This document shows positions 1-64,000 of a stretch of 64,000 nt of DNA, piece after piece. The stretch's first letter is position 1. The number at the start of each line of letters is the position of its first letter. A program made the position numbers and the translations under genes. Under the pieces are notes generated by a model. The model saw nothing but the letters and a program-made list of their open reading frames with translations, did not search any database and was not told the origin of the DNA. The DNA comes from Planctomycetota bacterium (GTDB taxonomy: Bacteria > Planctomycetota > DG-23 > JAZDKG01): NCBI GenBank assembly GCA_043803205.1, contig JAZDKG010000192.1, positions 3,038 through 67,037 of the forward strand, given 5' to 3'.

Positions 1-1
1 G

Positions 2-574
2 CTCAACCCCATCGACGTCAACGGCGTCAACAAGCTCGCCGCCGAGATGTACCACCTGCTCTATCACCGCCTCTACGGTCTGCGCACTTGCAGCCTCCGC
101 CTCACCAACACCTTCGGCCCGCGGCACCTCATGAGGCGCAACCACCAAGGCTTCCTCAACTGGTTCATCCGCCTTGCCATGGACGATCAGGCCATCCCCG
201 TCTATGGCGAAGGTGCCCAGCTCAGGGACTTCAATTATGTCGATGACGTCGTGGAGGCCATGCTCCTAGCCCTGGCGAGCGAGAGTGCCTTCGGCCACGC
301 GTTCAACCTCGGCGGCGATTCCCCCCTGAGCGTCGTCGATTCCGCCCTCGCCGTCGTCCGCGCGTGCGGCACCGGCGGCATCCAGCACATCCCTTTCCCC
401 CGCCAGGAGCGTACCATCGAGGTCGGCGACTACTGGGCCGATTCCAGCGCCTTCCGCTCTCTCACCGGCTGGCGCCCTGCGCTCACCTTCGACGAAGGCC
501 TCCGCCGCACCGTCGCCTTTTACCGCCAACACCGTCAACACTACTGGGATCTTCAGCATGATCCCGTTGTTTGA
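2..574 (+). CDS. NAD-dependent epimerase/dehydratase (extended SDR), 5'-truncated by window edge
   Basis: Open frame from base 2 (LNPIDVNGVNKLAAEM...). Extended-SDR C-terminal motifs LRLTNTFGPR, YGEGAQLRDFNYVDDVVEA, TGWRP..FDEGLRRTV. Confidence 0.85.
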   Translation, partial: LNPIDVNGVNKLAAEMYHLLYHRLYGLRTCSLRLTNTFGPRHLMRRNHQGFLNWFIRLAMDDQAIPVYGEGAQLRDFNYVDDVVEAMLLALASESAFGHAFNLGGDSPLSVVDSALAVVRACGTGGIQHIPFPRQERTIEVGDYWADSSAFRSLTGWRPALTFDEGLRRTVAFYRQHRQHYWDLQHDPVV

Positions 575-1654
575 TTCCCGACGCCAGACCCAGCCCCTCC
601 GTGCCCAGCTCGACGCCGCCATTGCTGCCGTCCTGGACCGGGGCAGGTTCGTGCTCGGGGATCGCGTCCGCGATTTCGAGCAGGCCTGGGCTTCCTACTG
701 CGGCGTGCGCTTCTGCGTTGGCACAGGCTCTGGCATGGACGCGCTCACGCTTTCGCTCAAGGCCCTTGGTGTTGGTCCCGGCGACCAGGTCGCCGCCGCC
801 GCCAACGTCGTCTATGGTGCACTTGCTGCTCGCCTTGCCGGCGCCGATCTCCTCCTCATCGACATCGACCCGAATAGCGGTCTTATGGACCTCGCCGCTT
901 TGCAGTCGTCCCTGACCTCCCGGACCAAGGTCATCCTCGCCACTCACCTCTACGGGCGCATGGTGGACATGCAGGCGCTGCGCCGCATCGCTGCCACGCA
1001 CAACTGCCGCCTCGTCGAAGACGCCTGCCAGGCCCACGGCGCCATCCTCACGGACAAAAAGCCGGCGCCTGGTCCGACGCGGGCTGCTTCAGTTTCTATC
1101 CCAGCAAGAACTTGGGCGCCTTCGGGGAGGCCGGCGCCGTCGTAACCGATGACACCGACCTTGCCGCATCCCTCCGTATGCTCCGCAACTACGGCCAGCG
1201 CGACCGTTACTACCACGACGTTCTCGGACCCAACGCCCGTCTGGACGAGCTCCAGGCCGCCGTCCTCTGCGTCAAGCTCCCCCAGCTCGATGCCTGGAAC
1301 CTTTCCCGCCGCCGCATCGCCCGCCTCTACTACTCAGGCTTCTCCAACCTCCGCCGCGTCCGCTGCCTAGCTCTCCCCGCTGGTACCGAACACGTCCATC
1401 ACCTCTTCGTTGTGAAGTGCGAGGATCGCGACGACCTCCGCTCCTTCCTCGCCCAGCGAGGCATCGACTCCCAGATCCACTACCCCGTCCCCGTCCATCT
1501 CCACCCCGCCTTCGCCGGCCTCGGACTCTCCCAAGGCCGCTTCCCCCATGCGGAAACGCTCTCCAACCAGGTCCTCTCCCCCCCCGTCTTCCCCGAGCTC
1601 GCCCCGCAAGAGATCTCGCACGTTGTTCGTTCCGTCGAAGCCTTCGATGCCTGA
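558..1654 (+). CDS. DegT/DnrJ/EryC1/StrS family PLP-dependent sugar aminotransferase, split by a frameshift near 1045-1060
   Basis: ORF 558..1145 carries HLYG and EDACQAHGA. The other frame continues AGAWSDAGCFSFYPSKNLGAFGEAGAV (PLP-Lys motif), RLDELQAA and IHYPVPVHL to 1654. One base is missing near the A5 run at 1056-1060. Confidence 0.88.
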
Positions 1655-1675
1655 GTTCAGAGTAGCGGGCACCAC

Positions 1676-4252
1676 TCAAGGTCCTAGCGTCCTGGCGGAC
1701 GCCTTCCCGCCGATCTTCGTGAGTTCAGCTTCGAAGTCGATGTACCCGTTTTCGCCCGGACGCGGGACCCGCCACGCGCAGGCCGCCGTCTCCTCGATGA
1801 ACGACCCTGGCTCCTTCATGGCGCGGTCCGGGTTGTACGCCCATGAGCTCGTGCCCAGGCAGGGCATCCCTTTCGAGCGCGCCCACAGCGCCGCCGCGGC
1901 AACCGTGCGGAGGTTCGTGTAGTCGTACCATCCCATCAGCAGGAACTCGTGTCCCAGCCCCGTCCAAAGCTTTGCGCACTTGGCGTTGAACGGGACCGCC
2001 TGGCTCGCGGCGTAGTCCCAGCAGTGCAGGATCGCGTCCTTGGGCAACATCTCCGCCACGTCCGCCAAGCCGCTGCGGGGCGAGTGCTGCCAGGGCATGT
2101 AGTCGTCCGCGTAAGCGATAATCCGACATGCAGGATTCGCCTCCTTGACCGCCCGGTCGAGCTTCTCATAGAACGCCGCCAGGAGCTCCGATGCGTTCTT
2201 CCCCGTCGCCTGGCAGCGCGGGCCCTTCCCGATGATCGCGGGCGCCTCGCTCACGTGGAGTCCGATGTAGGGGAGTTCGCCCTTCGCCACCATCTGCCTG
2301 GCGAGCGTCGCGATCGCCTCCTGCGGGGCGGGCTCCGCCAAGCACAGCGCCGCGAAGCCCGAGTGCGCCGGCACGTGCTCGTACGTCGCCTTCACCAGCT
2401 CGCCGTCGCTGATCCGGCCTGACGCGACGCGAGCGACGGCAAACGGCTTCGCGTTGTCGTCGTAGCTCATCACCCCCGAAGGGAACGTTCCCGTCCCGAT
2501 CTCCCCCTCGATCAGGCGGAAATCCTTGTCGAGTTCGTATGTGGTCTTCCCGTCCAGGCTCCGCACTATCACGTCCGTGAGCGTTGTCCTGAGGACATTG
2601 CGCCCCGAAAACTCCACGGGCGTCTCGCCCCGAAGCGTGAGCTCGTCGGTCTCCCCGACCCCCTCCGCCATGTTCGGATCGTGGAGCACCCCCGTGTCCT
2701 CGGGCCGCCGACGGCGCAGCGGATAGTGCGTGATGTTGTCGTGCGGGATCGGCATGATCGCGTGTCGGCGAAAATCGGGGATTTCCTTCTCGTTGACGTG
2801 GAACGCCACATTGAGCTTTCGCCGCGCCATCCACTCAGGGGTGAGCCCCGCCGACCCGCGGTTGAGCGCCCGCCAAGGGAGGTCAGGCCAATCCGTGATC
2901 TCGGATCCGATCACGACAGGCTTGCCGTCGGCGTCGCTTGCGAGGAGCTGCACCAGTGTCATGATGCCGTAGAAAGCGCCCCGCTCCGTCTGCGCCGCGA
3001 TCCGAACCCCCGCCGCGTCCACCTTGAGATAGTACCCCTCCGGGCTCCTGTCCGCAGGCGCGTCCGTGGCGGCGTCCCCGATTGCGATCACGATCGGAGC
3101 GTCTGCAACCGGCTCCTGCGCGAGCGTCGGTCCCAGCTTCGCCAGATCTTTCCGCAGGATCGCAAGCCCCGTCGTCAGCACGTCCCCCGGATCGCCTTCC
3201 AGCACGTAGGCGAGCTCCGCCGACAAAGCGAAGTCGCTGGACACGCCGGCCCACTGAACCGACTGTACCGCCGGACGAAGCAGTGGGCGTGAAAGATATG
3301 CTCCGTCCAAGAGGGCGGTTCCTTCTCCTTCGCCGGAGAGACGGAAGCGCAGTTCGTCGGATGCGCTTACAAGCTTCACCTTGATTCTTTCCCATCGTCC
3401 TCCCGAATTGGTGAGCGACGCCTCTGCCAACACCTTCCCCGAAGCTTCGTCCATCGCCGAAAGAGTCACTTTCCCTTTGAGATCCTTCGTCTTGACGGCG
3501 ATCCCCGCTTCCAGGTGTGTCGATGCCGGGACCATCGCTGTCCGGGACAAGGTCGCGGTCCCGCCCGCCAGGGTGAGGTTGCACTGCTGATAACCCGCCT
3601 GTGACCGGTCCGCGATGAGGTCGTCGATCTCCCGGCCTTTCACCCCGCCCACGGCGCTCATCCCCCCGAGCACGCGGTACTCCGCCGGAGGACCAGCGAT
3701 CACCGAGCAGCGGATCGCTCCGTAGAAGTCGTCGTCCATGTAGAAGTCATACGTGTACGAATACTCCGTGTTCGGATGGACATCGACCACCTGCGAGAGG
3801 CGGATCATCTGCGCCGCGTAGGATGCGTCGTGATACATCACTGACACCTTCCCGTCGCTGGCGCGCTTTCGGGTCACGTGCATCCACTCCCCCGGCCGAT
3901 CCGCGCCCCATCCCGCGACCCACTTCCCGTCCGCCGTCGGCTCCTCGAACGAGGGATTCTTCACCGTGAACCCGTTCGCGTGTACGTTGTCCACCCAGCA
4001 GCGCCCCGTCGGCCCCGCGTACGCCCCGATGTAAACGATCACCTTCGAGCAGTCCTCGCTGTTGAACGTGACCGTCACGGGGATCCAGCGGCCCGCGAGA
4101 CGTTGGATTTCGGCCTTCGCCCCTTGGGCCTGAACCGTCCAATCTGCCAGCGGTCTTTGACTCTCGAAGTCGCCGCCTGGAATGAATTCTTCCGAGGACG
4201 CTCCGCTGGCGATGGAGATGACAAGAGCTGCCAGGAGCGGGCGCGTTTTCAC
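1676..4252 (-). CDS. Secreted GH20-like glycoside hydrolase with N-terminal CBM4/9/16-like modules
   Basis: GTG start at 4252 after GGAGG; signal peptide. GH20 domain-2 signature EGYYLKV...GAFYGIMTLVQL...ITDWPDLPWRA. TIM-barrel motifs IIAYADDYMPW and ILHCWDY. Confidence 0.75.
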   Translation of the reverse strand: MKTRPLLAALVISIASGASSEEFIPGGDFESQRPLADWTVQAQGAKAEIQRLAGRWIPVTVTFNSEDCSKVIVYIGAYAGPTGRCWVDNVHANGFTVKNPSFEEPTADGKWVAGWGADRPGEWMHVTRKRASDGKVSVMYHDASYAAQMIRLSQVVDVHPNTEYSYTYDFYMDDDFYGAIRCSVIAGPPAEYRVLGGMSAVGGVKGREIDDLIADRSQAGYQQCNLTLAGGTATLSRTAMVPASTHLEAGIAVKTKDLKGKVTLSAMDEASGKVLAEASLTNSGGRWERIKVKLVSASDELRFRLSGEGEGTALLDGAYLSRPLLRPAVQSVQWAGVSSDFALSAELAYVLEGDPGDVLTTGLAILRKDLAKLGPTLAQEPVADAPIVIAIGDAATDAPADRSPEGYYLKVDAAGVRIAAQTERGAFYGIMTLVQLLASDADGKPVVIGSEITDWPDLPWRALNRGSAGLTPEWMARRKLNVAFHVNEKEIPDFRRHAIMPIPHDNITHYPLRRRRPEDTGVLHDPNMAEGVGETDELTLRGETPVEFSGRNVLRTTLTDVIVRSLDGKTTYELDKDFRLIEGEIGTGTFPSGVMSYDDNAKPFAVARVASGRISDGELVKATYEHVPAHSGFAALCLAEPAPQEAIATLARQMVAKGELPYIGLHVSEAPAIIGKGPRCQATGKNASELLAAFYEKLDRAVKEANPACRIIAYADDYMPWQHSPRSGLADVAEMLPKDAILHCWDYAASQAVPFNAKCAKLWTGLGHEFLLMGWYDYTNLRTVAAAALWARSKGMPCLGTSSWAYNPDRAMKEPGSFIEETAACAWRVPRPGENGYIDFEAELTKIGGKASARTLGP

Positions 4253-4467
4253 GCTTGTACCCTCCAAGTCGAATGTTGCCCGTAAAGAGCCGAGGCCGAT
4301 ATTCTGGCTGGCTCGTGTTGCCACGGCAAGGCGTTTGAGTCGCGAATCCGCAGGAAGCGTAATTCCGTTGAATATTTTGTCAGTTCTCGCGTAGGATGGG
4401 TTGCGAGGGGCTTCGTTGCACGACGGGGAGAACTCTCGATATCGAAGGGACGAAAGGGACGGGCAAC

Positions 4468-5523
4468 ATGGCTCAAGTTCGCGTCGGGATCGTTGGGGCG
4501 CACTTTGCGGCGCATCTCCACGCCAACGCCTACCGGCGCTGCCCGGACGCGGCGGTGGTCGCGGTGGCGTCCCGGGATGCCGAGAGGGCGGCCCGCTTCG
4601 CCCGGGAGAACGCGATCCCCGAAGTGTACGGCGACTATCGAGAGATGCTTGCAAAGGGGGGAGTGGACCTCGTGAGCGTCTGCGTGCCCAACCATCTCCA
4701 CTGTGAGGTGGTCCTGGCGTGCGCCGCCGCGCACAAGGCGATCGTCTGTGAGAAACCCCTCGCCACCACGTCGAGCGACGCCAAGGCCATGGTCAAGGCG
4801 GCGGCCGAGGCGGGTGTCAGCCTCATGTACGCCGAGGACTGGGTCTTCGCCCCGGCCCTCCTTCGCGCCCGCGAGATCATCGCGGAAGGCGCGCTGGGCG
4901 ATCTCCTTTTCCTTAAGGCAAAGGAAACCCACAGCGGGACGCACTCGCCTTACGCGCAGAAGCTGAGCACGTGCGGCGGGGGCGCGATGATCCATCTGGG
5001 CATTCACCCGTTGGCCTGCGTGTGTCACCTCAAGGAGCCCCAGAAGGTTGTCGAGGTGTCCGCCGTCTGCTCGGGTGGAGGTCCCAGGAATCTCCTCCAC
5101 ACCGATTACGAAGGCGAGGACTGGGCCGTTGCCGTCCTCACGTTCGAAGATGGGACGCGGGCTCTCGTCGAGGGGAACTACGTTACGGTCGGCGGGCTGG
5201 ATGATGTTGTGGAGATCTACGGGAGTCTGGGCGTGATGAAGATCAACCTCTCCCAGGGCTCGCCGATCAGCGTTTATTCCCAGCTGGGCTACCGCTACGC
5301 GATCGAGAAGGCCGACATGACCACCGGCTGGACCCGTCCTGCGGTGGACGAAGAACTCTCCTTAGGCTACCCGAACGAGATCGCCCATTTCGTGGACTGT
5401 GTGCTTCGGAATCGTCCGTGCGCTTCCGGCGTGCGTGCGGAGGACGGTCTGCGGGCGCTTCTCCTGTGCGAAGCGATCTACGAGTCCGCCAGGCTCGGCC
5501 GGGCGGTGCGATTCGAGGAATGA
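4468..5523 (+). CDS. Gfo/Idh/MocA family oxidoreductase
   Basis: VRVGIVGA Rossmann start, VCVPNHLH, CEKPLA, GGGAMIHLGIH. Confidence 0.92.
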   Translation: MAQVRVGIVGAHFAAHLHANAYRRCPDAAVVAVASRDAERAARFARENAIPEVYGDYREMLAKGGVDLVSVCVPNHLHCEVVLACAAAHKAIVCEKPLATTSSDAKAMVKAAAEAGVSLMYAEDWVFAPALLRAREIIAEGALGDLLFLKAKETHSGTHSPYAQKLSTCGGGAMIHLGIHPLACVCHLKEPQKVVEVSAVCSGGGPRNLLHTDYEGEDWAVAVLTFEDGTRALVEGNYVTVGGLDDVVEIYGSLGVMKINLSQGSPISVYSQLGYRYAIEKADMTTGWTRPAVDEELSLGYPNEIAHFVDCVLRNRPCASGVRAEDGLRALLLCEAIYESARLGRAVRFEE

Positions 5524-5526
5524 CCC

Positions 5527-6807
5527 GTGGCATCGTCGAAGTTTGAAGTCGATCTCCCCGTCGAAGCCGGCGGCTTGAAGCTGCGCAACCCGTTCATCGT
5601 GGGGTCCGGTCCATGCACGAAGTCGGTGGGTCAGCTCGTTGAGGCGGAGCGTTGCGGATGGGCGGCGGCGAGCATCAAGCTCTCGATGGATCCCTCGCCA
5701 TACGTCAACCTGCCTCCCCGATATCGCTGGCTCTCCAAGGAGGGGTACCACGTTTTCACGGCGGAGACGAGGCTGGACGTCGAAGCGGGTCTGCGGCTCA
5801 TGCGGGAAGCCCGCCGATGCACGGGGAGCCTCGTCCTTTTCGCAAACATGGCGTATACGGGCGAGGAAGGGCTTTGCGGCTGGGTACGCATGGCGGAGAA
5901 GTTTGCCGACGCGGGCGCCCACGCCATCGAGCTCAATCTGTGCTGCCCCAACATGTCCTTCAATGTCGCAAAGAGCTCGGGCGGGGCATCCGCGCTTCCC
6001 CCAAGCGGGGCCAGCCTCGGGTCGGACCCCGTCGCGGTTCGCGGGATCACGCGCGCCGTCAAGGCCGCCGTGGACGTACCGGTCATCTCCAAGATCACCC
6101 CGGAGGGCGGCAACATCGCGGAGGTCGCCCAAGCCGCCTTCGAGGGAGGTGCCGACGCCGTCACGAGCGTAGGGAATCGGCTGGGGATTCCGCCCTTCGA
6201 TCCCGCCGACCCCGCAGGCGCCTTCTATCGCGCCCAGCGCGGGATGAGCCTCGGGTGCATCTCCGGACCGCTCATGAGGCCGTTCGCGCTGCGCGACGTC
6301 TTCGAGATCCGCAAACGCGTGGGACCGGACCGCTGCATCATCGGAATGGGAGGGGTGGCGGGCGCCGAGGACGCGATCCGTTTCACCATGTGCGGCGCGG
6401 ACCTTATCGGGATCTGCACCGAGACGATGCTGCGCGGCTTCCGGCTCCTTGCCCCGCTCGTGCGGGAGGTCCGCGCATTCCTCGACGAGCGCGGCGTGGG
6501 GGACTGGCGCGGGCTGCGGGACTCGCTGCATCCGTACATGCTGGGCGCTCACGAGCTTGCCATCGCGCCCGCCCACGCGGAGGTCGACGCAGCCCGGTGC
6601 ACCGGCTGCGGACGCTGTCTCGGGCCAGCGCATTGCGTCGCGATCAGCCTGGAAAAGAAGAAGGCCCGGGTGGACGTGGAACGGTGCTTAGCCTGTTCCA
6701 CATGCGTCGACCTGTGTCCGTCCGGCGCCATCCGGATCGTCGAGGAGAGGCGCCCTTCACGCTCGAGACGCCGGACATCCCTCCCGCGCGCCCGCAGGAA
6801 AAGGTGA
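5527..6807 (+). CDS. Dihydroorotate/dihydropyrimidine dehydrogenase (PreA-like) FMN protein with C-terminal 2x[4Fe-4S] domain
   Basis: LKLRNPFIVGSGP, ELNLCCPN, VISKITP, ISGPLMRP, IIGMGGV; C-terminal CTGCGRC and CLACSTCVDLCP. Confidence 0.85.
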   Translation: MASSKFEVDLPVEAGGLKLRNPFIVGSGPCTKSVGQLVEAERCGWAAASIKLSMDPSPYVNLPPRYRWLSKEGYHVFTAETRLDVEAGLRLMREARRCTGSLVLFANMAYTGEEGLCGWVRMAEKFADAGAHAIELNLCCPNMSFNVAKSSGGASALPPSGASLGSDPVAVRGITRAVKAAVDVPVISKITPEGGNIAEVAQAAFEGGADAVTSVGNRLGIPPFDPADPAGAFYRAQRGMSLGCISGPLMRPFALRDVFEIRKRVGPDRCIIGMGGVAGAEDAIRFTMCGADLIGICTETMLRGFRLLAPLVREVRAFLDERGVGDWRGLRDSLHPYMLGAHELAIAPAHAEVDAARCTGCGRCLGPAHCVAISLEKKKARVDVERCLACSTCVDLCPSGAIRIVEERRPSRSRRRTSLPRARRKR

Positions 6808-6809
6808 AC

Positions 6810-7802
6810 ATGGGAAAGCTCAAGATCATCATCGCAGAGCTCGGCTATCCGTCCTACGACCCGGAACGGCGGGTCCTTGCGGCGCTCGACGCCGAGGTTG
6901 TCCTCGAAAGCTGTCTTACGGAGGAGGCGCTCCTCGCCGTCTGTCGGGACGCCGATGCCATCCTCGTGCGCACGGCGGCCCCTGTCACGCGCGGAGTGAT
7001 CGCGGCCCTCGATCGCTGCAAGGTCATCAGCCGCTACGGGATCGGGGTCGACAACGTGGACGTAGCGGCAGCCACCGAGCACGGCATCATGGTCTGCAAC
7101 GTTCCCGACTACGGGGTCGAGGAAGTCTCCGACCAAGCGGTCGCGCTGCTTCTGGCCTGTGGGCGGCGGATCTCGAGCCGCGATCGCGCCGTGCGGCGCG
7201 GAGCGTGGGACATCGGCGCCCGCGAGCCGATCTACCGGATCGCGGGAAAGGCCCTGGGCCTCGTGGGATATGGGCGCATAGCCCGGGTCGTGCACCGCAA
7301 GCTCACGGGTTTCCGTTTCGGTCGGACGGTCGTCTTCGATCCGCTCGTGGACGAGGGGGCGATCTCGGCCGCCCGGGCGGAGAAGGTGGATCTCCCGACC
7401 CTTTGCTCGCAGTCCGACTTCATATCCATTCACGCCCCTCTCAACGATACGACGCGCCACATGATCGGCGCGAAGGAACTGGCGCTCATGAAACCGACGA
7501 CGGTGCTGGTCAACACCTCCCGGGGAGGACTCGTGGACACGGAGGCCCTGGTCGAGGCGCTGCGCGGCGGCACGATCCGCACCGCGGGCATCGATGTCTA
7601 CGAGCAGGAGCCCCCTCCGAAGGACCATCCCCTCTTCTCTCTGGACAACGCGGTGCTGTCCGACCACGTGAGTTGGTATTCGGAGGAGTCCCAGCTCGAG
7701 CTCCAGGAGAAGGCTGCGGGCAACGTGGTCGAGGCGCTTACGGGCCGCACGCCGAGGAACCTCCTCAATTCCGAGGTGCTGAAGAAGCAAGGAGCGACTT
7801 GA
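6810..7802 (+). CDS. D-isomer-specific 2-hydroxyacid dehydrogenase (CtBP/PGDH-like)
   Basis: ISRYGIGVDNVDV, GLVGYGRIA, ISIHAPL, LVNTSRGGLVD, GIDVYEQEP, DHVSWYSEES. ATG at 6810. Confidence 0.92.
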   Translation: MGKLKIIIAELGYPSYDPERRVLAALDAEVVLESCLTEEALLAVCRDADAILVRTAAPVTRGVIAALDRCKVISRYGIGVDNVDVAAATEHGIMVCNVPDYGVEEVSDQAVALLLACGRRISSRDRAVRRGAWDIGAREPIYRIAGKALGLVGYGRIARVVHRKLTGFRFGRTVVFDPLVDEGAISAARAEKVDLPTLCSQSDFISIHAPLNDTTRHMIGAKELALMKPTTVLVNTSRGGLVDTEALVEALRGGTIRTAGIDVYEQEPPPKDHPLFSLDNAVLSDHVSWYSEESQLELQEKAAGNVVEALTGRTPRNLLNSEVLKKQGAT

Positions 7803-8557
7803 TGCCGAATCAGGAGTATCGCAGGGATCGCGTCCGGGTGGACCGGGCGCTGCGCAAGAGCGGCGTTGTGGTCGTGATGAACAAGGACCATGTGGGGGCC
7901 GCCGGCGACATGGTCGCCACCATGACGGAGGTCCACAAGGCCGGCTTCGTGGCGGAGATCACCTTCCGGATCGACGAATCGATCCTGCGCGAGGGGATGC
8001 GGGAGCTCGTGAAGCTCCGCGCCGAAAGCTCGCCGGATAATCCCTTCATCCTGGGCGTCGGAAGCGTCATCAATCCGCGGGAGCTTGCGGCGGCGATCGA
8101 GATGGGCTTCGATATGGTCGTCGCCCCCGCGAACGTCATGGGGGGATTCGGGGAGGGAAGCCGGTTCGTACAAGCAGCGCATTGCGCCGACGTCTACGCC
8201 GCGCCCGCGGTCTTCACGCCGACGGAGCTCGTGTACTGGATCGAGAGGGACGACGGGCTGGAGCCGGACGCGGTCAAGATCTTTCCGGCGAACACGCACG
8301 GCCCCAAGGGGGTGGGCGATCTCCTGGCTCCGTTCGTGAGGCCCCGGCATGAGAACCGGATCATCATGCCGACGGGAGGCGTCGATTGCGAGACGGGGCC
8401 GCAGTACCAGGCGGCTATCCGCAGGCGCGGGTTCACGCCAGTGCTCGGGATGTCCGCGCCTCTGTCTCTCGTGAGCGAGCGCAAGAAGCCCGGCGACGTG
8501 GGGACGATCCGCGAGTCGCTTGCGCTCTTCCGGTCGAAGTTCAAGTCGGCTTACTGA
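7802..8557 (+). CDS. KDPG/KHG (Eda-like) class I aldolase
   Basis: AEITFR, LGVGSVI, VKIFPA (Schiff-base Lys), IMPTGGV. Start overlaps the upstream stop (TGATG). Confidence 0.75.
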   Translation: MPNQEYRRDRVRVDRALRKSGVVVVMNKDHVGAAGDMVATMTEVHKAGFVAEITFRIDESILREGMRELVKLRAESSPDNPFILGVGSVINPRELAAAIEMGFDMVVAPANVMGGFGEGSRFVQAAHCADVYAAPAVFTPTELVYWIERDDGLEPDAVKIFPANTHGPKGVGDLLAPFVRPRHENRIIMPTGGVDCETGPQYQAAIRRRGFTPVLGMSAPLSLVSERKKPGDVGTIRESLALFRSKFKSAY

Positions 8558-8574
8558 GGGTGACGGGGGGGCGT

Positions 8575-9336
8575 TCAGCCGTGGGCGCTCCAGCCGCCGT
8601 CCACGGGGAGGAGGGTCCCCGTCGTGAAGCGCGACTCGTCGCTCGCCAGGTACAGGGCCGCCCGCGCCACGTCCGAAGCCGTTCCCAATTGCCCCAGCGG
8701 CTGACGCCCTCGAAGGAACTCCATGATCTCGGGGATGCCCTGCATGCGCTTGCTCATGGGGGTGTCGATCATGCCCGGGGCGATCGCGTTGGCGCGGATG
8801 TCGTCCTTGCCGTAGTAGGCGGCGATGCACCGCGTGAGCGTGATGACGGCTCCCTTGCTCGTCATGTAGGCGTGCGAACGGAAGAACTCCGTCGGGGGAT
8901 TGACGGCGGTGATCGAGCTCACGTTCACGATGCTCCCACCGCCGCGCGCCTGCATGAGCGGGATCGCTTCCCGACAGCACAGCCAGACCCCCTTGAGGTT
9001 CACGTTGAGCACGTGATCCCACGCCTCCTCGGTGCATTCCCCCGCGGGGCCGTCGCCGTACTTGCTTCCCACGACCCCCGCGGCGCAGACCAGGATGTCG
9101 AGACCTCCCATGCGCGCGGAGGCCGCGCGGAACGCGCGCGCGACGTCCGCGGCATCCCCGGCGTCCATCCGTTCGGTCAGGATCTCCGGAAGCGGGGCCG
9201 CCGTCTCGGCGAGGCCCTCTTCGTTCATGTCGGCCGCCGTCACGCGGGCCCCCTCGCGGGCGAAGAGGCGCGCCGTCTCCCTCCCGATGCCGCTCGCCGC
9301 CCCCGTCACCAGCGCCAGTTTCCCTTCCAGTCGCAT
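8575..9336 (-). CDS. Classical SDR oxidoreductase
   Basis: LVTGAASGIG, NVNLKG, IVNVSS, YMTSK, RANAIAPG, VDGG. RBS GAAGGAG upstream of 9336. Confidence 0.93.
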   Translation of the reverse strand: MRLEGKLALVTGAASGIGRETARLFAREGARVTAADMNEEGLAETAAPLPEILTERMDAGDAADVARAFRAASARMGGLDILVCAAGVVGSKYGDGPAGECTEEAWDHVLNVNLKGVWLCCREAIPLMQARGGGSIVNVSSITAVNPPTEFFRSHAYMTSKGAVITLTRCIAAYYGKDDIRANAIAPGMIDTPMSKRMQGIPEIMEFLRGRQPLGQLGTASDVARAALYLASDESRFTTGTLLPVDGGWSAHG

Positions 9337-9523
9337 CGACGCGCTCCTTCCCATCGCAGTCAAGGGACTTCCCGCCGGAGGGCCCGTCACCGATCCCTCA
9401 TCTTCCACGGATGCCGCGCCGGTTCAAGGTCGATGTCGAAGCGTTCGCTGCGCTCTTTGCCCTTGACGTTTCCGTCCTGCCCCGGCATGGTGTACTTTCA
9501 CGTCGTCTTGGGGCCGGGACAGC

Positions 9524-10345
9524 ATGAGCGCCGAGCAGGAAACCTGGAGCGTATTCCTTCGCGATCCTCGGCTTGTCGCCGATCCGCGTCTTGCGGCGGT
9601 CCTGGCTCGCTCTCGGGGGCTTACGCTTGTGGACGTGCGCAGGGACCTCGGGGAGTGTTGGGGGGTGATCGAGGAGAACGCGAGCGAAGAGCGCGCCCGT
9701 GCTCTGGTGGCCGACCTCGCGGCGCAGGAGATCGCGGCAATCCTTTTTCCCGATCGCGAGGTTCTGCGTTTCCCCGCCGCCGTGCCCGTACGCGGCGCCC
9801 GCCGCACGGAGAAAGCTCTTGCGCTGCGGCTGGCGGAGGGCGACGAAGATCTAGCCAGCGGCTCGTGGGTCAGCGTCGCCTGGACGGATCTCGTCTACTG
9901 CGCCTGGGCCCGAGTCGCCGAGACGGAGGAGGTCGACGAGTTCCGCCTTTCGCCGTTCGGGCGCGACGCTTCGGTCTGGGACGCGCGCGAGGTCGCCGAG
10001 TATTCGGCCGGCGTCATGCCGACGAGGGAGAAGCGGGCCCGGCAGATCCGCCGGGATTATCTCGATTTCTTGGCCATTCTGCCTCCGCGTCATTTTCGCA
10101 TCGATCCATTTCACTTCGCGTACGCGTCCCTCCTGGGGAAGCTCGCGCCGACCGCGTATCAGAACTTCATCGCGCTGGTTCAGCTCATCCGGGCGTACGC
10201 TGGGAATCTCGTCGCGGACCGATCCATCGCACAGCTCCTCGACGGGGACCCGCACACAACCCTCAGCCTTCCGAGCTTGCGGGCGTATGATCTCTACCTA
10301 CTCTGGAACATCCAGATGGCCTTCAAAGGCCCGCGGGACGCGTGA
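9524..10345 (+). CDS. Hypothetical protein; N-terminus resembles ribosomal L7/L12 C-terminal fold
   Basis: Codon usage like neighbouring genes; stop overlaps a possible start of the next gene. GLTLVDVRRDL...VIEENASEERARALVADL resembles the L7/L12 CTD pattern by eye. Confidence 0.6.
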   Translation: MSAEQETWSVFLRDPRLVADPRLAAVLARSRGLTLVDVRRDLGECWGVIEENASEERARALVADLAAQEIAAILFPDREVLRFPAAVPVRGARRTEKALALRLAEGDEDLASGSWVSVAWTDLVYCAWARVAETEEVDEFRLSPFGRDASVWDAREVAEYSAGVMPTREKRARQIRRDYLDFLAILPPRHFRIDPFHFAYASLLGKLAPTAYQNFIALVQLIRAYAGNLVADRSIAQLLDGDPHTTLSLPSLRAYDLYLLWNIQMAFKGPRDA

Positions 10346-10368
10346 CCGCCGTTCTGAAAGGGAGAAAC

Positions 10369-11187
10369 GTGAGAAAGAAGATGAGACGGACCCTTTGGGT
10401 GGTCGCCGCCATCGTCATCCTAGTGATCGTGGCGGCGGGCTTGGCCGCGGGGAGCCTCAACGGGCTCATCCGGACGGGAGTTGAGAAGGGCGGGACCGCC
10501 GTTCTCGGAGTAAAGACCACCTTAGAGGGCGCGTCCGCGTCTCTCCTGGGATCCAGTCTCACGCTCAGGGGGCTCGCCCTGGGCAGCCCCCCGGGCTTTT
10601 CGGCGCCGGAGATGTTTGCCCTCGACTATGGGCGGGTGAGGGCAGACGTGCGCTCCCTGACGAAAGACGAGGTCCGCATCCGCGAGGTCGTGCTGGACGG
10701 GCCTGAGCTCACCCTCGAGTTCAAGGGAGGCAAGACCAACTGGGGTGTCCTGCGCGAGGCGCTCGCACGCCAATCCCCGGAGGAGCCCGCAGAGGGAGCC
10801 GAGAAGAAGTTCCGGGTGGAGCGGCTCTTCATTCAAAACGGGAAAGTGAAGCTGGCGGGGATACCCGTCGCGCGCTCCGCGGGGATTCCCCTTCCGCCGA
10901 TGGAGATCAGGGACCTCGGTACCGGCGACAGCCCGCCCATGAATGCGCGCAAGCTGGTTTCCGCCCTTGTCGCTCCCTTGGCGGATAGCGCCCTCGCGGC
11001 CGTCCAGGGGGCTCTCTCCCCCGAGGAACTGCAGTCGCTCGCCTCCGAGGCGCGCGGCGCTCTCGAGGAGGCGGGCGCTTCCGTCGGGCAGAAGATGGAA
11101 GGGACGGGAGGGATCCTCAAGGACGCCGCGCAGAAGACGAAGAAGCTGTTCGGCGCGCCGGCGGATGAGGAGCCTGCCGGCGAGTAG
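10369..11187 (+). CDS. AsmA/DUF748-like membrane-anchored protein
   Basis: N-terminal TM helix; LGSPPGF, IREVVLDGPELTLE..GGKTNW and VERLFIQNGKV are typical of short AsmA-family proteins. Start uncertain (10342/10369/10381). Confidence 0.7.
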   Translation: MRKKMRRTLWVVAAIVILVIVAAGLAAGSLNGLIRTGVEKGGTAVLGVKTTLEGASASLLGSSLTLRGLALGSPPGFSAPEMFALDYGRVRADVRSLTKDEVRIREVVLDGPELTLEFKGGKTNWGVLREALARQSPEEPAEGAEKKFRVERLFIQNGKVKLAGIPVARSAGIPLPPMEIRDLGTGDSPPMNARKLVSALVAPLADSALAAVQGALSPEELQSLASEARGALEEAGASVGQKMEGTGGILKDAAQKTKKLFGAPADEEPAGE

Positions 11188-11202
11188 CGGCCTGCCATCA
11201 GG

Positions 11203-11739
11203 CTACTTTGCCAACAGGCTTCCCGGATCGGCTTCCGCGCGCGTCGCAAGGATCTTGCCGAAGTACAGCCGGTGATAATCGCCCTTGGGGTACGCCTCCG
11301 CCCGGACCTCCTCCGCGAGTCGCTCCGGGATCACGTCGGTCGAGTGAACGACCTTGCATTCGTAGACGATCGGGCATTCCAGGATTACCGGGGCCGACGC
11401 GTATGAGCCCTTTTCGACTGTGAGCTTGCACGCGAGGACCTTGTCCATGTCGCGCCCGCTCTTCGACCCGCAGACCGCGCACGTCTTCTCCATCCCCTTT
11501 GTCGGCACGTTCACGGAGAAAAAGCCTGTCCGTTCGATGCATCCAAAGGTGTACCGGCTGGGGCGCACAAGCACGACCCACATCGGCAGTCCCCAGACGA
11601 TTCCCAGGACGCCCCATCCGATCGTCATGAAATTGGCTTTCCCCCGGGCGTCGTAACTCCCGAGGAGAAGGCCTCTTGTGCCGAGGGCGTGCATCACGGC
11701 CTCGAAATCCCGACGGAAATCCACCTCTACGTGCGCCAT
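11203..11739 (-). CDS. Flavin reductase family (flavoredoxin-like) protein
   Basis: NFMTIGW, VRPSRYT, FSVNVP, CGSKSGRDMDK, ECPIVYEC, YHRLYFGKI. Confidence 0.9.
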   Translation of the reverse strand: MAHVEVDFRRDFEAVMHALGTRGLLLGSYDARGKANFMTIGWGVLGIVWGLPMWVVLVRPSRYTFGCIERTGFFSVNVPTKGMEKTCAVCGSKSGRDMDKVLACKLTVEKGSYASAPVILECPIVYECKVVHSTDVIPERLAEEVRAEAYPKGDYHRLYFGKILATRAEADPGSLLAK

Positions 11740-11928
11740 GGCGGAACCTCCTGTCGCGTCGTTTCCCTGATTTCATGCCATTGAAGACGGGGACGCCCTT
11801 TCTGTCAAGCGGTCCGCGCCCCGGGAGCGCAGTTTCGATGTTCGGCGGTTCCCGTTTTTTGGCTCGCAATTCCCTTGGGCTCCATTATCATCGAAGTTCC
11901 GATCCGCGACAGCTAAAAGGGCTCTTGC

Positions 11929-12630
11929 ATGGTGGTGAAGAAGAGCATCACGCAGTCCATGGCGTCTCAGGCCGTCCCGGGCCGCCTGATCGCCGTCGAG
12001 GGCCTCGACGGCTCCGGCAAGTCCACTCAGGTGTACCTGCTCAAGCGGTGGCTTGAGATCGAGGGGTACAAGGTTTTTTTCACCGAATGGAACTCGTCCG
12101 TCATAGTAAAGAAGGCGACCAAGAAGGGGAAGAAGAGACAGCTCCTGACTCCCACGACGTTCTCTCTCATCCACTGCACCGATTTCGCCGACCGGTACGA
12201 GCGTCAGGTGTTGCCCCTTCTTCGCGCGGGGTACATCGTGCTTGCAGACCGCTACATCTACACCGCGTATGCGCGCGACATCGTGCGCGGGTGCAGGCCT
12301 GATTGGGTGCGCAACCTGTACAGCTACGCCGTAAAACCGCACATCACCTTCTTCTTCGAGGTGCCCCTGGAGACGGCCCTGGGGCGGATCTTAGGCGGTC
12401 GTCCCACGATCAAGTACTTCGAGGCGGGGATGGACCTGGGCCTTTCGAGCGACCCCTACGAGAGCTTCCGTCTCTTTCAGCACCGCATCAATGAGCAGTA
12501 CCATCGCATGATCGACGAGTTCACGTTCACGATCATCGACGCCACCAAGAAGATCGAGGAGCAGCAGGAGGACGTCCGCCAGATCGTCACCCGGGACATC
12601 GATCTGGGCGCCTTCCGCAGGAGACCCTGA
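11929..12630 (+). CDS. Thymidylate-kinase-fold P-loop kinase, copy 1 (atypical Tmk-like)
   Basis: LIAVEGLDGSGKST P-loop, VLADRY motif. Atypical TEWNSS and KYFEAGMDLG segments. Confidence 0.85.
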   Translation: MVVKKSITQSMASQAVPGRLIAVEGLDGSGKSTQVYLLKRWLEIEGYKVFFTEWNSSVIVKKATKKGKKRQLLTPTTFSLIHCTDFADRYERQVLPLLRAGYIVLADRYIYTAYARDIVRGCRPDWVRNLYSYAVKPHITFFFEVPLETALGRILGGRPTIKYFEAGMDLGLSSDPYESFRLFQHRINEQYHRMIDEFTFTIIDATKKIEEQQEDVRQIVTRDIDLGAFRRRP

Positions 12631-12631
12631 C

Positions 12632-13327
12632 GTGTGTCCGACGCGTTTCTATGGCCATGGCCTCCCCGGTGTGGATACAAGCCATCTTCTGGGGAAGCTT
12701 GTCGTCGTGGAGGGTTCCGACGGCAGCGGGCGCTCCACGCAGGTGGCCTTGCTTCGCGATCGGCTCGAGCGGGGGGGACACGCGACCATCGACGTGGGCC
12801 TGAGTCGCAGCACCCTCGTCGCCAACGAGATCGAAAAGGCCAAGCAGGGGAACATCCTGAACCCCGTCACCTTGAGTCTCTTCTACGCGACGGACTTCGC
12901 CGACCAGATCGAGAACCGCATCATCCCCGCGCTGCGGGCCGGCTTTGTGGTTCTTGCGGATCGGTACATCTATACGCTCATGGCACGCGACATCGTGCGG
13001 GGCGCGGATCCGCAGTGGGTCCAAGGCATTTACGACATCGCCCTCGTGCCGGACGTCGTGTTCTACTTGCGTGTCTCCCCCGCGCGGCTAGCCCAGCGAT
13101 GCCTGCAGAAGAGCGCCACGCTCGATTACTGGGAAAGCGGGATGGATATCGGACTCGCGAGAGACCTCTTCCACAACTTCATGAAGTACCAGAAACTCCT
13201 GAACGCGGAGTTCGGGCGGATGGCACGGCAGTACGACTTCCGCGTCATCAACGGCAATCGTTCCATACGAAGTGTGGCGAAGGACCTCCAGGCCGCAGTG
13301 CTGGAGGTGCTCGAAGGGAAACCGTAG
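12632..13327 (+). CDS. Thymidylate-kinase-fold P-loop kinase, copy 2 (P-loop Lys replaced by Arg)
   Basis: LVVVEGSDGSGRST, VLADRY, DYWESGMDIG. Paralogue of the upstream gene with a 1 bp gap. Confidence 0.85.
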   Translation: MCPTRFYGHGLPGVDTSHLLGKLVVVEGSDGSGRSTQVALLRDRLERGGHATIDVGLSRSTLVANEIEKAKQGNILNPVTLSLFYATDFADQIENRIIPALRAGFVVLADRYIYTLMARDIVRGADPQWVQGIYDIALVPDVVFYLRVSPARLAQRCLQKSATLDYWESGMDIGLARDLFHNFMKYQKLLNAEFGRMARQYDFRVINGNRSIRSVAKDLQAAVLEVLEGKP

Positions 13328-13478
13328 GCGAACGTTCCGAAGACGCTCTTTTTCACGTTTTCTCTTCTTGATGTGCGGGGGGTCGTTAGGGCCTCGCGCC
13401 GGAGGAACGCCGGCCCGAGATCGTGTCCCCCTCAGTGTCCCTGTCTCCGGTGCAGGTCGCCCTGCCGGAAGGACGAAC

Positions 13479-14429
13479 ATGGTATCGCCGCGATTGTCTG
13501 CCGCCGCCGCTCTTGCGGACTTTGATCTGGACGTGCAGGGATTGGACCTCCTGCTTGAACGTCTCCAGCATTCATTGCGCGAGCGCTCCAAGCGTCTCGC
13601 CAAGAGATGGAAGACCGTCAGAAGGAACGGCGACCAAGACGCCGTCCACGATCTGCGCGTCGCCTGCCGGCGACTCCTTTCCGTCTTGGATCTCGTCAGG
13701 GCGCTCGATGAAAGGAAGACGTACGGCAAGATGCGCCGGAATCTGAAGTCCATCCTCAAGCACTACAGTCGACTGCGGGATGCGCAGGTGCAATTCGAGA
13801 CCCTCGCGGCCGTCCTGCCGGGCGATGGCCCTCTCGCCAGCGCGTACCGGCGCCTGTTGGACGACCGGATCGAATCCTTGAGGCGCAAGACCGTCGCGTC
13901 CACTCCCGAGCTCGATTTCAAGCTCTGCCGGAAGGCGGCTCGGAAATTCGCGGCGTTCGTCGAGCAACGACGCAGCAATCAGGAACCCACGGGTCGTCCG
14001 CTGAGCGACGCCGCGCAGGCCCTTGTGGCGGGCCTCTTCGCCTCCTTCGACGATAGCCGCCAGCAGAGCCTTCACGATCGGACGACCGCGTCTTTCCATC
14101 AGGCGAGGATCCGCTTCAAGAAGTTCCGCTACGCGGTCGAGGTGCTGCGCCCGATTCTGCCGGGCGTGGACAGAGCCTACATGGAGCGTCTCACCGCGCT
14201 TCAGACGGCCATGGGGGCCGTTCAGGACCTCGCGGTGCTGCGTGAGCATCTCGCCGATTTCGCCGCTTCCCCCAATTCTCCGGGCGGCAGGCGGGAGCTC
14301 GCCCGTCTCGACGAGGCGCTCGGGCGGAAACACGAACGCGCCCTTGGGGCGGTCCAGCGGCTCTCTGCGCCCTGGGAGGGATCCGACTTCGCCGACGCTT
14401 TCGGAGGAACGTCACACGATGGAGAATGA
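13479..14429 (+). CDS. CHAD domain protein (polyphosphate-binding module)
   Basis: AVHDLRVACRRLLS, LRDAQV, FHQARIRFKKFRY, LQTAMGAVQDLAV. Confidence 0.92.
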   Translation: MVSPRLSAAAALADFDLDVQGLDLLLERLQHSLRERSKRLAKRWKTVRRNGDQDAVHDLRVACRRLLSVLDLVRALDERKTYGKMRRNLKSILKHYSRLRDAQVQFETLAAVLPGDGPLASAYRRLLDDRIESLRRKTVASTPELDFKLCRKAARKFAAFVEQRRSNQEPTGRPLSDAAQALVAGLFASFDDSRQQSLHDRTTASFHQARIRFKKFRYAVEVLRPILPGVDRAYMERLTALQTAMGAVQDLAVLREHLADFAASPNSPGGRRELARLDEALGRKHERALGAVQRLSAPWEGSDFADAFGGTSHDGE

Positions 14430-15393
14430 CAGGCCCGTGGTGGGAGTGGACCTTGGCGGGACGAAGATCCTTTCCGCGGTGGTGCGAGCGGACGGCGCCA
14501 TCCTTGCCCGGGCGAAACTCCCGACCGAGGCCTCCGGGGGCCTCGAGCACGTCATCGACCGGATCGCCCAGAGCGTGTTCGACGCCGTCCGGGAGGCTAG
14601 GCTCTCTCCGGCGGATGTCCCCGCGATGGCCGTCGGCTCGCCGGGCCCCCTCGACCCGCACAAGGGGATCATCCTCGAGGCGCCCAACCTCGGTTGGAAG
14701 AACGTGCCTTTAGGCGCGGAGTTGGAGAAGCGCACTGGGATCAAGACCTTCGTGGAAAATGACGTCGACATGGGCACCCTCGGGGAGTTCGTCTTTGGCG
14801 CCGCGAAGGGCGCCGACAGCGTCCTGGGAGTCTTTGTCGGCACCGGGATCGGCGGGGGCATCATCATCCACGGGAAACTACTGCGTGGTGCGGCGGGGGT
14901 CGCCGGCGAGATCGGTCACATCGTCGTCAAGCGCAATGGGGCCGCCTGCAACTGCGGCGGACGCGGCTGCATGGAGGCCTACGCGGGGCGATGGGCCGTT
15001 GCCAGGTACATTCACAAAGCCGTGAGGAAAGGCAGGCGCTCCTCGGTCGCCCGCGTCGTGAAAGGGGACCACGTGAACCTCACCTCGGGCACGCTGCGGT
15101 CCGCCTGGAGGGCCGACGACAAGTTGGTGCGAAAGGCGCTCACGCGCGCCTGCAAGTACCTCGGCGCCGGCATCGGCTCCGTCGTAAACCTCCTCAGCCC
15201 GGAGGTCGTTGTGATCGGAGGCGGGGTGTTCGAGGCCCTCGGCAAGGAACTGCTCCCGATCACGGTGAAGCACATCCGGCGCAACGCGATGGAGGCTTCT
15301 CTGCGCAATGTGCGGATCGTCCTAGCGGCCCTTGGGGACGACGCGAACGTCCTCGGCGCCTCCGTCGCCGCCCGCCAGCGTCTCTGCGAGTGA
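14419..15393 (+). CDS. ROK family sugar kinase (glucokinase-like)
   Basis: GVDLGGT, VENDV, GTGIGGG, AGEIGH, CNCGGRGCME zinc motif. No N-terminal HTH. Confidence 0.92.
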   Translation: MENDRPVVGVDLGGTKILSAVVRADGAILARAKLPTEASGGLEHVIDRIAQSVFDAVREARLSPADVPAMAVGSPGPLDPHKGIILEAPNLGWKNVPLGAELEKRTGIKTFVENDVDMGTLGEFVFGAAKGADSVLGVFVGTGIGGGIIIHGKLLRGAAGVAGEIGHIVVKRNGAACNCGGRGCMEAYAGRWAVARYIHKAVRKGRRSSVARVVKGDHVNLTSGTLRSAWRADDKLVRKALTRACKYLGAGIGSVVNLLSPEVVVIGGGVFEALGKELLPITVKHIRRNAMEASLRNVRIVLAALGDDANVLGASVAARQRLCE

Positions 15394-15399
15394 GCGGGC

Positions 15400-16062
15400 G
15401 TGCTGGGGGCCTCGCGTCCGCCGAAGGAACTGCCGGTGGACCATCGGAACATCACGATCGACCATCCCGATCCCGAGCATCGGATCGCCGAAGCGATCGA
15501 TCTTCTCCTGGAGAGCGACTGGGAACCTCAGCATGCTCTGCAGGTCCGCAAGCTGGCACTGGCGATCTTCGATCAACTCGCGGCGCTTCATGGGATGGAT
15601 ACGCGCGGACGTCTCATCCTTGAGGCCGCCTCCCTCCTCCACGACGTGGGGTTCCCCATCTCCCAGAGGCGGCATCACAAGATCTCCTTTGACATCATCC
15701 GCGGTAAACTCGGAAAGACGTGGCCCCGCGACGAGGCGGTCCTCGTCGCCCTCGTGGCGCGCTATCATCGTAAGGCCGAGCCCAGCGTGGAGCACGCCGG
15801 GTTCGCGGACCTCGACGAGCGCGAACGGTCGCAGGTTGCGAGCCTGAGCGCCATCCTTCGCGTCGCCGACGGCCTCGACAGAACCCATTCGGCCGCGGTC
15901 CGGAACCTTGAGCTTGCGATAGACCCCCGGCGCGTGCTTTTCCGACTGTCGGGGCCCGCGAGTCCGACCGACGAATGGGGAGCCCGGCGGAAAGCTGATC
16001 TCTTCGAGGAGACGTTCGGCCGAAAGGTAGCGTTCGAGTGGGTTTCAGCCTCTACCGGCTGA
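15400..16062 (+). CDS. Stand-alone HD domain protein of the Ppx/GppA C-terminal type
   Basis: HALQVRKLALAIFDQL, LLHDVG..IS..RHHK.S, VARYHRK, ILRVADGLDRTH. No ASKHA phosphatase domain. Start could be 15436. Confidence 0.87.
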   Translation: MLGASRPPKELPVDHRNITIDHPDPEHRIAEAIDLLLESDWEPQHALQVRKLALAIFDQLAALHGMDTRGRLILEAASLLHDVGFPISQRRHHKISFDIIRGKLGKTWPRDEAVLVALVARYHRKAEPSVEHAGFADLDERERSQVASLSAILRVADGLDRTHSAAVRNLELAIDPRRVLFRLSGPASPTDEWGARRKADLFEETFGRKVAFEWVSASTG

Positions 16063-16107
16063 TGCTCCGGCAGGCCCGGCCTCGCACCCCCCAGGCGCGA
16101 GACGAGT

Positions 16108-16192
16108 TGGTGCGAGAGAGGGGATTTGAACCCCTACGGGATGTCCCACAGGATCCTAAGTCCTGCGCGTCTGCCAATTCCGCCACTCTCGC
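16108..16192 (-). tRNA. tRNA-Leu (anticodon TAG)
   Basis: Reverse complement gives the GCGAGAG...CTCTCGC acceptor stem plus ACCA, D-arm GGCGGAATTGGCAGACGC, anticodon arm CAGGA-CTTAGGA-TCCTG, a long variable arm and the GGTTCAAATCC T-loop. Confidence 0.97.
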
Positions 16193-16227
16193 ACGCCCCT
16201 CTCCGTACGTCCGCCCGTGCCACGGTA

Positions 16228-16255
16228 ATCCTATGGGCACCCGGCAAGCTGTCAA
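16228..16255 (-). promoter_or_regulatory. Sigma70-like promoter of tRNA-Leu
   Basis: TTGACA-N16-TAGGAT on the minus strand, about 35 nt upstream of the tRNA. Confidence 0.6.
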
Positions 16256-16650
16256 GCTTGCCGCCTTGCTCAGGCCGGATCGGACCGGTCATGACGCGTG
16301 TCGGCGAAGAGACCCGATCTCCGTCGTCCTCCTCTTGCCTGTTGCTCCTCATTGCAGGGCGTCTCGGCCAAGGTTATCATAAAGCAGCGGGGCTTGCACC
16401 TCCGTTGGTGTATGGCTGACGTGCTTCTTGAGCCCTCGTTCTGCACTCGACGAGGTACCTGAGCGCATCATCTTGCAAAACAAGAGGTTGGGAATACACC
16501 GTGAGTGCGGGGGCGAAGCTCCTCTGGAAAGATTTTCGTTGAATTTTGCTTGACGTGGGCGGGTGTTCTGCGTATTGCTTTCGTCGCTTCATTGGCGGCC
16601 TAGGCCAGCGAAGCGGGCGAAGAAGGAGGATGACGGAGGACCTATCACCC

Positions 16651-17134
16651 ATGGGTACGTTTCAGGCCCTCGGGATCTCGGTCTTTGCGGGTTTCCTCGT
16701 CGTTGTCCTCCTTGGGGTCTCGCGTCTCCTGTGGTGGTGGGCGCTTGAGAACGTTTATTTGAAAGTGACTTGCCGTCACCAGACGGACGTATCTGGCAAG
16801 TGGATCGCTGAGTACCAAGATAGCAGCGGCCATAGCTGCTACGAAGAGAGCGAGCTGAAGCAGTACGGGTAACAAGGTGAAGGGGGTGACGCAGTACAGG
16901 ATCGTATTCAAGGATAGTGGGCTGGAGAAGCGCAAGGTCTTCAAGATGATCGGCATACTTCGCAATGATTTGTTCAGCGCCTACTATTGGAATGTTGACC
17001 GTAGACAGAAGGGGTCGGGGAGCTTTACCCTCGCAGTCTCGCGTGAAGGGGATGTTATGCGCGGGAAATATGCGTGGTTCGACGTTGAGGCTGATAAGGT
17101 TGACGAGGGACCTTACGCATGGCGACGTCCATAG
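16651..17134 (+). CDS. Single-TM plus beta-barrel protein resembling Cap15/SMODS-associated 2TM-beta effectors, split by one extra G near 16867-16870
   Basis: Joining 16651..16869 to the 16877 frame gives TM helix + TDVSGKWIAEY...LKQYGNKVKG...GSGSFTL...MRGKYAWFD...GPYAWRR. Visibly lower GC than the flanks. Confidence 0.55.
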
Positions 17135-17486
17135 GAGAGCACGAACAGGTAGAAAAGGTGCTGGAGCGGTTTCCCCGATATGATCTTCTGGGCGAGTACC
17201 ACTCCCGCCCGATGTGCGGTCCCAAGCGGGGACTCGTGCGCGTATGGGAGAGCAACGCGAGCACGATGAAGGAGCGAGATCGAGGTGATCGTTGCGATCA
17301 ACGACAGGTCGCACAGGAAGATGTGGACCCAGCACGGACGGGAGCGTGTCGGGGACGATGGGGGACTACCGTCTGCGGATTGGGGCCTTTGTTCTGGCGG
17401 GTGACCGTCGTCGGGCCGTGTACCGGGTGAAGGTGTATTGTCCGTTTGCCGTGGGGATCCTGAACGGTGCCTACGCGAAGAACTAA
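17135..17486 (+). pseudogene. Decayed fragment of a possible JAB/MPN-like protein gene
   Basis: Three successive frames read LERFPRYDLLGEYHSRP... / EIEVIVAINDRSHRKMW / TDGSVSGTMGDYRLRIGAF...CPFAVG. GEYHSRP resembles the JAB GxxHSHP motif. Confidence 0.35.
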
Positions 17487-17496
17487 GAGGACGATC

Positions 17497-18000
17497 ATGA
17501 AGAAGAGGAAGCCCGCGGGGAAGAAGGCCGTCGTACTCAGGAAGAAGACGGGGCGTCGCAGCAAGGCCTTTACCAAGCTCAAGGAGCAGTTGCTGGAGCG
17601 GCGGCGCGAGGTCCTGGACGCGATGCAGAACGTGCACGTGGTGCCCAACAGACCTGACGCTGGAGAGCCCGGCGACCTCGGCGACTGGGCGAGCGCGTCG
17701 GTCGAGATGGATGTCGCCGCGGGGATCCTGGAGAGCGAGACGCGCGAACTGCAGGCGATCGGGGCGGCGTTGGAGCGGATCGAGCAGGGAAGTTACGGCG
17801 TGTGCGAGGATTGCGGGAAGCGCATTCCGGCGGCGCGCCTCCGGGCGATGCCCTATGCCACCCTATGTGTCGAGTGCAAGAAGGAGCAGGAGCGGGAACG
17901 GCCTCGCCTGACCCCGCTGGGGCGCTGGAGGGGGGTCTCCACCCGTCCGACACCGGCGGACGACGCCCAGGAGGTGGAGGAGGAAGAGGAGACGGAGTGA
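17497..18000 (+). CDS. TraR/DksA C4-type zinc finger protein
   Basis: Coiled-coil tip DLGDWA (DxxDxA), [18 protein letters not shown]...[13 protein letters not shown]. Confidence 0.92.
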
Positions 18001-18076
18001 CGGAGCCTCCGGGCTTGAGCCCGTCCATCCCTTCATCCCGGGGGATCCTTTCCGGCACAGACAAGGGCGTTTTCGG

Positions 18077-18538
18077 ATGAACAGCCGTCCAAGCTGGGAT
18101 GAGTATTTCATGCGCATCGCGCAAGCGGTGTCCATGCGCTCCACCTGTCTGCGGCGCCGGGTGGGGGCGATCCTCGTGCGCAACAAGCGGATTCTGGCGA
18201 GCGGGTACAACGGTGTGCCGCGCGGGCTGATGCACTGCGAAGAGCGCGGGTGCATCCGCGAGGAGGCCCAGGTGCCATCGGGGCAGAGACATGAGCTGTG
18301 TCGCGGACTCCACGCCGAGATGAACGCGATGCTTCAGGCAGCCGTGCACGGCGTATCGATCGCGGGCGCCACGCTTTACACCACGAGCCACCCGTGCAGC
18401 CTGTGCGTGAAGATGCTGATCAACTGCGACGTGCCCCGGATCGTGCTGGCGGAAGATTACCCGGACGATCTCGCCAGCGAACTTCTCGCCGAAGCGGCCG
18501 TCACGGTGGTGCGGCTGCCGGACGTTGGCCGGGACTAG
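18077..18538 (+). CDS. dCMP deaminase (ComEB family)
   Basis: [35 protein letters not shown]. Confidence 0.93.
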
Positions 18539-20973
18539 CTCTCCGCCGCGGTTTCCCGGGAGAGCTCCTCCACGAACCGGACGAACTTTTTCCCATCCTC
18601 AGAAAGCTCGATGTCGAAGTTATCCTTGTTCTCCGTGTAGTAGAGGAACCCGAGCGTCCGCAACGCGGCCATGGCGAGACGCACGTCGTAGAGGGCGTAG
18701 TTGCTCATCTCCTGCTTGAACAGTTCCCAGGTTGTCTTGTCGGGGAGCTTCACGAGGAGCATCGCCGCCGTGTCGAGCGTGTTCTTATGAAAGCGACGGC
18801 TGAAGTACTCGAGGACTCCCATCAGCGTGAAAGCGATGAGCCGCGGGATGAGGAGCAGGCACCCCGCGAGTGGTCGTCCCCTCCGGATGAACCATTCCTC
18901 CCGACCTATGTAGTATCCCGGATCCGCAAGCAATATCCTGTGTCGCCAGGTCCGCCAGAAGATGACGAGGGTGGTGAGCAGGAGGAGCGCGGCAATGAAA
19001 AGGGCGTACTGGGTCAGCGTGACCCACTCCAGCCACATCAGGACGTTGAGAGCGCCGAGGAGGAACCACCCCAGTGCGGCGAGCGCCGCGCAGCCCGCTG
19101 AGATGAGGATGAGAAGTCCCACGAGGCTGAAGACGGAGGTGATCGTCTCCTTGGCGACGTGATTTGCCAGGGCCTGGCGGTACTGGATGGCCTTGATGGA
19201 ACGCCCCAGCTCCTTGCCGACTTCGTAGAGCCTTACCTCGGGGTCGTTGGCGAGCTCCTTCTCGCACAAGAGCGCCGCGTCGCTGAAACGATGCGTGACG
19301 TGGTCCTCCCCCAGCCGTTCGACGATCCCGGCGTCGACGAGCTGCTTCTGGAGGGTCTCCCCGACTCCCGTGAGGTACACGTGCACGGAACGACTGCGCA
19401 GGCGATCCACGTGGTATGAGAGGTCCAGGAGGGCGGACCGGTCCAGCGCGGGGATCGCGTTCATGCGGATGAAGATTGCCTTTGGACGGGTGGTGGGCCA
19501 GACGGCCCGGAGGTAATCTCCGATGTAGTTCACCGCGAGGGGACGGTCGATTCGGTAGATGAGGCAGAAGCGCGCGAGTTCCGGGATGAGTCCCCCCTCG
19601 CCCCGCCAGTGGTCCTTGCGGTCTGCCAGCGAGATGAGGCGGTTATTGAGGAAGATCGCGATGCGGTCGAGCATCATGATCGTCGAGATGAGAAAGGCCA
19701 GGATGCAGGTGAAGCGGAAGTCGGTGAAGAGCCCCGCCGCCAGCACGGTGAGCATCATTACGACGTCGGCGAACTTGGCGGAGCGCAGGCGCCGGAAGGG
19801 GACCGTGTCGAGCATCTCCACTCCCATGAGGAAGAGCGCGCCCGCGGCCGGAGCCATCGGAAGCAATGGAAGGAAACGAGCCGTGAATGCCGCCACCGTG
19901 GCGAGGATGACGGCCCCGATGACCCCGGCCAGGGGGCTCCTTCCCCCGTAGCGGAAACTCAAGGTGCTCGGCTCCATCTGCGCCGTCCCCGGCAGTGCTC
20001 CGCACAGGGAACCGATCATGTTGGCGATGCCGAGGCCGAACACCTCCCGGTTCGAGTCGTGGAGCGTATGCCCGAGGTTGTCACAGGTGTCCGCGGTCGA
20101 CATGCTCTGGGCGATGCCCAGGTATGCGATGATGATCGCAGGCAGGAGCACGTCCAGGAACCCGATCCCCTGATAGGCCGGTCCGACGAAGTGCGCGACC
20201 TTCGCTCGTGCGACCGCAAAGGTGGGGCCGAAGACGCTCACCGGCACCTGGGCGAGATGCGAGTAGAGGTAGATCCCCGCGGTGGCGACGGCGATGGCGA
20301 TCAAGGCCGCCGAGACGGCGCGGGTGGCTCGTCGAAGAAGAAGCGCGAGCCCCACCGCCGCCGCCCCCGCCGCCAGGCAGTAGAGGTTCGCGGGCTGGAA
20401 GAAGGCCACGATCTGTCTGGCCGCCGGGACCGCGGGGAAGAAGGAGAGCTTGGGATCGAGAGGATTGTGTCCCAGCATGAGGTGGACAGCGAAAAGCATC
20501 ACCGCGACCGCACAGGCGTTCGAGAAACCGCTTGTCACCGGCTGCGGGATGTAGATGGAGAAGCGGACGCGCTTCGCGAGGCTCAGGAGCACCTGCAGGA
20601 GCCCGGCGGTCAGGAACACGAGCACCACGTACGACGTGTCGTGCTCGAGGTGGATGACGACCGAGACCGCCAGGGCCATCACGAGACCGGGCCCCGAGAC
20701 CGTGGTGGGCGTGCCGCCAAGCACCGCCGCGATAAACATGACGAACACGGCTGTGCGCAGGGGGGAGAGAGGCCCCAAGGCGCTGCCGGGGAACGCTTGC
20801 CCTACGAGAAGCGACAGCGCGAGCGCGACGGGCAGGACGTGAAGCGTAATCACCAATCCCCCGCGGATGTCCCCGACGAGGTTGCGCGTCATCAACTTGA
20901 AGTTGCCGAGTGGACTGAAGTCAGCCCAGTAGCGGCGAAATCTGTAGGGTCGTCTGCGACTCGTCTTGGCCAC
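18535..20973 (-). CDS. SulP/SLC26 anion transporter with STAS domain and an extra C-terminal membrane plus winged-helix-like region
   Basis: [55 protein letters not shown]-like IYRIDRPL...[12 protein letters not shown]. About 230 aa of extra C-terminal sequence. Confidence 0.88.
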
Positions 20974-21411
20974 GGTGCGCTCGCGTTCAGAACAGGATCG
21001 GTCGGCTATCGGACGGCCTGGTCCTTGTGCTCATGGGATGTTCTGTTCAAGGTGCCTCTTGGTGGGGCGTAGTATAGCAGAAATGGCCCCTGGGCGACAA
21101 TACGAGAAAGCCGGTAAGCTGCGGCGCAGGGTTGCGGGACCTGCGACCTTCGCGGCCGCGAAGGGAACAGGAGCGATTCTGGACTACAATCGTCCGAATT
21201 GAAACGAGCCAGTGCAACACCATCTGTTGATAGGATAGCGGTTGTAAGCCCCAAGCAGTATGAGTTTTCGGTTCACTTAAGGCTAGAAAGGCCTTAACTA
21301 CGAAGCCCAGGGCCGGAATATCAATTTTTCTCCCGCGAACTCGTCTCGGCGTAAGGCATTGGCAGAAAAAACATTGGGACGCCGGCCGAACCACACTGAA
21401 GGGATTCCGGC

Positions 21412-21464
21412 TTGACACCCTATATTTGGGAGGGTTAAATAGCCGATGCCTCAATATGAAGTGT
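21412..21464 (+). promoter_or_regulatory. Sigma70 promoter overlapped by tandem NrdR boxes
   Basis: TTGACA(21412)-N17-TTAAAT. Boxes ACCCTATATTTGGGAG (21417) and CCTCAATATGAAGTGT (21449) are 32 bp apart and resemble the acaCwAtATaTwGtgt consensus. Confidence 0.75.
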
Positions 21465-21592
21465 ATTTCGCGGCCGGGGGGTAGGGCGAGTGAGGCATGA
21501 GAACGGGGCGGCTTCGGAACGGGATCGGCGGTCGGACGGGTTTGCCAACGTCGCAATAGCGTAGATACCCACAAAGAGGGGGAGTGTCGGCG

Positions 21593-22048
21593 ATGCGTTG
21601 TCCATATTGCAGACAGGACAATGACAAGGTGATCGACAGCCGCGGCGCCTCCGAGGGCACGGTCATCCGGCGCAGGCGCGAGTGTCTAGCATGCGGCAAG
21701 CGCTATACGACCTACGAGCAGGTGGAACAGGCCCCCCTTCGCGTTATCAAGAAAGACGGCTCCCGCGTCGGCTTCGACGGGCACAAGATTCTTACGGGGT
21801 TACTCAAGGCATGCGAGAAGCGGCCGGTGCCCACCGAAAGGCTGACAGAGCTTGTGCGGACCATCGAGCGCGAAGTCGCGGAGAACTTCGACGGCGAGGT
21901 CGAGACCCGCTGGATCGGGGAGCGGGTCATGGAAGAGCTTAAGCTCATCGATCCCGTGGCGTACGTGCGGTTCGCGTCCGTCTACCGGGAGTTCAAGGAC
22001 GTCAGCGAGTTCGCGGACGAACTGCGGTTGTTGGAGAGCAAGTCCTGA
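21593..22048 (+). CDS. nrdR: Transcriptional repressor NrdR
   Basis: MRCPYC, KVIDSR, IRRRRECLACGKRYTTYE, ATP-cone, VAYVRFASVYREF. Confidence 0.97.
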   Translation: MRCPYCRQDNDKVIDSRGASEGTVIRRRRECLACGKRYTTYEQVEQAPLRVIKKDGSRVGFDGHKILTGLLKACEKRPVPTERLTELVRTIEREVAENFDGEVETRWIGERVMEELKLIDPVAYVRFASVYREFKDVSEFADELRLLESKS

Positions 22049-22107
22049 GCGTTCGCCGTCCTCGAAGGGCCGGTGTGGGACGATGCGGTGAGGAAGGAGA
22101 GTAAGGC

Positions 22108-24554
22108 ATGCGACTGGAGAGAGTTCGCAAGCGGGACGGGCGGGTCGTGCCTTTTGACATCAAGAAGATTGGGGATGCGATCTGGAAGGCCGCGCAGGCG
22201 GTGGACGGGGAGGATCGTCAGGTCGCCGAGGAACTCGCTGGCGTGGTGGCTCTCTTTCTCGAGAAGCACTACGAGGGGGAGATCCCGGGGATCGAGGACA
22301 TCCAGGACGTGGTGGAGAAGGTGCTGATCGAGACGGGGCATGCCAAGACGGCCAAGGCATACATCCTGTATCGCGAGAAACGAACCCGCCTGCGCGAGAG
22401 GCTGCGGGTCCGCAAGTGCGTGCGGGAGGAGATGACCACCACGGACTGGTCGCTTCTCGTGGATCCCGGGTCGCGCGACGAGCTTTTTTCCTGGGATAAG
22501 CATCGGATCGCGGACGCGCTGATCCAGGAAGCGGATCTCGACGAGGATGTCGCTGACGACATCGCATCCGCCGTCGAGGCCAAGGTGCTTGAATCGGGCC
22601 TCACCCGCATCTCGACGTCCCTCATCCGGGAGCTGGTGGACAACGAGCTCTTCGAGCGCAGCTACAACCGGACGCTCGCGAAGCAGACGGTGATCGGCAT
22701 GCCGAAGTATGACCTCGACGCCCTCATCCTGTCGAAGAGCCAGGAGAACTCGAACATCACGGCGAACAACCCGGAGGCGATCAATCTCGCCATCGCCGAG
22801 AACACCCTCAAGCAGTACGCCCTCAAGGAGGTCTTCTCGCGGCGGGTGGCGGACGCGCACCTGACGGGGGCGATCCATCTCCACGATCTGGGGTACCCCA
22901 CCCGCGTGTACTGCTCGAGCCACTCCCTGGAGTACCTGAAGAAGTACGGGCTCCTCCTCGGGAACCTCGACACCCAGAGCGCCCCCGCCAAGCACGCCCG
23001 CACCCTCACGGGGCATCTCAATACGTTCCTAGCGAGCATGCAGGCCTATTACGCGGGCGCCCTCGGCGTGGCTACATCAACATCTTCTATGCGCCCTACG
23101 TCGAGCATATGAGCGACGACGAGATGCGCCAGGAAGCCCAGCATCTCATCTTCAGTTGTTCGCAGAGCGCCTTCAGCCGGGGCGGACAGACGCTCTTCCT
23201 GGATTTCAACGTCCACACCGGGGTTCCGTCCTACTTGAGGGAGATCGGGGCGATCGGCCCGGGGGGCAAGCCGACCGGCCGGACGTACGGCTCCTACGTG
23301 CACGCCGCCCAGCGGTTCCTGCGGGCGATGCTCGACGTCTGGCGGGCCGGGGACACGTACGGACACGTTTTCGCGTTCCCGAAGTGCGATTTCCACGTCA
23401 CCCCGGAGACGTTCTGCGATCCGGCCCAGCTCGAGCTTCTGAAGTACGCCTGTCAGATCGCCAGCGAGAACGGGACGCCCTACTTCGTGTTCGATCGCGA
23501 CGAGGTGACTCTGTCGGCCTGCTGCCGTCTGCGCACCACGATCCGCGACAACCATATGATCCAGCATCCCGAGAGCATGCGATTCTGCGGGTTCCAGAAC
23601 GTCTCGATCAACCTCCCCCAGGCCGCCTACCGCGCGGGGAAGGGGAACTTCGATGGGCTCCTTGCGGAGATCGGCAAGGCGATGGACGTCGCCGTTCAGG
23701 CGCATCTGGAGAAGCGCGCGTTCATCAAGAAGCTGATGAGCGGGCCCGCGATGCCTCTCTGGGAGATCGGCAAGCTCGCCAAGGACGGACGTCCCTACGT
23801 GGACCTCGATCAGGCTACGTACATCATCGGGCTGATCGGCCTCAACGAGTGCGTCCAGCATCTGATGGGGAAGGAGTTGCACGAATCGGATGAGGCGTTG
23901 CGGGTCGGGCTGCGGATCATCGCCCACATGTACTTCCGCGCCAAGCAGGAGGGGGAGCGCCTGGGGCTCAAGCTTTCGCTTGAGGAGTCGCCGGCGGAGT
24001 CCGCCGCGCGCAGGCTGGCGAAGATCGACTACCGAAACTACCCGGAGTCGCATGCGCTCCTCAAGGGGGACCTCCAGAACGACGAGTGTTACTATACGAA
24101 CAGCATCCATCTCAGCGCGGGCGCGCCCGTCGACATGGTGACCCGCATCATCAAGCAGGCGAAGTTTCACCCGATGATCGAGTCGGGGGCGATCATCCAC
24201 GCTTTTGTCGGGGAAGAGCGTCCGAGCATGCAGAGCATCCTCGTCCTCGTGAGGAAGACGTATGAGAAGACCCAGGCGGCGCAGCTCACGATCTCGCCGG
24301 AGTTCACGATCTGCAACGCCTGCAAGCACGTGACGCCGAGGCTCGTGGAGACTTGCTCCGAGTGCGAGAGCGCCGATGTCTATGGGGTGACCCGCATCGT
24401 CGGGTACTTCAGCCGCGTGAGCAACTGGAACAAGTCGAAGCTCGGCGAGCTCAAGGATCGTCATCGCGGGTGGTACAGCGTCGAGAAGGTGATGGCGTCG
24501 TGCGCGCCCGAAGAGGATGCGGCCCGCGAGCATGAGGTCGTGGCCCGTCATTGA
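22108..24554 (+). CDS. nrdD: Anaerobic (class III) ribonucleoside-triphosphate reductase, split by a frameshift near 23070
   Basis: Two ATP-cones, GAIHLHDL, SRGGQTLF, ACCRLR, SPAES, YYTNS, zinc CxxC pair, TRIVGYFS glycyl-radical motif. Adding one G at 23070-71 restores LGVGYINIFYAPY. Confidence 0.95.
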
Positions 24555-24629
24555 GGGCCGTCGCTCGCACGAGCGGGTTCCCGGGCGGCCCGCAGCCGCC
24601 AGGGAGCCGATGGGAAAAGGGAGTAAGCT

Positions 24630-24929
24630 TTGTCCAAGGTCGTGACGGTGTTCGGGAAGAAGAAGTGCGCGAAATGCGAGACGACGAAGCGGAAGATCGA
24701 CCACCTGCTCGCGAAGAGGGGGCTCGCCTCGGAGGTGGCTTTCCGGTTCCACGACCTCGACACCCCCGAGGGTCTGGCAGAAGGGGCGTTCTTCGACGTG
24801 GGGAAGGTCCCCACGACGATCGTCAGCGTCGATGGTAGCGACAGGAGACGTTGGGATGGGGAGCTGCCCCACTCCGAGGATGTGCTGGCGGCCCTCACGG
24901 GAGATGGCTTCGGTGCGACCCCCGATTAA
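24630..24929 (+). CDS. Small thioredoxin/glutaredoxin-like redoxin
   Basis: VTVFGKKKCAKC (CxxC), KVPTTI cis-Pro loop. Lies between nrdD and nrdG. Confidence 0.8.
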   Translation: MSKVVTVFGKKKCAKCETTKRKIDHLLAKRGLASEVAFRFHDLDTPEGLAEGAFFDVGKVPTTIVSVDGSDRRRWDGELPHSEDVLAALTGDGFGATPD

Positions 24930-25632
24930 GGGATTCATCCCGAACAGCCTCCTCGACTGGGAAGGCAAGATCTGCTCGATCGTTTTTCTAGCGGGGTGTA
25001 ATTTCCGCTGTCCCTATTGTCACGCCAGCCACCTCGTCCTGGGCGCGCACGACTTGGAGCGCATTCCGCTCGATTCCGTGCTCGATTACCTGGACGCCCG
25101 GGTCGAATGGGTGGATGGCGTGATCGTGTCGGGCGGCGAGCCGACGCTCTATGAGGGGCTTGAGGAGCTGATCGACCGCTTTCGCGGTCTCGGGCTCGCC
25201 GTGCGGCTCGACACCAACGGTTCCCGGCCGGAGGTGCTCTCGGGGTTGGTGGCGTCGGGGAAGGTCCAGTACGTGGCGCTCGACGTGAAGGCCCCACTGG
25301 ACGAGCGCTACTGCCGGGCCGCGGGATGCACGGTCGATTGCCAGGCCGTCGGCCGGTCGATCGATTTTCTGCTCTCCGCCCCCGTGGAATATGAGTTTCG
25401 CACGACGGTCTGTCCGGGCCTCGTCGGCGCCGAGGAGATCCGCGTGATGTCCGAGCGCCTTGCCGGCACCCGGCGGTGGATCCTGCAGGCGTTTCGTCCC
25501 CTCAACTGCATCGACCCGGAGTACCGGCGACTCCCTGCAGTCGGGCGAGAGGAACTCCTCCAGCTCGCCTCCGTCGCCAGGAAAGCGGTGACGGGTGTCA
25601 GCGTCCGCGGCGCGGGCGAGAATCCTTCCTAG
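24904..25632 (+). CDS. nrdG: Anaerobic RNR activating radical SAM protein
   Basis: SLLDWEGK, GCNFRCPYCH, SGGEPT, LDTNGS, YEFRTT. In operon with nrdD. Confidence 0.92.
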   Translation: MASVRPPIKGFIPNSLLDWEGKICSIVFLAGCNFRCPYCHASHLVLGAHDLERIPLDSVLDYLDARVEWVDGVIVSGGEPTLYEGLEELIDRFRGLGLAVRLDTNGSRPEVLSGLVASGKVQYVALDVKAPLDERYCRAAGCTVDCQAVGRSIDFLLSAPVEYEFRTTVCPGLVGAEEIRVMSERLAGTRRWILQAFRPLNCIDPEYRRLPAVGREELLQLASVARKAVTGVSVRGAGENPS

Positions 25633-25668
25633 CTCCGCCAGGGCTCTTCCCTCTGGGGAGGAAGCGTC

Positions 25669-26655
25669 GTGTACGAGGCGCGGTTCTACGAGACGATGGA
25701 TGAGTCGACGGTGCGCTGCACGCTGTGTCCCCATGGGTGTCGCATCGCCGACGGCAAGCGCGGGATCTGTCGCACGCGCCAGTGCCGTGGAGGGAAGCTC
25801 TACGCGGCCACCTACGGCGAGTTGGCGTCGGCGAACATGGACCCCATCGAGAAGAAGCCCCTCTATCACTTCCATCCGGGTCGTGACATCCTCTCCATCG
25901 GATCGTACGGCTGCAATTTCCGCTGTCCGTGGTGTCAGAACTTCTCGATCTCCCAGGATCGGGTCCCGACGCAGCATTTCGATCCGGGCCAGGTGGTGGA
26001 TCTCGCGCGCCAGCGCGGGTCGGTTGGGATCGCCTACACTTACAACGAGCCCCTCATCTGGGCGGAGTTCGTCATCGACACGGCGAAGCTCGCACGGGAG
26101 GCGGGCCTTGTGAACGTCCTCGTCACGAACGGGTTCGTCAACCCGGGTCCGCTTGCGGAGATGCTTCCCTTCATCGACGCGGCGAACCTTGACATCAAGG
26201 CGATCCGGGATGAGATCTATCGCCGCCACTGCGGGGGACCGATCAAACCGGTGCTTGAAACCGCGAGGGCTTTCGTCGAGAATATCCACCTCGAGGTGAC
26301 GAACCTTGTCATCACGGGTGTCAACGACTCGGATGAGGACTTGGCGGCGCTCGCCGCGTGGATCGCCGACAACCTGGGAAGGACCGTACCGACGCATCTT
26401 TCGCGCTATTTTCCGCAGTACCGCTTCGATGCGCCGCCGACTTCGGCGGAAAGGCTCTCGCGGGGGCGCGAGATCTTCACGGCCCGCCTGGACTACGTCT
26501 ATCTTGGGAACGTGACGGGAGTCGGTGGGAACGACACCCTCTGTCGGGAGTGCGGCGCGGTGCTCGTCCGAAGGCGGGGGTACGACGTGCGTGTGGAGAG
26601 GCTGCGGGGGGCCCTCTGTGGAGTCTGTGGCGCAGAGAACAACTTCGTGATCTGA
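25669..26655 (+). CDS. amrS: AmmeMemoRadiSam system radical SAM enzyme
   Basis: VRCTLCPHGC, DPIEKKPLYHFHPG, GCNFRCPWCQN, AYTYNEP, HLSRYFP, YVYLGNV. Confidence 0.92.
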   Translation: MYEARFYETMDESTVRCTLCPHGCRIADGKRGICRTRQCRGGKLYAATYGELASANMDPIEKKPLYHFHPGRDILSIGSYGCNFRCPWCQNFSISQDRVPTQHFDPGQVVDLARQRGSVGIAYTYNEPLIWAEFVIDTAKLAREAGLVNVLVTNGFVNPGPLAEMLPFIDAANLDIKAIRDEIYRRHCGGPIKPVLETARAFVENIHLEVTNLVITGVNDSDEDLAALAAWIADNLGRTVPTHLSRYFPQYRFDAPPTSAERLSRGREIFTARLDYVYLGNVTGVGGNDTLCRECGAVLVRRRGYDVRVERLRGALCGVCGAENNFVI

Positions 26656-26670
26656 AAGGTGGAATCTCCG

Positions 26671-28434
26671 ATGCGCGACAGAACTTCCTTGAGGCCGCTG
26701 CTCGCGGCGCTTGGGCTTGCGATGGCGCTCTTAGCGGGATGCGAGTTGCCCGGGAAGAAGCCCAGCAACGTCTTTGAGGTCAAGCGTGACCTCTACGAGC
26801 GCAAGCTCAGCGGGGACGCTGCGCTCGCCCGACTCGGCGCCGGCGACAAGGGAACGATCGGCGACGTCGCCGACATGCGCGGCTTCGAGATCATCCGGCT
26901 GGAGGGCGCTGGAGTCGTCGTGGGGCTCCCGGGCACCGGGGACATGTCCGCTCTTCCACGCGAGCTGCGGGCCGTGGCGCTCAAGAGGCTCGTGCAGGCC
27001 CCGGACCCCTATTTCAAGGGCGACAACTCCGAACACCTCTCCTCCAAAGTGGCCACCTCCTGGATCAACCGCGGTTATGTCTCCCTCGTCTCCATTGAGA
27101 CCGTTGTCACCGTCGGCCAGCACGAGGGAGACCGGGTGGACGTGCTCCTGCACGCCATGGACGGCGCCCGAGGCCTCGATGGGGGATACCTCTATCCGGC
27201 ACCCCTGCGGCCGTATGCCACGATGAAGGGGAGGAAGGAGGAAGGCGCCCCGGTCGTCGAGGCCAGCGGCCCCATCGTCGTCCGCCAGGCGCAGGAGGGT
27301 GCCGGCGTGGTTCTCAAGACGGGCATGGTGGAGGGGGGAGGACGCGTGCTGCGTGATTTCACGGAGTTCGTGCTGCCGTTGCGGAAACCCGACGCCCAGC
27401 GGGCGCTCTTTCTTGAGGGGTGCTTGAACGCGCGCTTCAAGGACCTGGAGACGGTGGCCGTCGCCAGTCGGAGCACGCATGTCAGGGTGAAGATCCCCTC
27501 GGCGTACTGGGTGGACGCGATGCGCTTCGTCGAGGTGGTCCGCTTGATGCCTGCCTACTACGCCGATGATTCGAAAAAACGCTCGCTGGCCGCGGAGGCC
27601 GATCGTCTCTTGGTGAGCAACGATGCGAGGCGGCGGATGCAGGGCGCCATCCGGCTAGAGGGGCTGGGCTCTCCTCGGGGCACCGACGTCCTCCTCGCGG
27701 CGCTGCAGAACGGTCCGCCTCTTACGCGGATCGAGGCCGCCCGGAGCCTCTTCTTCCTGGGCCGGGAGGAGGGACGAGGGTGCGCGAGAGAGCTTCTCTC
27801 GTCCGGGACGCCCGAGCTGCGGCTTGAGGCGCTCAAGCTGTATCTGTTGTTCGGGTCGCGCGCCCCGATCGACGAGATCCGGCGCGTCCTGTCGGAGAAG
27901 GACCCCGACCTTGCGGCGGCGGCGGCGTTCGTGCTGGCCCGCTGCGGCGACGCCGGCAAGGATGGGAGGTCCCCCGTGGTCGATGTGCGAAGGTCCCCTG
28001 AGAGCTCCAGCCCCTTTGGGCAAACGACTCCCGAGGAAGCCGGCTACCAGATCTTGGCCGTTCCCGAGGCGCCTGTGAACGCGGTGGTTGCGGTCCTCGG
28101 CGACGAGCGGCGGGCCATCGTCTTTCTTGGAACGTGTCCGATCGCGGGGAACTTCTCCGTTCCCCGGCAGCGCATCGCACTATCGGCTGGAGCGCCGGGA
28201 CGGGTCGATATCCTCTTTCGCGCGCGGGAGGAAGAGGGACGCTTCCAGGCTCCCGCCGACGCGGCGAGCCTTATCGCGTTCCTGGAATTCCTGGGCCTGC
28301 CGTGGAGCGAGAACGTCTCGATCCTCCAGGACCTGAGCCGCCAGCAGGCGCTTTCCGCGCCTGTCAGGATCCTTTCCTTCACGGGCTCGAAAACCGTAAC
28401 GAGACTCATGGGAGCCCTGATCGCGAACCGATAA
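26671..28434 (+). CDS. FlgI (P-ring)-like lipoprotein with HEAT-like repeats
   Basis: Lipobox LLAGC. FlgI-like LEGAGVVVGLPGTGD, GDRVDV, ARGLDGGYL. Helical HEAT-like repeats in the central part. Confidence 0.7.
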   Translation: MRDRTSLRPLLAALGLAMALLAGCELPGKKPSNVFEVKRDLYERKLSGDAALARLGAGDKGTIGDVADMRGFEIIRLEGAGVVVGLPGTGDMSALPRELRAVALKRLVQAPDPYFKGDNSEHLSSKVATSWINRGYVSLVSIETVVTVGQHEGDRVDVLLHAMDGARGLDGGYLYPAPLRPYATMKGRKEEGAPVVEASGPIVVRQAQEGAGVVLKTGMVEGGGRVLRDFTEFVLPLRKPDAQRALFLEGCLNARFKDLETVAVASRSTHVRVKIPSAYWVDAMRFVEVVRLMPAYYADDSKKRSLAAEADRLLVSNDARRRMQGAIRLEGLGSPRGTDVLLAALQNGPPLTRIEAARSLFFLGREEGRGCARELLSSGTPELRLEALKLYLLFGSRAPIDEIRRVLSEKDPDLAAAAAFVLARCGDAGKDGRSPVVDVRRSPESSSPFGQTTPEEAGYQILAVPEAPVNAVVAVLGDERRAIVFLGTCPIAGNFSVPRQRIALSAGAPGRVDILFRAREEEGRFQAPADAASLIAFLEFLGLPWSENVSILQDLSRQQALSAPVRILSFTGSKTVTRLMGALIANR

Positions 28435-28492
28435 TTGGGTGTGGGACGTTCCGTCGCCAGGGGAAGAACCCTCGCGTTTTTCGGAGGGCCGA

Positions 28493-31400
28493 ATGGAACT
28501 TTCGAGGCTGGAACTTATCGGTTTCAAGTCGTTCGCGGAAAGGACGGAGTTTGTCTTCGACCGGGGCATCACCGCCCTGGTCGGTCCCAACGGCTGCGGC
28601 AAGTCGAACATCGTCGATGCGATCAAGTGGATCCTGGGCGAGCAGAGCGTCAAGAGCCTGCGCGGCGGAGAGATGGCGGATGTCATCTTCTCGGGCAACG
28701 ACACGCGTCGTCCTCTGGGTTTTGCCGAAGCCTCGCTTACCCTTAGCCGGATCCGCGACACCCTCCCCATGGACGCCGACGAGGTCACGGTCACGCGTCG
28801 CGTCTACCGCAACGGTGAGGGGGAGTACTTCATCAACCGGCAGCCTTCCCGGCTGCGCGACATCCGCGAGCTCTTCATGGACACGGGGATCGGGGTCAAT
28901 GCCTATTCGCTCGTCGAACAGGGCCGCGTGGGGTATCTCCTCCAGGCGAACTCCGCGGAACGGCGCGTGATCTTCGAGGAGGCGGCGGGCATCAGCAAGT
29001 TCAAGGCCCGCAAGAAGGCGGCGGTCGCTCGGATGGAGAAGACCGACCAGCACCTCGTGCGCCTCAAGGACATCATCGAGGAGGTCAATCGGCGTCTCCA
29101 CTCGGTGCGCATCCAGGCGGGGAAGGCGCGGCGCTACACGGAATACAAGGAAGAGCTCAAGCGTCTGCGCGTGAGCCTCTATCAGAACGACTATCGCGAA
29201 GCGAAGGCCCGCAAGGCCCAAGCGGACGCGGACCTCGAGCGCATCTGCGCGCGTCATACGGAGATCGCGTCGCGCCTCGCGGAGCTCCAGACCCGCAGGG
29301 AGGAGGGCGAGCTCAGGATCTCGCAGATCGAAGGCGTCCTGGCGGAAACGCGCGAGGAACGCGGCCGGCTCGACATGGAGCTCCGTTTGGAGGAGCGCGC
29401 CGTCGCCGAGGCCCGCCGTCGGGCGGAGGAGCTCGTCGCGGAGCGCGCAAGAATCGAGGAAAACCTGGCCGAGGCGCTCGCCCGGATGGAGCGGGAAGCC
29501 GGGGAGCTCGAGGCCTTGTGCGGGGAGATCGAATCCGCCCGCGAGGAAGCCCAACGTCGCGCCGAGGAGTCGCGCGCGACCGAGGGGGCGCGCGCGGCGT
29601 TTGTCAACGATCTGGCGGCGGTCGAAGAACGTCTGCGGCAGACGATCGCCGTCGTGGAGGACCTTTTCCGCGAGGAGAGCGGCCTGCGCAACGAGATCGC
29701 CTCCATTAAGGCGAACGCCGCCAATGCGCAGAGCGCGATCGAGCGCATCGTCCTTCGTCTGGAAGAGAGAGATCGAAAGCGCCGTGAAGCGGTGGACCGC
29801 GCCGAGGCCGTTCGCGAGGAGAGCGACCGCCTCGCCCGCGGGATCGAGGAGCACCAGGTCAGGATCCAGGAACTGGGGGAGGAGGAACGGGAGAAAGACG
29901 CATCGGTCGGCGGAGTGCGCGAGGAACTTGCCGCGCTGCGCGCGCGGCGGGTCTCCTGCGAGTCCCGTCGCGAGACGCTCGAGGATCTTCATCGCCGGCG
30001 CGAGGGCGTCAGCGCGGGCGCCCGCGCCGTCCTCGGGGAGCGGGACCGGGGGAGCGCCGAGTTTGCGGGAGTCGTCGGGCTCTTCGGGGATCTGATCCGC
30101 GCCAGCGGCGCGTCCGCGAAGGTGCTCGAGGCCGCCGTGGCGCATGCGGCGGACGCCTTGGTCGTGAATACCTTCCAAGACGCGTATCGGGCGATCGAGT
30201 TTGTCGCGGCCCGCCGGATGGGCCGCATTACCTGCGTGATCCGTGAAGGGGTCTCGGGGCGCGTCGTCCCGGCCTCGTGGAACGGCTTTCGCCCGCTGAT
30301 CGACCTCTTGCCCGAGGAAACGCGTGACGATCCCGCCGTCAGAAGCCTTCTCGGGCGCGCGTGCCTCGTGGAAAACCTGGACGCTGCGCGCGAGGGCGTG
30401 CGACGGCTTCCGGAAGCGGCGTTCGTCACGGAACGGGGGGAAGTTCTGGACGGGGGGGACCGCCTGAGCGGCGGGGATGGGGCCGCTGGTCCGGGGATCA
30501 TCTCGCGTCGCGCGGAACTCGACAGGTTGGGGGAGGAGCTGGCGGGAATCGCCGGGGCGGAGGAGACATTGACTGCGCGGGTCAACGCGCTCTTGGGCGA
30601 GCGCGAGGGACTGGATCGCGAGCGCCGCAGCGAAGCGGACGCCGCCGACGCCTTGCGATGCCGTCATGCGGAGTGTTTCGCTCGGGCCGAGTCGGCGGCC
30701 GGCGAACTCAAGCGGCTGGGGGACGAGGTCCTGGCGGACGAGAGCGAGCTTGGCGAACTTCGGGGGATCGCGACGGAGCTCTGCCGGCGTCTCGCCGAGG
30801 CGGAAGCGGATCTCGCGGCCCGGGAGGAGCGGCGACAAGCGCTCGAGCTCGAGCGCGGACGCGATGTGACGGCGAAGGAGACGCTGCGTGTGCGCCTTGC
30901 CGAGGTGGAGGAGAAGCTCCAGGGCGAAAGGGTCGTGGTCGCGCGGTTCCGCGAGAAGGCGGTGAACCTTGACCGCCAGCGCGCGGATCGTGAGGCGGTG
31001 GCGCAGGAGCGCCATAGTTTCGTGGAGAGCGCGCGCGGCGAAATCGAGCGGTCGTGCGCCCGCGAGAAAGAGCTTCGGTCCGAGGCGGCCGATGCCGCCG
31101 GACGCATCGAGACGCGGCGCGAGTCATGCATTGCCGTGGACAAGCGCCTCGGGGATCTTGAGGCGGAGCGGGGCAACCTCCGCAACACCATGCTTGAGCT
31201 GGAGGACGAGCTCCGCGGGAAGCGCAGCCTCGTCTCGGCGGTCGAGGAAGAGCGGGAGAAGGTCCGTCTGGAGCAGCAGCGATATGAGATCGAGCTCTCG
31301 TCTCTCGTGGAGCGGCTTCGGGAGGAGTACGGACTGGATCTCGATGACGTGTCGAGGGCGCTCGAGGTCGGCGAGACGCCCGACTGGGACGCCGTGCGCG

Positions 31401-32194
31401 CCCAGATCGAGGAACTGCGCCGGAAGATCGACAACATGGGCGCCGTCAACATGGAAGCCCTGAACGAGCTTGCGGGGCTCGAGGAACGCAGCACCCTCTT
31501 GGAGGGCCAGCGGGCCGACGTCCAGAAGGCGCGCGCGGACCTCGAGGAGCTGATCCGCCGCATTGAGAAGGTGAGCGAGGAGCGTTTCCGGACCACCTTC
31601 GCCCGCGTCCGCGAGAACTTCCAGGAGTTTTTCCGGAAGCTCTTTGGAGGCGGCCGGGCCGACGTCTTCCTCGAGGATGAGACCAACGTCCTCGACTGCG
31701 GCATCGAGATCATGGCGAAGCCCCCCGGGAAAGAGCCTCGGGCCGTGTCGCTCCTGTCGGGCGGCGAGAAGGCGCTGACGACGATCGCGCTCCTGTTTGC
31801 GATCCTGCGCTCCAAGCCCAGCCCCTTCGTGATCCTGGACGAGGTCGATGCCCCGCTCGACGAGACGAACGTCGAGCGTTTCGTCAATCTCGTCAAGGAC
31901 TTTCTCCAACGTTCGCAGTTCATCATCATCACGCACTCGAAGCGGACGATGAGCATGGCGAACTGTCTCTACGGGGTCACCATGGAGGAGAAGGGGGTCT
32001 CCCGCAAGGTCGAGGTCCAGCTTGAGAAGTACACCCCGCCCGCCGATGAGCCGCCCCCGCCGGTCGCCGAGGAGGACGAGGAGCTCGAGGAAGCCCCCAT
32101 CGAGCGTGACATCCTCGTTGATGCGAGCGCCTCCGACGACGAGGACCCGGTCGGCGAGCCGACGGGCGCCGTCGAGACCCCCTGGACGGTCTAG
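28493..32194 (+). CDS. smc: Chromosome segregation protein SMC
   Basis: GFKSF, VGPNGCGKSN, Q-loop EQG, coiled coils with hinge, LSGGEKA, LDEVDAPLD, IITH. Confidence 0.97.
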   Translation: MELSRLELIGFKSFAERTEFVFDRGITALVGPNGCGKSNIVDAIKWILGEQSVKSLRGGEMADVIFSGNDTRRPLGFAEASLTLSRIRDTLPMDADEVTVTRRVYRNGEGEYFINRQPSRLRDIRELFMDTGIGVNAYSLVEQGRVGYLLQANSAERRVIFEEAAGISKFKARKKAAVARMEKTDQHLVRLKDIIEEVNRRLHSVRIQAGKARRYTEYKEELKRLRVSLYQNDYREAKARKAQADADLERICARHTEIASRLAELQTRREEGELRISQIEGVLAETREERGRLDMELRLEERAVAEARRRAEELVAERARIEENLAEALARMEREAGELEALCGEIESAREEAQRRAEESRATEGARAAFVNDLAAVEERLRQTIAVVEDLFREESGLRNEIASIKANAANAQSAIERIVLRLEERDRKRREAVDRAEAVREESDRLARGIEEHQVRIQELGEEEREKDASVGGVREELAALRARRVSCESRRETLEDLHRRREGVSAGARAVLGERDRGSAEFAGVVGLFGDLIRASGASAKVLEAAVAHAADALVVNTFQDAYRAIEFVAARRMGRITCVIREGVSGRVVPASWNGFRPLIDLLPEETRDDPAVRSLLGRACLVENLDAAREGVRRLPEAAFVTERGEVLDGGDRLSGGDGAAGPGIISRRAELDRLGEELAGIAGAEETLTARVNALLGEREGLDRERRSEADAADALRCRHAECFARAESAAGELKRLGDEVLADESELGELRGIATELCRRLAEAEADLAAREERRQALELERGRDVTAKETLRVRLAEVEEKLQGERVVVARFREKAVNLDRQRADREAVAQERHSFVESARGEIERSCAREKELRSEAADAAGRIETRRESCIAVDKRLGDLEAERGNLRNTMLELEDELRGKRSLVSAVEEEREKVRLEQQRYEIELSSLVERLREEYGLDLDDVSRALEVGETPDWDAVRAQIEELRRKIDNMGAVNMEALNELAGLEERSTLLEGQRADVQKARADLEELIRRIEKVSEERFRTTFARVRENFQEFFRKLFGGGRADVFLEDETNVLDCGIEIMAKPPGKEPRAVSLLSGGEKALTTIALLFAILRSKPSPFVILDEVDAPLDETNVERFVNLVKDFLQRSQFIIITHSKRTMSMANCLYGVTMEEKGVSRKVEVQLEKYTPPADEPPPPVAEEDEELEEAPIERDILVDASASDDEDPVGEPTGAVETPWTV

Positions 32195-32238
32195 GACTCC
32201 GGAGAGATTCGGCGCTCTACACGCGGGAACTGTTGATC

Positions 32239-33129
32239 ATGTCCGCACGACTTCTAACCCTCCTGCAAGCGCGCGGTCTTCTCGTGAGCGACGGCGCCAT
32301 GGGCACCGAGCTCATGCGCATGGGACTGCCTGCGGGGGAATGCCCGGAGGAATGGAACCTATCCCATGCGTCGGAGGTCCAGCGGATAGCCCGGAGCTAC
32401 CGGGAGGCAGGGAGCGACGTGGTGCTAACCAACACGTTCGGTGCGTCGCGGTACAAGCTCGCCAAGTTCAATCTCGCCTCGGAGCTGGAGGAGTTGGTCC
32501 GCCTGGGCGTACGTCTAGCGCGCCGGGGCGTTGGGCCCGAGGGGCTCGTGGCGCTCAGCGTCGGACCCACGGGTGAGATGGTCGAGCCGTACGGAGCGGT
32601 CTCCCGGACCGCGATGCGGGAGGCGTTCGCCGAAGTGGTGCGCTCTGCCTTGCCCGAGGGTCCGGACGCGGTATGTATCGAAAGCATGTTCTCCTTGGAC
32701 GAGGCCGTTCTGGCACTCGAGGCTGCCAGGGAGGCGGGCGTCTGCGTGATCGCGACGATGACCTTTCAGAAGGGATCGGCGGGCTACCGCACGATGATGG
32801 GGGAAGAGCCGGCGCGTGTCGCGCGGGAGCTATCGCGCGCCGGGGCGGATGTTGTGGGGACCAACTGCGGGCTCGGGATCGACGACATCATCCAGATCGT
32901 GAGGGAAATGCGCCCCGCCACAAAGCTTCCCATCCTCGTCCATGTGAACGCGGGGATGCCCGTCCTGCGAGAGGGGCGTTCGATCTATCCGGATACGCCC
33001 GAGGAGATGGCGGCAAAGGCACCGGCGCTCTACGAGGCGGGCGCGCGCATCATCGGGGGATGTTGCGGCACGACCCCCGGGCACATCCGCGCGATCGCCG
33101 AGGCGCTCGCCGTCTTCCGAAAGGCATAG
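32239..33129 (+). CDS. Stand-alone homocysteine S-methyltransferase domain protein
   Basis: DGAMGTEL, TNTFGA, SVGPTG, GTNC, NAGMP, IGGCCGTTP.HI. Confidence 0.92.
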   Translation: MSARLLTLLQARGLLVSDGAMGTELMRMGLPAGECPEEWNLSHASEVQRIARSYREAGSDVVLTNTFGASRYKLAKFNLASELEELVRLGVRLARRGVGPEGLVALSVGPTGEMVEPYGAVSRTAMREAFAEVVRSALPEGPDAVCIESMFSLDEAVLALEAAREAGVCVIATMTFQKGSAGYRTMMGEEPARVARELSRAGADVVGTNCGLGIDDIIQIVREMRPATKLPILVHVNAGMPVLREGRSIYPDTPEEMAAKAPALYEAGARIIGGCCGTTPGHIRAIAEALAVFRKA

Positions 33130-33148
33130 TTCTCGGGTGGATTGATAC

Positions 33149-34258
33149 ATGACAGAGAAGAAGAAAGTCGTTCGGTTGGGGATCCTCACGGGAGGGGGCG
33201 ATTGTCCGGGCCTCAACGCCGTGCTGCGCGCCGCCGCCAAGACCGCGCTCGTTCGGCATTCGCTCGAGGTCGTGGGATTCTTCGACGGCTACGAGGGATT
33301 GATCCACGACCGCGCCCGAAAGCTCGACTACGAGAGCGTTTCGGGGATACTCACCGTCGGCGGCACGATCCTCGGGACCTCCAATCGCGCCAACCCGTTC
33401 GCTTATCCCGCAGGGCGCGGCAGGAACGCGCGCTTCGAGGACGTCTCCGAACGCGTGGCGGAGACCTACAGGCGACGGGAACTGGACGGCGTCGTGATCG
33501 TCGGCGGGGACGGGACCCTTTCGATCGCGGCGCAGCTCGCCGAGAGGTGGGGGATCAACGTTGTGGGCATCCCCAAAACGATCGACAATGACCTGCCGGG
33601 CACGGATTACACGGTGGGGTTCTTCACCGCCGTCGACACGGCCGCCGAGGCGATCGACAAGATCCACGACACCGCCCAGAGCCACCACCGCGTGATGATC
33701 GTCGAGGTCATGGGCAGAAACGCTGGCTGGCTCGCGCTGTATGCCGGCCTCGCCTCGGGCGGGGACGTCATCCTGATCCCCGAGATCCCGTACGATGTCG
33801 AGTGCATTGCCGAGCGCGTCCGCTGGCGGAGCCGCCGAGGCAAGCGGTTCACGATCATCGTCGTGGCCGAGGGCGCCAGAGCCCGCGGAGAGGACATGGT
33901 CGTGCTCGAGCGCGTCCGGGACAAGTCCGAGTCGCGGCGGCTCGGGGGGATCGGGTATGTGCTCGAGGAACAGCTCAAGAAGGTCGTGGACGTCGAGATC
34001 CGCACTACGATCCTGGGACACGTGCAGAGGGGCGGCTCGCCGTGCACGTTCGATCGCGTCCTTGCCACTTGCTTCGGGAAGCTCGCCGGCGATCTCGCCG
34101 CCGCCGGCCGCTTCGGCTTCGTCACGGTCGTGAAGGGGCGGGACATCCTTCCCCTTCCGCTTCGGGAGGCGACGGGACGACAGCGTCTCGTCGAGCCGGA
34201 CGACCCATTGATCGCGGCGGTCCTGTCCACCGGGGGCTCGATGGGCGTGGAGGAATGA
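33149..34258 (+). CDS. pfkA: 6-phosphofructokinase (group III type, GGDG/PKTIDND)
   Basis: TGGGDCPGLNAV, GGTILGT, GGDGT, PKTIDND, EVMGR, LGHVQRGG. Confidence 0.93.
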   Translation: MTEKKKVVRLGILTGGGDCPGLNAVLRAAAKTALVRHSLEVVGFFDGYEGLIHDRARKLDYESVSGILTVGGTILGTSNRANPFAYPAGRGRNARFEDVSERVAETYRRRELDGVVIVGGDGTLSIAAQLAERWGINVVGIPKTIDNDLPGTDYTVGFFTAVDTAAEAIDKIHDTAQSHHRVMIVEVMGRNAGWLALYAGLASGGDVILIPEIPYDVECIAERVRWRSRRGKRFTIIVVAEGARARGEDMVVLERVRDKSESRRLGGIGYVLEEQLKKVVDVEIRTTILGHVQRGGSPCTFDRVLATCFGKLAGDLAAAGRFGFVTVVKGRDILPLPLREATGRQRLVEPDDPLIAAVLSTGGSMGVEE

Positions 34259-34280
34259 CGGACCGCGCCCTTTGGCGCTC

Positions 34281-36011
34281 TCAGAGTTCGAGAAGCGTTC
34301 GGCGGGCGGCCGCCACCTCGGCGTCCCTCAGCGCGTAAAGCCTGTCGGGTGCGATCTTCCTCGCCGGATGGATGTCCTTCGGGGAGCGTGCCTTGATGAC
34401 CCGGCGCATCGCCTTCTTTACGGCCTCCTTACGTCCCTCCCTCTCTGCCAGGCGCAGGAGCTCGTAGTCCTGGATTCCGGCGCGCAACGCTTCAAGGCGA
34501 ACCGTCGGCACCGGCCCCCCGTGCGCCCCGGGATACACGAAAAACATGTCCCCCGCCGTCCAGTTCCAGCGAGGCCTGCGCCAGGGGTCCGATGGGAAGC
34601 AACAGTACGCCCAGCGCAGGAAGCCGTCGAACCCGAAGTACCTCGTGAGCCAAGGGATGAGGCGCGTCTCCGCGAGCGGTGAGCGGAGAAAAGTGTTGGG
34701 GCGCTCGGGCGAGCAGCACACGTACCAGAAGTACCTCCCGCCGAGCCGTTTGACGCGCTGGCGCAGCTTTGCCGCCAGCGTCTCCTCCGCCAAGGCGCAG
34801 TCGATGAAGGGCACCCAGTCCTTCACGTCCTTCAGGAACTCCTCCATGAAGTGCAAATGGCCCGCCGGGACGCGCACCTGGATCCGGGGCTCGATGCGCT
34901 TCAGGACCGCGAGGCTCTTGCGGAACAGCTCGACCTGTGAGGGCTCGTCGGCCGCGACGAAGCTCCTCCCCAAGAGCTTTCTCCCCGCGAGGTGCCCGAA
35001 GAGGACCCGCAGGTACGCCTCGTAGTCGCTCATTGTCGTGATATACCGGAACGTCCCGCTCCCCTCATCGTAGAGCCGGACCCGGACGTTGTCGGCGGAC
35101 TCCTCGATGGGATGTCCGAAGTCTTTCCCCCAGACGCCGAGGAGTCCGAAGAGCTCGAGCTCCGGCCCAACGCCGCAGCGCTGCGCGGCGGCGATGTAGC
35201 GATGCATCCGGGAGAAGTCGCACGCGATTCGGCCGGCGGGCGTCCTTCGGGCCGCTACGATGCTGTGCTCATAGACGCTCGAAGGATAGTCCACCTCTCG
35301 CTGGCCGTTCTGCCCGCTCCAGGGAACGTCGCTCACGACGAGCGTGATCATCTTCTGCCCCAATGCGCCGAGGGGCGCAAGGTACGCATCGAGGAGACGG
35401 AAGTGCTCGTCCGACCACAACGCGACGCCGTGGTGCCGCGCCACGCTCGTCGGGTGCTGCCAGAGGTCGAGGTGGAAGCTGTATCGGTCCGGAGATGGAA
35501 GCTTCGTGCGCGCCGCCCAAAGCCGCAGCTTGACTTCTCCGACTTTCTCCTCGTCCTGGAAGCGCCGCTGGAGGTGGAAGGAAATGGTGCTCGTGTAGTC
35601 TCCGGGCGTCGCCTCGGCGGGCACGAAAACGCTCACCCAGATGGGACAGATCTCTCCTCGCTGCGTGACAGTGTGCTCCGCTTGCAGGAGGGGGTCCGCC
35701 GTGAGTGTCCCGGAGTCGTCTGGGACGAGGCCCTGAAAGGAAAGCGTGGGCGTCATTGATGCGCGCGCACGTCCCTTGACGGGCGTAAAGTTCGACGCCT
35801 CGACGCGCAGGCGCGGCGCCTGTGCGGACCAGTCGAGATGGGGCTCGCCGGTGAGCGTTACCACCGCGCGCTCCGGCGGCGAGATGAACACCTGCGCGCT
35901 TGCCCATTCATTGCGCGCGGCCGCGATCCGCGCGTGCTTGCGTTCGCCTCCCGGGATCTGGCCGGCCCGGTACTTGTCGAGTTCCGCCGTGATCGAGATG
36001 CCCCATCCCAT
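34281..36011 (-). CDS. DUF4091/GH123-like glycoside hydrolase
   Basis: RNEWASAQV, FHLDLWQHP, WSDEHF, ADEP, WYVCC..PNTF, GFLRWAY, GDMFFVYP, RLEALRAGIQDYE. Confidence 0.8.
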   Translation of the reverse strand: MGWGISITAELDKYRAGQIPGGERKHARIAAARNEWASAQVFISPPERAVVTLTGEPHLDWSAQAPRLRVEASNFTPVKGRARASMTPTLSFQGLVPDDSGTLTADPLLQAEHTVTQRGEICPIWVSVFVPAEATPGDYTSTISFHLQRRFQDEEKVGEVKLRLWAARTKLPSPDRYSFHLDLWQHPTSVARHHGVALWSDEHFRLLDAYLAPLGALGQKMITLVVSDVPWSGQNGQREVDYPSSVYEHSIVAARRTPAGRIACDFSRMHRYIAAAQRCGVGPELELFGLLGVWGKDFGHPIEESADNVRVRLYDEGSGTFRYITTMSDYEAYLRVLFGHLAGRKLLGRSFVAADEPSQVELFRKSLAVLKRIEPRIQVRVPAGHLHFMEEFLKDVKDWVPFIDCALAEETLAAKLRQRVKRLGGRYFWYVCCSPERPNTFLRSPLAETRLIPWLTRYFGFDGFLRWAYCCFPSDPWRRPRWNWTAGDMFFVYPGAHGGPVPTVRLEALRAGIQDYELLRLAEREGRKEAVKKAMRRVIKARSPKDIHPARKIAPDRLYALRDAEVAAARRTLLEL

Positions 36012-36121
36012 CGTCCGCTCCTTGTACATGATGGATCGCCCGCGTCGCCCGCGAGCGGCGAAGGGCATGGTACAGCGTCCGAACGAGAGCGCAAGCCGGG
36101 ACCGCGTCCGGCGCACGGCGG

Positions 36122-36574
36122 TTACTTGACGTCGATCTTGATCTTCTTGGGCTTGGCGTCTTCCCGCTTGGGGATCTCCACCGTGAGCACCCCGTCCTTC
36201 GAGGAGGCCTTCACCTTGTCGCTCTGCACGCTCGAGGGCAGATGGATGCTTCGGCTGAACGAGCCGTACCGCCGCTCGATCCGGTGATAGCTCTTCCCCT
36301 TTTCTTCCTTCTCTTCGTTTTTCTCGCCGTGGATCGTCAGCACGTCACCCTCAACCGTCACCTCGATCTCCGCGGGCGTGACCCCCGGAAGCTCCGCCGT
36401 GACGGTGACGGCGTCGTCGGTCTCCGCGACGTTGATGGTGGGTGTGAGCTGTCCCTCCCTCCAACCGGAGAGGTCCAACGCCCTCCAGAAATCTCCGAAA
36501 GGCGAGCTCCAGAGCTCCGGAAAGAGCCATCCCCTTTCCTCGTCGCTTGTTCTGCGTTTCGGCAGCAGTGCCAT
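36122..36574 (-). CDS. Hsp20/alpha-crystallin small heat shock protein
   Basis: AELPG, ERRYGSFSR, DGVLTVEIPK, IKI C-terminal motif. Confidence 0.95.
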   Translation of the reverse strand: MALLPKRRTSDEERGWLFPELWSSPFGDFWRALDLSGWREGQLTPTINVAETDDAVTVTAELPGVTPAEIEVTVEGDVLTIHGEKNEEKEEKGKSYHRIERRYGSFSRSIHLPSSVQSDKVKASSKDGVLTVEIPKREDAKPKKIKIDVK

Positions 36575-36596
36575 GACTCCTCACCTCCCTTCGCTT

Positions 36597-36986
36597 CTAC
36601 TCTGAACTCTCTACCGTGATCTTCTTGACCTTTGCTTTCTCCTGTTTGGCAAGTCGGACCGTGAGGACTCCGTCCTTCATGCTTGCGGCGATCCGGCCCG
36701 GGTCGATGTCCGGGAGGATTCGGAAGCGTCTCTCGAAATCACCCGCATGGAATTCGACGTGCTCCGGCTCCGGGTCGACATCTTGCCGGGTGCGTCCCCG
36801 CAGGAGGAGGACCCCTTCTTCCACGGTGACTTCCGCTCCGTCACGGGCCACGCCCGGCATCTCCGCCGTGAGCACGTATTCGTCCGTCTGCTCCTCAATA
36901 TCCACAGCCGGAACGCGCAAGGGCCTCGAGGCCTCGCCAGAATCTTCGTGCCGGGTGACCGCCACCTCTTCGACCTTCTTGGCCAT
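36597..36986 (-). CDS. Hsp20/alpha-crystallin small heat shock protein
   Basis: PAVDI, AEMPGV, FERRF, DGVLTVRL, ITV. Confidence 0.93.
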   Translation of the reverse strand: MAKKVEEVAVTRHEDSGEASRPLRVPAVDIEEQTDEYVLTAEMPGVARDGAEVTVEEGVLLLRGRTRQDVDPEPEHVEFHAGDFERRFRILPDIDPGRIAASMKDGVLTVRLAKQEKAKVKKITVESSE

Positions 36987-37004
36987 GGGGCACCTCCCTT
37001 CCTG

Positions 37005-37433
37005 TTATCCTTTCGACTCGATGGTGATCTTGCGCTTCCGGGCCACCATCGATTTGGGCAGCGTGATCACGAGAAGCCCGTCCGACAGCGTCGCCTTCAA
37101 CGCGTCGCGGTCGATGTGTCCGGGCAGGTGCACGCTCCGACTGAACGGACCGGTCCGGCGCTCTCGATGGCCGTAGCTCCCTTTCTGGATTTCCTTGACG
37201 CCCTTGAGCACGAGGATGTCTCCCGTGACGGTGATGTCCACGTCCTTGCCGGCAACGCCTGGGAGTTCCGCGGTGATGCGAACGGCGTCATCCGTCTCGG
37301 TGATGTTGAGGGGCGGATACTCTCCGAGCTGAAGCGCTCCGGCTAGTCGAGTGAAAGGTTCGTGGAGGAGGTGCGCCATCTCGCGCTGCACTTGAAGCAG
37401 GTCTTCCCACGGGTCAAATCGTATCAGCGCCAT
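37005..37433 (-). CDS. Hsp20/alpha-crystallin small heat shock protein
   Basis: YPPLNI, AELPGV, ERRTGPFSR, DGLLVITLPK, ITI. RBS AAGGAGG. Confidence 0.93.
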   Translation of the reverse strand: MALIRFDPWEDLLQVQREMAHLLHEPFTRLAGALQLGEYPPLNITETDDAVRITAELPGVAGKDVDITVTGDILVLKGVKEIQKGSYGHRERRTGPFSRSVHLPGHIDRDALKATLSDGLLVITLPKSMVARKRKITIESKG

Positions 37434-37487
37434 TTCAGCACCTCCTTTCAATGTCCCGAATGCTCACAGAGGCCAACCAACGAAATC

Positions 37488-37502
37488 GCAAATGCCGTAC
37501 CA
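37488..37502 (-). promoter_or_regulatory. Sigma54 (-24/-12) promoter of the Hsp20 operon
   Basis: Minus strand TGGTAC-GGCAT-TTGC matches TGGCAC-N5-TTGC. Confidence 0.75.
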
Positions 37503-37576
37503 TGACCGCGGCCCAGCGTAGCTCATTGCGCCACAAGGGATTGCGAAAAGGACAGCAATTCCGGCGAACCGGCGCG

Positions 37577-37612
37577 ACTGCCAAAAAGGCAGTTACGTGG
37601 GCATATTGTCAC
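37577..37612. promoter_or_regulatory. Putative enhancer (UAS) palindromes for a sigma54 activator
   Basis: ACTGCC-AAAAA-GGCAGT (37577-37593) and imperfect GTGGGCATATTGTCAC (37597-37612), about 75-110 bp upstream of the -24 element. Confidence 0.55.
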
Positions 37613-37668
37613 TTAACTCATTGGTATTTCAGGAGTTAGTTCTTTTGCCTCCCGGGGGGCATGCGGAT

Positions 37669-38193
37669 TCAGGGTTTGCGCCTCTTGCCGCCAGGTCTCG
37701 GCCTTTTCCGCGGTCTTTCAGGCGTTTTCCCTTGCTCCCCCAGGTTCAAAGTGACCGCTTCTTCATCGCAGCCCGGAAACTGCGGGCAGTGGATGCACTC
37801 CGACCAGATCTTGTGCGGGAGGCTTTCCTTAGCGATCCGCTGGAAGCCCCGATGCACGAAGAACTGCGGCTGGTACGTGAGGCTGAATACTCTTTTCAGT
37901 CCCACCTTCGTCGCCTCGTCGAGAAGCGCCCGCACGATCGCCGTTCCAATCCCCTGCTTCTGGAACTCGGGCGCGATCGCTAGGCACTTGACCTCCCCGA
38001 GGTCGTCCCACACGATGTGCAGCGCCCCGCACCCGATGAGCTTCTCCCCGTCCTCCGCCACGACGAAGTCCCGCATGTTCTCATAGAGCTCCCCGAGAGA
38101 GCGCGGGAGCATGAGTTTGCGGTTGGCGAATTCGTTGATGAGACGGTGCATCTGGGGCACGTCGGTGAGCTTCGCCTTGCGGATGGCGGTCAA
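37669..38193 (-). CDS. GNAT N-acetyltransferase, short ArgA-like amino-acid acetyltransferase
   Basis: MLPRSLGELYENMRDF, WDDLGEVKCLA, QKQGIG, LPHKIWSECIHCP.FP.CDE. Confidence 0.85.
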   Translation of the reverse strand: MTAIRKAKLTDVPQMHRLINEFANRKLMLPRSLGELYENMRDFVVAEDGEKLIGCGALHIVWDDLGEVKCLAIAPEFQKQGIGTAIVRALLDEATKVGLKRVFSLTYQPQFFVHRGFQRIAKESLPHKIWSECIHCPQFPGCDEEAVTLNLGEQGKTPERPRKRPRPGGKRRKP

Positions 38194-38203
38194 GGGGGTC
38201 CTC

Positions 38204-39442
38204 CTATGTGGGCGGCTGGACGGTCATAATCAGTCTCGCCTCGTCGGGATGGGCGGCGATGAACTTGAGCTCGTAGTCCGTGAGCGGCTTCTGTGTGTGG
38301 ACGTTCGCATAGCGGACGAGCTCCAGAATCCGGGTCGCCTCCTCTTCGTCCTTGAACTCCACCTCCAGCTTCTCGTAGACGTTCCGGAATCCCTTGATGC
38401 CGGAGTACTCCCCCGCCGTGATGCGTCGGCCCGTCTCCACGATCTCGGGCTCCCCCCCGCCCGAGTTCCTCGAACCCGTAGAGCTCGTAGTTGCGCCGGT
38501 CTTTGAGGGCCCCGTCGGCATGGATTCCCGACTCGTGTGCAAACGCGTTCGCCCCCACCCCCGGCTGGTTGATCGGGATCGGGACGTTAAAGGCGTACGA
38601 CGCGTACTTGGCCAGCCGCCACGCGACCGAGAGGTCGATGCGCGGATCAAGCAGGTTGCGTTCTCCCCAGCTCGCGCTTTGCTTAAGTGCCAGCACTACC
38701 GAGACGAGGTCCGCGTTCCCTGCGCGCTCCCCCATCCCGTTGGCGCAGGTGTTGATGTAGGCGTCCTGACCGGCGTCGGTCGTCGCGATCGCCGCCGCAC
38801 ACGAGCACGCGACCGCCATGCCAAGATCGTTGTGGCAATGCACCTCGAAGGGGATCTTCACGTCGCTGGCGAGTTCGAGCAGTCGGTCGTAGATGCTCGA
38901 CGTGTCGTCGTACCCCAGGGTGTCGCAGTACCGCAGCCGAACCGCTCCGGACTCTTTCGCGGCAAGCGAGAACTCCTTCAGGAATTGCATCTGCGTTCGG
39001 GAGGCGTCCTCTGCGTTCACCCCGACGGTCTCGTATCCCGCCTCCTGGAGCCGTTTCATCGCCGCCAGCGTCGTCTTGATAACGTCGCCGTGGGTCATGC
39101 GCCCCTCGAACTTTCCCCGGATCATTTGTTCCGACGTCGAGACCGACACGTTCATGTGCTTGAGCTTCGGGACGCTCGCGAGCGCCTTCTCGATCTCCTT
39201 CATCCGTACCGTGCACCAGCCGGCCAGCCGCATGTTTCGAAACGCCCCCTGCTCCGCAAGGGCCAGGTTGGCGTTGAGATAGTTGATCTCGTGGTTCGTG
39301 AACGGAAACCCGAACTCGGACTGGAACACGCCGAACTCGTCCAAGAGCGTGTTCATGATGGTCTTCTCGAGCTTCGCCAAGCCCAACCTGCTCGTCTGGA
39401 CTCCGTCCCGATTCGTGACGTCGATGATCCGGATCAGCGGCC

Positions 39443-39446
<4 letters not shown>
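38204..39446 (-). CDS. Homocitrate/Re-citrate synthase-like DRE-TIM enzyme, split by a frameshift in the C7 run at 38452-38458
   Basis: DVTNRDGVQT, AEDASR, YCDTLG, HCHNDLGMA, GMGERAGNA, AFAHESGIHADG. Removing one base joins LGRGEPEIVETGR to the stop at 38204. Confidence 0.85.
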
Positions 39447-41080
<1,634 letters not shown>

Positions 41081-41084
41081 TTCT

Positions 41085-42221
41085 CTATCGCCCCCTAAGA
41101 GTTTCCTGGACGGCTCCGACGCCTTGGCCGAGCGCGACGGGCACCCCCGCGTCCACAAGGGCCATCTCGAGGGCCGCGATCGCCACCACGAGGTCGAACG
41201 TGCCGACGTATCCCATGTGCGCGATCCGCACGATCTTCCCCTTGAGTTGATCCTGTCCTCCCGCCACGTCCACCCCGTAGTGGTCCCGCATGCGCTTCAC
41301 GAGCTTGTTTCCGTCGAGGCCCTCCGGCAGGGTAATCGCCGTGACCGAATCCGCCGGGGCCTTGGAGAAAACCTCGAGCCCCAGCCTCTTGGCAGCTGCC
41401 CGGCAGGCCGTCGCTTGGAGGGCGCTCTCCTCCCAGACGCGCTCGATCCCGCGCTCCGCGATCATCGACAGCGCCTTGGCGAGCCCGACCACGAGGGTCA
41501 CCGCAGGCGTGTAGGGGCTGTCGCCTTGGGCGTATCCCGCAAGCGCCTTGGCCAGGTTGAAGTAATACGCGGGCCGCTCGGTCGCGCGGATGCGGTCCTG
41601 CGCCTTGTCGCTCACCGACAGGAACGCCAGTCCCGGCGGCATCATGAGCGCCTTCTGGCTGCCGGTCACCACGATGTCGAGCTTCCATACGTCCGTGAGG
41701 CACTTCATCGCGCCCAGCGCGCTGATCGCGTCGACCACGACGATCGCGTCCGTCTTCGCCACCGCCGCGCCGACGGCCTCGATGTCGGTCGCCGTCGCCG
41801 TCGAGGTCTCGCAGTGCGTCACGAACACGGCCCGGATCCCCGGATCGCGCGCAAGCTCCCGTCCGATCGTCCCGGGCTCCACCGCCCGTCCCCACTCGAC
41901 GTCTATCTCCTTCGTCTCGATCCCGAACGCGCGGCAGATCTGTCCCCAGCGCTCCCCGAACTTTCCCCCCTTGACCACGAGCGCCTTGTCTCCGGGTGCG
42001 AGCGTATTCACGACGCTCGCCTCCATGGCGCCCGTGCCGCTCGCGGCTAGCGTCAGCACCGGGCACTTCGTCTGGAAGACGTACTGGAGTTGCTCGTTCA
42101 CCCGCTGGGCGAGCTCCATGTACCTGGGCGTCCTGTGATGGAAGATCGGCTGCGCCATCTCCAGGAGCACTTCCGGAGGGACCGCCGTCGGTCCCGGCGT
42201 GAGGAGGTATCCCTTCTTCAT
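41085..42221 (-). CDS. Class V PLP aminotransferase (alanine-glyoxylate/serine-pyruvate family), likely phosphoserine aminotransferase partner of serA
   Basis: LLTPGPT, SGTGAMEA, HCETST, VDAIS, TGSQKALM.PPG, AGGQ..LKG..RIAHMG. Confidence 0.9.
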   Translation of the reverse strand: MKKGYLLTPGPTAVPPEVLLEMAQPIFHHRTPRYMELAQRVNEQLQYVFQTKCPVLTLAASGTGAMEASVVNTLAPGDKALVVKGGKFGERWGQICRAFGIETKEIDVEWGRAVEPGTIGRELARDPGIRAVFVTHCETSTATATDIEAVGAAVAKTDAIVVVDAISALGAMKCLTDVWKLDIVVTGSQKALMMPPGLAFLSVSDKAQDRIRATERPAYYFNLAKALAGYAQGDSPYTPAVTLVVGLAKALSMIAERGIERVWEESALQATACRAAAKRLGLEVFSKAPADSVTAITLPEGLDGNKLVKRMRDHYGVDVAGGQDQLKGKIVRIAHMGYVGTFDLVVAIAALEMALVDAGVPVALGQGVGAVQETLRGR

Positions 42222-42369
42222 CGCTTCCCTTGACCTTTCCTTTCGTGGAGCGCATGCTCCGGTGTCGTGCGAAGCGGCATTGTACCCGCATTCCTTGGGG
42301 CGTCGCAAGACGGCGAGCCGGTCTCAGGTGCGCTTGCGGCCGAGTCGCCCGAGGGGCTCGGTGCCTCCC

Positions 42370-43650
42370 TCAGGCGATCTCGCGCTGTTGGGACGAGCGC
42401 GAATCGAAGAGGCTGACTTCCTTGTGTACCACCTTGTCCGTCAGGAGATAGGAACCCCCCTGACCCCGCCCGGGCAGATCATACAGGATATCGAGCATGA
42501 TCTCCTCGATAACCGCCCGCAGTCCGCGCGCGCCTACGTCGCGCGCGAGGGCCAGGCTTGCGATCTCGCGCAGGGCCTCGGGGGTGTACTCGAGGGTGCA
42601 GCCCTCCATCTGGAAGAACTTCTGGTACTGCCGCAGCAGGGCGTTCTTCGGCTCCAACATCACCTTCATGAGGTTCTGCTCGTCCAGGTGATGCAGCGCC
42701 GTCACCACCGGCAGTCTCCCGACGAGCTCCGGGATCATCCCGAACCGGATAAGGTCGTCGGGAGTCACCTGCGCCAGGAGCGAGTCCGACCGGTCCGCCG
42801 AAAGGTCGCTCTCCCCGGGCGTCCCCTTGAACCCGATCACGCCCCGGCCGACGCGCCGCGCGATGATCTTGTCGATCCCGTTGAACGTCCCGCCGCAGAT
42901 GAACAGGATCTCCGTCGTGTTGAGCTGGATGTACTGCTGCTCCGGATGTTTCCGTCCGCCCTGGGGCGGCACGTTGGAGATCGTGCCCTCCAGCATTTTG
43001 AGGAGCGCCTGCTGCACCCCTTCGCCGGACACGTCCCGCGTGATGGAGATGTTCTCCGTGGTCTTGCCGATCTTGTCGATCTCGTCGATGTAGATGATCC
43101 CGCGCTGGGCCTCGGTGACGTTCCAGTCCGCGGCCTGGATGAGCCGCAGGAGCAGGTTTTCCACGTCCTCGCCCACGTATCCCGCCTGTGTGAGCGTGGT
43201 CGCGTCCCCGATCGCAAAGGGGACGTGCAGGATCTTCGCCAGCGTCCGCGCTAGGAGCGTCTTTCCCGCCCCCGTTGGTCCCAGGAGCAGGACATTGCTC
43301 TTCTCGAGCTCCACGTCGTCCGTGGCGACGTTCGCCGTCAGGCGCTTGTAATGGTTGTGCACTGCCACCGCAAGAATGCGCTTCGCCTTCTCCTGCCCGA
43401 TGACATACGCGTCGAGCTGTTTCTTGATCTCGGTGGGGGAGGGGATCCGCGGCAGTCGGAAGCTCTCCTTGCGCTCGCGCGTCGTCTCCTCGACGATGAA
43501 CCGGTGGCAGACCTCGACGCAGTCCTTGCAGATAAACACCCCCGGTGGACCAGCCAGGAGTGGGCCCGCCTCACGCCAAGTCTTCTGGCAGAACGAGCAC
43601 GTCTCGTTCTTGCGCGTTCGCTTCCGGACGTTGTCTTCCTTCTCGGGCAC
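42370..43650 (-). CDS. clpX: ATP-dependent Clp protease ATP-binding subunit ClpX
   Basis: C4 zinc finger, [44 protein letters not shown] loop. Confidence 0.97.
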
Positions 43651-43856
43651 CGCCTGTCCTCACTTCGAGTTCGCCGCCACCGGGATATGACGGACTCTAT
43701 ACGCCCGTCCCGTCCGCGTCAAGGTTGCCATAGGCGACCAAGGTTGAGTGGGTCTTCTGGCCTTCACCCGGCGGGCAGGTGCTGGACAAGGCGGCCGCGA
43801 CGTTTTACCCTCCGTCTCGCTTCGGAGGCCTTTCCGTGCGAGTTGGAGGAGGCGTC

Positions 43857-46130
43857 ATGGACCTTGGTGGCCGGTCGGCAGGCGCGCGCTTGCGTGGGGA
43901 AGCTGCGCATGTTTTCGCTGGGATGGTGTTTCTCATCGCCTTGTGGACGGGCTCGTCCTCCTTCGCCGAGAAGGCTCCGATCGAGGGCTGGCGCACGGAC
44001 TTCGACGACGGGACCCTCGGCGACGCCGTCGGCCCCACCTACGTCATCCGTTCCACGGGCGCCAATGACAACTCGCGCATATCCTGGCGGATCTCCGAAG
44101 GCGTCCTTACGCTCGGGGCGCGATTTGACAAGGAATCGGCTCAGGGCGCGGGCGACTACGTCGCATTGGAATGGCGCAATCCCGGCCGCGTGTCCCTCGT
44201 GAGCTTTCCGGTCCTCGAGATCCGCTACCGCGTCGCCCGCGGGCATCTCGTAGTCCTCCCGGTCTACGAGTTCGCGGACGGCTCCACCCGCCAGCCCTAT
44301 TTCTATCTCCCCGAGTCCGTCGGCGGAGATCTCGCCGTGAGCGCCTACCGTCTCGCCGCCGACAGCTCCCTCCCTACGAAATGGACGCCGAGGAGACTGG
44401 CGGCGCTCACCATCTGGCTCGTGTCCGACCAGCCCTGCGAGGCACAGATCGACTGGGTACGCCTGCGCGGCCTCAATGCGCAGGAAGCCACACGCGAGGA
44501 TGACTGGATTGCCCTCATGGAGGACTATACGCCCGCCGAGCCGGAGGTCTTGAAAGACTTCTTCCCGTTCGGTGTTTGGTCGGACTCTGCGAGCGGCTCG
44601 TCGATGCACAAGATGGGACCGTGGCTTGGGATGGCCATGCTCGCCCGCGCCGGCCTCAACTTTGTGACCGCCGCCAAGGCGGATGAGGCTCACGTGGCGG
44701 CGGCCGAAGCCTTTGGCATGAAGCTCATGTTTCACACTCTCGGCGGATACGCGCAGTTCGACGAGAGTCGAGAGGCGGCGCGCGACTGGGCACGACAGTA
44801 CGTGAATCTTGCCGGGAGGAGTCCGGCGGTCCTGGGCTACCAGATCGCCGATGAGCCGGGAATGAGCCTGATCTGGACCCTCGCGGGCCTCAAGCGCACG
44901 CTGGAGGAGCTGGAGGGCGATCGCGTCCCGGTCGTGAACTTTTGGGACGCCTTCGCCGTCAAGGTGTTCAGCCCCTACCTGACCTTGCTTCTCACGGATC
45001 ATTATCCACTCGCCGGCGCGGAAGGCGAGGGTCCCGTCGGCCTCTACCAGTGGTGCCGGCAGATCGCCATCGACAACGACAACAAGCGGCAGTGGGTTGT
45101 CCTGCAGTCTTTCGGCTCGGCTCCCTGGCGCAGCCGTCCGGGGTATCGCGTCCCGTCTCCGGAGGAGCTGCGCCTCATGACCTTCGCGGCTCTAGCCGGC
45201 GGAGCGCGCGGGCTCATCTTCTACTGCTATAACTACGACCGTTACCGGATGCTCGCCGACCAGTGGGGGAACCCTAACGAGCTCCATGCGGAGGTCCGCC
45301 GCCTGATCTCCCGCCTCGTCGGGGTCAGCCAGTGTCTTCTCGACTCGACCGTCGAGCTCCACGCCGAGGTCCCCTCCGACAACGAGCGCGTGATCGCCGG
45401 CGTGCTCGTCGATCCGGCGCGCTCGGCCCGATACATCGTGGCGGTCAACACGAGCGTGACGGCGCCCGAGGGGGCGCGCCTGTCTCTCCCGAGGGGTTGG
45501 CCCGCGCTGGGGCGGGGCGTCTACGACCTCTTCGCCCTTTCGCAGGTCCCAGTGGAAGAGGGATTTTTCGAGGTCGGTCCCCTCGATCCTGGTGACGGAC
45601 GGGTCTATCTCGTGGGGAAGCCCGATCTCTTTGAAAGGGACTGCGCGGCGATCAGGAAGAAGAACGTTGAGGAGGCGCTCCGATCGCAGGCCGTGGATCT
45701 CCACCTTGCCCGCCGCCACGGTGCAGATCTCGTGGAAGTCGACCGCCTGCGGGCGGAGGCCCTCGAACTCGCCCGCGCCGGCGGTTTTCCCGCCTCCCTC
45801 GAAGTTGCTGAGAGCGCGGGAAAGACCCTCACCGAGACCCTCGCGGCGATTCCCTCCCTTTTCCCGGTCGAGAAGGCTCTTGCAGAGGTCGCAGAACTCA
45901 TGGGGACAGTTGAACCCGCGATGTACGAGGACAATCCCAAGATCGGGGACAAGACCGCCGACCTGATCGAGCCCTACTGGGCGATCCATGCCCGCTGGGC
46001 GGCGGCCTGGGAGAAGCTCTTCAGCGGCCCCACCGATTCCCTTTCAGCGGAGGCGGAGAAGCTGCGCTCCGACGCGAAGGACATTGTTGCCCGGGTTCGT
46101 GAGCGGCTCGCCGGCGCCCCGCTCTTCTGA
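43857..46130 (+). CDS. Secreted hypothetical protein with a glycoside-hydrolase-like TIM barrel
   Basis: Signal/TM segment, CBM-like IDWVRL, FFPFGVW, LGYQIADEP, DHYP, WVVLQSF, GARGLIFYCY. Confidence 0.6.
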   Translation: MDLGGRSAGARLRGEAAHVFAGMVFLIALWTGSSSFAEKAPIEGWRTDFDDGTLGDAVGPTYVIRSTGANDNSRISWRISEGVLTLGARFDKESAQGAGDYVALEWRNPGRVSLVSFPVLEIRYRVARGHLVVLPVYEFADGSTRQPYFYLPESVGGDLAVSAYRLAADSSLPTKWTPRRLAALTIWLVSDQPCEAQIDWVRLRGLNAQEATREDDWIALMEDYTPAEPEVLKDFFPFGVWSDSASGSSMHKMGPWLGMAMLARAGLNFVTAAKADEAHVAAAEAFGMKLMFHTLGGYAQFDESREAARDWARQYVNLAGRSPAVLGYQIADEPGMSLIWTLAGLKRTLEELEGDRVPVVNFWDAFAVKVFSPYLTLLLTDHYPLAGAEGEGPVGLYQWCRQIAIDNDNKRQWVVLQSFGSAPWRSRPGYRVPSPEELRLMTFAALAGGARGLIFYCYNYDRYRMLADQWGNPNELHAEVRRLISRLVGVSQCLLDSTVELHAEVPSDNERVIAGVLVDPARSARYIVAVNTSVTAPEGARLSLPRGWPALGRGVYDLFALSQVPVEEGFFEVGPLDPGDGRVYLVGKPDLFERDCAAIRKKNVEEALRSQAVDLHLARRHGADLVEVDRLRAEALELARAGGFPASLEVAESAGKTLTETLAAIPSLFPVEKALAEVAELMGTVEPAMYEDNPKIGDKTADLIEPYWAIHARWAAAWEKLFSGPTDSLSAEAEKLRSDAKDIVARVRERLAGAPLF

Positions 46131-46246
46131 GGCATTTCGCCGGTCGCTGCAAAAAGAATCTTAAACATGCATTTGATTCGCCGGGGGAGCGTGCTAAATT
46201 GGGGTTGTCCGCAGGCGCACGAGTGTCTCAGAGAGGGGACGCTGGA

Positions 46247-47170
46247 ATGACAAGGAAATGGCTTTTTTTCGGCGCGCTTGTGTTCGTTTTCTGCGTGTGC
46301 GGCCTCGTGCAGGCTTCCGTCCTGGTGAGCTATAGCTCGGGCGCCAATTCCGCCGATGTCCCCGACTATGGCTGGTGGTATGGGTGCTCCGCCACCTCCG
46401 CCGGGATGGCGATAGGGTACTACGACATCAATGGATACGAGGGCTTGCGTTATGACAACCTCGTGCCCGGCGGCTTGGCGGAGTACAGCACGTTCGGCGG
46501 CGGCTCCTACATCGCCAACAGCGCGATCGCAAGCTCCGGTCACATCGCGGACTTCTACGGCGGCGGGTACATGGCCACTGGGGACGACGTCGCTTCTCCC
46601 TGGCACAACTTCGACTGCCTAGCCGACTTCATGGGCACAAGCCAGGACGCCTATGGCAATCCCAATGGCGGGACGACGTTCTGGTTCTGGAACAATGGCG
46701 CACCCATGCACTGGTCCGACCTTCAAACCCTCGGCCCGGCCCACTACAACAGCGACGGCATGTACGGCATCCGCGAGTATATCCAATACGCAGGCTACGA
46801 CATCGTCGATGCCTACAGCCAGTGCGTGGATACGGTGGGGCTGACCTACGGCTTCACGTGGGACCAGTACGTTGCGGAGATAGACGCCGGCCGCGTGGTT
46901 CTCATCCAGGTCCAAGGCCATACCATGCTCGGATATGATTACACCCTCGAAGGCGAGCTTATCCATCTCTACGACACTTGGAGCGAGTCCGACGACCACG
47001 TCATGACGTGGGGCGGATCCTACGCCGGCATGCAGCAATACGGCGTGACGGTGTTCGAGCTCATGGGGGGCGAAGGCGCCGCCGTCCCCGCGCCCGCCGC
47101 CCTGTGGCTTGCCGTCATCGGCTTGTCTTCCTGGGCGCTCGTCTCGCGCACGAGAAGCCGCGGCAACTGA
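46247..47170 (+). CDS. Secreted papain-fold (C39/C10-like) peptidase with PEP-CTERM-like sorting tail
   Basis: Signal peptide, WYGCSATSAGM (Cys), GHTM (His), YDTW. Tail VPAPAALWL-TM-RTRSR. Confidence 0.7.
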   Translation: MTRKWLFFGALVFVFCVCGLVQASVLVSYSSGANSADVPDYGWWYGCSATSAGMAIGYYDINGYEGLRYDNLVPGGLAEYSTFGGGSYIANSAIASSGHIADFYGGGYMATGDDVASPWHNFDCLADFMGTSQDAYGNPNGGTTFWFWNNGAPMHWSDLQTLGPAHYNSDGMYGIREYIQYAGYDIVDAYSQCVDTVGLTYGFTWDQYVAEIDAGRVVLIQVQGHTMLGYDYTLEGELIHLYDTWSESDDHVMTWGGSYAGMQQYGVTVFELMGGEGAAVPAPAALWLAVIGLSSWALVSRTRSRGN

Positions 47171-47199
47171 TCGATCTCTGTGCTGTGGAAACACAAGAA

Positions 47200-47227
47200 G
47201 GCCTCCCGCTCTAGGGAGGCCCCTTTG
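47200..47227 (+). terminator. Intrinsic terminator-like hairpin
   Basis: GGCCTCCC-gctcta-GGGAGGCC followed by a short T run, between convergent genes. Confidence 0.6.
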
Positions 47228-47290
47228 TGTACGGGTGAGCCCGGGAGGGCTCGCCCTAACGGGATGCGCTTCCTTCGCGCCCAATTTCGT

Positions 47291-49000
47291 CTACGGATTC
47301 TCGTAGAACCACTCGTAGGGAAGGGAGCGGACCTTGAGGTACTGCCCGGGGAAGATCCCCACGGCGCTCCCGTAATCGTAGACGATCACCGCCGCGTTCT
47401 TCGTGAACGCCGCCGCCGGATACGCGCACCGCAGAGGCGCCGGTGCGTGGGGATACTTCGCCGCATCCGTGGGCTGCTTGTAGGGGGGTTCATGCTCGAA
47501 ATCGAAGATGTTCCAGTTCACGTCCTCGTCGATCTTCGTCACGTCATCAAGCGACTCGAGGTTCCGATGGTGGAACCAGGTCTCCCCATCGTCGGATGAG
47601 ACGGCACAGGTTAGCCGGTGCCGCCGGAAGGTCTGCTTGACCTCCTCGATGCTCGACTGGTTCCACACGGCCAAGAGGTCACCGTTCGGCATTCGCCCGA
47701 GAGCGCAGGGCGCATAGCTCGACACCAGAGGCGTAGGCTCCGGCTTTGTCCACGTCTCCCCGCCGTCGCTCGAATAGCACTTGAAGATCCGCGCCATCGG
47801 AGTGCGTGCAAAAAGCATCAGCTTCCCGTCGGGGAGCTCCACCCCCACCGCCTCCTCGAATGCGGCCTTGACCTCCCCCTTTTCGCTCAGGATCGTCTGG
47901 CTGCGCCGCCAGGTCTTGCCCTCGTCGTCGCTGAGCCAGCATATCGTCGCCGCGAAACCCGGCTTCGACCACAGCGGGCGCAGCTCCGGCGGGATGTTCC
48001 ACACCGGAACGATGATGCGACCGGCGCTCGTCACGAACGGCGCGCCGTTCAAGGGCTTGCCGCCGGGTCCGCTGGGGTTCACGGCCACCGGCTCGCTCCA
48101 GCTCGCCCCCTCGTCCTCGCTCACGGAAAACTTCAGCATGTATTTGTCGTGCAGGACGAGCCCGAGTTTCCCCGACTTGAGCCTCACCGGGTGACAGTCC
48201 CCCGTCTTGAGGGCTTGCCCGGACGCCAGGAGGCACGGCGTTCGCGACCCCCATGACTTCCCATCGTCTTTCGACGCGCGGAAGATGACGTTTCCGCCCT
48301 TCGTATAGAACAACGCGACCTTGCCGTCCGCTAGGATAATCGGCACCGCTTCTGTTACGGAGTCCACCACGCCTTCACGGTAACGCTCAGGAACGGCCGA
48401 AAGGGAGCTCGCGTTGACCGTGCCAGCGTCTACAACGGTGAAGGAGACGTCGTCGACGTAAACCTTCCTATGAGGGGCGTATACCTGGATGATCGCTCGC
48501 GAGAGAAGCTCGTCGTCTTGCTGGACCCCCACCGCTTCCTCCAGGGACAGCGCCGCTTGGCAGTGCTTCCATTCCTTCCCGATGTCCGTGAAACCCAAAC
48601 GCACCTGAGCGAGATCATACGCCTTTCTCTTCGGGGCGGCCACGAAGATGACCAGATCCACTTTTCCCTCGGGATCCTCCGACCGAAGCCACGCGGAGAG
48701 CAACAAGCCCTTTGAGAGGTCCGTCGGGACGTTGAGGTGCTGATCGATAAGGCTCCATTGCATGTTCTCCGGGACCTCCACGACGGCGCACTTGTCCCCC
48801 GCGTGTCCGCCCGGCGCAGCGGCGAAAGGCGCCGGGAGGTTAGACTCCTTCCCGGCGTAAGCGGCCTGGCCCCATCGGGGTGGCCGCGCACCGATCTCCC
48901 CTTCCTCGAATGATGGGTTGGCAAGAAGGTTCTCCGCTCCCCAGGCCGCCCCGAAACCCAACAGCATGACCGATGCCAGGAAGACGGTTGCGTGTCTCAT
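47291..49000 (-). CDS. Secreted sialidase-like BNR/Asp-box beta-propeller with N-terminal CBM
   Basis: Signal peptide, NLLANPSFE...YVDDVSF CBM, five Asp boxes (SKDDGKSW, SEDEGASW, SDDEGKTW, SSDGGETW, SSDDGETW), C-terminal AYP. Confidence 0.8.
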   Translation of the reverse strand: MRHATVFLASVMLLGFGAAWGAENLLANPSFEEGEIGARPPRWGQAAYAGKESNLPAPFAAAPGGHAGDKCAVVEVPENMQWSLIDQHLNVPTDLSKGLLLSAWLRSEDPEGKVDLVIFVAAPKRKAYDLAQVRLGFTDIGKEWKHCQAALSLEEAVGVQQDDELLSRAIIQVYAPHRKVYVDDVSFTVVDAGTVNASSLSAVPERYREGVVDSVTEAVPIILADGKVALFYTKGGNVIFRASKDDGKSWGSRTPCLLASGQALKTGDCHPVRLKSGKLGLVLHDKYMLKFSVSEDEGASWSEPVAVNPSGPGGKPLNGAPFVTSAGRIIVPVWNIPPELRPLWSKPGFAATICWLSDDEGKTWRRSQTILSEKGEVKAAFEEAVGVELPDGKLMLFARTPMARIFKCYSSDGGETWTKPEPTPLVSSYAPCALGRMPNGDLLAVWNQSSIEEVKQTFRRHRLTCAVSSDDGETWFHHRNLESLDDVTKIDEDVNWNIFDFEHEPPYKQPTDAAKYPHAPAPLRCAYPAAAFTKNAAVIVYDYGSAVGIFPGQYLKVRSLPYEWFYENP

Positions 49001-49075
49001 CCGTCGTTTCTCCTCTCAAGAAAACGTTGACGAACCCCGCTCTCGATTGAGTGGCCCGCCCCGCTCATCCTAAGG

Positions 49076-50272
49076 TCAGTCCTGCGCGTAGAGCGGATCG
49101 AAGTAGAGCTCCCACCACAAGGCCTTTTCCGCCGCTGTGGGGGGCCTCCCGATGTTGGCCATCTTGATCTTCGCTTCCGCCTTGAGAAGCGCGGCTGACG
49201 AATCACTGAAAGTCTTCACCGACCCGTCCGTGAAGAGGGCGTTGAAAGCGCGATCGTGGTTCGCGGTGTAATACTTCTCCGTCAGGTGGTCCGCGATGTG
49301 GTGGTCATAGTACACGAAGGTGGAGGGGCGAGTGGCGCCGGTTCCGTCGGTCCCGCCGTCTCCGTACCGGTGGTAAAACCCCCACATGGCGTCGGAAGCC
49401 ACGGCGCGGCCTTGGATCGTGTCGAGGGGATAGGACTGCCAGCTCGACCCGGTTCCCGTCTGCGGACGCGTCATATAGGCGCCGATGACCCAGCAAGCGT
49501 TGCCGCTCTTTGACTCGGCGCAGTTGCCGCTGTTATAGGTCGATCCCCCAGAGCTGTTCTCCCAGGAGTTCCAGTCGATCACATCGGTCCCCGAGTCATT
49601 CACCGTCGCGCTCATGTACGCGCTGCCGGTGGCGCGCCAGTAGACCTTCCCTCCGGTGGTGAAGAAGACAGCGTCTGGAAGATACCTCGCCTGATCGTTC
49701 CAGACTGTCTGGCTGTCCGCATATCCGGAGCGCTGCGGAGGATAGTGGGGCTCGACATCCACGAGCTTCCTGCTCGGACAGTCGAGCACGGCAGCCCCTT
49801 TCTGGGTCAGATAACCGCCCGAGAATAGCAGTCCCAGTCCGCTCGGGATTCCCGCCCCCGGATTCTTCGAGGAGGTGTTTGGAAACACGAGGGTAGCCCC
49901 CGCGTCGGTAAAGAGTTCCGGGTCGTCGTGCCAATCCCCCGTGAAAGGCCAGCCATCATCCCCAAAGCGGGGGGTCAGGTACCATTGGGTGGATTCGCTG
50001 TTCATTCCTCTGCGGTTGTCGAGCGTCGTCACGTGCCGAATCAAGTTTGTCGCGTCCCAGGACAATCCGTATACCGCCGGCGTATAGCCCTTGTTGTCCG
50101 TCGTGTACATCTGCAAGGCGAGGCCGATCTGCCGCAAGTTGCTTCTGCACTGGGTTTTGCGCGCTTCCTCCCGCGCTCGCCCGAGCGCCGGAAGGAGCAG
50201 TCCCACCAGGAGGGCGATGATCACCATCACCACGAGAAGCTCGATCAGGGTGAACCCTTTCTTGGGGCCCAT
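49076..50272 (-). CDS. DUF1559-type prepilin-like N-methylation domain protein
   Basis: [33 protein letters not shown]...[12 protein letters not shown]-terminal NH...NALFTDGSV motif. Confidence 0.88.
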
Positions 50273-50323
50273 TGCGATCCTCCTTGCATCTTATGGAAAA
50301 GAGTCCCACCGCCTTTATGCCAA

Positions 50324-50352
50324 AGTCTATCCTCGCAAATATGGCTTGTCAA
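50324..50352 (-). promoter_or_regulatory. Sigma70-like promoter for the DUF1559/sialidase-like genes
   Basis: Minus strand TTGACA-N17-TAGACT. Confidence 0.55.
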
Positions 50353-50480
50353 GCGCGGTGGGAAGACGCGCCAGGAACCTCTTCCTCATATGTTCTTGAC
50401 CCGTCTGCCCGCTTCGCTTCAATACCATCTTCGCACTCGAGGAGGACCTCGGGAGATCGTCTCTTGAAAGGACTGCTTCC

Positions 50481-51545
50481 ATGACAGAACTCAAGGTGGG
50501 CGTCGTGGGCACGGGGATGGGCAGGATCCACATGGAGGAGTTCGCGAAGATCAAGGGGGTGAGCGTCGCCGGGGTCTGCGACCTCAACCTAAAAGAGGCA
50601 CAGCTCTTTGCCGACAAGTTCGGCGCAAAGATCGTCCGGGGAGACTATCGCGACTTCGTGCGGGAGCCCTCCTTCGACGCCATCAGCATCGCGGTCCCGA
50701 ATCGCCTTCACGCGTCGATTGCCATTGCGGCGCTGGAGGCCGGCAAACACGTCCTCTGTGAGAAGCCCATGGCGACGACCGTCGAAGACGCCCTTCGGAT
50801 GGTGTCGGCCGCCGAGCGCGCCGGGAAGCTTCTCATGATCAACCAGAGCCAGCGCTTCAACAAGGGGACGCAGATCATCCGGCGCTACGCGGAGCAGGGC
50901 GACCTCGGACGCATCTACCTTGGCATCGCCACCTGGATCCGTCGAAAGGGATGGCCCGTCCTCAACATGGGTCCCGACGGCGTCATGGGGCGCGGGGAAT
51001 GGTTCATCCGAAAGGACGCCGCCGGCGGGGGTGCCCTCTTTGACATCGGCGTGCACCTTCTCGATCTCGCCTGGTACCTGATGGGCTCGCCCCGACCGGT
51101 TTCGGCCTCGGCGGCGTCCTTCCTTGAGGTCGCCCGCGAGCGCTTAGCGCAGCGCAACCTCCCGGCGGAGGTGGACGAGCTCACGAGCGCCCTGCTTCGG
51201 TTTGAGAACGGCGCCGTCATTCAGCTCGTCGTCTCGTGGGACAGCCACAACGCGCCCGACCACTCGGTGCGCATCTTTGGTTCCGAAGCGGGGGCGGGCG
51301 TCTTTCCTCCCGTCCTCTACCGGGGCTCGGAGGTGATCGAGACGGCGGCGCTCGATGTGGTCGAGGGCGGACTGTGCATGCCGACGGCGTATGAGCACTT
51401 CGTCTCCTGCCTGCGCGAGCCCGCTTGCAGGATGATCGCTTCGGGACGCGAGCTCTTGGACGTCATCCGGATGCTCAAGGCGATCCAGGAGTCCGCCGTC
51501 GCCGGGAAAGAAGTGGCCGTGAGGAGCGATCCCCGTGGGAAATGA
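50481..51545 (+). CDS. Gfo/Idh/MocA family oxidoreductase
   Basis: KVGVVGTG, AVPNRLH, HVLCEKPMA, GGGALFDIGVH. Confidence 0.92.
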   Translation: MTELKVGVVGTGMGRIHMEEFAKIKGVSVAGVCDLNLKEAQLFADKFGAKIVRGDYRDFVREPSFDAISIAVPNRLHASIAIAALEAGKHVLCEKPMATTVEDALRMVSAAERAGKLLMINQSQRFNKGTQIIRRYAEQGDLGRIYLGIATWIRRKGWPVLNMGPDGVMGRGEWFIRKDAAGGGALFDIGVHLLDLAWYLMGSPRPVSASAASFLEVARERLAQRNLPAEVDELTSALLRFENGAVIQLVVSWDSHNAPDHSVRIFGSEAGAGVFPPVLYRGSEVIETAALDVVEGGLCMPTAYEHFVSCLREPACRMIASGRELLDVIRMLKAIQESAVAGKEVAVRSDPRGK

Positions 51546-52785
51546 GAAGCTCAAGATCGCCCGGAAGGATCGGGGGATTCTCAGGCGTCTAGCGGGCAAG
51601 GTCGCCGAGTTCGCCGCGCTGCCCGTCCAAGCCGAGAAGCGCGACCTCTGGCACCGCCACAATGCGCTTGCGCCCAGCCGGCCCCTTATCTTCTGCGACC
51701 CCGAGGGGGGGTGGCAGGAGATCATTCCGAAAAGCGTTCTCGAATGTCAGGGAGAGCGCGCCCGCAACTGGGAGTTCCGACTGCGCCAGGAGATCTTCTG
51801 GGGCGAGTCGATGGGCGACGACCGCGTCATCGAGCCCTACTGGGACGTCGGATGGGAGGGCGAGCGCAGCGACTGGGGCATCAAGGAGGTTCGCGACGAG
51901 AGTTCCGTCGAGAAGGGCGCCTATCGCATCGTGCCCTCTTTGCCCTCCTATGGCGACATGGACAAGCTCCATGCGCCCCGGATCACCGTCGACCACGAGG
52001 CCACGGAACGAAAGCTGGACGAGGCGGGCGAGGTCTTCGGCGGGCTGCTCGAGGTGCGCCACCGGGGCGGTTGGTGGTGGAGCCTCGGGATGACCTGGGA
52101 CGTCATCAAGCTGCGGGGGCTCGAACAGTTTATGCTCGACATGTACGACGAGCCGGAGAACCTGCATCGCCTCATGTCCATCCTGCGCGATGGCACGCTC
52201 GAGATGCTCGACTTTCTGGAGAGGGAGAACCTTCTCAGTCTGAACAACGACGGCACCTACGTCGGCTCAGGCGGGTTCGGTTACACCAATGAGCTTCCGC
52301 AGAAGGATTTCGACGGCGAGCGCGTGCGCCCGATGGACATGTGGGGCTTCTGCGAGAGCCAGGAGACCGTCGGCGTGTCGCCGGCGCTCTTCGAGGAGTT
52401 CGTCTTCTGGTATCAACTTCCCCTCATGGAACGCTTCGGGATCAACTGCTACGGCTGCTGCGAGCCCTTGGACAAGCGCTGGGATGTCGTGAAGAGATTC
52501 CCGCGCCTGCGACGTGTCTCGTGCTCGGCATGGGTGAACACCCCCGACATGGCGGAGAAGCTCGGGGACAAGTACATCTATTCCATGAAGCCCAACCCGT
52601 CGGATCTCGCGGCGGCGAAGATGGACGAGGAGCGCGTGCGCGCGGGTCTGCGCGAGGCCTTTCGGCAGACGCGCGACTGCCGCGTCGAGTGCATCATGAA
52701 GGATTGTCACACCATCGGCAACAATCCGCAGAACGTCATGCGCTGGAGCCGGATCGCGCGGGAGGAGGCGGAGGCGATATCCTGA
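51535..52785 (+). CDS. Uroporphyrinogen decarboxylase/MtaA-like TIM-barrel hypothetical protein
   Basis: LRGLEQFMLDMYDEPE..H.LM, VSPALFEEFV, YGCCEPL, KPNPS. Typical of the UroD/methylcobalamin methyltransferase superfamily. Confidence 0.65.
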   Translation: MGNEKLKIARKDRGILRRLAGKVAEFAALPVQAEKRDLWHRHNALAPSRPLIFCDPEGGWQEIIPKSVLECQGERARNWEFRLRQEIFWGESMGDDRVIEPYWDVGWEGERSDWGIKEVRDESSVEKGAYRIVPSLPSYGDMDKLHAPRITVDHEATERKLDEAGEVFGGLLEVRHRGGWWWSLGMTWDVIKLRGLEQFMLDMYDEPENLHRLMSILRDGTLEMLDFLERENLLSLNNDGTYVGSGGFGYTNELPQKDFDGERVRPMDMWGFCESQETVGVSPALFEEFVFWYQLPLMERFGINCYGCCEPLDKRWDVVKRFPRLRRVSCSAWVNTPDMAEKLGDKYIYSMKPNPSDLAAAKMDEERVRAGLREAFRQTRDCRVECIMKDCHTIGNNPQNVMRWSRIAREEAEAIS

Positions 52786-52791
52786 CGGCCC

Positions 52792-53736
52792 TCACTGTGT
52801 CCCTTGGATCGACAGGGCTTTGTTCCAAAGGTCCACGAAGGTCTCGGGCGGGAGTTCCTGCGCGCGCGCGTCGCGGGAAATTCCCAACTGATCCATGGCT
52901 GCGGCGACCCTCCCGACGTCGATTCCGTGTCGTGGTCTGGCGCCAAGCGAGTTGAGCAGCTTCTTCCTACGGTGCGCGAAAGCGTCCTGCACGAGCGCCT
53001 TGAACCCGGCGTAATCGCTGATCCTCGCGCGCAGCTCTCTTGTGAGCTCTCCGCAAAGGATCGCCCCCTCGACCTCGGGCCGCGGCCAGAATACGGTAGG
53101 GGGGATGACCCTCAGGAGCCGGAACCGCCCGTGCACCTGGAGGAACACCGTGAGGAGCCCGTAGGCGGCCGACCCCGCGACCGCCGTAATGCGCTCCGCG
53201 ACCTCTCTCTGAACCGTGCAGGTGATCCGCGAGAACGAGAGCTCGCTCTCCGCCGCTGCGATGAGAAGGGGGGAGGCGATCTGAAAGGGGAGATTGCTCA
53301 CGAGCGAGACCGTCGCCTCCGGTTCCTTTTCCATCTCCTCTCGCAGAGCTCCGACCACCTCGGGGACGAGGGCGTTCTTCCGCAGGGCGTTCGCACGCAC
53401 CAGCCTCACGTTCGCTCGTCCGGCCAGTCGTTCGCACGCGATGGCGTGAAGCTTTTCGTCGATCTCGACACTCACGATCCTTGCGGCGCGCTCCGCGAGC
53501 ATCCCGGCGAGCGTCCCCGTCCCCGTCCCCACTTCGAGCACGATCGTTGTCGGCGTGACCATCGACGCCTCGACGATGATCCGCGCGAGGTTCCGGTCGA
53601 TGAGGAAGTTCTGTCCCAGCGCTCTCCTCGGGCGGACCCCCGCCCGCCCGAGCGCTTCCCGGATACGTCGTTGCGTCTGGAAGGTATCCCCCGCGGCTTC
53701 GTCCAACGCGTCATCCCGCCCGCTTGCTGCGCTCAC
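52792..53736 (-). CDS. rsmA: 16S rRNA m6,2A dimethyltransferase
   Basis: LGQNFLID, LEVGTGTG, VEID, SNLPFQI, QREVAER, FWPRPEV, FAHRRKKL. Start 53736 or 53706. Confidence 0.93.
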   Translation of the reverse strand: MSAASGRDDALDEAAGDTFQTQRRIREALGRAGVRPRRALGQNFLIDRNLARIIVEASMVTPTTIVLEVGTGTGTLAGMLAERAARIVSVEIDEKLHAIACERLAGRANVRLVRANALRKNALVPEVVGALREEMEKEPEATVSLVSNLPFQIASPLLIAAAESELSFSRITCTVQREVAERITAVAGSAAYGLLTVFLQVHGRFRLLRVIPPTVFWPRPEVEGAILCGELTRELRARISDYAGFKALVQDAFAHRRKKLLNSLGARPRHGIDVGRVAAAMDQLGISRDARAQELPPETFVDLWNKALSIQGTQ

Positions 53737-54362
53737 GCGAAGCCGTGCTCCTTGAGGAACTCCATGGTGAGTTTCCCTGCGCCTCCCTTCCCGAGCGCCG
53801 CGAGCACGTGCTTCCCGAGAAGGTCCGTCTCGATGTTGACCTCTTCCCCCACGTGCAGGGAGCCCAGGTTGGTGCGCGCGCGCGTCACGGGGATAATGGC
53901 GACTTCGCACCAGTTTCGCCCCAGTGCGCTCACGGTGAGGCTGACGCCGTCCAGCGCGACCGATCCCTTGAGCACCATCCCCTGGATGAGTTCCTCGGGC
54001 GCCTCGAACCGCAGGACCTGCGCCTCCGAGCGCGAGGCGAGTTTCCCGATCCCATCCACGTGCCCCGTCACGAAGTGGCCGCCGATCGCATCGCCCGCCC
54101 GCAGTGCCGGTTCGAGGTTCACCGCCGTTCCCGCCGGGAGCCCGGCGAGCGTCGTGCGGCTCACCGTCTCCTCCGAGAGGTCGAAGGAAAAAGTCGCTCC
54201 CCTGGACGCCGCGACCGTGAGGCAGCAGCCGTTCACGGCGATGCTCTCGCCCGGCGCTTCCTGGAGCTCGGCGCACTCCACGTCAATCCCGCGACCGCGA
54301 GAAGGGTACCCCTCCCTGCGACCTATGATTCGCCCCATGCAGCGGATGATCCCGGTAAACAT
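53733..54362 (-). CDS. ribE: Riboflavin synthase alpha chain
   Basis: MFTGII, SIAVNGCCLTV, VNLE, GGHFVTGHVDG, KGSVALDGVSLTV, NIETD. Confidence 0.96.
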   Translation of the reverse strand: MFTGIIRCMGRIIGRREGYPSRGRGIDVECAELQEAPGESIAVNGCCLTVAASRGATFSFDLSEETVSRTTLAGLPAGTAVNLEPALRAGDAIGGHFVTGHVDGIGKLASRSEAQVLRFEAPEELIQGMVLKGSVALDGVSLTVSALGRNWCEVAIIPVTRARTNLGSLHVGEEVNIETDLLGKHVLAALGKGGAGKLTMEFLKEHGFA

Positions 54363-54507
54363 CCGTCCTTCTCCACGGCCTTTGCGCGGCGATCCGCGCG
54401 TCAGGAGAGTTTACTCCGGCGTGGCTTCATGTCAAAGGGACGCCGAGGCGCCTTGACGGCTCTTGTGCGCCGCACCATAATCGGTCTACTTCTTGGAGGT
54501 CCTGCGC

Positions 54508-55371
54508 ATGTCATTCAGGGTGGTTGCCGCGTCTCTGGGGGTGCTTCTTGCCGTGTGGATCACCCGCGACGCGCCCGCGGCGGACTTGTCCGCCGCACCT
54601 TCAGCGAAGGCGGAGTTGTCCCCGCGCCAGCGTCAACTCGTCGAGAATCTCCGGGAAGCTCTCGGGCGGCTCGGCGAGAGTCTCGTCTGTCCGGTCTGTG
54701 CCGGGAGCGGCGTGAACGAGGTTGCGATGCCTCAGGAGCGCGTCCGGCGCGGTGAGCTAGGCACACGCTTCGTCCTGTGCGAGCGGTGTCTGGGCGTCGC
54801 CCGTGCCCCGAACCCGGAAGTGAGGGCCCGAATGCGCGCCGTGGCGACGCTCCTTCGGGCGCTCTATCCCCAGACCCTCTCAAAGGAGCGCGCGAGGGAG
54901 GTGGAGCTCGCGCTCTTCGACGCGCAGGCGCGTCTGCGACAGGACGCCGTCTTCGAGAAACTCCGTCGGGATCTGGCGCGTTCGGGGCTCTGGACCCTTG
55001 ATGCCCGCGAACGCGCCGTTGCCGGATTGGTCAACCCCGTGAGGATTGCCCTTTCGATTCCCACTCCCAGGCTCAAGGAGGAACTTGCGGCGGACTTCAA
55101 GCGTCTCGCCCTTCCCCTCGTGTTTGACGACCGCGCGCCGGCGGAAGGCGTCGAGCCCGGTCGAGAGGTCGAACCGCCTGAGGCCGTCACCTTCGACACG
55201 TTGGACCTTAAGGGATTGGGTGGCGCTGCGGACGCCTTTCGCGGGAAGGTCGTCGCCTACCTAAGACATCTCGCAACGGTGCCGCAGGCGCCCGCAAGCC
55301 GACCCGCCTCTGCGCCCGCGGGGAGCAACGTCGAAGCGCCGGCGTCCTCGGCCCCCGGGGGGGTTCGATGA
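54508..55371 (+). CDS. Exported hypothetical protein with a DnaJ-type CxxCxGxG zinc finger
   Basis: Signal peptide; CPVCAGSG and CERCLG. Confidence 0.55.
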   Translation: MSFRVVAASLGVLLAVWITRDAPAADLSAAPSAKAELSPRQRQLVENLREALGRLGESLVCPVCAGSGVNEVAMPQERVRRGELGTRFVLCERCLGVARAPNPEVRARMRAVATLLRALYPQTLSKERAREVELALFDAQARLRQDAVFEKLRRDLARSGLWTLDARERAVAGLVNPVRIALSIPTPRLKEELAADFKRLALPLVFDDRAPAEGVEPGREVEPPEAVTFDTLDLKGLGGAADAFRGKVVAYLRHLATVPQAPASRPASAPAGSNVEAPASSAPGGVR

Positions 55372-56555
55372 GGTACCTCTACTGCGACGCGACGTTGGGG
55401 GTCTCGGGCGACATGTTCCTGGGCGCGCTCGTGGACCTTGGGGTTCCTCTGGACAGGATCGCCTCGGCGGTCTCTTCCCTGGGTATTGCGAGCGTGCGCT
55501 TGGAGACGCAAGGGGTCCGTCGCTGCGGGCTACGCGCCGCCCGGGTCCTCGTCCATGTCGAGGAAGACCGCGTCCGGCGGGGTCTTGCCGATGTCCGGGA
55601 GATCCTTGAGCGTTCCACTCTTGATCCGTGGGTCCGGGGGGAGGCACTGGCGGTGTTCGAGCTCCTGGCGGCGGCGGAGGCGGCCGCCCACGCCCGGCCT
55701 GTCGAGGAAATCCATTTCCACGAGGTCGGAGCGCTGGACGCCCTAGTGGACGTCGTCGGCGTCACGGCCGGGCTTCGTGAGCTCGCCTGCGACGCGTTTG
55801 TCTCCTCGCCGATCGCAGTGGGGAGCGGCGTCGTGTCCTGTGCGCACGGGGTCCTCCCCGTTCCGGCGCCCGCCACCGCGGAGCTCTTGCGCGACGCCTT
55901 GGTCGCGGGGGGTAACCTCGAGGGAGAATGCTCCACCCCCACGGGCGTCGCCCTCGTGCGACATTTCGCCCCCCGGCAGGAGGGCATGCCCGCCATGCGT
56001 ATCGAGCGTATTGGGATCGGGGCGGGTGAGCGCGACCCCGCGACCCACCCGAACTGTTTCCGGCTTATCCTCGGCTCGATCCCGCCCAGGCGGGAGGAGG
56101 CCGACAGCATCCTCGTCCTCGAGACGAATCTCGACGACATGTCTCCGCAGTCGTTCGGGTTCCTTTTCGACGCCCTCTTTGAGGCCGGTGCGCTCGATGT
56201 CTACGTTACCCCCGTGCAGATGAAGAAGGGGCGCCCGGGGCTTCTGCTCTCCGTGATCGTCGATCCGGTCCCGCAGTCGCGGGATGCCATCGAAGCCGTC
56301 CTTTTCCGCGAGACCACCACTCTCGGGGTGCGCTGCCGAACGGAGAACCGCACGAAACTCCCCAGGTCCCTGCAAGTCGTCTCCACCGCCTTCGGCGAAA
56401 TCCGTGTGAAGGTCGCCACCCTTGACGGACGCGTCGTGACGGTCTCCCCCGAGCACGACGACGTCGCCCGCGCGGCCCGAGAGGCGCACGTGGCGTTCCG
56501 CGAGGTCCACGACGCGGCCCGCGCCGCGTACCGGGAAGGAGCGCCCAAGCGGTGA
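55368..56555 (+). CDS. larC: Nickel pincer cofactor biosynthesis protein LarC
   Basis: GVSGDMFLGAL, IHFHEVGALDA, HGVLPVPAPAT, TPTG, ETNLDD, MKKGRPG, ETTTLGVR, PEHDD. Confidence 0.93.
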   Translation: MRYLYCDATLGVSGDMFLGALVDLGVPLDRIASAVSSLGIASVRLETQGVRRCGLRAARVLVHVEEDRVRRGLADVREILERSTLDPWVRGEALAVFELLAAAEAAAHARPVEEIHFHEVGALDALVDVVGVTAGLRELACDAFVSSPIAVGSGVVSCAHGVLPVPAPATAELLRDALVAGGNLEGECSTPTGVALVRHFAPRQEGMPAMRIERIGIGAGERDPATHPNCFRLILGSIPPRREEADSILVLETNLDDMSPQSFGFLFDALFEAGALDVYVTPVQMKKGRPGLLLSVIVDPVPQSRDAIEAVLFRETTTLGVRCRTENRTKLPRSLQVVSTAFGEIRVKVATLDGRVVTVSPEHDDVARAAREAHVAFREVHDAARAAYREGAPKR

Positions 56556-57388
56556 CGAGCATTCTATCCTCGACCTATGGCGCGGCCGCGACGGGGGCGA
56601 AGCGCTTCCGCCTCATCGCGTGCGAGATCGTGTACCGGGAGTTGTGCCTCGCGGTCGCGCGCGCCCCTCACATCATCGACCTCGAGTTCCTTCCCAAGGG
56701 GCTTCATGACCTCCCATCGGATCGCATGCGCTTGATGATCCAAGAGCGTCTCGACGCCGCCGACCGCAAGCTCTACTCGACCCTGCTTCTCGGCTACGGC
56801 CTGTGCAACAACGGCGTCGTCGGCCTCACCGGACGCGACCTCCCCCTCGTCCTCCCGCGCGCGCACGACTGCATCACCTTTTTCATGGGCAGTCGCGCGA
56901 CATACCAGGTCTACTTTGACTCCCATCCGGGGACGATCTACCGCACGACCGGCTGGTCCGAGAGGAACTTCGCCAACGTCGAGGGTTCCGTCTACGAGCG
57001 CACGGGGCTGGACCGGAGCTACGAGGAGTGCGTGGAGCTCTACGGCGAGGAGAACGCGCGGTATATTTCCGAGACGCTGCGGAGCTGGACGAAGAACTAC
57101 GCGAACCTCGCCTTCATCGACATGGGCCTCGTCGCGGAGCTGGGCTACGAGGAGGCCGCCCGCGCGCACGCCCGCGAGAATGCCTGGACCTTCGAGAAAC
57201 TCCCGGGTGACTGGACGCTTCTTGAAAAGTTTGTGAGAGCCGAGTGGGACGAGGAGGATTTCCTTGTTGTCCCTCCCGGACATCGCATCGCGGCTTCGAC
57301 GGACAGTCGCATCGTTCGTGCCGAGAAGATCGAGCGCGACGGTGATTCCCCCTTGTCTTGTGTCGCAGAGGAGGGCCGGCGCGCATGA
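56552..57388 (+). CDS. DUF1638 domain protein
   Basis: LIACEI..RE, GLH..P, LGYGLCNNG, PRAHDCITFFMG, YGEENA.Y, G...LL..L. Confidence 0.8.
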   Translation: MTSILSSTYGAAATGAKRFRLIACEIVYRELCLAVARAPHIIDLEFLPKGLHDLPSDRMRLMIQERLDAADRKLYSTLLLGYGLCNNGVVGLTGRDLPLVLPRAHDCITFFMGSRATYQVYFDSHPGTIYRTTGWSERNFANVEGSVYERTGLDRSYEECVELYGEENARYISETLRSWTKNYANLAFIDMGLVAELGYEEAARAHARENAWTFEKLPGDWTLLEKFVRAEWDEEDFLVVPPGHRIAASTDSRIVRAEKIERDGDSPLSCVAEEGRRA

Positions 57389-57924
57389 ACGCTTCCGCCC
57401 AGCCCCCGCCGATGCACTCTCGCGAGGGAGACTGGCTCAAGCTGCGCGTTCTGGCGGCGGCGTTCGTCGCAAGCACCCTCGCCTGTGCGCTCATTGCCTG
57501 GTTCCTTTCGAAGGCCGGTGTTCGCGCCGAGGGGATGCCGACGGCGGCGGCGTTGCGAACCGTCTTCCCCGTCTTCGTGGTTGTCGCGGTCCTGTGTTTT
57601 CTCGTGAGCGGCGCTCTGCGGCGTGTCATGGTCTCCCGCGCGCTTCGGCGGGCCGCGCCCGAGGCGAAGGGTGCCGCGCTCCCTTTCGGGCGATACCTTC
57701 TCGTGGTCATCCTGACGAACGCGCTCGCAGAGGTCCCATCCCTTCTGGGGCTCGTCTACTTCCTCCTGGGAGGGACGTTCGAGGACTCCGTCCTCTTCTT
57801 CGCCATCGCCGCTGTCACCCACGTGGGAGCCTTCCCCAGGCGATGGCTTTTCGAGGATCTCAACGCGGCATTGCCCGTGGACGAGGGGACTGCTCGCGGG
57901 CCTGCGGGGACGGGGGCGTCGTAG
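57385..57924 (+). CDS. Hypothetical membrane protein (about 4 TM)
   Basis: Four hydrophobic segments; start overlaps the upstream stop. Confidence 0.65.
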   Translation: MNASAQPPPMHSREGDWLKLRVLAAAFVASTLACALIAWFLSKAGVRAEGMPTAAALRTVFPVFVVVAVLCFLVSGALRRVMVSRALRRAAPEAKGAALPFGRYLLVVILTNALAEVPSLLGLVYFLLGGTFEDSVLFFAIAAVTHVGAFPRRWLFEDLNAALPVDEGTARGPAGTGAS

Positions 57925-57997
57925 ACGAGAAGGCGCAAGAGGAAAGCGCAAGGGGGCCGTGAGGCCCCGCTCGGTCGGGAAAGGAGTCCGCAGGCAC

Positions 57998-59206
57998 ATG
58001 ATCCTGGTCGTTGAGATCGCCGTTCTCGTGCTCCTGATCCCGGAGGTCCTCCTCTGGGCCCTTTTCTTCATCGAGAGCCGCCGATCGTTCCTGCACGATC
58101 CTCGAATCGATCCGCGCCGAAACCAGCTCGCCCCAGGGGAGTTCCCTCATGTGACCGTGTGCATCCCCGCCCGGAACGAAGAGGACAATATCGCGGGGTG
58201 CCTCGAGAGCGTCCTCTCCATTGATTATCCCGACTTCGACGTGGTTGTGGTGGACGACCGCTCGACCGACCGGACGGGCGAGATCGCCGACTCATTCGCC
58301 GCGCGCGACTCCCGCCTGCGAGTAATCCATAACCGCGAGCTCCCGCCAGAATGGGTGGGCAAGGCGCATGCCCTGCACTTAGCCTCTCGGATCGCCGGCG
58401 GATCCTGGCTCCTCTTCGTCGATGCGGATACCCGTCACCATCCCCAGTGTCTGCGCGCCTGTCTGCGCGAGGCCTTCGACCACGCCGCCGACGCCGTGGC
58501 CCCCTTCTGCGCCTTCGATGTGCGAAGCTTCTGGGAAGCCGTGGTTATGCCTACGTGCGCCGGGTTCCTCGTCTCCCGCTATCGGGTGCGCGATACGAAC
58601 CGCCGGTCGTCGCCGACGGGCTTTCTGAATGGACAGTTTTTCCTGGTGAAGCGCGAGACCTATGAGGCCATCGGCGGGCATCAGGCCGTCCGGGGCTACG
58701 TTCAGGACGATATCGTCCTCGTGGGGAACATTAAGAAGGCCGGCAAGCGACTGCGCGTGGGCTATGGCCCCGAGATCGTGCGGGTCCGGATGTTCGGGTC
58801 CGTCCCCGCGATGGTTGGGGGGTGGAGCCGGATTTTCTTTGGCGCATTCGGCGCGCGTCCGTGGCGGCTCGTCGGCATGATCGGCCAAGTCGGTTTTGCG
58901 GTCTTCTTTCCGCTTCTTGTGCTCATCCTGGGAGCGGCGTGCCTGTCCTACGGTCACGCCGGCGCCATCACGGGGGTGAACGTCGCCTTGTCCGCCGCCG
59001 CTCTCCTCCTGGGGATCCTGAACAGTCGGTACGCCAATCTCGCGACGGGGGTACGGGGCTGGTATGCGGTCTTTCTTCCGGTGGGTGCGGTCTTGCTTCT
59101 AGCGGTTCTCTGGGGGGCTTTCATGCTGGCGACCGGCCGGCGGCGCCTGCAGTGGAGGGGAGACTACTTGGCGGCGGACCAGATGCCCCTGACCCCTGTG
59201 GAATGA
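57998..59206 (+). CDS. GT2 family glycosyltransferase (HpnB/CrtQ-like, membrane-bound)
   Basis: IPARNEE, VDDRSTDRT, WVGKAHA, LFVDAD, NGQF, IGGH, C-terminal TM helices and WRG. Confidence 0.88.
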   Translation: MILVVEIAVLVLLIPEVLLWALFFIESRRSFLHDPRIDPRRNQLAPGEFPHVTVCIPARNEEDNIAGCLESVLSIDYPDFDVVVVDDRSTDRTGEIADSFAARDSRLRVIHNRELPPEWVGKAHALHLASRIAGGSWLLFVDADTRHHPQCLRACLREAFDHAADAVAPFCAFDVRSFWEAVVMPTCAGFLVSRYRVRDTNRRSSPTGFLNGQFFLVKRETYEAIGGHQAVRGYVQDDIVLVGNIKKAGKRLRVGYGPEIVRVRMFGSVPAMVGGWSRIFFGAFGARPWRLVGMIGQVGFAVFFPLLVLILGAACLSYGHAGAITGVNVALSAAALLLGILNSRYANLATGVRGWYAVFLPVGAVLLLAVLWGAFMLATGRRRLQWRGDYLAADQMPLTPVE

Positions 59207-59280
59207 CGATAGCCGGCGAATTGGGCTTTTCAGGCTCTCAAGGCATAGTTATAGAGACGTGGGGAAAAGAAGGCTGAAGC

Positions 59281-59329
59281 TTGACACGACCGGAAAGTGG
59301 TTGTAAATTAGCAATAGAAAGCGTTTTCC
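59281..59329 (+). promoter_or_regulatory. Sigma70 promoter with a LacI-family operator
   Basis: TTGACA-N17-TAAATT, then CG-centred near-palindrome GAAAGCGTTTTC at 59317-59328 near the predicted transcription start. Confidence 0.72.
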
Positions 59330-59360
59330 GCAAGCTCGCCATGCGCGAGAGGGTAGCACC

Positions 59361-60536
59361 TTGGGGTCGCGGATCTATGACGTAGCCGAAGCTGCGGGCG
59401 TGTCCATCGCGACCGTCAGCCGGGTCTTGTCGCAGTCTCGTCGTGTCAAGCCCGGCAACGTCGCACGCGTCCGCGAAGCGGCCAAGCGACTCGGGTACTA
59501 TCCCCACGGCCCCGCGCGCGCCCTCGTCAGTGGCCGACGCGAAACGATCGGGATCTGCTGGGGCGCCGGTGTTTCCATTCCCGATGAATGCGCCCGCGCG
59601 GTCATGGACGGCGTCGCGGTCCACCTGAGCGAGCACAACATCTCCAACCTCATGGTCTTCACCCCAACCTCCCCCGGCGCCGTTCCCAAGATGCTCGCCG
59701 AGAGACACATCGACGGTCTCATCCTCGCCACGCATTGGAACGATACCTTCTTCTCCTTGGCAGGCGAACTCGGAATCCCCGTCGTCCTCGCCGGGGAGAG
59801 TTCCCCGAAAGTGAGCTGCGTCTACGTGGACGACCGCAAGGTCGCTCGGGAGGCGACCTCCTTCCTCCTCGAGCTCGGACACCGCTCGATCGCTTACGTC
59901 GGCACCCCCTGCGAGAACCCTCACTCCTCCGTCCCCAGCCGCTTCGAAGGTTATCTTGACGCCCTGCGCCTGGCGGGCCTCGTCCCCTCGTCCTTGTGTT
60001 CCATGCGGGTTCCGGCGGACGCTTCACGGTCCGCGGATGAGTCCGACTTGGCGGAGCTGCGCTTCGGGTGCTGCTTAGCAGCCCTCGACACGCGCCTGCG
60101 CGCCCTTCTCGACGCTCCCGAGCCGCCCACCGCTTTTCTCTGCTTTGATGATTCGGTGGCGGCGTGGGTGATCCAGGTCCTTCGTCGGATGGAGCTGCGC
60201 GTTCCCGAGGACGCGAGTGTCATGGGCTTTAACGACGCCCCCCACTCCCACATGCTCCCCGCGCCCCTCACGACCATGGAGATCCCCTTCCGTGAGATGG
60301 GCGTCCGCGCCGTCGATCTCCTCATGGGAGCGATCGAGGATCCGGATGCGCCCCGTTCCGAGTGCGTCCTCTCCGCCACCCTCAAGGTTCGGCAGTCTAC
60401 GACGCCCTTCGAAGGCGCCCGGTCCGGCAGATCCGGGCCCGCCGCCTGTGCCGGGTACGCGGGATTGCCGTTTCCCAGTCCTCTTCCTATCTCTCTTCTT
60501 CGGAGCCCCTCGAAAGGAGGTGATGCCCTGCGCTGA
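59361..60536 (+). CDS. LacI family transcriptional regulator
   Basis: [26 protein letters not shown]...[26 protein letters not shown]. Confidence 0.93.
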
Positions 60537-60588
60537 CGACGTGAGTGCGCAATTCTCGTGTCCGGTTTCCCAGACAAGGAGGAACACA

Positions 60589-61896
60589 ATGCGTATGCGG
60601 AAAGGTTTCACCCTTATTGAGCTTCTGGTGGTGATGGTAATCATCGCCCTGCTCGTGGGACTGCTCCTGCCCGCCCTCGGGCGCGCCCGCGAGGAAGCCC
60701 GGAAGACCCAGTGCAGGAGCAACCTGAGACAGATCGGCCTCGCCATCAACATGTACTGCAACGACAACAAGAGCTGGACCCCCGCCGCCTATGGCTGGCG
60801 GATGCTCACCGACACCGGCCTATACATGGTCGATGCGGCCTCAGGGAGCGAGATCGATCGCTTCTCCGTCCAGTTCTACCTCTGGCCCAAGGGCGACTGG
60901 TCCTACAGCGACACCCCCCCGCCGGGAAGGGCCAATTGGGAAGGCAGACACACCCCCCTTGTCCCCTGGTTTGACTGGCGATGGGACGAGATCGGCCCAC
61001 GTTTCACCGCTAAGGGCGGCGGCGGCGCCTGGCCGTCGGGACTCGCGCTTCTCTTCTCGGGCGGCTATCTCACCCAGAAGGGCGGCGCAGTACTGAACTG
61101 CCCCTCCCGATTCGAGCCGGAACAGACCGAGCAGGGGTTCTTCCTCCAGACCATACCCGCCTTCACAAGGGACCAGGCCGACTACTACAACATCCGTATG
61201 AACCAGTCCATCCGCGCCGACATTGACGAGCCCTTCTGGACCTCGGGCGGAAAGGCCGCCTGGACCGACGGCGACCGAATTGGACAGGCGGGCCTGGGGA
61301 TCATCCTCGGGAGCGAAGGTCCGACCCCGAAATGCTACGACATGGGCCGGTGGTTTTTCGGGGAGCAGAGCCGCGCCTACAGCGCCGGCACGGGCGGTAG
61401 AATGGGCGTCTACAATTACAGGTTCGCCGATGTCCTCCCGCTCCCAGCGCCCAGGTGCGATGGAACCGGCGATTCGTACACGTGGAACAGCGGCTACTGC
61501 AACTACATCGGGAGCTACATGGTCCGCCCGGGCGACTCCGGATACAACTGGAACAGCCACAAGCTCGACCGCATCCAGGGCAAGGCCATCGCCTCCGACG
61601 CCATCTGGGGCTGGATCTTCCGCTCGAACATCATGAATCGGGTGAGCAATCCCGTTAACCAGGTAGCGTTTAACCCCAACGTGCGGGAGCTCCTCTACGA
61701 GAGCTTCGTCCGCAACCACGACGCCGCCTACAACGTCCTCTTCACCGACGGCTCGGTGAAGACTTACAGCGACGCGGGGATGAACCTCTACAAGTCCTAC
61801 CTCAGCGAGCAGATCGGGCAGGGTACCGAGCCGAGCTTGACCCGCATCGCCAAGCTCTATCGGCTGTACTTCGACGAGCTCTACGCACAAGACTAG
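60589..61896 (+). CDS. DUF1559-type prepilin-like N-methylation domain protein
   Basis: [48 protein letters not shown]; [25 protein letters not shown]. Confidence 0.9.
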
Positions 61897-61908
61897 ACGG
61901 TTCCATAT

Positions 61909-61942
61909 TCCTCGGGGCGGCCTCTTTCGGCTGCCCCGAGGA
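61909..61942. terminator. Long hairpin between convergent genes
   Basis: TCCTCGGGGCGGCC-tctttc-GGCTGCCCCGAGGA. Confidence 0.7.
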
Positions 61943-62010
61943 TTCTCCCGCCCCCAATCGAAGCCGATTGCCCTACGCGCCCAGAGGTGTGTATCTGTGG
62001 AGCCTTCGCC

Positions 62011-63933
62011 TCATTTCTCCCGGAGCGTGTCGGCGAGAGCCGGATCAAGGCGCAGCCCGAGTTCCCCTGCCCTCTCGAGATGCGTCCGCGCAAGCGCCCT
62101 CTGGCCCCGCGCGGAGAAAGCCAGCGCCAATTGCAGGTGTGCTTGCGGATCGTCCGGTGCAAGCCGGACGGCCTTAAGCAGGACCGTAAGCGCGTTTTCC
62201 ATGTCCCCTTTCCTCAGGTACGCTCCTCCCAGGTTGGTGTATGCGTTGGCGTACTCGGGATCGATCTCGATGGCCTGTCGGTACGCCCAAATCGCTTGGC
62301 CAATCTCGCCTTTGTGCACCCAGGCGTTTCCAAGGTTGTTGTGGGCGCGGGCGTACCGGGGGTTGATTCGGATGGCTTCCTTGTGCTCGGCGATTGCCCG
62401 GTCCGCATCCCCCATTGAGAGATACGCGTTGCCGAGGTTGTCGTGCGCTTCAGCATAGTCCGGCCGGATCACGATCGCCGCCTCGAAATGGGACATCGCC
62501 TCCGCCATGTCGCCGCTCTTTGCCTGGGCGTATCCGAGGTTGAGATGGGCGGTCGAGCATCGGGAGTCGTGTCTTAGGGCGTGGGTCCACAGACTTACGT
62601 TGTCCTTCCAGACCCCCGCCTGTCTCCAGGTGAGGAAACCGAGCGTCGAGATCCCCGCGGCGGCGACCCAGGGAAGGATCTTCCTAACACGCCGGACTGC
62701 GTCCGCCGGAACGGCGCACCTCGTGATCGTCCAGCCCATGAGGAGCGCCAACGGCATCGACGCCAGGTAGGTGAAACGGTCTGCCGCCGCCTGTCGGCCG
62801 TTCTGAACGATCCCGCTCACCGGAGAAAGCAGGATCAGATACGCGAGCCATGCGGCAAGGACGCCGGAGAGCCGTCTCCGCCACGCCGCAAGAAGCACCG
62901 TGATCCCCAAAGCCAGGGCGCCGCTCAGGACATATTTCATGTCCCAGGGAGAAAAGGAAACGGGGATCTCGTACATGGGGACCAGGCCAAGCGGCATGAT
63001 GGTCTTGCGCAGATAGAAGAGGACGCCCCAGGCAACCAAGGCGAGCCGGTCAAGAACCCATAGAGTCTTGATGGATTCCAGCGCACCCACGTGCAGTTGC
63101 CCCACCGCTGCCAGGCACGCGGTTGGCACGGCCAATGCGAGAAAAGGGATCTTCTCCAGCACAATCCGCTTCGCCGCCTTCCGGCGCTGTGCCCCCGGCG
63201 GGACCTTCAGCCTCCCCAACGGATAGAGGTCGAGCACGAACAAGACGGCCGGCGCCGTCATCGCAATCCCCTTCGCCAAGAGCGATAAACCGTAGAATCC
63301 TGTGGAGCCTGCCAGCCACCATCGCCGTGTTCGTGCGTTTGCGGCCCGTGCTGCGGCGACATACGCAAGGACCGTGAGCAGGAAAAACACGCCTGCCAGG
63401 ACCTCGCGCCGCTCGGTTGCCCAGACAACTGCTTCCACGCGCAGCGGATGCACTCCCCACAAGAGAGCGCAACACGCGGCCCCATACGAGAGGTGCTCTA
63501 GTCGATCTCCTTTCAGGGCATCCGTTGTCGTCGCCAGCAGTCTGAGGGCGAGTACGAAGAGCAGGCCCGCGCTCGTCGCGTGCAGAAGCAGATTCGTCAG
63601 ATGGAAGCCGAATGGATCGAGCCCCCAAACCTTGTAGTCGATGGCGTACGACAGCCAGGCCAAAGGCTGATAGTGACCGTAGTGAAACGTCGTGAACATC
63701 CACTTGAGATTCGCCGACCCAAGTCCGCGGTACCGGATGTTCTCGATCAAGGTCGCCTGATCGTCCCACCGCAGGAACCCGTTCGACAGCGCGGGCAGGA
63801 AAGCAAGGAACGTAGCCGTGGCCACGCCGAGAGCCCAAAAGGGTGTGCTGTTCCGGCGCCGCCGTTGCCTCGCTGGTGCGCATTGGCCTGAGTTCTTCGG
63901 ACACTGTCTGCTTTGTCTGGACTGTGCCTCCAA
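62011..63933 (-). CDS. TMTC-like multi-pass membrane protein (GT-C fold) with C-terminal TPR repeats
   Basis: FLRWDD, YQPL..LSY.ID, HLTNLLLH, HPLRVEAVVW..ER, ADRFTYL, W.DNVSLW, then TPRs (AHLNLG, AHDNLGN, AHNNLGN). Start uncertain. Confidence 0.85.
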   Translation of the reverse strand: MEAQSRQSRQCPKNSGQCAPARQRRRRNSTPFWALGVATATFLAFLPALSNGFLRWDDQATLIENIRYRGLGSANLKWMFTTFHYGHYQPLAWLSYAIDYKVWGLDPFGFHLTNLLLHATSAGLLFVLALRLLATTTDALKGDRLEHLSYGAACCALLWGVHPLRVEAVVWATERREVLAGVFFLLTVLAYVAAARAANARTRRWWLAGSTGFYGLSLLAKGIAMTAPAVLFVLDLYPLGRLKVPPGAQRRKAAKRIVLEKIPFLALAVPTACLAAVGQLHVGALESIKTLWVLDRLALVAWGVLFYLRKTIMPLGLVPMYEIPVSFSPWDMKYVLSGALALGITVLLAAWRRRLSGVLAAWLAYLILLSPVSGIVQNGRQAAADRFTYLASMPLALLMGWTITRCAVPADAVRRVRKILPWVAAAGISTLGFLTWRQAGVWKDNVSLWTHALRHDSRCSTAHLNLGYAQAKSGDMAEAMSHFEAAIVIRPDYAEAHDNLGNAYLSMGDADRAIAEHKEAIRINPRYARAHNNLGNAWVHKGEIGQAIWAYRQAIEIDPEYANAYTNLGGAYLRKGDMENALTVLLKAVRLAPDDPQAHLQLALAFSARGQRALARTHLERAGELGLRLDPALADTLREK

Positions 63934-64000
63934 GAGCTCCGGCTCCTCTATCGGTCTTGTGTAGGAGACCCCGAATACTCTCCGGCGGCGCGCTCGGCTG

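Follow-up and report, generated by a model that had tools for sequence, protein, structure and literature searches.

The closest described system is PPK3, a family of polyphosphate (polyP) kinases derived from thymidylate kinases that is already in print (Hofmann et al., J Biol Chem 2026, PMC12995831; preprint 2024). In that account the Sulfolobus acidocaldarius enzyme, SaPPK3, is the pair Saci_2019 (cPPK3) and Saci_2020 (rPPK3). [quoted passage not shown] SaPPK3 is described as strongly favouring ATP formation, polyP being made only at high ATP/ADP with ATP recycling. PPK activity is assigned to Saci_2019 and dTMP kinase activity to Saci_0893, and the authors state that the dTMP-binding residues are not conserved among PPK3s. 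They also describe a basic cleft that is present in cPPK3 and absent from rPPK3, and ascribe the inactivity of rPPK3 to loss of the DRX arginine (PMC12995831). The 2024 preprint adds that earlier work on the S. tokodaii homologue had presented it as an unusual thymidylate kinase. Only the archaeal enzyme has been shown to be active, to work reversibly and to form a heteromer (PMC12995831).

Here we describe five genes in a 64,000-nucleotide stretch of DNA from a Planctomycetota bacterium (the window; contig JAZDKG010000192.1) that very probably form a bacterial PPK3-type polyphosphate operon. The genes and their immediate neighbours are:

11203..11739, - strand: flavin-reductase-like gene, divergent; upstream limit of the operon (PF01613, 58.1 bits)
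11929..12630, + strand: kinase A, cPPK3-like, predicted catalytic subunit of a PPK3-type polyphosphate kinase (233 aa; PF02223, 81.9 bits)
12632..13327, + strand: kinase B, rPPK3-like partner, presumably the regulatory subunit (231 aa; PF02223, 67.3 bits)
13479..14429 (reading frame open from 13272), + strand: CHAD-domain protein (PF05235, 119.9 bits)
14419..15393, + strand: ROK-family glucokinase-like sugar kinase of a polyP-locus-associated lineage (PF00480, 224.3 bits)
15400..16062, + strand: stand-alone HD-type C-terminal half of an exopolyphosphatase, PPX domains 3+4 (PF21447 Ppx-GppA_III, 60.2 bits; PF01966 HD, 27.6 bits)
16108..16192, - strand: tRNA-Leu, convergent; downstream limit of the operon (Rfam RF00005, 59.4 bits; ARAGORN tRNA-Leu)

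The open reading frames and Pfam matches bear out the five co-oriented genes of a first-pass annotation of this DNA, in both coordinates and strand. As noted there, the kinases are paralogues (41% identity over 203 residues), kinase B starting 1 bp past the stop of kinase A; the CHAD and ROK genes overlap, and the HD gene begins 6 bp past the ROK stop. The overlap amounts to 11 nt, from the ROK ATG at 14419, with GGAGGA ahead of it, to the CHAD stop codon TGA at 14427-14429. Direct reading of the sequence gave a candidate CHAD start, ATG at 13479, with the RBS-like GGAAGGA just ahead; the gene probably starts about 150 nt past kinase B, clear of any overlap. The operon is bracketed at both ends by genes on the - strand, the flavin-reductase-like gene, separated from kinase A by 189 bp, and tRNA-Leu.

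Among PDB entries, kinase A scores highest with that of the S. tokodaii cPPK3 homologue, 2plr/5h70 (214.6 bits, E = 1.2e-62), and no canonical Tmk there gives more than 61.9 bits; for kinase B the corresponding scores are 146.4 and 44.3 bits. Neither protein matched PF03976 (PPK2) at E <= 0.01 in a Pfam search. In trees from quick searches, with SH-aLRT support only, a PPK3 clade (92) left the canonical Tmks outside; all 35 B rows formed one clade (91), which includes the partner of the most Sulfolobaceae-like A, and 34 bacterial A rows formed another (92). The archaeal-like cPPK3 was placed outside the bacterial A clade, and the B protein of metagenome locus L105 lay on a long branch, archaeal PPK3 being represented in this comparison by P0276 (307.5 bits to 2plr) and L105 only. 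Kinase A has an intact Walker-A motif (GSGKST) and an intact DRY motif; K31, D107 and R108 are kept in 61/61 aligned sequences, and GK and DR in the homologues at 80/80 metagenome loci. Its residues 57-72 carry a mean net charge of +5.3, against -1.5 in the matching segment of kinase B, and in the homologue alignments ten K/R positions are at least 90% basic in A and at most 20% basic in B. This basic patch is conserved among A subunits and not among B subunits. Judged by sequence, A and B are a predicted bacterial PPK3. The proposal of the first-pass annotation that the pair is a heteromeric polyP kinase or phosphotransferase, and not a dTMP kinase, gains support from this homology to SaPPK3. 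Its description of the pair as uncharacterised gives way to a family characterised, for the archaeal enzyme, in print (PMC12995831), and the likeness to PPK2 that it drew is better read as one to the thymidylate-kinase-derived PPK3.

Among 81 PPK3 loci, B follows A in 78; one PPK3 locus, L045, is from Geobacter argillaceus, a bacterium in culture. The genes for PPX, SixA and PhoU recur at these loci, as does that for CHAD (24/81 with a custom HMM), all of them neighbours named in the first-pass annotation, and so does PPK2; a co-directional ROK gene lies at most 4.5 kb downstream of B in 28/81. Natural fusions join the same parts: P0121, of which just the first half has a GK P-loop, and P0251 are two-Tmk-domain proteins, P0132, P0135 and P0148 are three-part fusions of two Tmk domains and HD, and P0270 combines one Tmk domain with HD. 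Members of the family are also fused to NUDIX, SPX and pyrophosphatase domains. ROK and HD are thus recurrent partners of PPK3, and the identity of the "HD" gene as PPX domains 3+4, naturally fused to A-B, is a new lead. Homology, motifs, gene order, co-occurrence and natural fusions are what this analysis establishes, and every activity assigned below to the window proteins is predicted from them.

The first-pass annotation had described the window as free of ppk1, ppk2 and the Ppx catalytic domain. This holds, and a search of all 4.41 Mb of the assembly likewise recovered neither PPK1 nor a Ppx-GppA catalytic domain; because the assembly is fragmented and slightly contaminated (296 contigs, 96.43% complete, 4.16% contamination), the wider result is to be read as "not found" and not as proof of absence. 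Next to holB the genome has a canonical tmk distinct from the pair (TIGR00041, 138.3 bits), which disposes of the concern, raised in the first pass, that the pair might include the only tmk. The sole PPK2, on another contig, is a two-domain protein of the polyP:AMP phosphotransferase (PAP) type (TIGR03708, 691.4 bits against a cut-off of 547.65). With no PPK1 shown and this as the only PPK2, PPK3 is a candidate for both directions of polyP metabolism. In the model that we favour, kinase A would move phosphate in either direction between ATP/ADP and a polyP chain end, and kinase B would assemble with A and activate it in a heteromer (alpha2-beta2 in Sulfolobus). PPK3 would make polyP at high ATP/ADP and, under energy shortage, form ATP from polyP and ADP; with PAP acting ahead of PPK3, polyP could drive AMP to ADP to ATP. 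The CHAD protein would bind the polyP granule, possibly together with HD as a scaffold, and the stand-alone PPX half would serve the kinase as an accessory in handling polyP. The co-transcribed ROK glucokinase, which may feed sugar phosphorylation, would spend the regenerated ATP on glucose, so that the polyP store could prime glycolysis. The roles given here to HD and ROK are putative.

Net polyP synthesis in vivo is uncertain, given that SaPPK3 strongly favours ATP formation. Conceivably, though we consider it rather unlikely, in vivo the pair does no more than buffer energy by phosphorylating ADP at the expense of polyP, and polyP comes from an unrecognised enzyme or from a PPK1 missing from the assembly. 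The reported behaviour of SaPPK3, with polyP made only under recycling at high ATP/ADP (PMC12995831), would suit this, as would an assembly in 296 contigs that is 96.43% complete. In a sample of 301 genomes of the window's phylum, PPK1 is present in 2/14 genomes with PPK3, but it occurs in 171/287 without PPK3 (Fisher p = 0.0013, uncorrected for kinship), which is the anti-correlation with ppk1 that the first-pass annotation had suggested looking for. This scarcity of genomes with both enzymes is another new lead; the two that do have both would suit the energy-buffer reading. PPK1 was found neither in the window's own genome nor in any of five other PPK3 genomes, all five of which have a third, canonical Tmk, and the sole PPK2 of the window's genome is of the AMP-phosphotransferase type. 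The anti-correlation, together with the common ROK/PPX neighbourhood, fits a replacement of PPK1 by PPK3.

The part played by kinase B within such a PPK3 turns on its Walker-A motif, GSGRST, in which Lys is replaced by Arg. The Arg is present in 60/60 genome-locus homologues and 66/66 metagenome partners. In P-loop enzymes, this replacement usually abolishes phosphoryl transfer and spares nucleotide binding. Judged by the K-to-R change alone, kinase B is most likely non-catalytic; its role is presumably regulatory. It is doubtful that B is instead a second active kinase, perhaps with another substrate or as a nucleotide-sensing enzyme, in a complex with two kinds of active site. Such a function would account for the retention of DRY in kinase B and in 65/66 and 74/74 homologues (two sets), for a mean column identity of 68% and for two basic residues, R59 and K160, whose conservation is specific to B, but it sits poorly with a Lys-to-Arg change that has no exception, with the want of A's basic patch and with the reported inactivity of archaeal rPPK3 alone (PMC12995831).

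The match of the HD protein to Deinococcus radiodurans PPX (8jgo, 535 aa; 83.8 bits) covers residues 359-523 of the latter; the residues H..HD..HHK..YHRK..D are retained and the HD metal ligands conserved, and no catalytic N-terminal domain (PPX domains 1 and 2) is present. The best PDB matches of the ROK kinase are ATP glucokinases (2qm1, 178.9 bits; 3vgk, 168.6 bits), against 52.3 bits for the polyP/ATP glucomannokinase 1woq; it scores 218 with TIGR00744, under the cut-off of 260.35, and 39 with NF045942 (cut-off 250). In a tree it falls in clade II with PPK3- and PPK1/PPX-linked ROKs. The lineage adjoins PPX-PPK1 in three relatives (G003, G014, G022). Of the 36 rows of the ROK clade, 4 are not beside polyP genes, which, like the resemblance to ordinary ATP glucokinases, tells against a polyP role for this ROK. 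This polyP-locus lineage of ROK glucokinases, found with PPK3 or PPX-PPK1, is a second new lead. The ROK and Ppx-GppA catalytic domains both belong to the ASKHA (actin-fold) superfamily. Because an ASKHA domain plus PPX domains 3+4 reproduces the architecture of PPX, ROK and the stand-alone half might together form a polyP-consuming enzyme, be it a glucokinase dependent on polyP or a stand-in for exopolyphosphatase. ROK is followed directly by stand-alone HD in five loci (the window's, L007, L014, L027 and L035), in none of which a Ppx-GppA domain was found, and none was found anywhere in the window's own genome or in G031; the tie of the lineage to polyP loci and the conserved metal ligands of HD point the same way. 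We nevertheless think such an enzyme improbable, since ROK is nearest to ATP glucokinases and far below the NF045942 cut-off, a normal Ppx-GppA domain accompanies ROK in 12 loci, and no ROK-HD fusion was seen.

A reading of A and B as dTMP/nucleotide kinases, whether ordinary, redundant or specialised, with polyP neighbours by coincidence is hardly credible: both match PF02223, kinase A exceeds the NCBIfam dTMP-kinase equivalog cut-off (TIGR00041; 90.2 against 83.25), databases label the homologues "dTMP kinase", and the S. tokodaii protein was at first described as an unusual thymidylate kinase (2024 preprint), but a canonical tmk sits beside holB, the pair is far nearer to cPPK3 than to any Tmk, linkage to PPX, CHAD, SixA, PPK2 and PhoU recurs over 81 loci, fusions join the family to PPX C-terminal, NUDIX, SPX and pyrophosphatase domains, and Saci_2019 is reported as the PPK and Saci_0893 as the dTMP kinase (PMC12995831). 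Given the score with TIGR00041, kinase A may retain some residual dTMP kinase activity.

Compared with known systems, the predicted PPK3 operon resembles SaPPK3/STK_15430 (PDB 2plr/5h70) in that two thymidylate-kinase paralogues lie side by side and the canonical tmk is a third gene, located away from them in the genome. It also shares with SaPPK3, as published, an A subunit with P-loop Lys, DRX Arg and basic patch, a B subunit without the full set, a CHAD gene within the operon, and no PPK1. It differs in that the host is a bacterium whose genome also has a PAP-type PPK2, and in that the operon, without full PPX or SixA, has a ROK kinase and the C-terminal half of PPX only. In the two-domain class II PPK2 (P. 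aeruginosa PA3455), inactive and active P-loop modules cooperate on polyP, an analogy drawn by Hofmann et al. themselves; those modules are, however, fused in one chain and belong to a family separate from A and B (no PF03976 match), and their ADP and polyP sites are described as switched (PMC12995831). Canonical dTMP kinases (TIGR00041/PF02223) have fold and motifs in common with A, yet their clade excludes A and B, and the genome's own tmk scores 138.3 bits against 90.2 for A. The HD protein matches domains 3+4 of D. radiodurans PPX (residues 359-523; 8jgo; PMC11234463), but it has a true HD dyad (LLHDVG) where the latter has HE in the alignment, and it is entirely without catalytic domains 1 and 2. 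The window ROK shares a full-length ROK domain with the ROK glucokinases (2qm1, 3vgk, 3vov) and carries the cysteine cluster CNCGGRGC; it is far from the polyphosphate glucokinases (1woq, 52.3 bits; NF045942, 39 against 250), lies below the TIGR00744 cut-off and comes from a lineage sitting in polyP loci. Finally, the bacterial B subunits retain DRY, whereas the DRX arginine is replaced in the published rPPK3 (PMC12995831); in the window's kinase B, which keeps this arginine, the visible lesion is the Walker-A Lys-to-Arg change, a new lead that is at odds with the description of rPPK3 in that paper.

The first-pass annotation placed five co-oriented genes at one site in the window, and both the gene coordinates and the Pfam matches agree with this.

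Genes of the putative PPK3 operon in the window, with Pfam matches
11929-12630, + strand: kinase A (PF02223, 81.9 bits)
12632-13327, + strand: kinase B (PF02223, 67.3 bits)
13272 (open) to 14429, + strand: CHAD ORF (PF05235, 119.9 bits against a gathering cut-off of 25.6)
from the ATG at 14419, + strand: ROK kinase, with GGAGGA ahead of the start (PF00480, 224.3 bits)
15400-16062, + strand: HD protein of 220 aa (PF21447, Ppx-GppA domain III, 60.2 bits; PF01966, HD, 27.6 bits)

A gap of 1 bp separates the stop of A from the start of B, and the two kinases are 41% identical across 203 residues. The most likely start of CHAD is the ATG at 13479, which is preceded by GGAAGGA and lies about 150 nt past B. 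As read from the DNA, the ROK gene begins before the CHAD stop, which gives an overlap of 11 nt. The operon is bounded upstream by a divergent flavin-reductase gene and downstream by a convergent tRNA-Leu gene (16108-16192). Elsewhere in the window, the anaerobic ribonucleotide reductase NrdD occupies two adjoining ORFs (22108-23109 and 23109-24551) that jointly cover one Pfam profile, as does a DegT-family aminotransferase (558-1142 and 1112-1651); the splits reflect frameshifts that are genuine or stem from assembly errors. The proteins encoded at 49076-50269 (- strand) and 60217-61893 (+ strand) each combine an N-terminal methylation motif with DUF1559, a pairing typical of Planctomycetota and their relatives. 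They are consistent with the Planctomycetota label of the nearest PPK3 locus, L007, the closest relative among the best 80 of at least 505 loci.

When kinase A was compared with all PDB sequences, the top match was a 'probable thymidylate kinase' of Sulfurisphaera tokodaii (2plr/5h70; 214.6 bits, E 1.2e-62), and the best canonical thymidylate kinase reached 61.9 bits. Kinase B matched the same chain with 146.4 bits, its next match being at 44.3. In the main text of Hofmann et al. (J Biol Chem 2026; PMC12995831; 2024 preprint, 10.1101/2024.08.28.610084), the S. tokodaii protein is a homologue of the catalytic subunit of PPK3, the two-subunit polyphosphate (polyP) kinase of Sulfolobus acidocaldarius. 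There, Saci_2019 is described as the catalytic subunit, cPPK3, and Saci_2020 as an inactive regulatory subunit, rPPK3. The holoenzyme is an alpha2-beta2 tetramer, its activity peaks at a 1:1 subunit ratio, and cPPK3 without its partner has an activity 10-fold lower; the reaction is reversible, with formation of ATP from polyP and ADP as the favoured direction (PMC12995831, main text).

In our tree, six canonical Tmks fell outside the PPK3 clade (SH-aLRT 92) and A fell inside it. The 34 bacterial A rows formed one clade (SH-aLRT 92), with the archaeal-like cPPK3 apart from it, and all 35 B rows formed another (SH-aLRT 91), which includes the long branch of L105_B, the B partner from metagenome locus L105. 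On TIGR00041, the dTMP kinase equivalog, A scored 90.2 bits, over the cut-off of 83.25, and B scored 76.4, under it. Judged from sequence, the A/B pair is very probably PPK3. The first-pass annotation was right to propose a heteromeric polyP kinase, as A is a homologue of cPPK3 and PPK3 is proven in S. acidocaldarius. The comparison with PPK2 that it also made fared less well, since neither A nor B matched the PPK2 profile PF03976 at E <= 0.01.

A separate, canonical tmk, for which the first-pass annotation had suggested a search, is present on contig C54 adjoining holB (PF02223, 128.5 bits; TIGR00041, 138.3 bits). Neither PPK1 (PF02503) nor the Ppx-GppA catalytic domain (PF02541) found a match in the 4.41-Mb, 296-contig draft assembly of the window's organism (96.43% complete, 4.16% contamination). 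The one two-domain PPK2 of the genome, on contig C249, belongs to the polyP:AMP phosphotransferases (TIGR03708, 691.4 bits; cut-off 547.65). Five other PPK3 genomes were examined; all have a third, canonical Tmk and none has PPK1, while a Ppx-GppA domain is found in two, next to PPK3 in both, and PPK2 in three. According to the main text of PMC12995831, the PPK3 clade consists mostly of bacterial Tmk paralogues from genomes with a canonical tmk elsewhere, and these genomes are mostly without PPK1 and PPK2.

The two subunits differ in their motifs. In A, both the Walker-A motif (GSGKST) and DRY are intact, and all 61 aligned sequences share K31, D107 and R108. In B, arginine replaces the Walker-A lysine (GSGRST), with DRY (LADRY) retained. 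Arginine occupies this position in all 60 genome-locus homologues of B and in all 66 partners found at 80 more divergent metagenome loci. In our reading, B would be an orthologue of rPPK3 and the Walker-A Lys-to-Arg change would be a family-wide mark of the partner subunit; we infer that B is catalytically inactive. The main text of PMC12995831 uses the word 'Walker' once, for Walker B, and its supplement may cover the Walker-A change.

The inactivity of rPPK3 is ascribed in the main text of PMC12995831 to replacement of the DRX arginine. The B subunit of the window retains this arginine, unlike the rPPK3s described there. All 74 B sequences from genome loci keep DR, as do 65 of the 66 metagenome partners, the sole exception being L105_B, which has DGY in addition to the Walker-A arginine. 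The A subunit of L105 is the most Sulfolobaceae-like A that we found, 57% identical to the archaeal-like cPPK3 P0276, which in turn scored 307.5 bits against 2plr. On the basis of the text of PMC12995831 and of this one Sulfolobaceae-like metagenome locus, we read loss of the DRX arginine as a trait that may have appeared later, in a Sulfolobales-like lineage. The same main text describes a basic cleft that is present in cPPK3 and absent in rPPK3. Residues 57-72 of A have a mean net charge of +5.3, against -1.5 for the matching segment of B, and ten positions are at least 90% Lys or Arg in A and at most 20% in B. This A-only basic segment appears to mirror the published cleft.

The N-terminus of B (window 12632-12700) carries a conserved stretch ahead of the P-loop strand, with the consensus xFYGxGxPGV, in which F6 and P12 are invariant and Y7 and G8 almost so; it is missing from A subunits. 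A third type of PPK3-family protein (representatives P0198, P0237 and P0291), sister to the B clade, keeps the Walker-A GK and has NK in place of DR. We considered P0198 and P0237 as archaeal rPPK3s and dropped the idea, their named relatives being bacterial (Margulisiibacteriota, Acidobacteriota, Vicinamibacterales).

PPK3 was described from one archaeon and is termed rare in bacteria in the abstract of PMC12995831. All 8000 scored candidates for homologues of A had E <= 1e-10, the best 120 of these being 60-80% identical to A, and every named homologue bears the dTMP kinase label. When a single genome was scanned for each GTDB species, at least 601 stretches matched and at least 505 were confirmed, of which the best 80 are 65-77% identical to the window's A. 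A metagenome scan with alignment A1 found 531 stretches, and a metagenome scan with P0276 alone as the query found no relative. Among the best 80 loci and the window, Verrucomicrobiota (22) and Thermodesulfobacteriota (11) labels are accompanied by Acidobacteriota, Planctomycetota, Sumerlaeota, Latescibacterota, Omnitrophota and others; the carriers among the loci listed include the cultured Geobacter argillaceus and Geomobilimonas luticola. Loci L086, L023 and L065 come from bins labelled Bifidobacterium or Chitinophaga pinensis, with PPK3 or ROK genes near-identical to those of Verrucomicrobiota bins (terminal branch lengths are 0 and 0.006 for the ROKs of L086 and L074), and the taxon labels of these three are probably wrong.

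We scored the A subunit at E <= 1e-60 in a sample of 301 genomes from the window's own phylum and found it in 14, with PPK1 in 173. The anti-correlation with ppk1 raised in the first-pass annotation is seen here: only two of the 14 PPK3 genomes (G150 and G275) also have PPK1, against 171 of the 287 genomes without PPK3 (Fisher p = 0.0013, in a test that ignores relatedness and therefore overstates the effect). Among 31 genomes, those of the 30 closest relatives and the window's own, PPK3 is present in 5, PPK1 in 9, both in none and neither in 17. Surveys that judge the polyP capacity of genomes by ppk1 and ppk2 only, such as those concerned with soil P cycling or with phosphorus removal, would overlook PPK3 carriers.

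Neighbouring genes were surveyed at 81 loci, the best 80 of at least 505 genome loci and the window, using custom HMMs from the window proteins and Pfam-named clusters. Of the genes named for such a survey in the first-pass annotation, ppx, CHAD, sixA and phoU occur, the last rarely.

Neighbours of PPK3 A subunits at the best 80 of at least 505 genome loci and the window
B after A: 78 of 81 loci
Ppx-GppA N-domain: 48 of 81 loci
HD / PPX domain III: 39 of 81 loci (34 PPX-attached, 6 stand-alone)
ROK, co-directional, at most 4.5 kb downstream of B: 28 of 81 loci (26 of the 66 loci whose sequence extends at least 3 kb downstream)
CHAD: 24 of 81 loci
SixA-like: 16 of 81 loci
PPK2: 8 of 81 loci
PhoU, same strand, within 4.5 kb: 2 of 81 loci

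A ROK gene followed immediately by a stand-alone HD gene, with no Ppx-GppA domain, is found in the window and at L007, L014, L027 and L035. The mirror case, ROK followed by a Ppx-GppA N-domain with domain III/HD undetected, occurs at L046, L054, L064-L066, L068, L071, L072, L078, L081, L082 and L085, all labelled Verrucomicrobiota except L065 (Bacteroidota label). A family of small ORFs (about 110-130 aa) lies directly after B at 41 of the 81 PPK3 loci, for example at L035:9334-9675 (+) and L007:9420-9764 (+); the window has no copy. Both clusters, c6 and c7, belong to it (hhalign probability 99.1%); it has no match in Pfam or the ESM Atlas, and hhalign probabilities of 1.4% and 0.3% rule out a fragment of CHAD.

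The HD protein matches the PPX of Deinococcus radiodurans (8jgo; 535 aa) over residues 359-523 (83.8 bits), a region that corresponds, in the numbering of PMC11234463, to domains 3 and 4, the non-catalytic C-terminal half. Only PF21447 and PF01966 matched the HD protein, the PF02541 catalytic domain being absent. The pattern H..HD..HHK..YHRK..D is conserved in the stand-alone and PPX-attached HD forms; in fused HD forms, the H, HD and D positions are kept, and HHK and YHRK are variable. The term 'HD domain' is absent from the main text of PMC12995831, the supplement of which may already list HD neighbours.

Fusions were sought in a library of representatives at 50% identity. We found double-Tmk proteins (P0121 and P0251, the former with a GK P-loop in its first half only), proteins that combine two Tmk domains with HD (P0132, P0135 and P0148) and one that has a single Tmk domain and HD (P0270), as well as an HD-Tmk fusion (P0195) and NUDIX-Tmk fusions (P0242, P0253 and P0262). 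These natural fusions offer Rosetta-stone support for an association of A with B and for the HD half acting with the kinase; for a physical A-B association, the support from the two-Tmk-domain proteins is only indirect. Complex prediction for A, B and HD gave a score of 0.00 twice, with no controls folded, and has no bearing on binding either way. The main text of PMC12995831 holds no natural PPK3 fusion protein beyond one possible fused operon.

Other proteins join a cPPK3-like domain to different partners: SPX and an APH/DUF2252 kinase-like domain in P0163, and an MFS transporter and APH/DUF2252 in P0175, P0187, P0197, P0209 and P0219 (about 1030-1280 aa). The cPPK3-like domains of this set have intact GK and DRY/W and are 47-51% identical to kinase A. 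SPX is a eukaryotic phosphate-sensing domain, so that all six may be eukaryotic PPK3-like proteins. The word 'SPX' is absent from the main text of PMC12995831. In P0194 (2575 aa), P0222 and P0256, the cPPK3-like domain is combined with the 'InPase' pyrophosphatase domain PF18823, and in P0194 also with ART-PolyVal; this domain composition is that of mobile-element polyvalent proteins.

The ROK kinase scored 178.9 bits with 2qm1, 168.6 with 3vgk and 144.9 with 3vov in the PDB, and 52.3 with the polyP/ATP glucomannokinase 1woq. It looks like an ATP glucokinase; its scores were 218 on TIGR00744 (glucokinase), below the cut-off of 260.35, and 39 on NF045942 (polyphosphate glucokinase), below the cut-off of 250. 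A second glucokinase-like ROK is encoded on contig C213 of the genome. In a first tree, all 27 PPK3-linked ROKs formed an exclusive clade (SH-aLRT 99), a result narrowed by a wider tree with 17 further ROKs from relatives. In the latter, clade II (36 rows, SH-aLRT 93) takes in every one of the 29 PPK3-linked ROKs together with three PPX-PPK1-linked ROKs and four unlinked ones, and clade I (9 rows, SH-aLRT 90) holds unlinked paralogues, including the second copies of the window's genome and of G004, a genome of its class. The PPX-PPK1-linked ROKs, from relatives without PPK3, are co-directional in G014 (C12:12741-16325; L202) and G022 (C13:10787-14385; L203) and divergent in G003 (C19:3276-8097; L201). 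The PPK1-linked ROK of G003 forms a group with its PPK3-linked counterparts in G004 and G009 (SH-aLRT 100), and all three genomes belong to the window's class. Such a grouping is the trace to be expected if PPK1 and PPK3 had been exchanged in place next to a resident ROK; replacement between PPK1 and PPK3 is proposed on separate grounds in the main text of PMC12995831. That text does not contain 'glucokinase' and has 'ROK' only as an author name, and its supplement may list ROK neighbours. Our literature search found no report of a linkage between ROK or glucokinase, polyphosphate kinase and CHAD, though such a report may exist.

We propose that A and B would assemble as a PPK3 holoenzyme in which A is the catalyst and B binds and activates A; B may also sense nucleotide through its Arg-substituted P-loop. 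At a high ATP/ADP ratio, the enzyme would lengthen polyP, and at low energy charge it would form ATP from polyP and ADP, with the PAP-type PPK2 providing ADP from AMP. CHAD may mark the polyP granule, the PPX C-terminal half may be a polyP-handling accessory, and the ROK glucokinase could use the regenerated ATP to form glucose-6-phosphate. We hold each of these accessory roles (CHAD, HD and ROK) with much less confidence than the assignment of the pair to PPK3. It is also conceivable, though unlikely, that ROK and the free HD protein are working parts of PPK3. The HD protein, read as domains 3 and 4 with an intact HD metal site, would then dock on A-B, much as it is joined to the pair in natural A-B-HD fusions, and would hold polyP or feed it in, and ROK would draw polyP phosphate either directly or through channelled ATP. 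If true, this would be a new polyP-driven glucose-phosphorylating complex in genomes where both PPK1 and the catalytic domain of PPX are gone.

For the window alone, the outcome is chiefly an accurate re-annotation. Leads for work on bacterial PPK3 are the universal Lys-to-Arg signature of the partner subunit, the C-terminal half of PPX as an accessory in fused or free form, and a lineage of glucokinases retained at polyP loci with either PPK1 or PPK3; the bacterial breadth of the family is a side result for specialists. The PPK3 enzyme family is already published, and the window's pair is very probably a further case of it. The polyP-metabolism genes to be expected in the operon of a PPK3 system are PPX, SixA, CHAD, Pst and NUDIX, and the S. 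acidocaldarius operon contains SixA, PPX and CHAD (PMC12995831, main text); the polyP genes beside the pair in the window are CHAD and the C-terminal half of PPX.
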